Assembly: GCF_964194155.1 (NCBI RefSeq)
Contig: NC_135896.1
Span: 94,488,001 to 94,552,000, forward strand
Source: Cetorhinus maximus
Taxonomy: Eukaryota
DNA: 64,000 nucleotides
Reading direction: 5' to 3'
A program made the position numbers and the translations under genes. The notes beneath the pieces were generated by a model. It saw nothing but the letters and a program-made list of their open reading frames with translations, had not been told where the DNA came from and searched no databases. Within the stretch, counting starts at the first letter, position 1; each line of letters starts with the position of its first letter. This document shows, one piece after another, positions 1-64,000 of this stretch.

Positions 1-999
1 AGCATCAGTTCCATGCTCATATCCTGCAGTGAGGTTCGAACCCTGCAACCATCTTTGGGAGTGCTCCCATTGAATCAAGATGACCACCTCTAAATACAAA
101 GAGCTTCTTGCTATAAATTTTATAAGAATGCTTTTCAGAAATTCCCCTCCATATCTATCAGCTAAACAATTTTGGTATAGGGGATGAAGATGCTCAGAGG
201 TGCTGTGTATAACAATGTGAACCTTTCCAAGTCAGACAAAATGTAAAAGATAGAAAGTAAAGTGCTGTGGGTAAATACCAAGTTCAAACATTAAACAGAC
301 AACTCTAATTATCTATAATGTTTTCTGTACCAGCAGATGAGTTCACATATTTCCACAAAGTTTGAGTTATTACCATGTCACACTGCACAGTATCTCAAGT
401 CCTGGCGTGTGACATAGAATGTATTAAAAAAAACAGTTCATAGGATGTGTACAATTCTTTATTGCCAATTCCTCATTGCTTTTGAGAAGGTGATTGGCCA
501 TCATCCTGAACCACTGTGGTCCTTGTGGAGATGTCAGATAGGGGATTACAAGGTCTTGACTCAACAATGTAGGAACAACAATAAATGTTGTTTGTTTTTC
601 CATGTCATTGTTTCCAACAGAACTCCATGATAATCTAACACTATCTTGTGGTCCATGCATCTTTTTTTAAAAAGTGCTAATTGTAATGCTCGAGATCCAT
701 TAAGGGGCATACTCTAGTTATGCACAAGCATTTTCATAGCAAGTACGATGAGGGACAAAGGGATAGAAGACTATATAGACAGGCAAGGTGAAGTACATAG
801 AGCATGAGGAGACTAATGTGGAGCAAAAGGACAGCCACATAAACCAGTTGGATTAAATGGCCTGTTTCTATGCTGTAAATTCCATGTAATTTTTATACAG
901 TACTATACCGCATGACAACTATTTGATTTGTTGCAAGTTGTGAAAATAACCTAAAAAGAGAGACTGGGTTTTATTTGGTGGTAACAGGCATAGCACACA

Positions 1000-1333
1000 T
1001 AAATAAAAGCAAAATATTGCAGATGCTGGAGCTCTGAAATAAGAATAAAATGCTAGAAAAACTCATGTCTGGTAGCATCTGTGGAGAAAGAAACAGTTAA
1101 TGTTTCGAATCCAATATGACACTTAGAAAAAGCAAAACACTGCAGATGCTGGAAATCTTAAATAAAAACAGAAAATGCCGGAAATAGTCAGTAGGTCAGA
1201 CAGCATTTGTGGAGAGAGAAACAGAGTTAACATTTCGAGTCCATATACCTCTCCTTCAGAGCTTTTCCAGCATTTTTTCCAGAGCTTTTGCAGCATTTTC
1301 TGTTTTTATTCCAATGTGACTCTTCTTTGGAAC
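1000..1333 (-). mobile_element. Two nested short Penelope-derived elements (family 1); inner copy 1125-1310
   Basis: Two copies of the GCAGATGCTGG...GTTTCGA motif. The inner copy is flanked by CCAATATGACACTT (1111-1124) and CCAATGTGACTCTT (1311-1324). Confidence 0.75.
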
Positions 1334-1835
1334 ATATATATGGTACACATAAGGGGTGGTTGTGTGCATTCTGAACAAATTATGCAGAGAATGACTTTTG
1401 TTAAAATGTAACTGGTTCTTACATGTTTCTTAATGCATAACTCCCACACTGTTCATTTGAGTTAATAAAAAAAAATTCCTTCATAAAATACCCATTTTTG
1501 ATAGTCTCAGTCTGCAACAGTAGATTGCAACATTTTGGAATATTGTTTGGCGCAGTTACATCAATCGGCTGTCTCTGGTATAACTTCCCACAAGCAGATA
1601 CTCGCAATTTCTCTTTAGTTTCTAGCCTGTGAGTTCCTTTATTTGGAAATGGGTGAATGATTCAACTTGGGAAACAGGCCGGTTCCCTTAAAGCGGGTTT
1701 TCCTAACCCAAAATTAAAAACGCTGCACTCATTGATCTTCCAGAAATCCCGGGAAACCAGTTTTCCAGGGCAAAGTACTAAACTAGAATCCAACCCTGCG
1801 ATGGCCGGGCACCGTAACCAAAATCTGATACTCAC

Positions 1836-1876
1836 ATCCGCGATGGAAAGATCTCAATCCTTTCCTTGCCTGACAT
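1836..1876 (-). CDS. ATP6V1D: V-type proton ATPase subunit D, first coding exon (MSGKERIEIFPSRM...); rest of the gene lies left of the window
   Basis: Reverse complement reads ATG TCA GGC AAG GAA AGG ATT GAG ATC TTT CCA TCG CGG AT|GTGAGT, a 41-nt exon with a perfect donor at 1835-1830. The peptide matches the vertebrate ATP6V1D N-terminus (MSGKDRIEIFPSRM). ATP6V1D is the known head-to-head neighbour of EIF2S1. Confidence 0.95.
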
Positions 1877-2074
1877 GTTTGCTTATTCGGAGAGGAGGAA
1901 GGGGGGGTGGGGAAATAATCCAACAGCTGGTGGAAAAGAGGAAGAAAATCCTCTAAATCTACGAGGAGTATCCAGTGACCTTCAGCAGGCCATGAACCCC
2001 AGTCTTGCTCCTGTTGATTAATTTTTTCACTCTGGATCCTCCAGTTTGTCTCCCTCGGATCAGCTGCTGGCAAA

Positions 2075-2084
2075 GTCACGTGAC
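2075..2084. promoter_or_regulatory. CLEAR element (TFEB/TFE3/MITF E-box palindrome)
   Basis: Exact GTCACGTGAC ~200 bp upstream of the ATP6V1D start codon. V-ATPase subunit genes are established CLEAR-network targets. Confidence 0.75.
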
Positions 2085-2537
2085 ATGGGGACGTGACCCT
2101 TGACCCCTCCCCTTAATGTTAACTTTTATCGAACATTTCGGGTGCGGACTTTTTTTTAAAAAAACACGTTTCTAATCGACAGGTTGTTGTTTGCTTCAGT
2201 AACACAGTGCCTCGCTTTTTATCTCTCTCTCTCTCTCTCTGGGCGCTACGAACCCTCAAAACTCCTTCACCAAGATGGCGCCGGCACAGCTTCACTGCCC
2301 TGGCGCATCTCTGCCTCCCCCTTCCATTTCCAATCGTCCCAGAGCACTTGATAGTGAAGATCTAACAGAACTATCACGTCAGAAGGCTGAAAAGGTGTGT
2401 TGTTGGGGCTGCTGGGGGAGGAGGGGGTTCGCGCCTCATAAATGTCACAAATCAGTGCGGCGCCGCCATTTTGACAGGAGTCTTCAACGGAACCCGATGT
2501 AACCTCCGCCCCCGAGTTTCCGGTCGTAGGAAGAGCC

Positions 2538-2686
2538 TGCGGGGCAACAGAAACGGCACTGCGCCTGCGCAGCAACGGCGTGCGGGGCAACGAAAACGGC
2601 ACTGCGCCTGCGCAGGAGGGGAGTGCGGGGCAACGGAAACGGCAGTGCGCCTGCGTCGGAGGGGAGTGCGGGGCAACGGAAACGGC
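2538..2686 (+). repeat. 43-bp promoter minisatellite, ~3.5 copies, each with GGGGCAAC and an NRF1-like site
   Basis: TGCGGGGCAAC recurs at 2538, 2581, 2624 and 2667 (period 43). TGCGCCTGCGCA lies at 2560 and 2603, and TGCGCCTGCGTC at 2646. Confidence 0.92.
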
Positions 2687-2699
2687 GCCAAGCAGAGAT

Positions 2700-2789
2700 T
2701 GGGCCCAAGGCAGCGGATCCCCCCCCTCCCTTCACAGCGGCACCCGAGCAGCAACAGCAGCAGCAGTGTTGCCCACACATTCCGTTCAG
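2700..2789 (+). other. EIF2S1: EIF2S1 non-coding exon 1 (5' UTR); start position approximate
   Basis: Donor CAG|GTAGGT at 2789/2790, with an alternative TAG|GTGAGG 4 nt later, at the edge of the CpG island. Exon 2 begins 1 nt before the ATG, so an upstream non-coding exon is required. Confidence 0.7.
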
Positions 2790-3312
2790 GTAGGTGAGGC
2801 CTGGAACTGCCCTTTCACACCGGGGTCGGCGGCTACCGCCGTCCCTCCCTCCCTTCCCGACTAACTAACTGGCTGGGAATGAGTGAGTCCAGGCTCCGGC
2901 CTAAACCCAACACGTTGCTCACGGTCACACTTTTTGAGTCCTCAGCTCGGCCTTCACCCAGGGGATCCTGCCCCAGGGGGACAGTCAGTGTTTATAACCC
3001 GGCCTTTAACCCCCGTTCCCAGTCTGTGGGTGAAATGTGACAGATTCACCCTGTTGCCCGGCTCCAGGAGTTCATCATTGCCTCACATTTTCCAGCCTTC
3101 TCCTCACTCTCCATTTTCCACTCCCAACTACCCTGAGTGTGGCCGTTCCTAAGTTTACATTTTCCTGCTGCGTCTGCCCACATGCAGCCAGGATTGTTGA
3201 AGTTCCCAAGATGAAGCAGGGCAGTTTTGATTGCATCATTCTAAAAAGTGAAGTCCCAGGGGATGAAAGGCTCCACTCCCCATGATACTAGTAATAGTAA
3301 TAATAATAATGT

Positions 3313-3420
3313 TGGACTCGAAGCGTTAACTCTGTTTTCTCTCTCCACGGATGCTCCCAGTTTTTCCAGCACTTTTTCCTGTTTTTATTTCAGATTTCCA
3401 GCATCTGCAGTGGTTTTTTT
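3313..3420 (+). mobile_element. Penelope-derived pLTR 3' fragment (family 1)
   Basis: GGACTCGAAGCGTTAACTCTG...GATTTCCAGCATCTGCAG, the same end as the larger copies. Confidence 0.7.
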
Positions 3421-4599
3421 TCCCCCCCCCCCGTTTTTTTTTTAATATCTCAATCCCACCTCCCCATGTCTTTAATTTCATTCAGTGGTCAGGGAGCATC
3501 CATCCTTTTTTTTTCGGCCAGCTCTGTCGGTTTAAAACTAGACTAAGTTTGGCCTAAATTTCCAATTTTTATTTTGTCAGACCCGATCTTTGAGAATGAG
3601 GACATTTTGTGGAGATTTTCATGTTTTGTCTTGAATAGAATGAAGGATTTAAGCAAAGGGGGGGTGGTTGTGTTAGCAAATAGAGTTGTCTCACTGCTGG
3701 CTGGTTTTCAGTTTTCTGATTATCTGTGGACAGTGTGGATTGTTTATTTGTGCGGTCTCCTCATCTGTGCTTTTTTTTCCCCCATAAGTCATTTAACCTG
3801 AAAATTAGTGATGCTAGTGAGGATTTGATGGTGAAATATATTCCATTTGAAGCCAGAAGTATACCATGAGGTGCATGTATGCCACAAAAAAGGGGCAGAC
3901 ACACTATCAATCTAAACTGTTGTTGGCTGACTGCTCATCAGGATTTTTAATTGGAATTTATTGAGAAACCTGAAGCCACATTCATTGCATTGCATCAATG
4001 TGCATTCTGTAGTCCTGGTCCCATGGCTACATTGTAATTTCTCACATGGATTCAGCATTGGAATAACTACACATACACAAACTTCTCGTGATGGAGAGCT
4101 TCTACTAACCAACGTCACCATGTTTTCTTGGTACTTTATATACCAGGGAATTTAATGGCAATGGAACTGCGCGCGTGTAGTTGTGGCGATGTTGCCAATT
4201 TTCTATTTTTGCTAGATTTCCTACAGTGTTTGTAAGGTTCACGTAGTAACGGCAAACTGCTTTGCTGGCTTGTTTGGTCAAGCCAAGAGCTCAGCCTTAT
4301 ATGCCTAAAAACTGTGGACCTCATGGAAGTGCAACCGGTGGTAGCATCTTTGATACAAGTGACATTTTGCTGTCAAGAGTACTCTGCCTCATTGTCTCCA
4401 TGGCAGCATCAGTGCTGGACCTGTTGTGCTACAAGCATTATTTTTAGCACATTTGCCTCTGGGCCAGAAAGCTTTGGGCTCATGCCCCACTATTGTCCAG
4501 AGCATAAGATCTAGATTGACAATTCACTGCAGTACTGAGAGAAGAGTGCATTGTCAGCTGTTACCTTTTGCATGAGAAGTTAGGTTTGAGATACTGGGA

Positions 4600-4777
4600 T
4601 AAAAACAAAAAACTACTGCGGATGCTGGAAATCCAAAACAAAAACAGAATTACCTGGAAAAACTCAGCAGGCCTGGCAGCATCGGCGGAGGGTCATGAGG
4701 ACTCGAAACGTCAACTCTTTTCTTCTCTGCCAATGCTGCCAGACCTGCTGAGTTTTTCCAGGTAATTCTGTTTTTGT
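4600..4777. mobile_element. Palindromic short Penelope-derived element (family 1) with 15-bp TSD
   Basis: TSD TTTGAGATACTGGGA at 4585-4599 and 4778-4792. Inverted arms CCTGGAAAAACTCAGCAGG / CCTGCTGAGTTTTTCCAGG. Confidence 0.85.
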
Positions 4778-7636
4778 TTTGAGATACTGGGACCATTTCC
4801 CCTGGCACAGAGAAGACGAAGAGGAGAAGGTTTAAAATTATGAAGGGTTTTGAGACAAGTAAGTAGGAAAAGACTATATTTTCTAGTTGTGGGGCAGTGT
4901 TAGGAGATGGGGGTTAATTTAAAACAGTTAGGAGAGTTAGAATAAAGTTTCAGGAACATGCAATGCTTTGTGATAGGGGGCAGCCGAAGCAGAGGCCATT
5001 GCATCTTTTAATGGAAGAGAGAAATGTTTGAAGGTACAAGACTTGTGATAAATAAGAGTAATGGGATTAGTTTTCAATTGTTCTAGCAACAAGTTGGATC
5101 AGCCATTTCACCAAAATGCCTCCCCTTGTATTGTAAACTCCTGTGGTTCTATGTTCCCACTGCACCTACTAACCTTTCCAATATCAAGGTAATTTCACTT
5201 GTAAAAAGAAAGCATCAGCTAGCACAAACCAGAATATTTCAGCTTCAGTCCCATTTGTGCAAAGTCAGCTGACCTCAGCACTATGAAAGAAACACAAAAC
5301 AAAACACATCAGATGTCAATTGCCTTCCATTGACGTGTCTGGAAAATAAATGCATTCATGGACACTTGGCAATAACAGGATCTGCCCGGCTGTAACATCC
5401 CCTGTTGTCAGTTTCAAAGAATGGTTAATTTGGTGATATATCAGAAGGTGGCCATGAAACTCTTATTAGTGGGAGGTAAACAGGCAAAAAAGCTGTAGAG
5501 CTACGTTTCTTCTAGTTAACAATCATTTGCAAAAATTATATTTCAGACACACAATCGGTTGCTGGTTGACTAGCAAAATGCTAGTTAATTGACAGTGCTA
5601 TGTGTATTTTGTTATGCATGTTCACAACTAAAATGCAGATAATCTGTAAATTATTCCAACAGCCCAAAGCAGCATTCCTTATCCTTCCAGCAGAACCAAC
5701 AAAAACCTTGCATATTTAACCAATTTGTTGAAATGCTGCTTGCAGCCACTAAAATGATAGCAAGTGAACTGCAAAAATGCACAAATTAAGCAAGAATTCT
5801 GGTAACCTGGAAATCATCTGTGAGAGGTTCCAATCCTGTTTACCCAAGTGAATAATTGACACATTATTTACTGCTTCCTCAATACAAAATCCCTAGTGTG
5901 CACATTTTACAAACCGGGATTATGGATAATGACGAACAGGGAAAGACCCTCTGGTTTATCTATTCTAGACTGTCCCACTGTATCACAATGTAAACACTAT
6001 TGAGGGTAATTAGAAAATCTGAATTTTGGGGAGAGTTTCCTGCTCTTCCTCAAATAGTGCCATAGAATATTTTACATCCATCTTGACAGGCAAACATGGT
6101 TTCACTTCTCATTAATTTATAGTTTGCTATCATTTAACATCAGTCTGGTCAGTCTATGCTTCACATTTTCAGTTATTTTATTGCCCTTTTTATAGAAGGG
6201 TCCCCAAAACTCTACACTGTACTCTAACTGATGTAACAATTCCCTCGCACAAGCTCTTATACTCTATTAATAAACCCCAAATTCTTTTTTAAATGATTTT
6301 ATATACATGCATCAAACTTTCAAATGATTATTATCACGCTCCTTGTTTTTCTGCATTAATTGGCAATTATAACAGGCAGCAATTGCTGATGCCAAATGTC
6401 ATCACTGTTAGTTTCCTGGCCCATGTTAGTGAAGAACAATTTTTCATTTCAAGCAACTGCTTTCAAATCTTGTTTTTTTTACAAGTTTTTGGAGATTGAG
6501 AAAATAACCAAGAACTGCTGAAGTAGATTGATAACTTACCTGACCAGAAGGACATATTCTACCACGGTTTCTGCTAAATGTTGAGCATCTTTGTCATTGT
6601 ATTTCTTGTTTTTCATTGTAAGATACAAGCACTCTCCCCAAGCATTGATCAAGCATGAAGCTTGATGGTGAATGTCAGAAGCCTACCAGCCATTCACACA
6701 ATATGCATTTGGCAGGGACCCTGAATAAAGACCAGGACTGAGAACCTGAGCTGGTTTTCCCCTCACAGGCCCAAACTCACTAACATGAACAGGAATTTGC
6801 CCCTCGAGCATGTTTCACCATTCATTGAGATAATGGCTGATCTGTGAGATAATTCCATATACCTGCCTTTGCCTCATTTCCCTTAGATTTTTGTTAACCA
6901 AAGATTTTATCAATCTCAGGTTTAGAGTTAACAATTAATCGAACACTAGTTGCCATTTGCAGAAAGATGTTCCAAACTCCCGCTGCTTTTTGTATGTGTA
7001 AGTCTTTCCTAATTTCACTCCTGAAAAGCCTGGCTCTAATTTTTCGATTATGCCCCTTAGTCCTAGATTCCCCAGCCAGCAGAGATGCGGTATGTTGGGG
7101 GAAACTATCTGCTCCCTTAATATCTTGACAAATTGTAGAATGCCATCTGCTGCTATGCTTGGATCAGTGAATGGGTCAAGTATCTGCCTGGTTTGTTTGG
7201 CGCCACTTCATGCTGGATGAACTCATTGATCTTAAGGGGAGTGGGAAACCATGATATTAAGTATGCACTGTACACCTTTCCAAAAGATGAATATAAAATG
7301 GTTCTAAATATCAAGGAGTGGTTCAGCATTCATTAAAGCTGCAAACAAGCAGAATTTAGTTGCTGCAATCATTGAAATGTCCTTGTTTTGGGCTTTCATA
7401 AGTTGCCTCAACAGTTAAACACACTGCGAAAGAAGCAGATTCTCTGGAAGCAAAACACTTTGTTGCCCTGATCTTCTGTAAATCTAGAATGTATTAATCT
7501 AGAATATCTTTTTATCCTTGTGTTGGATTCCTTTGAAGTTCCCAGGCTGAAATGCTATCATCTCAAACTGCATGGTGGCTGTCAAGAGGCATTTTCACTG
7601 TCAGTGTCACTTTGTGTTCCAGTCAGTATGCAATGA

Positions 7637-33774
<26,138 letters not shown>

Positions 33775-33892
33775 TTAGCTGCTGAACACAGGACACTGAT
33801 GAGGGAAATACACAACTCCATTCATAATACAGACTCCAAAGCTATCAATATTGGCCGTATACAAAAGACTTCATGCAAGAGTATTTCACTTT

Positions 33893-34090
33893 TCATTTAC
33901 ATAGTTTGTGATCTGGAATTGTTCTGGTACCTTCTATTTTTCACCATTTCAATAGACATTGTTTCAAGCTATTTACATAGTTTACATTGTGATCGAGACT
34001 TGTTCCAGGCCATTTACATAGCTTGTAATCACAAACTATTCTGGTACCTTTTGTTTTTCACAGTTTCAATAAAAAAATGTTCCAAGCTGA
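33893..34090 (+). repeat. Degenerate internal duplication in the EIF2S1 3' UTR
   Basis: ATTTACATAG occurs three times (~33895, 33971, 34012). The block ...TTCTGGTACCTT...TTTTTCAC..TTTCAATA occurs twice, about 117 nt apart. Confidence 0.75.
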
Positions 34091-34319
34091 CTCAATTTTT
34101 TGGGAAGCTGTAACCCACAACCCTGGTGTTAAGATGATGCATTGGAGAACAAGTTGAGTGCCTGGTACATTTACAGCAGGAATTTTCTAAATTGCAACAC
34201 TTGAAAATCGCTAACTATATTATCACACTGGAGTTTTACAAGGATGTGGGTTTGTGGGAGAGAGGAAAAGGCTTTTTTGAGCAAGATTGTATTCTGAACA
34301 TTTAACAAAAAATAATAAA
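34068..34319 (+). terminator. EIF2S1: Candidate EIF2S1 polyadenylation signals (AATAAA at 34068-34073 and 34314-34319)
   Basis: Canonical hexamers ~300 and ~540 nt after the stop codon, with U/GU-rich sequence downstream. Which one is used cannot be determined from sequence. Confidence 0.6.
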
Positions 34320-34928
34320 CATTGGTAAAATGCAGTGACCTTTGTGAATCTCATGCCGTTAAACTTTTTTTCTCACCTGCATTCTGACACATTGCATTTA
34401 CACACTGCATGACAAATCATGGTCATCACTAACAAGTTTCAGAGCAGCCAAGCTACAGTTTTCTACACGTTCAAATTTGAAGCCCAAATACAGAGTGACT
34501 TAAGTTCTTTTTTCCACTTGCAAAACTCTTTCTGCGTTTTGATCCTGTATCACAACTTGGCAGTAATTGTGTAAAATTTGATATACAACTCAGAACCACC
34601 CAAATATATTTAACTTTTTTACATTCTGAAAGGGAGCTTTTACAGTACCTAACTAATTTATTACTTAATATTCCCAAGTTATCCCATTACACCTGTAATA
34701 TTTTATGAGCTGCTGAGTTGTGGTGTATGGGCCCTAGTAAACTAGAAATGGTGAAGTTTGATGTTTGTTGAGCCTGGCAATGTCCAAGCATTGCACCTTT
34801 TTCAATTAAACAAAAGCATAGCTGTTCCCTGGTGCATTCTCCATGGAAGTGCTTCGACCAAACGAATCAGCACCCTTTTCTCATGTAGAATAAATTGTTG
34901 CTGCCTTTGAAATTTGGCATTCTCGCAT

Positions 34929-34964
34929 CTGTCCTGATGAGTACAAGGCGAAAAGCTTAGACAG
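34929..34964 (+). ncRNA. Minimal type I hammerhead ribozyme motif (within a family-2 repeat at ~34790-34990)
   Basis: CTGTC-CTGATGA-GT(ACAAG)GC-GAA-AAGCTT-A-GACAG. Helix I is CUGUC/GACAG, the core is CUGAUGA plus GAAA, helix II is 2 bp, helix III is the palindrome AAGCUU, and the NUH triplet is UUA with predicted cleavage after 34959. Confidence 0.7.
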
Positions 34965-36279
34965 CATGTTTTATTTTTCAGCAATACCTGACTAAATGTT
35001 ATATTTCATAGCAAATTTATAAGTTCCTGAGTTTTGACAATGATAGCTGGATTAGAAATCTGCAGCCTGCTGTTGAATTTTTGCCCACGCTGTATGATTG
35101 TCCTACGAGATGTTACTATCGTGCCTCATTGGTGGATGTCTCGATATCCAAAATATGGGCTGTAAACCCTATGCCAGCTAACTGCCTATTACCAAAACAA
35201 AGTCATTAATACCCAAGTGTGCACAGTAACAAGGAGCAGTTGTTAAATGCAAAGTGTTAAATGAACACCTAAAATTCCGAGCCATCCTGAGCCAACAGTA
35301 TTTAACTATGGTCATTGCATTCACTGTTCCCTTCACTAATAATGATTTTCTGATCCGAGCCAGTGTGGAAGAAGTTACAAGCTACTTTCTTATGTAGTTA
35401 GTGTTAATGCTTGCTGCAAATTGCTTATTAAATTGCATTCCCAGTCTATGGTGGGAGATGAAGTTAAATTTAATGCAGCTGTTAAGTAAGCCATTATTCA
35501 ATTGATGGCTTTGCTGTGAACTATAAAATGCTCAAAAATTGTAATCCAGTTGATATACAGCAGGGGTTGGCTAGCAGGCCACACCTGGGTATAAAAATTG
35601 TATGGGGACATAAATACTCAATCAAGCAATTAAAATAAAGACATTTGGTACAAGTGGACAACTTTTATTATGATTATGCCATCATAACAATGCATTACAA
35701 TAATTAAAATGTATGTCCATTTCTCACGCCCTCTTGGATAAATGTGAACCCTCTTTACAATGGCATCTATGTTTAGTGTTATTCTTGTTGCAGAAATTGC
35801 AATAAGGAGCCGCAATGCTGGTCAGTTAATTGGGATCTATAGTGAGATTTGTTGTATTTCAGCATGGAAAATGTTTGTTCACATACATAGTTGGAGCTGA
35901 ACAAACCAAGGATTCTGTGCCACCATGTGGATATTTGGGAACTTAGATTCACTTCAGGAAGCGTAAAGCTCCTCCAGTTTTCCTGGATTGTATTTTTCCT
36001 TGAAGGTGGTACCTTACTGTTAATGATATTATGTCAACCCTTCCTATTGTATTCTTGCATTCCCTGTTCCTCCTGCATGCTAAGCAGTTTATGGGAATCT
36101 TGTCTTTATTTTTTCCTGATTACTCGGTGTTAAGGAAACAATGGATTGTAGCCAGAGAAGGTGAAATGAAGTCAGAAAATTGATGTAGAGAGGTCCAGAT
36201 AGTCAGTTTTCTACCGGACAGCCATAACAACGCTTGATGTTCTGAGTTAATCAAGTATTTGAATCTAGATCTTATCTGA

Positions 36280-36425
36280 AAGAAGGCATCTCTGGCAGCA
36301 CAGCATTCCCTCAGTACTGACCTGGAATATTAGCCTTGACATTTGTGCTCAAGTCCTGGAGTGGGACTTGAAGCTGGAAACATCTGACTTGGAGATGAGA
36401 AAGCCATCAACTGAGCCACTGCTGT
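36280..36425 (-). mobile_element. SacSINE1-like SINE 5' fragment (tRNA head)
   Basis: The reverse complement gives GTGGCTCAGTTG...TTCAAGTCCCACTCCAGGACTTGAGCACAAA...CAGTACTGAGGGAATGCTG. Confidence 0.65.
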
Positions 36426-36591
36426 TGTGGAAATTTTGTTTTCCCTTGAGAATACGAGCCGGTGTTTAAAATGCACAGTTTGTCAGGATTCATCCATTGA
36501 AGTGGAAGGACTTTGTCATGCCTAGTCCACGCTCATCATGCTGTATTATAAACTTTTAGTTGATACTGTTAAAAACTGGGCACAAACAAGT

Positions 36592-37362
36592 TGTTAAGAT
36601 GGCTGCCACAAATCATGTGACTTTTGGCATTTGGACTATACACAGTATCAAGTCTATGGCACATACCTAATTAAATATGGACATAGGTGAGAGTACCTCA
36701 CAACCATTTGTGGCATTCACATCTCATTGTTTAAGAATGGGCCAATACCTAATGACAATAGAATTTTCAGACTGCCTGTCTCTATATTTAATGGACAAAA
36801 GGGAAGATGGAAACTCAATGGCCACTGTCAGCTTCCCATTATTGTATCGCGATGGCCTTCCCCACCCAAACTAGACTGGGCGAGCCTCAGAACTGTTAAT
36901 CCAGCGGACTCTGAAATTAGCTGCAAATCATCGAGCAGCCGAAGTACTTAACCTGTTCTAGCTTCAAAGTTCCCATGAGAACCAACCTCCTGGATATTTG
37001 ATTACAAGAAACCTCGCAACCTGATGTGAACCCTTCACTTAAATCATCAAATAAGTTCAAGAAACCACATGCCAGGCAACGGGAGAACAGAAATCATAAA
37101 TCAGAAACTGGATTAACTGTAATGTGTAAAAGTGCACTATCTTTAACTATATCCAAACTTTGTGCGCGTGCATGCGTGAGACTGTGTGACGTGTCAATTT
37201 GAGGTAAGTGTGTGAGAATAAATAACATTTTTAAACTCATGAAAGCTTGCTGCTGATTTATTTAATTGGGATACACATGCCAAAGGGTAAGAAAAGGCAC
37301 ACTTCTCGCCATACAAAACATACTGATTACGGGCAGTAAGAGAACCAATGCATTGTCTGACA
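36592..37362 (+). mobile_element. Possible solo LTR
   Basis: TG...CA-like ends and an AATAAA near 37218 after a (GT/GC)-rich tract. No convincing TSD was found. Confidence 0.35.
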
Positions 37363-39374
37363 ACTTGTTAGAAGGTCAGTGAGATTGCTTGTGGAGACCT
37401 TCAGTCATATATAACTTGGGACTAGATGAAGGTATTCAGCATTTATGCTTCTATTTTTCAATCCCTTATCCACCAGCAGAATTGTACATCGAGTTTTTGC
37501 TTGGTCACCAAATCTGCTACCCTCTGGTTCTTTTGCTATTACCTTAATTCAGTGTGGCGGCAGAAGGATCAGTAACCAGAAACTATTTCCCCTTATTTAT
37601 CCTTCAAGATTTTGAACACCTCTATTAAATCTACCCTTAACTTTCACTGCTTTAAGGAGAACAACCCTAGCTTCTCTCATCTCCCAACTTAACCAAAGTT
37701 CCTCATGTCTGGTACTATTTTAAATGTGGCTATTAAAATTTATAATGTAAAAAGTTTGCAGGGCGTAATTGTAGATGTGAGAACATAAGAAAGAGGAGCA
37801 TGAACAGGCCATTCAGCCCTTCGAGCCCACTCCGCCATTCAATGAGATCATGGCTGATCCTCTACTTCATTTTCCTGCCCTATCCCGTATCCCTTGATGT
37901 TTTTAATATGTAGAAATCTATCGGTCTTAGTCTTGTATACACGCAACGATTAAGCCTCCACTGGGCAGTGAATTCCAAAGATTCATCACTCTCTGAGTGA
38001 AGAAATCCCTTCTCATCTCAGTCCTGAATAGCCTGCCCCTTATTCTGAGACTCAGTCCCCTGGTCTAGACCGCCACTGTGCCCGCCCACCCCCCCCCCCC
38101 CCCCCCCCCCCCCCCCAAAAAACCAGGTGAGATACTTAATAGATTATAGGATATATAACCATTCTAGTGGGTAAAGTCACTCTTCAGTGTGTTACTATGC
38201 CAATGCAGGCCTGAAGGTCCTAGGTTTAAATCCTGGCCTGTGTTGTTAGCTGATCTGCATCAGGACAGCAGCTGCTTTGCTGCTTTCCTCAGCATCATTA
38301 GGGGGGGAGCAAAGAAAGAAGTGGTGCTTACGCCTGCTCTAAAGTGGGCATCAGTCCTGAATAGGATAGGGGCTGACTAAGAGGCAAGCTTGCATATGAA
38401 GAGTGGCTGCTTGGAAAAGATACTGAAGGACTGCCAGTACCCATGACACCAGACCTCAGCAAGAATCAGCATCTTCAAGTGAGGAAATGAGAAAAATGGC
38501 AAAACAAATTGATAAGAGTTGGCGTGAAGCTTCAAGAAGAGTTTTAAAGCCTCAGTGAAAAATAAGCTGAAGTTTTGAAATTCCAGCATATTGACTTGGA
38601 AAACCACATTGCAAGTTAAAACTGCAGAAATTTAATAAGTAATCTTACCTTGTGCTGCTCTCAGTGCTCCTCTACATGTGCTCACCTCTTCTAATATGTA
38701 TTCCTTGAGAAATTCCCACCTCCAATCACTGGCCAACTTACCTTGAGCTACTTCCCTTGTAACCTCTGGCATAGACATGGGCTGGAGTTTGCCACTCCTG
38801 AATTACAGAGCACATGTTCACATTTGGGGGTGCATGGTTTCATATGTCAATGATTCCGATTCCTTTCAAGTGAGTGTTGTTTGCAACCAGTTATGTTAAA
38901 ATTCAAAAATTGTCAAGTTTCCAATCACTTGGCCTTTTTGGTTTCTGTCAAAGTGGAATGATCAGTATTGATGAACAGTCTTGACACGTTTTCAGATGCC
39001 TGTCACCAGACTATAGTGTTGCAGGATCATTTACAATATATCTGAATTATTTCTATGTTTCAAAGCCAGTGAGGGAATAATTGAACATGGTAGCATTTAA
39101 GTAATGTACATATTACAATGAACTATGCCACACATTAGTGGAATCTGGTGTGATCACACCTGAGAATGAGAACCATCAAATAGAATCCTACTATTTTATA
39201 GCAAGAGAGGCAGCCATTTAGCCCATCTCTCGCTGAAAGCCCCATTCCTCTGCCCTTGCCCCATACCTTTTTGAAACTTTCTCTTTCAAATGTTCACCCA
39301 TTGCTCTGTCATTATGGATCCTGCTTCCTTCACTTTCTGGTAGGGCATTCCATGTCTTAGCAACTCATTATAAT

Positions 39375-39560
39375 TTGAACATTGCTGAAAAGAGAGACAT
39401 GTTGCCAAAGGTTTCACCTTTGCACTCATCAGGACAAACACAAGAATGCCAAATTTCAAACGATCAGAGCATGGCACTCTTGCATATGTCCCAATGAGTG
39501 TAAGATGAAAAGCTTCTTCAGCATGTCTCTCTTTTCATCAATATTCAAGTCCTGTACTAA
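39375..39560. mobile_element. Family-2 hammerhead-bearing element as an inverted dimer
   Basis: The minus-strand arm reads GAAATTTGGCATTCTTG..GTCCTGATGAGTGCAAAGGTGAAACC..CATGTCTCTCTTTTCAGCAAT. The plus-strand arm reads GTCCCAATGAGTGTAAGATGAAAAGCTTC..GCATGTCTCTCTTTTCATCAAT. Both are homologous to 34905-34986. Confidence 0.75.
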
Positions 39561-40039
39561 GCAACTGTAATTAAATAATTCTACCAACTCTTCTGTTGGT
39601 GATGATTTTTATGCCCTTTCATTATAAGTTCATTGACCAGTAGAAAAATAGTTTTGTCTCTTCTAGCTCATCAAAACCCCTCAATTTGAACACTTCTATC
39701 AGATCTTCATAATACCGAGAGATTTAGCTGAGCTAAAAAGGAAGAACTATTTCTATTCTGTTTCTGGTGGATAGTGCACCACACTTCAATTTCTCCAGCT
39801 CCTCATAATTGAAGTCGCTTACTCATCATGTCTTTGTGATTCTCATCTGCAACCTCTCCAGGGTCTTGACATCTTCCCTGAAGTAAGGCACCCAAAGTTG
39901 AATGTAATATTCCAACAATAGCCTAACCGGTTTCTTCTGTCAGTTCAATATTTACTCTTTTGGCTTTATACTCTGTACCCCTTTCATAAAATCCCCTAGT
40001 CTTTATTTAACCAGCTGAAGTGTCTGTCCTCTAATCCTA

Positions 40040-40448
40040 CAGATACTGTGTTTCAAATCTGGCTATCTGAAAACCGGTGATGTCTGAAAGCTGGACATTT
40101 TTTAAAGCTGCCATCACCTGACTTTTCCCTCCTCACCGGTGTCTCTGGTCTAACTGCATGACTGGGAAATTCCTTGCAACTGCTCCCAATCCACCAAGAA
40201 GTGTAGCAGGAACCCCAATCACGTGCTTCTGCCACCGTTCTAACACTGATGGATCTAAAGCAGCTCCAAAGGATTTCCTGGGCTTATCTTGCAGCATTAT
40301 CTCTATTTCTTTCAAAACTGTCCTTAGTAACCCTTGTTTGAAAAACGTACCCTCGGAACACCCCACATGCCTGAACCGAAAACCTGCAACATCCGAAATC
40401 TGGCGTGGACTGGGTCCCAAGGTTGCCAGTTTTGAGACACTGTACTTG
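40040..40448. mobile_element. Tc1/mariner (Tigger-like) MITE
   Basis: TA|CAGATACTGTGTTTCAAATCTGGC ... GCCAGTTTTGAGACACTGTACTTG|TA: 24-bp imperfect TIRs with TA duplication. Confidence 0.7.
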
Positions 40449-41299
40449 TACTTAAAATTTTACCACTTGATGTACATTTTCTTATCCCTCCTCCCAAAAT
40501 GTATCACTTGGATTTCTGTTAAGTTTCAATCTGATGTCCATTTGACCAATGCGCCAAATTGTCATGAACTCAAAGTACCCCATATTTTTATGTTGATATT
40601 GTGACCATTACACCCTAGTCCAGATGAAAAGTAGTCCCAACACCAACACCTGGGATGACTACTGTTTAAATCCCCTAAAATTGTAAAACACTCAGAAGGC
40701 ATGACTCTTTTCTGTCCACCAGCTTCTTATTCACTCTGCCATGCTTGCTTTCATATTGTGTGCCTTAATTTTATCACCAAGCCTCCTTCAAATGCCTTTT
40801 GAACACAACACCAATGGCATCTCCTTCATTAACACATTCCACTGTATCCTCAAATAGTTCTTAAATTTGTCACCACTTGTCCTTTACAAATTCATCCAAC
40901 TGCCCTTAGTTAACCCTGATGTGTTTAACTATGAGTATTCATTTTATCCAGAATCCCAGAACCCTGTCTGCCACTGACATTGTGCTGACTGGCCTATAGT
41001 TACCTGATTTATCCCTTTCTCTTACAGGACAGAGCATGTTACATTGGCAACCCTTCTAGTGGTATAACCTCCATTTTCAAGGATATTTGAAATATTTCCT
41101 CTCTGAGCATACCAGGCTATATGCCAAAAGAGCCCAGCTTCTTTTCCAGTTTTTTAGTTCCATCAATTTTCTTTCAGTGCTCATTCTTAATCTGTAGTTA
41201 TCCCCAATTACTCTACCTTTTTTCATCCATTTGATCTGTGAAAACCAAGACAAAGTATTCGATAATACTTCTCCTATTCGATCATTCCCATAATATTTC

Positions 41300-41418
41300 A
41301 AAGGTTACGGGGAGAAGGCGGGAGAATGGGGTTGAGAAACTTATCAGCCATGATTGAACGGCGGAGCAGACTCGATGGGCCGAATGGCCTAATTTCTGCC
41401 CCTATGTCTTATGGTCTT
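41300..41418 (+). mobile_element. Young, extremely 5'-truncated CR1 3' end
   Basis: CpGs are retained, the tail is TCTTATGGTCTT, and the TSD ATAATATTTC lies at 41290-41299 and 41419-41428. Confidence 0.8.
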
Positions 41419-43193
41419 ATAATATTTCCTTCAACAATTTGCTGTACTCTCTTCAACTTATTTCTTTTACTTTTTACTTGCAGATAAAGTTATTTGTTAT
41501 CTGACAGCCTGTCTTCATATCTCCTTTATAGTTATTCTAATCTGCACTGCCCCTCTAAACCTAGTTTTCTTTGTGTAAATACCTCAGGATTTGTTTTATG
41601 TTTCTTTAAGTCATTTTAATTCCTCTGCTTATCCAAGGAACTCTAGCTTCTGCTGCACACCTTCAGTTCAAGCAGGATTACGTCCGGTTCTGGAGCTCAA
41701 CTGCGTAAATGTGGTGGAGAGAGTTTTCACCTGTGCCGCACCTTAGTGCCCAGTCTGATTGTTGTGAATATCTGGAAATGGATCACCAGGTTCAGGTAGT
41801 GCATAGCTTGCGAGTCCCAAGAAGCAACAGCAGGATGAGGGAGGGGGTGTTGTGGGGGAGGAGAGTCTTGATCTTAATGTAAGCTTTCAACAATTTATCA
41901 CTTAGCCTAGAATGAACTTGAAAACTCTACACCACTACTAATGAGTGCTAGAATCACCGTGACAGTAAGTAAAACACAATTTTATCATTGATAATGCCGC
42001 GAATTGTGCAATGTTTATGCGCCAATTTTTCTGTGGTGTGATTATAATTTCACTCATAGTCTTGGCATTCCAAGTACGCTATTATGAAACTATAATTAGT
42101 AAGTACTTTTTTAATGATTGGATTTAGCACATTTTTCTCTTGAAAGAAAGCTGAAATTTATATGTCAGAAAACTCCAAGTGCAAATCAGATGAAACCGTT
42201 CATTAGACAAAAATCTGAGAAATTACTTTTTTACCTTTTACAATGATTCCGTTCATTGTAGAAGGGACACTTCTCTGTGTTAATTAAGTGGTTTTAACTT
42301 TTAATATCGATTGGAGCGTTGTGTTTAATTCTGGGCACCGCACTTTAGGAAGAATTTCATACTCTTGGAAAGGGTCCAGAGGCATTTGAGTGCCTTTCAT
42401 GGTACCAGTAATGAAAGACATCAGTTATGTGGAGAGACTAGAGGAACTGGGTTTTCCTTAGATCAAGAAAGTTTTACAGGAAGATTTGATAGAGGTCTTC
42501 AAAATCTCGAAGAGTTTTTATAGAGTAAGTGAGGAGAAAATGTTTCCAGTAGCCAGGTTTAAAACAACTGGGAAAGGAATCAGAGACGAGATAAGGAAGG
42601 TAAAAAACAGGCAGTAAATAAAAAGGGCGGTGGAAGCAGATTCAATAAAACTTTGAAAAAGGAATTGGATAAATATTTGGGGGAAAAAATTGCTGGGCAA
42701 TGGGGAAAGAGGGATTAATTGAATAGATTTTTTCAAAGAGGTGGCACAGGTGCGATGGGACAAATGGCCTCCTTCTGAGCTATGTTATTCTATGATGTTA
42801 TGAACTGGCCTGTAATTATCTGGATATACCCTACTTTTTTAATGGGCATGAGATTGGCTCCTCTTCAGTCCTCCCATGCACGCTCACTTTCATTTGAACC
42901 CTAAAATATAATTACTTGGGCCTCCACTATTTCCTCATCCATTACATCAGGATCCTTGGATGTACAACATCAGGTCCTGGCACATTGCCCTCCTTTAACA
43001 GAGCTAACACTTTTATTTATTATAATGTCCAATCAGAATTTACCTCTTCCTCCATTGATCACTGTGTGTTTACCCTGGTTGAAGAGAAGTACCACAATTT
43101 ACACTTATTCTCAACTAACTCACTACTCTCTTAAGGGACTCACCTTACATTCGCTGATCTTTATTCAGAATACTTCACAGTTTTAATATTTTT

Positions 43194-43416
43194 AATAAAA
43201 ACAAAATACGGCGGATGCTGAAAACCTGAAAGAAGAACAGAAAATGCTGGAAAAACTCAGCAGGTCTGATAACATCTGCGGAGAGAGAAACAGAGTTAAC
43301 GTTTCGAGTCCGTATGACCCTTCTTCAGAGTCATACGGACTCAAAACGTTAACTCTGTTTCTCTCTCCACAGATGCTGTCAGACCTGCTGAGTTTTTCCA
43401 GCATTTTCTGTTTTTG
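43194..43416. mobile_element. Palindromic short Penelope-derived element (family 1) with a canonical hammerhead core on the minus strand
   Basis: TSD TTTAATATTTTT (43182-43193 and 43417-43428). The minus strand from 43328 to 43294 reads CTGAAGA-A-GGGTC-ATACG-GACTC-GAAACGTTAAC. Confidence 0.85.
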
Positions 43417-43545
43417 TTTAATATTTTTGAGATACTCTCTCCTTGCTCACCACATCCTTTCTCTTTACAAATTTTCTTATTTTGATGGTACCCGTAGACC
43501 CCATAATTCTATACCTTTCAATTTCTTTGTTTATAATCTCTATAT

Positions 43546-45390
43546 GAGGGATTCCCAAACTGTGGGTCATGACACCCAGTGATTTCACGGGATGGAATGT
43601 TGGGATTGTGAGCTCCAAGGGTGTAATGGCAGCCATGGAGCAGATGCTCTGTTGGGAAAGTCCAGGTTCCGAGGTCACATGCTATGCGCACCCGATTCCT
43701 ATTTTTCCCAGCTCACAGTTCACTGGAAGGGGAGAGGAGGTGAACCTTCAAGTGCCCCCATGCATGACAGGATCACATTAATCAAGGGGACTCTTGGCTG
43801 GAAGATCAGTAAGTGGGGGAAGGAGGTCATGCTACAATTGAAGGGGCGGGGGCGAGGGGATGGGGTCAGCAAGTATAGCCTCAGTGTGCAGAAAGTTCCA
43901 GAACTCCTCATTAGCATGGTGCTTCTGTAACCTGGAGCTGAACATATGAAAGTCAATTACCAGCAACTTGCAGCTCACGCCAAGGACACTTTTTTTATTA
44001 AAAACAAAAAGCTAAAAGCTACTGCGGATGCTGGAAATCCAAAACAAAAACAGAATTACCTGGAAAAACTCAGCAGGTCTGGCAGCATCGGTGGAGAAGA
44101 AATCAGTTAACGTTTCGGGTCTTCATGACCCTTCGGCAGAACTGAGTATAGTTAGGAGAAAAGTGAAATATAAGCTGGTCTAAGGTGGGGGGGGCGGGGG
44201 GAGAGAGAAGTTGAGGGTGTGGTGATTGTGGAGATAAGCAAGCAGTGATAGGAGCAGATAATCAAAAGATGTCACAGACAAAAGGATCAAAAAGGTGTTG
44301 AAGGTGGTGATATTGTCTGAGAAAAGTGCTAATTAAGAATGGAAGACAGGATACTCAAGGTACAGCTCTAGGTTGAGGGTGTGGTGCGGTCTCCTCTACA
44401 TTGGAGAGACCAAACGCAAACTGGGCGATCGCTTTGCAGAACACCTGCGGTCTGTCCGCAAGAAAGACCCAAACCTCCCTGTCGCTTGCCATTTTAACAC
44501 TCCACCCTGTTCTCTTGCCCACATGTCTGTCCTTGGCTTGCTGCATTGTTCCAGTGAAGCCCAATGCAAACTGGAGGAACAGCACCTCATCTTCCGACTA
44601 GGCACTTTACAGCCTTCCGGGCTGAATATTGAATTCAACAACTTTAGATCTTAAACTCCCCCTCCCCCCATCCCCACCCCGTTTCTCCCCCTCCCCTTTT
44701 TTTTCAATAATTTATATAGATTCTTCTTTTCCCACCTATTTCCATTATTTTTAAATCTAAAACTAAAACTTTTTTAGTCTTTCCACCCCACCCCCACTAG
44801 AGCTGTACCTTGAGTATCCTGTCTTCCATTCTTAATTAGCACTTTTCTCAGACAATATCACCACCTTCAACATCTCTTTGATCCTTTTGTCTGTGACATC
44901 TTTTGATTATCTGCTCCTATCACTGCTTGCTTATCTCCACAATCACCACACCCTCAACTTCTCTCTCCCCCCGCCCCCCCACCTTAGACCAGCTTATATT
45001 TCACTTTTCTCCTAACTATACTCAGTTCTGCCGAAGGGTCATGAAGACCCGAAACGTTAACTGATTTCTTCTCCACCGATGCTGCCAGACCTGCTGAGTT
45101 TTTCCAGGTAATTCTGTTTTTGTTTTACACTTTTTTTATTCCAAATTTCTACCTCCATGATTTTTATATGTTTAAAGTTAAATGATGAAATATTGAAGGT
45201 TACTATCCTGCTGTTTTATTTCGGTGCCACCCACCATGCTCGACAAGTGAAGGCCACCCTCCCCCACTCAACAACTGAAGGCCAACCTCTGCTTAACAAC
45301 TCTCATATACCCCAAATTTTCACTCTGGGATCACATCCAGTCTGAGGCATTACAATGGGGTCACACTAGGAAAAGGTTTGGGAAGCACTG
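43546..45390. mobile_element. hAT (Charlie-like) MITE hosting the 44.0-45.1 kb Penelope insertion
   Basis: Ends GAGGGATTCCCAAAC / GTTTGGGAAGCACTG; 8-bp TSD CTCTATAT (43538-43545) / CTCTAAAT (45391-45398). Confidence 0.75.
44000..45126. mobile_element. Penelope-like retroelement remnant with GIY-YIG fragment and ~330-bp inverted pseudo-LTRs
   Basis: Arms ~44041-44371 and 44797-45126. ORF 44373-44654 reads CGLLYIGETKRKLGDRFAEH...GTLQPSGLN. 14-bp TSD ACACTTTTTTTATT at 43986-43999 and 45127-45140. Confidence 0.93.
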
Positions 45391-45464
45391 CTCTAAATTC
45401 ATGGCAATACAAGATTTGAACGATTCTTTTTGTATGGCGTAGCTCACTGCTTAAGGGCACTTCC

Positions 45465-46220
45465 TGCCAGGCAATGACCATCTCCAACAAGAGAGAATCC
45501 AACCATCGCCCCTTGATGTTCAATGGCATTACCATCACTCAATCCCCCACTATCAACATCCTGGGGGTTAGTATTGACCAGAAACTGAACTGGACTAGCC
45601 ATATAAATACTGTGGCTACAAGAGCAAGTCAGAGGCTAGGAATCCTGTGACGTGTAACTCACCTCCTGACTCCCCAAAGCCTTTCCACCATCCACATGGT
45701 ACAAGTCAGGACTGTGATGGAATACTCCCCACTTGTCTGGATGAGTGCAGCTCCCACAACACTCAAGAAGCTTGACATCGTCCAGGACAAAGCAGCCCAC
45801 TTGATTGGCATCACATCCACAAACATTCACTCCCTCCACAGACACACAGTGGCAGCAGTGTGTACCAACTACAAGATGCACTGCAGGAATTCACCAAGGC
45901 TTCTTCGACAGCACCTTCCAAACCCACGACCACTACCACCTAGAAGGACAAGGGCAGCAGTAGATGGGAACAGCACCACCTGGAAGTTCCCGTCCAAGTC
46001 ACTCACCATCCTGACTTGGAAATATATCGCCGTTCCTTCACTGTTGCTGGGTCAAAATCCTGGTACTCCCTTCCTAAGAGCACTGTGGGTGTACCTACAC
46101 CACATGGACTGCAGCGATTCAAGAAGGCAGCTCATCACCACCTTCTCAAGGGCAACGAGGAATGGGCAATAAATGCTGGCCCAGCCAGCGACGCCCATAT
46201 CCCATGAATGAATTAAAAAA
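45465..46220 (+). mobile_element. CR1-superfamily LINE 3' portion (same family as 13652-14580; further 3' fragments at ~23480-23785, 47010-47400, 47950-48270, 60230-60915, 62240-62690)
   Basis: QVRTVMEYSPLVWMSAAPTTLKKLD peptide and the shared 3' end GGGCAATAAATGCTGGCC..CGCCCATATCCCATGAATGAAT-A-rich. Confidence 0.82.
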
Positions 46221-49200
46221 AATTTAGGAATTCCATTTCTTTTTCTCCAATTACTCCAGCCCTGCCACAATCAATCATAGAACCTTATAGTACAGAGCAG
46301 GACGTTTTGGCCCATCATGCTTGTGTTAGCCCTTTGAAAGAGCTGTCCAATTTAGTCCCATACACTTACCTTTACTAATGAATCCTCAAGTATATGTCCA
46401 ATTGCCTTTTGAAGGTTCCTAGAGAGTCTGATTCCAACACTCTCGTAGATAGTGTTCTGTGCGAAATAATTTCTCCTCTTTGCCCCTCTAATTCTTTTGC
46501 CAATTAAATCTTGTCACCTACCCATTTGCTATAGGAAATAAATTCTCCCTACATGTTCTATAAAAACACCTCATAATTTTGAATGCCGCTCTCATTTAAG
46601 GAGAACAATCTCAGCTTCTCCAATCTCTCCACATTACTGAACTTCCTCCTCCTTGGTACCACCCTGGTAAACCTCCTCTGAACCTTCGCCAAGACCTTGA
46701 CATTGTTCCTTAAGCATGGTGCCCAGAATTGTACACAATACTTCAGCTGAGGCCTGGCCTAGTCAATAACTTGTAGAGGTTTTGCATGACTTCCATATTT
46801 TTGTATCCAATGTGCCTGTTTACAGAGCCTAGTATTCCACACACTTTCTGGACTCCATTATCAACTTGCCCTTCCACATTCAAGGATCTGTGAAAAAGGA
46901 GCCCCAGGTCCTTCTGTTCTTGCACCTTCCTCAACATAGTAGCATTTAGATTATACTGCCTCTCCATATTGCTTCTCCCAAAATGCATCACTTCACACAT
47001 TTTTTTATTCATTCTTGGAACGTGGGCATCGCTGGCTAGACCAGCATTTATTGCCCATCCCTAATCGCCCTTGAGAAGATGGTGGTGAGCTGCCTTTTTG
47101 AACTGCTGCAGTCCATGTGGTGTAGGTACACCCACAGAGCTGTTAGGGAGGGAGTTCCAGGATTTTGACACAGCGACAGTGAACGAACGTCAATATAGTT
47201 CCAAGTCATGATGGCTTGCCAGTGGTGCAGTTTCCATGTATCTGCTGCCCTTGTCCTTCTAAGTAGCAAAGGTCATGGGTTTGGAAGGTGCTGTCTCAGG
47301 AGCCTTGGTGAGTTGCTGCAAAGCGTTTTGTAGATGGTACACACCGCTGCCACTGTGTGTTGGTGGTGGTGGGAGTGAATGTTTAAGGTGGTGGGTGGGA
47401 TTGATCACGCAGACTGCATTAGCTTGCATCAGCCATGTACCTGACCATTTAAGCCATTTATCCATGTCCTCCTGAACTCTGCTTCTATCCTGCTCACTAT
47501 TTACTATGCTGCCATTGTAACATTCGCAAACTTTGAAATTGCTCCTCTTACCCAAGTCTAGGCCATTTATATATAAGAAAGTAATTATCCTAATGCCAAC
47601 TTCTTGAGGAGTCCTTTGCATACTTCTCTCCAATCAGAAAAACATCCGTGAACTACAATCTGGCCCCTATCATTTAATGTCCCCGTGTTACCATCATCCC
47701 TTGAATACTATGTGCTTCATTGCAATATTTAAACCAGATGGATTTTGATTTTGCATAAATAAGTTTGTTATCCGGTACTTTATCAGGTGCCTTTTGAGTG
47801 TTCATATGTACAACATGGCACACCAGCTTCATCAACCCTTGCTTTTATGCCATCAAAGAAATCAATCAGGTTAGACAATTTGTCTTTATTCAAGGAATGA
47901 TCAGTTAAAATCATCTCCTCTCCTCAATCTATCTACAGATTTTTTTTTTTTACAGATTCGTTCACCGGGTGTGGACATCGTTGGCTATGGCCATCATTTA
48001 TTGCCCATCCCTAATTGCCCTTGAGGAGGTGATGGTGAGCTACTTTCTTGAACTGCTGCAGTCCAGGTAGTGTAGGTACACAGTGCTGTTAGGGAGGGAG
48101 ATCCAGGCTTTTGACCCAGTGACAGTGAAGGAACGGCGATATATTTCCAAGTCAGGATGGCGTGTGGCTTGGAGGGGAACTTGCCAGTGGTGGTGTCCCC
48201 ATGTATCTGCAGCTCTTGTCCTTCTAGATGGTAGAGGTTGCGGGTTTGGAAGGTGCTATCAAAGGACACTTGGTGGAGATGATGTAATCTTTCATGTGCT
48301 GAGTTCTGATGACATCTACTGGCAGTAAAAGGACAAGGATGCAGTCACAGGAAGCATTGAGTCTGTTATGTTGTGATTCATATCCTGAATTCAGAACTTC
48401 CTACAGTTCCATTATTTGCGTGCCTCACGCTGATGCCTAAATATGGAATTGATTTCTTTGTTGTATCAACTTGAGTTTAATACATGAAGAAGAGTTTTTC
48501 CTCCTGCATTTTCCTCAAATAATTAGTGGATCAGCAATATGCCACCACTAATGTAACAGCCCCTATTTTGTCATAGATCTCTAACTACATTGACTCTTTT
48601 TATTTATGTATTTCCCTTGTCTATTTCTGCTGTTCTTACTTGCTCGATACAATTGATTTTATTTTCCCTGCCCTTTTCTTCATAGCCTACATTATTCTTT
48701 ACTTCTCCATTACCTCTTTTGCCAGTTCATTAGCTCTTCTCTTTGAAATGTGACCAGTCCTTGCACAAAGCATTCATCTTCCACAAAACTAGTATGTGCT
48801 GCACTCAAGAATGGGAAACACTAGCTTGATATCAGACATTTGTGATACACAGAGTGCAGGGGGCCATGCGGAAAATAACAATGTTTAGACTTCAGCCAGT
48901 CAGCTCCCATGAGATAAGTCAACTGCTCCCAGTAAATCACAACTGGCCACAGCCAATGTTGGCCAACTGATTTCCAGTTGGATTTCCCAGTCATTCCAGC
49001 TGCTCCCAGTGCATATTGGTTATTCCAGGTAGAGACCGGTTAGGTATTGTTGCAGTTTTTGACCGGTTTCAAATGGTTTTTGCTTCTGGTGCCAATGCTC
49101 CATAAAATGGAAACCCTATTCCTGATGTAACTCCTGTAGCCATGTGTTAAGATTCCTAATCTTCCCAACTTTTCTTATTCTAGCATGGGGTTGGGGAGAA

Positions 49201-52200
49201 ATCCATAGTTGGCAATTGATGCCCTGGTCCGAAACCTAATCTGAACTTTTGCAGGACTTCTTCCTATGTGTTTGGCTCCCATGTTGACCTCAAGACTGGC
49301 TGCACCACCCTCGCCTTCTATAATCATCTCTGGTCCCTCACTCTAGCACCTGGAGGCATGAAAACATCTGGGAGAGTCAGTCTGGATGGCAAAATGTAGC
49401 ATTAATCTCTCTTCACTGTCATGTAACCTCTCAATGAACATACAAAATTGACAGGGACAATAAGACCAGAAGGTCTATCAAACCATTGCCATACCATAAT
49501 AGTGGTAGCATCATAACAAGACACTATACTCCCACCAACACCCACCCAAAGCCATGTCACCTTGAGGAGAGGCAAAAAAAAAAGAACCAGGCCAATAATG
49601 GAAAAGTACTCCAGGAGATTCCTTTTTGCCTTGCTCAGGCGATCAATCTAGGACATCTGTTATTTATAAATCTACTTGTCCTCTATATGATGCAATCTCT
49701 TTCCTCATCATTAATTTAATGAGTTGAGGGAAGTTGCCTTTCCTAATTAAATTACTGAAGCCTCCACCCCTCCCCCACCAAGCCATCTTATGTTTTCTGG
49801 TGCTATCATAATGCATTTGATGATCCGGCTCAGAACTCTCATTTTCCCAATAGGATGCCATTGTGACAGGTTTGTTGGAGAGCGTTATTTGCTCTGGGAG
49901 TTCCTGCCATAGCAACCCCACCCAACCTCACTTTCCTTGACCCATGGATAGCCCTCTACCACTGTCTGTTCCTTATCTCCCAGCGAGATGACTCCTTCCT
50001 GAAACTCTAGCCCCAGAAACTGCTTTCCCTCTTTGTCATGTCAGGATCTTCCCCAACTCCCCATCAAAAGTTGATTGCATTCAGAAAGGATTTCTTACCA
50101 AACTCCATTGCCAGCGAATGCAAGATGTTTGTTCAGGTAGAAGTTGGATAAACTAGGGATGTCTCAATCATATTTTCTACTTTGCCTGCTTTCTTGCTTG
50201 CATTGGTTCCTCAATACCTCATCCAGGTGGCCGTGATTCATTCAAACTGAAGAAGGGCAGGAGAAACATCTGGATTCATGAACTCGTAACCTATCCACTT
50301 CTGTTCAGACATGGTACAGCCACATACATCACTGCTTACTCTGCCTCATGTGATCTCCCGGCAGGTGCAAGAATATCAGAGACTAATTTCGGAAAACCCC
50401 TCAGAAGTTTTTCTCTGATCTCTAAGCTAGCACGTAGACCATGAATCTCAGTATTTTCAGTAACATCACATCTTTACCATGTCACTGTAGAGTGACTGTT
50501 GGGCATCATTGGTCCGGCAAGCTTCAGTAATCAGGTGCAGAGGGCATGGCTAAAAGGAAATACAGATAAGCTAACCTTATTTTCTTTACACATTTTACCT
50601 GGATGACCTCCAGTTCTGCCATCTCTAGCACTCTCAACTAACCTATCTGCCTGGACAAAATATAATTTCACCATCATTTGAAAAACATTGACCACCTCTA
50701 CTCTAACCCAGCATTATTGTAATGAAAGTATCTCCAATTGATCCAATGCTGGGAACTAAGCCCTAACACAGGGCCTAATTCAGTTCACCCTCTTCTGTAT
50801 CTTCCCCAGTGTGTTTTGTGTAAGACTTGGCTAAGTGAGACTAATAGTGGTAGCATGGTGTCACCTCATGTCCCACACATGCACCTCCAGCTGTCTGGAT
50901 GATCAGGAGTGGCATACATACCTGGTTATTTTGTTCTTCTCTTACCCAAGATTACTGAGGTCAATTATAGTGCCTACAAGAACTAGGGGACACAATTTTA
51001 AATAAGCGGTGTCACATTTAAGATGGAGATGAGGAGAATTTTTTTTCTCTCAGAGGGTCGTGAGTCTGTGGATTTCTCTTTCCCAGAGAGCAGGGGAGGC
51101 AGTGCTGTTGAAGATTTTTAAGTTTGAGTTAGACAGATTCTTGATTGTCAAGTGAATCAAAGGGTATAGAGGTTAGACAGGAAAGTGGAGTTGAGGCCAC
51201 AATCAGATCAGCATTCTTATCAAATAGCAAAGCAGGCTTGAAGGGCTGAATGGCCTACTCCTGCTCCTAATTTGTCTGTTTGTATGTTAACTTCTCCTCT
51301 GTGAAATTGAGGCAGATCTATTTGTCAGTCATAGATTGATGAGATTCAAGTACTTACGGTTGTCAGCCTGGAGTTATCACCCCTCTTGTAAGTGCAAATA
51401 CAGCAACACCCTTGCTGCCTGTTGAATACGTTTCTAACAGGGCTTGTGCATAAACTTTGCGTCCTGTTTGTTTCCACACACTTTCTCTTATAACCGAAAG
51501 AGTTCCCTAATGAATTGAGGAATCACAAAACGTTTTGATAAGAAATGAGAGAGACTTGAATTGTTTGCGCCCAGATGTGCACAGAAGGCCCATTCCAAGC
51601 CGACAGATAGTGAACAGGTCACTGTTTCCACCAGCCAAGTTTTGGCAGATTATCCTGGAAAGTAAACAGTGTAAAAAATGGATTGACCAGTCTAAAATAA
51701 TATCTTTTTAGACGCCTTGTCTGTTTGTAACTATTCTAGAGTAGGATCACATAGAATTGTGCAGAGTCTGAAGCACAAAAACAGGCCATTCAGCAACGTG
51801 TCTGTGTGGGCGTTTATGTTCCACACAAGCCTCCTCTTACTCTTTGCCACATAAGCCTGATTAATTCTTGCCAAGAAGATCCAAAATAGTCAAGTTTGAC
51901 TTTTCACATTGGTGGGTTAAGCAACGTCAATCACTATTTGAGGAAATTCCTTATCTTACTGTATTTTTAGACTCTGAAATCACCTTGTGACTAATTGTGG
52001 TGTAGCAGTGGTTTCTGTAGCACAAGCTAAGGTATCCTCCAGCATCAAATATAATTACATTTAGATTTCATGATTTTAGAAATAATGGATGATGTGTTTC
52101 AAAATAATGAGTTCAGGTGGAAATCATCTCTCCTCAATTAATTAAATGATAGATAATTGGTTTATTGAAAAATCATCCTAGCGACAGGTGCTGAATTGTG

Positions 52201-54059
52201 ATGATGATAAAAGTAGTCATAATTCTTAACATAGTTTTAGGCAATCATTAAAATAAAAATAAAGTGTAAAATGATAAAAGGATTGCACAATTATGAACAT
52301 TTCAGTATATAAATAATTGCAATATATTGCAAAATGTAGGTCTCCTTAATTTACAGAATAAAAATAAAAGCTCTAACACACTCTCTATTTTGTTTTAAAG
52401 TCTGCAGATCATTTGTTGTTAGATTGAGTTAATTAAGTTCTCAATTATTTACATGCTATTTATGAGTTTTAAAAAGTAGGGATTGGGCTATCTCATAGTC
52501 TATTAGTTCTATATCTTATTTGTGGAATGGTATATTTTCTCCTTAATTCCATCGCACATTTACTTTTGTGTGGTTGTGCTGAGAGATGGGGCAATGGAAG
52601 GTGGGATTCAAGAGTTTTCTTGTGAAGTCCAGGCAGAGCTTTTTCCACCTTTTAGTAAGGGAACACATATTCAGTTGATTGATTGTGGCAGAGTAGCTTT
52701 GGTACTCACTACCTTGGATCAGTTTCAGTGCTTGTTTCTGACTGCCTTCAAGCTTGATCCCATGCGTTTTGGTAAGTCCAGCATTCTAAACCGACGCTGC
52801 TAATTCAACAATGAGTCTTACATAACTATTAAACGCAGTGAATAGGTGTTGAGATATGCTGTGATGTTTGAGAAGACGTGGCGTGTGAAGTCTTCCATTT
52901 CTTAAGTATTTCACGCACTTCGTAATCCCATGTGAGATCACTTTGAATGTGGATTCCTAATAGTTTAATGCATGGTTATTGCGCAGTCTCAACATTGCCT
53001 ATGTTGATGAGAGGAGGATCGGACGGTTGTGCATGAAACACAATTCCAACGCGTTGCACTTTTGGGTGTTCAGTCTCATGGCTAGAGTATGACTGTCTAT
53101 AATCCACAGGTAGAGTCTTTGATCTGCAGTTTGGCCAGGATGTTTCAGCTTAGTTTTAGGACTAACCGGAGTTGGGACTAATTCCAGCAACCGCAGTATT
53201 TTCTTTTGTCTCATTGTATTCTTTGGTATTCACTTCATGTCCAAGCCAGGTGGTTTTTAGTATGTTGTTTCTTAAAAATAGTGCTAAAAATGTCTCTAGC
53301 TAATCCAATGAAAGCATTTTCTGAGCTCATGAGCTCATGCTGATTTTTGTTTTGTATCTCAGCACAAGTGACTGTAACCCGCCCACCTTTAATAAATAAC
53401 CCTCAGGAATTTATCAGTCCAGAGGCAATTGCCTTTGCCTGTCTGCTGTTGTAATTGTTGCTGATCAAGAGCCTTATCATGTGACTGTCTGGATTTCAAA
53501 ATCAGAAATAATGTGCTGTCTTCTTGTTGTGACTAGCCAGTAGATAATGCTGTCATTCAACTTTGGCGACGTGCACAGCACATTTCCAAAAATGGTCATG
53601 CGTTATTTCCAGACAGTGCTGAGATAATTGGTCTCCAGTAGGCTGGATTGCACGCGGTGCAGTGCTATTTGCACTAATGTCCAGATGGATAGTGTTTGGT
53701 GTGAATCGTGAATACGATTTTGTTTTGAACAAGAGTGTGTCTGGAAAGGCGAATTGCCATCTTTCTATTGGTGATATTTTCTGGGCGCCCGGAGCAGGGA
53801 GGGCAGTTTGTGTGAACTTTGTGGAAATCTTAAAGCACACCAAGAGAGGAAAGCATGGATTCTTGTGCTGCCAGTCCCCACATTTCTTTCACTTCCTCAT
53901 TGAAGCGAATTAACAAAGGACTGGTAACAGACTAATGTCAGATTGTTCACATGCCCCGAACCAGCTCTATTACGCTAGCACCATAATTGGGGAAACAGCC
54001 ATACAGCACAGTTTCAGAAGTTACCTACCAAAGTATTTACCTATAACAGGTAGATGTGG

Positions 54060-54425
54060 CCTCTGAAGTCTTGGTTGACTCTCCCAGTGCAGTACTGAGG
54101 GAATGTTGCACTTTCAGAGGTGCAGCCTTTTGGATGCGACATTAAACCGAGGCCCATTCTGCCCTCTCAACAGGACGTGAGAGATCCCACAGCACCCGAA
54201 GAGCCATGGAGTCCTCGCTGGTGTCCTGGGCCAACATTTGACTCTCAAGAACCATCACTACAAATACAGATTATCATTGCTGTTTGTGGGAGCTTGCTGT
54301 GCGCAAATTGACTTCCAGGTTTCCTGCATTACAACAGTGACTACACTTCAAAAAGTACTCCATTGGCTGTAAAGCTCCTTGGGGCATCTTAAGGTTGTGA
54401 AAGGTACTATGGAAATGCATGTTTG
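54060..54425 (+). mobile_element. SacSINE1/DeuSINE-like SINE
   Basis: CCCAGTGCAGTACTGAGGGAATG...ATTGCTGTTTGTGGGAGCTTGCTGTGCGCAAATTG...ACAACAGTGACTACACTTCAAAAAGTACTCCATTGGCTGTAAAG. Confidence 0.75.
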
Positions 54426-54759
54426 TTGTGTTGTTTGTGTGAAGTGTGATAAAGGTCCAAAGTGTGTGCTTTCTCACAAAAGACAGATTCGGAAACAATG
54501 CTGCAGTGGCTGTACGCATTCCCTTCCATGCATGATCCCATAGCACTATTGGGAGGAGCAGCAGTGGCCCTCTGGGGTCTTGGCCAATGCTTATCCCTCA
54601 ACCAACACCACAAAAACAAATTAGCAACTGTGTATCTTAATATTTTCAGTAATTTCACATTCGTATGTTTGTATCTCATCTCAGTCCCTGTAGAATAACT
54701 GTAGGGCACCCATAGACACTGTCCACTTCAGTAATCTGATCCAGAGGACATGGCTATAA

Positions 54760-56350
54760 AGGAGTAACAACAACTTGTATTTATATAGTGTTTTAATGTG
54801 ATAAAATGTCCCAAGGTATTTTATAAGAGAACATAAAACAAAATTTGACACTTAAGGATGTATTAAGACAGATGACCAAAAGCATGGTCAAAGTAAGTTT
54901 TGGGTATGTGTCTTAAAGGAGAGGCCTAGGGAGGGAAATGCAGAGTGTGGCACCTAGGCAGCTGAAGACACGGCCACCAATGGCGGAGCGATTAAACTTA
55001 GAGGTGCTCAAGAGGTCAGAATTAGAAGAATGGAGAAATCTTGGAGGATTTTAGGGCTGGAGGAGCTTACGGATTTGGGAGGTGCAAGGCCATGGAGAGA
55101 TTTGAAAACATGAATGATCATTTTAAAAAATGAGGCATTTTTGGACTCACCAACGTAGGTGAGCAAGCATGGGGTGTTGGTTACGAGTTAGGGACTTGGT
55201 GCAAGTGAGGACAAAGGCAGCAAAGTTTTGAATGAGCTCGAGGTTATGTAGGAAAAAGTTGGGAGACAGGCCAGGAGAGCATTGGAATGGTGAAGTCTAG
55301 AGGGTACTAAAGCAAGGATGAAGGTTTCAGCAGCAGATCAGCTGAGGCAGGGGCGGAGTGAGATGATGTTACTGGGTGGAAATAGGTGGTCTTAGTGATG
55401 GCGTGGATATGATCAGGAGATCATCTCGGGGTCAAATATAACACCAAGGTAACAAACAGTCTGGTTCAGCCTCAGACAGTTGCTAAAGAGAGGGATGCAG
55501 TCAGTAGCTATGGATTAGGGTATGTGATGGGAACTGAAGACAGTTGTTTCAGTCTCCCTATGATTAGTTGGGGGAGATTTCTGCTCCTCGAGTGCTGGAT
55601 GTTGGACAAGCAGTCTGACAATTCGGAAGACTTAGAGTAAAGGGTTAACATCAGAAGGATAGATGATGCTGATGTAATAATGATGTCAGATCATATGGCT
55701 GAGAAGTAAGAGATCTGGAAGAGAGAGAAGTCTCAACCGCATGTGGAAGTCCAAATGTGTAAATACTCACTGCTAATAATGAGTTAAGGTTAAAGAAGCT
55801 ACAGACTCATTTGGGAGACTAGACAATCCCAAAACACCATCTAAACCCCTACCAGACAACAAAACAGAGGACAACATACCTTCGAATTTTTTTTGTAGTG
55901 CTCAGTTGATTTGTTAAAGTGCAATGACCCTTTAATTTTCTTGCCCAGCTGCGTGTGCACATTAAAGTAAAGAGGCCAACTTTTGCATGGCTTGCACAGG
56001 TGCCTTTAGCTTAGAGGGACCGTTGGTGGAGAGCTTGAGAGAGGTGGTAGTGAAGTAAAGCTGGGGGTCACCTGTGTACATGGGGTAACTAATGCTGCGT
56101 TTTCGGATGATGTCACCAAGGGACAGCATGTAGGTGACAAATAGGAGGGGCCCAAGGATAGATCCTTGGGGGACACCAGCAATACAGGAGCTGGAAGAGA
56201 AGCCATTGTAAGTGATAATCTGATTATGACTGGTTAGATAAGAATGGAATCTGGTGGAGGATAGTGAGGTTAATCGTGTCAAAGGTAGGTTGACAAGCAT
56301 GAGGAGGGATGGTTACCATAGGAAGCCATTTGGGACTTTGCTGAAGGCTG
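54760..56350 (-). mobile_element. L2-type LINE remnants
   Basis: Minus-strand peptide GVPQGSILGPLLFVTYMLSLGDIIRK..YTGDPQLY (degenerate YADD). An ACAACAACTTGTATTTATATAG tail lies at ~54765. Confidence 0.78.
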
Positions 56351-56363
56351 TGACTGCTAAAGG

Positions 56364-56665
56364 CACCTCTCCAATCTTCACCCACACCCCACACTCAATC
56401 AGACTCTACCCCACCTCTCCAATCTTCACCCACACCCCACACTCAGTCAGACTCTACCCCACCTCTCCAATCTTCACCCACGCCCCACATTCAATCAGAC
56501 TCCACCCCACCTCTCCAATCTTCACCCACATCCCACATTCAATCAGACTCTACCCCACCTCTCCAATCTTCACCCACATCCCACATTCAATCAGACTCTA
56601 CCCCACCTCTCCAATCTTCACCCACATCCCACATTCAATCAGACTCTACCCCACCTCTCCAATCT
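56364..56665 (+). repeat. 48-bp minisatellite, ~6.3 copies
   Basis: Unit CACCTCTCCAATCTTCACCCACA(C/T)CCCACA(C/T)TCAATCAGACTCTACCC starting at 56364, 56412, 56460, 56508, 56556, 56604 and 56652. Confidence 0.95.
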
Positions 56666-56752
56666 CCTTAAAACCTCAGAATGGTTATGGCACAGAGGAG
56701 GCCATTTGGCCCATTGTGTCTGCACTAGCTCCTCAAATGAGCTATACACCTA

Positions 56753-57357
56753 GGGAAAAATAATGCCCCCGTTGTGGGGGGTTGCCTGGGGACAGGCGGG
56801 GGTAGCTCGCCTATCATGACGCTCGCCTGGAATAACTGAGTGGGTGTGGGGGGATTCCCTGAGTCCGGGCCTGAGTGAAGAGCGCAGAAATCTCCTTGAG
56901 TCACAGGGGTGCCTCAGGCAGATCAGTTTGACAGTTAAAACCTGAAATAAAGCATTTAAAAACTTTTAAAACATGTCCCCTCATGTGTCACATGAGCTGG
57001 GACATGTCCAAGAATTATTTTTAAAATTTTTATTGAATTTTAAAACCCTTCATGAAACCTGATCCAGCCCGTGGATGAGGTTTCATGAAAAATGCGAAGG
57101 CCGCCTGGGCTCTTCGCCTGCCCCCCCGCCAACCTTAAGGCTGGACGGGCAGCTCATTTAATTGCTTTAATTAGTTTTTAACAGGTCTTAATAGGCCTTT
57201 GACAGTTCAGCGGACATGCAGCCGACTTGGCTGTGTGCCCACTGAACTGGAAATCTAAATGACGTGCAGTGACATCGGGACGCACACCCAATGTCACCGC
57301 GTATCATTTTACGTGTTGGTGAGTGGGCCTCCACTCGCCGACCGGAGAATTCAGCCC
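56753..57357. mobile_element. Related PIF/Harbinger-like MITE, opposite orientation
   Basis: 3-bp TSD CTA at 56750-56752 and 57358-57360; ends GGAGAATTCAGCCC. Shares CCAACCTTAAGG and CAGCTCATGTGACAC blocks with 25314-25829. Confidence 0.72.
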
Positions 57358-58320
57358 CTAGTGCCATGCCCCCACTTTCTGCCTATAATCCTGCACATTC
57401 TCCCTTTTCAGATAACAATCCTTTTGAATGCCTCGATCGAATCTGCCTCCACCACACTCTGAGGCAGCACATTGCAGATCCTAACCACTCGCTGCATGAA
57501 AAAGTTTCTCCTCATGTCTCCATTGCTTCTTTTGCAAATTACCTTAAATCTGTGCCCTTTCATTCTCTATCCTTCCACCAATGGGAGTGGTTTCTCCCTA
57601 TCGATTCTGTCCAGACCCCCATGTTCAACATATCTAAGCACAGACCTTGTGTGTATGTGGTTCAGTGATTTATCTGAGCTGGAATGTTATTATTCCACCT
57701 CTAACCTGTGCTCTTTGTGAGTTTGAGTCAATACATTTTTATTAATTTACAACTTGATCAGTTAGATAGAATGGGAACTGTGACACAGAAAAATGGATCG
57801 TGTATGAATTTGAACAAGGCACTGCCTGGTCAATTAACTCATTGCTGTAGGCTAGACCTTGCTGAACCTAAATTGGGTATTCCCATATTTTCCTGTAGAA
57901 TAATAGTGAGAACACTTCGGAAAGCAATTCCGCGACTCGTTAAAGGTGCTATATAAATACAAGTTCTGTATCAAATCATCTCTTGTTTCTTTCTAAGTGC
58001 AGTAAATGACATTGAAATGTGTCACCCTGTCACTTTCAAGTGATGGTGCAATGCTAAAAATGAAGCACGAATCTCCTGGTCCTTGCCCGCACAAGCGACA
58101 AAAAGAATAAATCCAAAAAAATTATTTGATCAAGCCTCTAAGTTGTCTGGTCCTTGCAAAATACCCCTCAGATCCAAGTATCTCACTGTTTACTGTGCAA
58201 CGTGTGAAAGACTGTTGTGTACTTCTGATTTTCTTGCCAGTTTAATTCCACAGCCATCAGACAACACCTGCTGGTCAAAAACTCTACCTTAAATGTCCTG
58301 CAGGCAAACATTACTCAGGA

Positions 58321-58410
58321 TTAGTCATCCTGACTGCACCCAAGGTGTGGAGGGGGCGGGTGACTCGACAGCATATCTCAATGAGGCACTTCCGGAGGTA
58401 TTTAAAGTTT
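58321..58410 (+). promoter_or_regulatory. Proximal promoter of the PLEK2-like gene
   Basis: AP-1-like TTAGTCA (58321), GC box GGGGGCGGG (58352-58360), ETS CACTTCCGG (58387-58395) and TATA-like TATTTAAA (58399-58406), the last ~70 bp before the ATG. Confidence 0.6.
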
Positions 58411-58472
58411 AGTTCAGTGTTTTAGTAGTTCAGTGCTGAATACAGAGAGAATCTGGACATTTAGCAGTCAAC

Positions 58473-58520
58473 ATGCAAGGAGAAACAGCCCTATCAAGGG
58501 AGGGATTCTTGGTCAAAAGG
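58473..58520 (+). CDS. PLEK2: PLEK2-like coding exon 1
   Basis: aacATGCAA...GTCAAAAGG|gtaagc; MQGETALSREGFLVKR. Confidence 0.9.
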
Positions 58521-61500
58521 GTAAGCGAACCTTCTTCATTATAAACTGCATATCTCATTTCAACCAGTAAAGTGAGTTACCGTAACAAAAACAAAAATAC
58601 CTGGAAAAACTCAGCAGTTCTGTTGAAGGGACTCGAAACGTTAACTGTGCTCCTCCCCGCAGATGCTGCCAGACCTGCTGAGTTTTTTTCCAGGTATTTT
58701 TGTTTTTGTTTTGGATTTCCAGCATCCGCAGTGTTTTGCTTTTATCTTGGTGAGTTACCGTGTTTGCTTCTAATGGTGCCGTGAAAAGTTTGAGAACATT
58801 TTCAGTACTGTAAAGTCTGTAAAAATTCTGTCGCATAAAAACAATTAAGCATTTCAGACTGAAATACTTTGGGGCCCTGTTTCTGCCCACAGTGTTGCTT
58901 ATCCTAATGTACGTAACAATTTAGGTATCTGCAAGGTTAGGAAATTCACCCGGTGTTTTCTCTGCCTGTGTGTTTCTAAGCACCTCTCCAACGTCACCTT
59001 TGTCTGAGATGAGAGACTCCTGTATCTTCCTGCTGTTCTGCTGTTTCCACGATGTAGCACTGAGGCCACCAACATCTTGTGCTTTCTTGAACAGAGGTAC
59101 TAAATCACAGGATGGAGAGAAAGTAAAGTGCTTATGTTTTGGAAACCTCCATCTATCCAGCTGCTGGCCTCTGTTCAGGAGGAAAAGACATTTTCATGCG
59201 GCTGCTGTTACCATCTGCATAATAAATGTTAAATAATGAAATTCTAGCTATGCTAAAGACCAATGATTCAAAATACCACATGGTTTGAAATAAAATGCCT
59301 ACCGGCACTAATATCTTTTACTTAAAAAGCATAGTTTTACTGATGTTTGGGGACTCAGATGATACATAGGAAAACAACTTAGTAGTAGATTTAGAAATGA
59401 TTTGGCCAACACATTTTCTTGGAACTCCTGTACCTCAAAATTTGGCACTACACCCTTGATAAAGAATTGTCCTAATGTTATCAAAATTCAATGCTGATGC
59501 TAATGAGGTATGTTTTCTTGTGTAAAACTGAATATGGTCTGCAAACGTTTGCAATGGTCTTGTGTGGCATTTAAGGGCAATTCTGCTGCATAGGGATTGA
59601 TCTCAAGAAGATTTGATGATGAATGTTTAATTTCAGGGTCACGTTGTTCACAACTGGAAAGTGCGATGGTTCATATTGTCCAAGGACCAGCTTCTCTACT
59701 ATAAAATAGAGGGGGCAAAGAGAGAGACTCGTCCCAGACGTATCATTTCTCTGGAAGGATGTACTCTCCACTGCCCCTGTCTGGATTATGCAAACAGGCC
59801 GGTGAGAATTATAAAGCATGTTTGTGTGTTAATAAAATAATAAAGCATGTTTGTGTGTTCATAAAATTATAAAACATATTTCTGTACTATATGCTAATGA
59901 ATTTGTTTCTTTCAACTGTACAATTTTACAGTTGGATTTAAGATTCCATTTGCACCATCCTTTTCTGATATTCTCTTTATTGTTCGATAACTTTACAATT
60001 CCTGACTGATTTCCCTTTGCCCGTAACTCCCAGGGTCACTTCAGGCCATTGCATCATCTCTATTACCATTTCAACCGAGGTTAGCTAACAGCATAGACAT
60101 CAAGTCTGGAACTGCTTGATCTGTTTGACGTTGTTTTACACAGCATGTGGCATTTAGGCAACTAACAAAACTGAGTTCCCTCAAAGTTGTTTTAAGGAAT
60201 GCAAAGCACACATTTAAAAAATACTCAATACTTTCATGGGATGTGAGTGTCACTGGCATTGGTTGTCCATCCCTCATTGCCCCTGAACTGAGTGGTCTGA
60301 GGGCATTTCAGTTGTTACAGTATCAGTTTAATTTGTTCATGAAATGTGGGAGTGTTTGGCAAGGCCATCATTCCTAATTGCCCTTGAGAAGATGGTGATG
60401 AGCCGTCTTCTTTAACCACTGCAATCTGTGTGGTGCAGGTGCTGTTAGGGAAGGAGTTTCAGGATTTTGACCCAGTAAAGGGATAGAGATATACTTCTAA
60501 GTCAGGATGGTGTGTGACTCAGAGGGGAACTTGGAACTGGCTGTTTTCCCATGCGTCTGCTGCCCTTGTCCTTCTAGGTGGCAGTGGTCGTGGGTTTGGA
60601 AGGTGCTGTCTAAGGAGTCTTGCTGAGTCATTGCAGTGCATCTTGTATATGGTACACACTGCTGCCACTGTGCATCGGTAGTGGGTGGGTGCCAATCAAG
60701 TGGACTGCTTTGTTCTTTGTGATGTTGAACCCCTTGAGTGTTGGAGCTGCACTCATCCAGACAGGTGGAGAGTATTCTATCACACTCCTGGCTTGTGGTC
60801 CAGTGACGTTTTTGGTCAATGGAAACTCTCAGGGTGTTGATGGTGGGGGAGTTCAGTGATGGCAATGCTGTTGAATGTCAAGGGGAAGTGTTTAGACTCT
60901 CTCTTGTCGGAAAACGTTGTCACAGAGAACAAGTGTTTTACATTCAGACTTGATTCTATGTTTACCTATTTTCCAGCTGGTGATTAAATTGAAGACAAAG
61001 AACTCTGTTGAGCATTTCCTTGAAGCTTCTTCCCGTGAGCAGCGAGATTCCTGGGCTGCAGACATTCAAAAAATGATTAAAGCTTCTAACCCAGATCACC
61101 AAGAGCAACAGAAGTCTTCAAACGTGCACTTCGAAATACCAGCAAACATTTACCTCAGGTAAGTGTTGTTGCTCTGTTTGACAATCTGTTAATATGTCTT
61201 GTCTCTTTTCCCTGAGAATTTTCTCCTTCCTGTTTGTAAACTGTTAACTTATTCCAGAGTATAGTTCTACTTGGGGCGACAGTTCTGTAATGGCTCATCC
61301 AAATGGCCATTCTATTAATGCAAGACTGGACAGTGAATGCCAATTTAACCACATGGCATATGATGGACAAGCTTGATTCTGTCTTCATCCAATATCTACA
61401 CACATGTTCCAGCTGGAGTCACTACAATAGGAATTACAGAATCATAGAATCTTGCAGAAGGAGGCCATTCAGTCCATAGTTTCCGTGCCAGCTCTTTGAA

Positions 61501-62806
61501 AGACTGATCCAATTCCACTCTCCTTTCTCCATAGACCTGCAAATTTTCTTTTCAAAAGCATGAATCCAGTTTCTTTTCAAATTTTCTATTGAATCTGCTT
61601 CCACCACCCTTTCGGCAGTGCATTCCAGATCATCATAACTCAATTAGTACACCCCTAGGTTAATTGCAGCAGTACCACCCTGAGCACAGTCCAGGGATCG
61701 AACCCAGGATCACTGTGGTCTATATGACTTATACAATCTCAGCCATCAGGAAAATCAAAGCATCTTTCAGAGTGAAGTTATGGAAGCACCTTACTGACTT
61801 ACCTGTTTAAAAAATGTTCATGGCTGACCCCTACAATACAGCGATTTGTAGGGAAATGCACCTTTATAAGTGTGGCAATTACATATTTTTGATATTATCT
61901 ATTTTATATCATAATTAGGGAAGTAGCCCAAACATTAATGTACATCAATGGTGCCAGAGTCAGCAAATTGTGATCAGCTCAAGACCTGAAAGAAACTTGT
62001 TGCTTAATGTCTCAATCATTTTATACTTAGGAAGTCTGTTATCCCCACCTTTTATTCAATAACGAGGAAATAAAGTACATCGGATTGCACGTTGATTTTG
62101 ATGCTGTTTAATCAATCTAATTTTCACAGCTTTTCACTAATATTCAGTTCAACCATAAAATCAGGGACCCAGAAATTGATATCGTAGTTATTAAAATTAA
62201 CCTAATTAAATTTTAATTACATTGGGATATTAGCTACAGTTGTGTAGGGGGTTATGTTACTGGACATGTAATGCAGAGACTTGGGATTAATACTCCAGAG
62301 AATGTGAGTTCAAATTCCACAGAGGGAAGTTTGAGAATTTGAATTTAGTGTTGAAAAGAAAATGTGGAAATCAAAAGCTGGTATCAGTAAAATGACCTTA
62401 AACTGCTGGACTGTCAAAAAAAATCCAACTGCTTTATTAATTTCCCTCAGGGGAAAGCAATATTATCCTTACTCAGTCTGATCTATATGTGATTCCAGAC
62501 CCACATCAATGTTGTTGACACTTAATTGCTCCCTAAAGTGGCCTGTTGAGGTCTCGCATGTATTAAAGCTATTTTCAGCAGTTCAAGAAGAAAGCCCCCC
62601 ACACCAAATTCTCAGGGAAATTAGGAATGGGCAATAAATGCCTTGCCAGCAGCTCACCACATCAAAGAATGAACAGATAAATAAAATAAATAATGCTACC
62701 TTTTTAATTTATAGCCACTTAATCACTGACATGCAAGAATCCAGCAGTGGGATAAAAGAGATGACAAATGGCGAATATGGGAATACCTACAAACTGTGCT
62801 TTACAG
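58473..62806 (+). CDS. PLEK2: Pleckstrin-2-like protein, partial: join(58473-58520,59637-59801,60977-61158,62715-62806); N-terminal PH domain and start of DEP domain; continues beyond the window
   Basis: Spliced peptide MQGETALSREGFLVKR|GHVVHNWKVRWFILSKDQLLYYK...CPCLDYANRP|LVIKLKTKNSVEHFLEASSREQRDSW...|HLITDMQESSSGIKE...TYKLCFT resembles PLEK2 (EGFLVKRGHIVHNWKARWFIL...CPCLEYENRP). Introns are GT-AG and frames are consistent. PLEK2 is the known syntenic neighbour of EIF2S1. Confidence 0.92.
58584..58749. mobile_element. Palindromic short Penelope-derived element (family 1) in PLEK2-like intron 1
   Basis: TSD GTGAGTTACCGT (58572-58583 and 58750-58761). Short inverted arm plus a tailed arm containing GTTCTGTTGAAGGGACTCGAAACGTTAAC. 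Confidence 0.85.
59637..59801 (+). CDS. PLEK2: PLEK2-like exon 2 (PH domain)
   Basis: tttcag|GGTCAC...AGGCCG|gtgaga; 165 nt, open frame. Confidence 0.93.
59808..59885 (+). repeat. Short ~29-bp tandem duplication (2-3 copies) directly after PLEK2-like exon 2
   Basis: ATAAAGCATGTTTGTGTGTT(A/C)ATAAAAT repeated. Confidence 0.75.
60977..61158 (+). CDS. PLEK2: PLEK2-like exon 3
   Basis: ttccag|CTGGTG...CTCAG|gtaagt; 182 nt; includes the PH C-terminal helix Trp (SREQRDSWAADI). Confidence 0.93.
62715..62806 (+). CDS. PLEK2: PLEK2-like exon 4 (DEP domain start)
   Basis: ttatag|CCACTT...TTTACAG|gtaagc; 92 nt; the TYKLCFT-G motif is typical of DEP domains. Confidence 0.9.
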
Positions 62807-64000
62807 GTAAGCAAGGGAATGTGGAAACCTGGAGAAGGCTCGAGTTTTGTTTTGCTATTTTTATTCTTTCTGATTTTCTTCCCTCCCTGTCAGAAGATAT
62901 GGTTCCAGACAATTCTCTGTGGTCATTCTTCATGTGTATGCTTTTAACAATGAGTATTGTCTGTCTGTCGAGGGATTGCAGCCAAACCCAATACTCTCTT
63001 TAACTGACCAGCTCACCCCCCACAACAACCTTCCCGCTACAGTGATCAGCTACCAGGGCAGGAACCCTGGCCAATTACCCTTCCCCCACCACCATCCCCC
63101 CCTCCCCCCCACAATGCTTCTGCTTCATCCAGAAGGAAAGTGTCTCCATGACCACTTTCACTGATGTTCTACAAACCTGCCAAATGTGGCTCTGTCTGAG
63201 TGGCATTCACTCATTTTAGTTTAATAATGATTATTTTGAACCCTTCAGCGCTGACGTTTCCTTCCCCGTAAGGATTCAATCACAAGAAACATTTTTGAAT
63301 GAGACACCAAGATTAAATAGAATCACATTGATCTAATCCCATGTATCTTCACTGGTTCTTCCCAATCCCTTTATTCCCCTTTCCTTCAATCATCTGTCTA
63401 ACCTATGCTTAAATGTTGACATGTTCTCTGCCTCAATCATTAACTCCAGTAATCAGTTCTACAGACTTGCAACCCTGTGTGCCAAAAAGGTTATCCCGCT
63501 TCAAGTCCAATTCATCTTATATCGCTGCACCCTTCAGTTCAGAGCTGGAAACCGTCTGCTTTTATCTACTCTGTTTCATCCATCCATAATTTTAAACACC
63601 TACATCAAATCTCTATTCTAATAATAACAGCACCAATTTTTCAAGTCTTTCTTCATGTTTCATATCTTATGTTTGATTTTCCTCAGAGCAATGCATAGGT
63701 GACACTAGTTTTTAAGTGTGTAGGAACTTTATTTACAGAGTTTTACACAATGCTTAAAATGTCTACTCCCATGCTTCCAGCTCAGTTTCTAGTAGCTTCT
63801 GTGTTGTCTGGTTATTTTCCTCTGAGTCAACACCATTGGCTTAACCAATCAAGCATAGTAAACATAGATTAGTCACCAGGCTCTCATAATCAAACATTGA
63901 ACAATTGAACACTACATCTTGATTTTGTGTTTCCTCATGCCAGGTGACATCGTAACATTCTGCCTTGACATCTTTCTTACAGTCTAGAACCCAAAACTAC

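Follow-up and report, generated by a model that had tools for sequence, protein, structure and literature searches.

The window analyzed here, a 64,000-nucleotide stretch of the Cetorhinus maximus genome (contig NC_135896.1, positions 94488001-94552000), carries EIF2S1 (eIF2-alpha)-like exons with matches to the S1 domain and EIF_2_alpha, two tandem repeats, decayed LINE-like fragments and insertions of a Penelope-like element (Table 1). The 43-bp repeat lies within a CpG-island-like stretch ~5 kb ahead of the first coding exon found, and the one LINE-like fragment that was checked matches RVT_1. Direct repeats of 12-15 bp flank five of the five insertions checked in the window, and no targeting of microsatellites was seen among these five. 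One insertion sits between two eIF2-alpha-like exons; positions 16463-17311 of it are 80% identical to an intact element (L210), and the Pfam GIY-YIG match of its ORF-end remnant is weak (E 0.051, below the cut-off). A younger insertion is 98% identical to L210, with both insertions aligning to the 3' end of that element, and the others are fold-back stubs.

Table 1 Features of the window, numbered from its first nucleotide
Feature	Position	Strand	Details
A6 hammerhead, older, decayed	1225..1263	-	
43-bp tandem repeat, GC-rich	2538..2686		3.5 copies
Fold-back stub, hammerhead cut before A9.1/G10.1	4600..4781		15-bp direct repeat at 4585 and 4778
EIF2S1-like exon	7637..8086	+	
Decayed LINE-like fragment	9413..10092		
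Decayed LINE-like fragment	14197..14583		
EIF2S1-like exon	14724..14870	+	
Penelope-like insertion, 5'-truncated, inverted arm, U6 subfamily	15904..17311		15-bp direct repeat at 15889 and 17308
Hammerhead, U6 type (CUGUUGA), mirror arm	15999..16039	-	private U16.1 to C; C3 16034
ORF-end remnant (GIY-YIG endonuclease)	16463..16821	+	likeness to L210, weak Pfam match
Hammerhead, U6 type	17205..17245	+	private U4 to C (core CCGUUGA); C3 17210
EIF2S1-like exon	22044..22163	+	
Decayed LINE-like fragment	23462..25576		
Head-to-head fold-back stub of two pLTR ends, ~230 bp	43194..43427		12-bp direct repeat at 43182 and 43417
Flagged minimal hammerhead, old A6 type	43294..43328	-	core CUGAAGA, canonical
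Parts of the flagged hammerhead		-	C3 43328; helix II 43320-43316 with 43310-43306; palindrome 43302-43299; H17 43298
Young insertion, 5'-truncated, inverted arm, C6 subfamily	43999..45126		14-bp direct repeat at 43986 and 45127
Hammerhead, C6 type, mirror arm	44103..44145	-	identical to 45022..45064 copy; C3 44139
Hammerhead, C6 type (CUGCCGA)	45022..45064	+	6-bp helix I; pair 10.2-11.2 G-C; C3 45028; H17 45058
Decayed LINE-like fragment	45651..48275		
48-bp tandem repeat	56364..56665		6.3 copies, 96% matches
Fold-back stub, U6 type, helix II partly deleted	58584..58749		12-bp direct repeat at 58572 and 58750
Decayed LINE-like fragment	60369..60877		

The original prediction read the copy within the ~230-bp stub as a minimal type I hammerhead in which the palindrome ACGU replaces helix III, and this reading holds. 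Helix II comprises 5 bp and is closed by G10.1-C11.1, while helix I is short (4-6 bp in the U6 and C6 families, i.e., those with U or C in place of A at core position 6). Within the palindrome (15.1-16.1), positions 15.2-16.2 are CG in 129 of 133 C6 copies and 75 of 123 A6 copies, the departures being CpG decay. An unpaired A between A9 and G10.1 is present in 214 of 214 parsed copies. This extra A had been presented as unusual, but nucleotide 9.1 is a published trait that stands in the consensus for these ribozymes, CUGANGAH (PMC4209133), which rules it out as a novelty.

A relaxed descriptor found three matches in the window versus none in 100 Markov-1 controls, and a 33-letter pattern had 34,887 exact matches in the 4.0-Gb genome, with none for its reversed control. 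Searching with Rfam models, a check that had been proposed, identified no hammerhead with an E value of 5 or less; the whole window gave just sub-threshold hairpin matches. The window motifs are genuine minimal type I hammerheads.

All of the motifs quoted in the original prediction are present in the window, but several details of individual copies needed correction. The copy near 4690 on the forward strand retains helix II and GAAACGUC but has lost its CUG core to the fold-back junction, which lies at that point. The proposed AGUU/AACU helix I is not uniform, as pair 2.2-1.2 is a C-A mismatch in 62 of the 123 A6 copies sampled. In the flagged copy the AGUU strand (the 5' side of helix I) is missing, since the junction lies immediately ahead of C3. 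The variant U/C at position 4 is present as the core CCGUUGA at 17210; it is a single-copy change rather than a subfamily state, with U4 found in 207 of 214 parsed copies. In the forward arm of the flagged stub (from 43327), the CUG (CUGAAGA) strand is absent and A replaces G12. With the 5' side of helix I lost at the junction and these defects in the partner arm, the flagged locus is unable to build a full double hammerhead from its own two arms. The flagged copy is also predicted to misfold together with the junction sequence. It is a dead fold-back stub with a canonical core.

Non-LTR retrozymes form head-to-tail tandems whose units span a few hundred bases and each contain a canonical type I hammerhead. 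We rejected this class for the window copies, which are stubs joined head to head, are flanked by target duplications and lie in no tandem array.

The host element

The motifs reside in the terminal repeat (pLTR) of a Neptune-type Penelope-like retrotransposon, a family that is very abundant and was active recently. The original interpretation, supported in part for the motifs themselves, left unstated that they form the ends of such an element. In L210, an 891-amino-acid stop-free frame with reverse transcriptase and C-terminal GIY-YIG regions ends ~365 nt before a CUGCCGA hammerhead, and its Pfam matches fall just under the cut-offs (RVT_1 E 1.5e-6; GIY-YIG E 4e-4). This frame contains DKG, YIDD and a C-x4-C-x2-C linker (residues 757-765 of P0001). 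A C-x2-5-C-x2-C linker is described as absent in Penelope and Poseidon (PMC8557442), and the clade is therefore likely Neptune, an assignment made by motifs only in a setting where Nematis shares a linker zinc finger too (PMC8557442). Neptune-clade EN+ elements have in common with the element described here a single ORF with reverse transcriptase and C-terminal GIY-YIG, the DKG motif and the C-x2-5-C-x2-C linker, as well as partial tandems, an inverted 5'-truncated arm and a one-sided tail (PMC8557442), the last two being standard for Penelope-like elements in general (PMC8557442).

The hammerhead lies after the ORF in L209 and L210 and upstream of the ORF anchor in tandem units. At 13 of 29 ORF-start loci, a sense hammerhead was found 304-310 nt upstream of this anchor, with C6 in all 13; full-length tandem copies carry C6. 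In the U6 and C6 families, inspection by eye of L247:1270-1510 revealed a GT after a conserved CAG near the pLTR end, together with a branch-point-like motif and a pyrimidine-rich CAG at the ORF anchor. Splicing of this candidate 5' UTR intron would put a conserved upstream ATG in frame. No matching joint was found among the contigs of four runs guessed to be RNA, a kind of data in which contigs cannot show absence.

Position 6 of the core

The motifs share with the minimal hammerheads of metazoan Penelope-like elements (Cervera and De la Pena 2014, PMC4209133) the type I layout, a 4-nt palindrome with no further helix III, the unpaired nucleotide 9.1, G10.1-C11.1 and a 4-6-bp helix I, along with the pLTR location, many solitary copies and several families per genome. 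They differ at position 6. The consensus and supplementary alignment rows available from that study, which used a descriptor with a fixed core, have A6, whereas 81% of exact matches here (43,419 of 53,839) are U6 or C6. A text search for a shark row in supplementary file 2 of that study found none.

Genome-wide exact matches to one 30-letter pattern covering A6, U6 and C6 numbered 10,420 for A6, 24,753 for U6 and 18,666 for C6 (reversed controls 0); the A6 count is biased low because older copies fit an exact pattern less often. The flagged copy and the 10,420 A6 matches have the consensus core CUGANGA-H ... GAAA, from which the remaining 43,419 depart at position 6. The U6 and C6 forms are thus variants, not members, of the published consensus. 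Among 108 copies picked independently of the core, 81 of them via a young-family anchor, position 6 was A in 20, C in 44, U in 41 and G in 3. G6 copies occur rarely, with three among the first 100 listed matches (e.g., L113).

We found that position 6 follows the phylogeny of the element. A tree of the terminal 330 nt of the ORF (i.e., with the hammerhead excluded) placed A first, then U, then C, with 6 label changes versus 25.3 when labels were shuffled. This tree has 60 rows, as 60 of 336 copies had the ORF end, and it keeps two rows (L212p9044 and L169p1414) that are paired with a neighbor's ORF end. Because the tree is midpoint-rooted, the direction from A to U to C rests on copy divergence: median nearest-neighbor divergence was 0.068 for AA, 0.050 for AU, 0.040 for UU, 0.018 for CU and 0.009 for CC. 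The C6 copies are the youngest, and ~30 of them are 100% identical over 137 bp. The counts and the ORF-end tree support the original claim that young subfamilies carry U6 and C6 cores.

These data also bear on whether the motif is a chance look-alike or a fold-back hairpin by-product, with position-6 differences arising as random decay after insertion. The flagged copy does sit at the center of a 200-bp palindrome in which Rfam reports no hammerhead. However, the empty controls, tens of thousands of identical matches, the agreement of position 6 with the ORF tree and the perfectly identical C6 copies make this explanation scarcely credible, and the genome counts and ORF tree refute the look-alike reading.

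Contig pieces at least 80% like a C6 copy were compared in one run each of organisms A, C and D, and most of them have U at position 6; among such pieces in contigs of a run from organism B, U is a minority. U6 is therefore probably older than these lineages, although A6 families may drop below the 80% likeness filter. A literature search found no report of U6 or C6 in these elements, with the proviso that Lunse et al. 2017 may describe them, and the available portions of PMC6765202, PMC6155905 and bioRxiv 2026.07.22.740005 added nothing on position 6. The ribozyme type and element class are known ones, and the core variant that they carry here is real, abundant and dated.

The same A6C change is described for the hammerhead of phage Bcep176, where it comes with low Mg activity and a preference for Mn (Perreault 2011, PMC3088659; Naghdi 2020, PMC7151607). 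Bcep176 provides a single phage sequence that acts as a monomer, whereas a minimal motif of the dimer type has C6 fixed in no fewer than 18,666 genomic copies here. Furthermore, C6 follows a U6 stage in the present family, and the accessible portions of those studies report no natural U6 (PMC3088659, PMC7151607).

Fold retention and insertion starts

The original prediction held that helix II is conserved while its loop varies across copies, and our comparison agrees. Helix II is 100% paired in 21 representative copies, among which pair 10.2-11.2 is G-U in 12, A-U in 7 and G-C in 2, and pair 10.4-11.4 is U-A in 17 and C-G in 4. In 133 C6 copies, a sample enriched by design for the youngest family, pair 10.4-11.4 is UA in 97, CG in 33, UG in 2 and unpaired in 1. 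Thus one of the five helix II pairs has changed on both sides, and one pair occurs in three types. A covariation test gave a divided outcome: the joint score of the two helices exceeded that of every one of 500 shuffles, whereas 83 of 500 reached the observed count of doubly changed pairs, and these tests are inflated by kinship among the 21 sequences. Judged from cluster majorities (221 of 336 copies fell into 19 clusters), the changes in helix II after the loss of A6 all preserve pairing, one double change included. Helix I lengthens to 6 bp, with 2.5-1.5 as C-G in 100 and 2.6-1.6 as U-A in 91 of the 133 C6 copies.

Across 12 non-A6 clusters, the 15 other core sites show no variation. This invariance is weak evidence because net U6-to-C6 divergence in the neighboring spacer (leaving out L212p9044, L169p1414 and L315) is only ~0.09 per site; the chance of 0/15 is P ~0.25 on one path and ~0.05 with branches twice as long, and a Fisher p of 9e-5 is inflated because the clusters had themselves been defined by the loop and H17. 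Conservation is also good in the 60 nt downstream.

Structure prediction suggested that the two substitutions have different effects. U6 was predicted to pair 4-7 with 14-16.2, hiding the palindrome, at a probability of 0.5-0.98 in five of five U6 haplotypes, and the same pairing was predicted at 0.04 or less for C6 C7. The predicted penalty for forming the active dimer drops from ~6.5 kcal/mol (U6) to ~2.3 kcal/mol (C6 C7), compared with 1.9-5.1 for A6 copies. The active dimer was never the predicted best dimer, and in a 110-nt context helix I was mostly not predicted to form. The youngest copy is predicted to fold as helix I plus helix II (z -3.2). An alternative helix joining G5-A9 with 16.1-1.3 was ruled out, with a predicted probability of at most 0.11.

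We surveyed insertion 5' ends in copies picked by a 3' anchor only (90 old and 96 young, all from the first 47 Mb of contig C1). Starts within 2 nt of the cleavage site were found in 2 of 90 old and 3 of 96 young copies (young p 0.10), and C6 families genome-wide had 58 starts at this site versus 40 at a control position 4 nt downstream (p 0.085). A genomic footprint of cleavage, i.e., insertions starting at the site, therefore showed no clear excess in the old set, the young set or C6 families genome-wide, the C6 excess being slight and non-significant. Of 30 cleavage-site junctions inspected (L319-L348), five are fold-backs in which the complementary strands of helix I made the join.

Insertion 5' ends concentrate, in old and young families alike, in a hot spot at the 5' edge of helix I (e.g., window position 45024, loci L289-L438). 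Starts between -2 and +4 of the A that opens helix I account for 21 of 90 old and 14 of 96 young copies, counts in which the arms of one insertion are taken separately and old alignments may end early in T-rich upstream DNA. Relative to the rate across the 28 nt upstream, this edge is enriched 7.0-fold in the old set (p 5e-7) and 3.9-fold in the young set (p 8e-4); the idea of edge clustering arose in the young set, and the old set, with many non-inverted copies, was fetched afterwards. The hot spot may mark the transcript start, and either a transcript start or a reverse-transcriptase stop could explain the peak. The young sequence at this edge resembles a polymerase II initiator.

Readings of the A6 change

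The reading that we favor, and regard as reasonably probable, is that cleavage was weakened, the fold was retained and the element copies uncleaved RNA. Source elements would have swapped the core A6 for U and later for C, which by analogy with other hammerheads likely weakened self-cleavage. The A6C change in a mouse-gut hammerhead yields 3.6e-6 per min in 0.3 mM Mg and 0.18 per min in Mn (PMC7151607), and low Mg activity with Mn preference was seen for A6C in two hammerheads (PMC7151607, PMC3088659), these rates having been measured in hammerhead types other than the minimal type I of Penelope-like elements. Pairwise mutagenesis of a type III hammerhead gave low activity for CUGA mutants, with no rescue (PMC9901934). 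The element would nevertheless keep spreading, likely by copying uncut RNA. A similar picture emerges from the green anole Poseidon element (Frangieh 2024, PMC11167929), in which the hammerhead also lies in the pLTR, reverse transcription starts internally and leaves a tail, and uncleaved RNA is the main template. Hammerhead mutants had no effect on in vitro insertion of that element, and cleavage needs protein (PMC11167929). The few starts near the cleavage site in the present survey (2 of 90 old and 3 of 96 young copies) also speak for an uncut template. The anole element belongs to the Poseidon clade and its ORF starts in stem II (PMC11167929), whereas the first in-frame ATG here is 184 nt after C3.

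Under weakened cleavage with a retained fold, the transcript would have the hammerhead close to its 5' end and might begin at helix I. A double hammerhead would arise where two RNAs, or both pLTRs of a tandem unit, pair via ACGU. In the predictions, the U6 monomer is locked in a rod with its palindrome hidden, and C6 frees the palindrome, leaving a well-folded but slow ribozyme. The fold is probably still under selection, whether the benefit lies in cleavage (slow or protein-assisted) or in the binding of protein. The stubs in the window would be inert by-products. Points against this reading are the limited weight of the core invariance, the single helix II pair changed on both sides, the slight C6 excess at the cleavage site, and the predictions in which helix I mostly fails to form and the active dimer is never best.

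A minority possibility, which we nonetheless take seriously, is that the hammerhead died when A6 became U and is now a relic whose letters are unchanged for lack of time or because of a role as DNA (i.e., an internal promoter or protein-binding site). The invariant core fits the low divergence of the master lineage at P ~0.25, the conservation of the 60 nt downstream fits as well, the predicted U6 pairing would occupy the palindrome in every U6 haplotype folded, and 5' ends cluster at the helix I edge as from a start site. Moreover, Naiad elements proliferate without hammerheads, and the authors suggest that hammerheads may parasitize such elements (PMC8557442). Against a relic, the subfamily-level changes in helix II all preserve pairing, the double change among them, helix I grows to 6 bp in the youngest families, and the youngest copy is predicted to fold into both helices; a DNA promoter has no need for RNA pairing.

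We consider it improbable that U6 and C6 ribozymes keep full activity inside cells, with the element protein, a partner RNA or Mn-like ions offsetting the missing adenine. Such activity would be in keeping with the efficient cleavage of C6 hammerheads in Mn (PMC7151607), with the protein-assisted ribozyme of the anole (PMC11167929), with the retention of G8, G12, C3 and the palindrome, and with a predicted active-dimer penalty for C6 C7 that is similar to or below that of A6 copies. It is at odds with the lack of a clear insertion pile-up at the cleavage site in either age class and with the deleterious effect of A6 changes in Mg (PMC7151607, PMC3088659, PMC9901934); even canonical minimal hammerheads are poor cleavers (PMC4209133).

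A more elaborate and rather unlikely scenario is that the lineage tuned the ribozyme down with U6 and then partly back with C6, under selection for lower activity. The U6 rod would have switched cleavage off and spared the template for transposition, alongside a burst of copying. C6, the longer helix I and a stronger helix II would then have restored a foldable hammerhead, gated by protein or metal, at the extreme 5' end of the RNA. If true, the family would document successive, dated states of a ribozyme in nature.

What hammerheads do for Penelope-like elements is debated, with essential processing, a conditional switch and a passenger all under discussion. Because this family supplies natural A6, U6 and C6 forms that are matched and ordered by age, the youngest of them with an open ORF, their role becomes directly testable. 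Descriptors that fix CUGANGA would miss about four-fifths of the best-preserved motifs of this element family in this genome.
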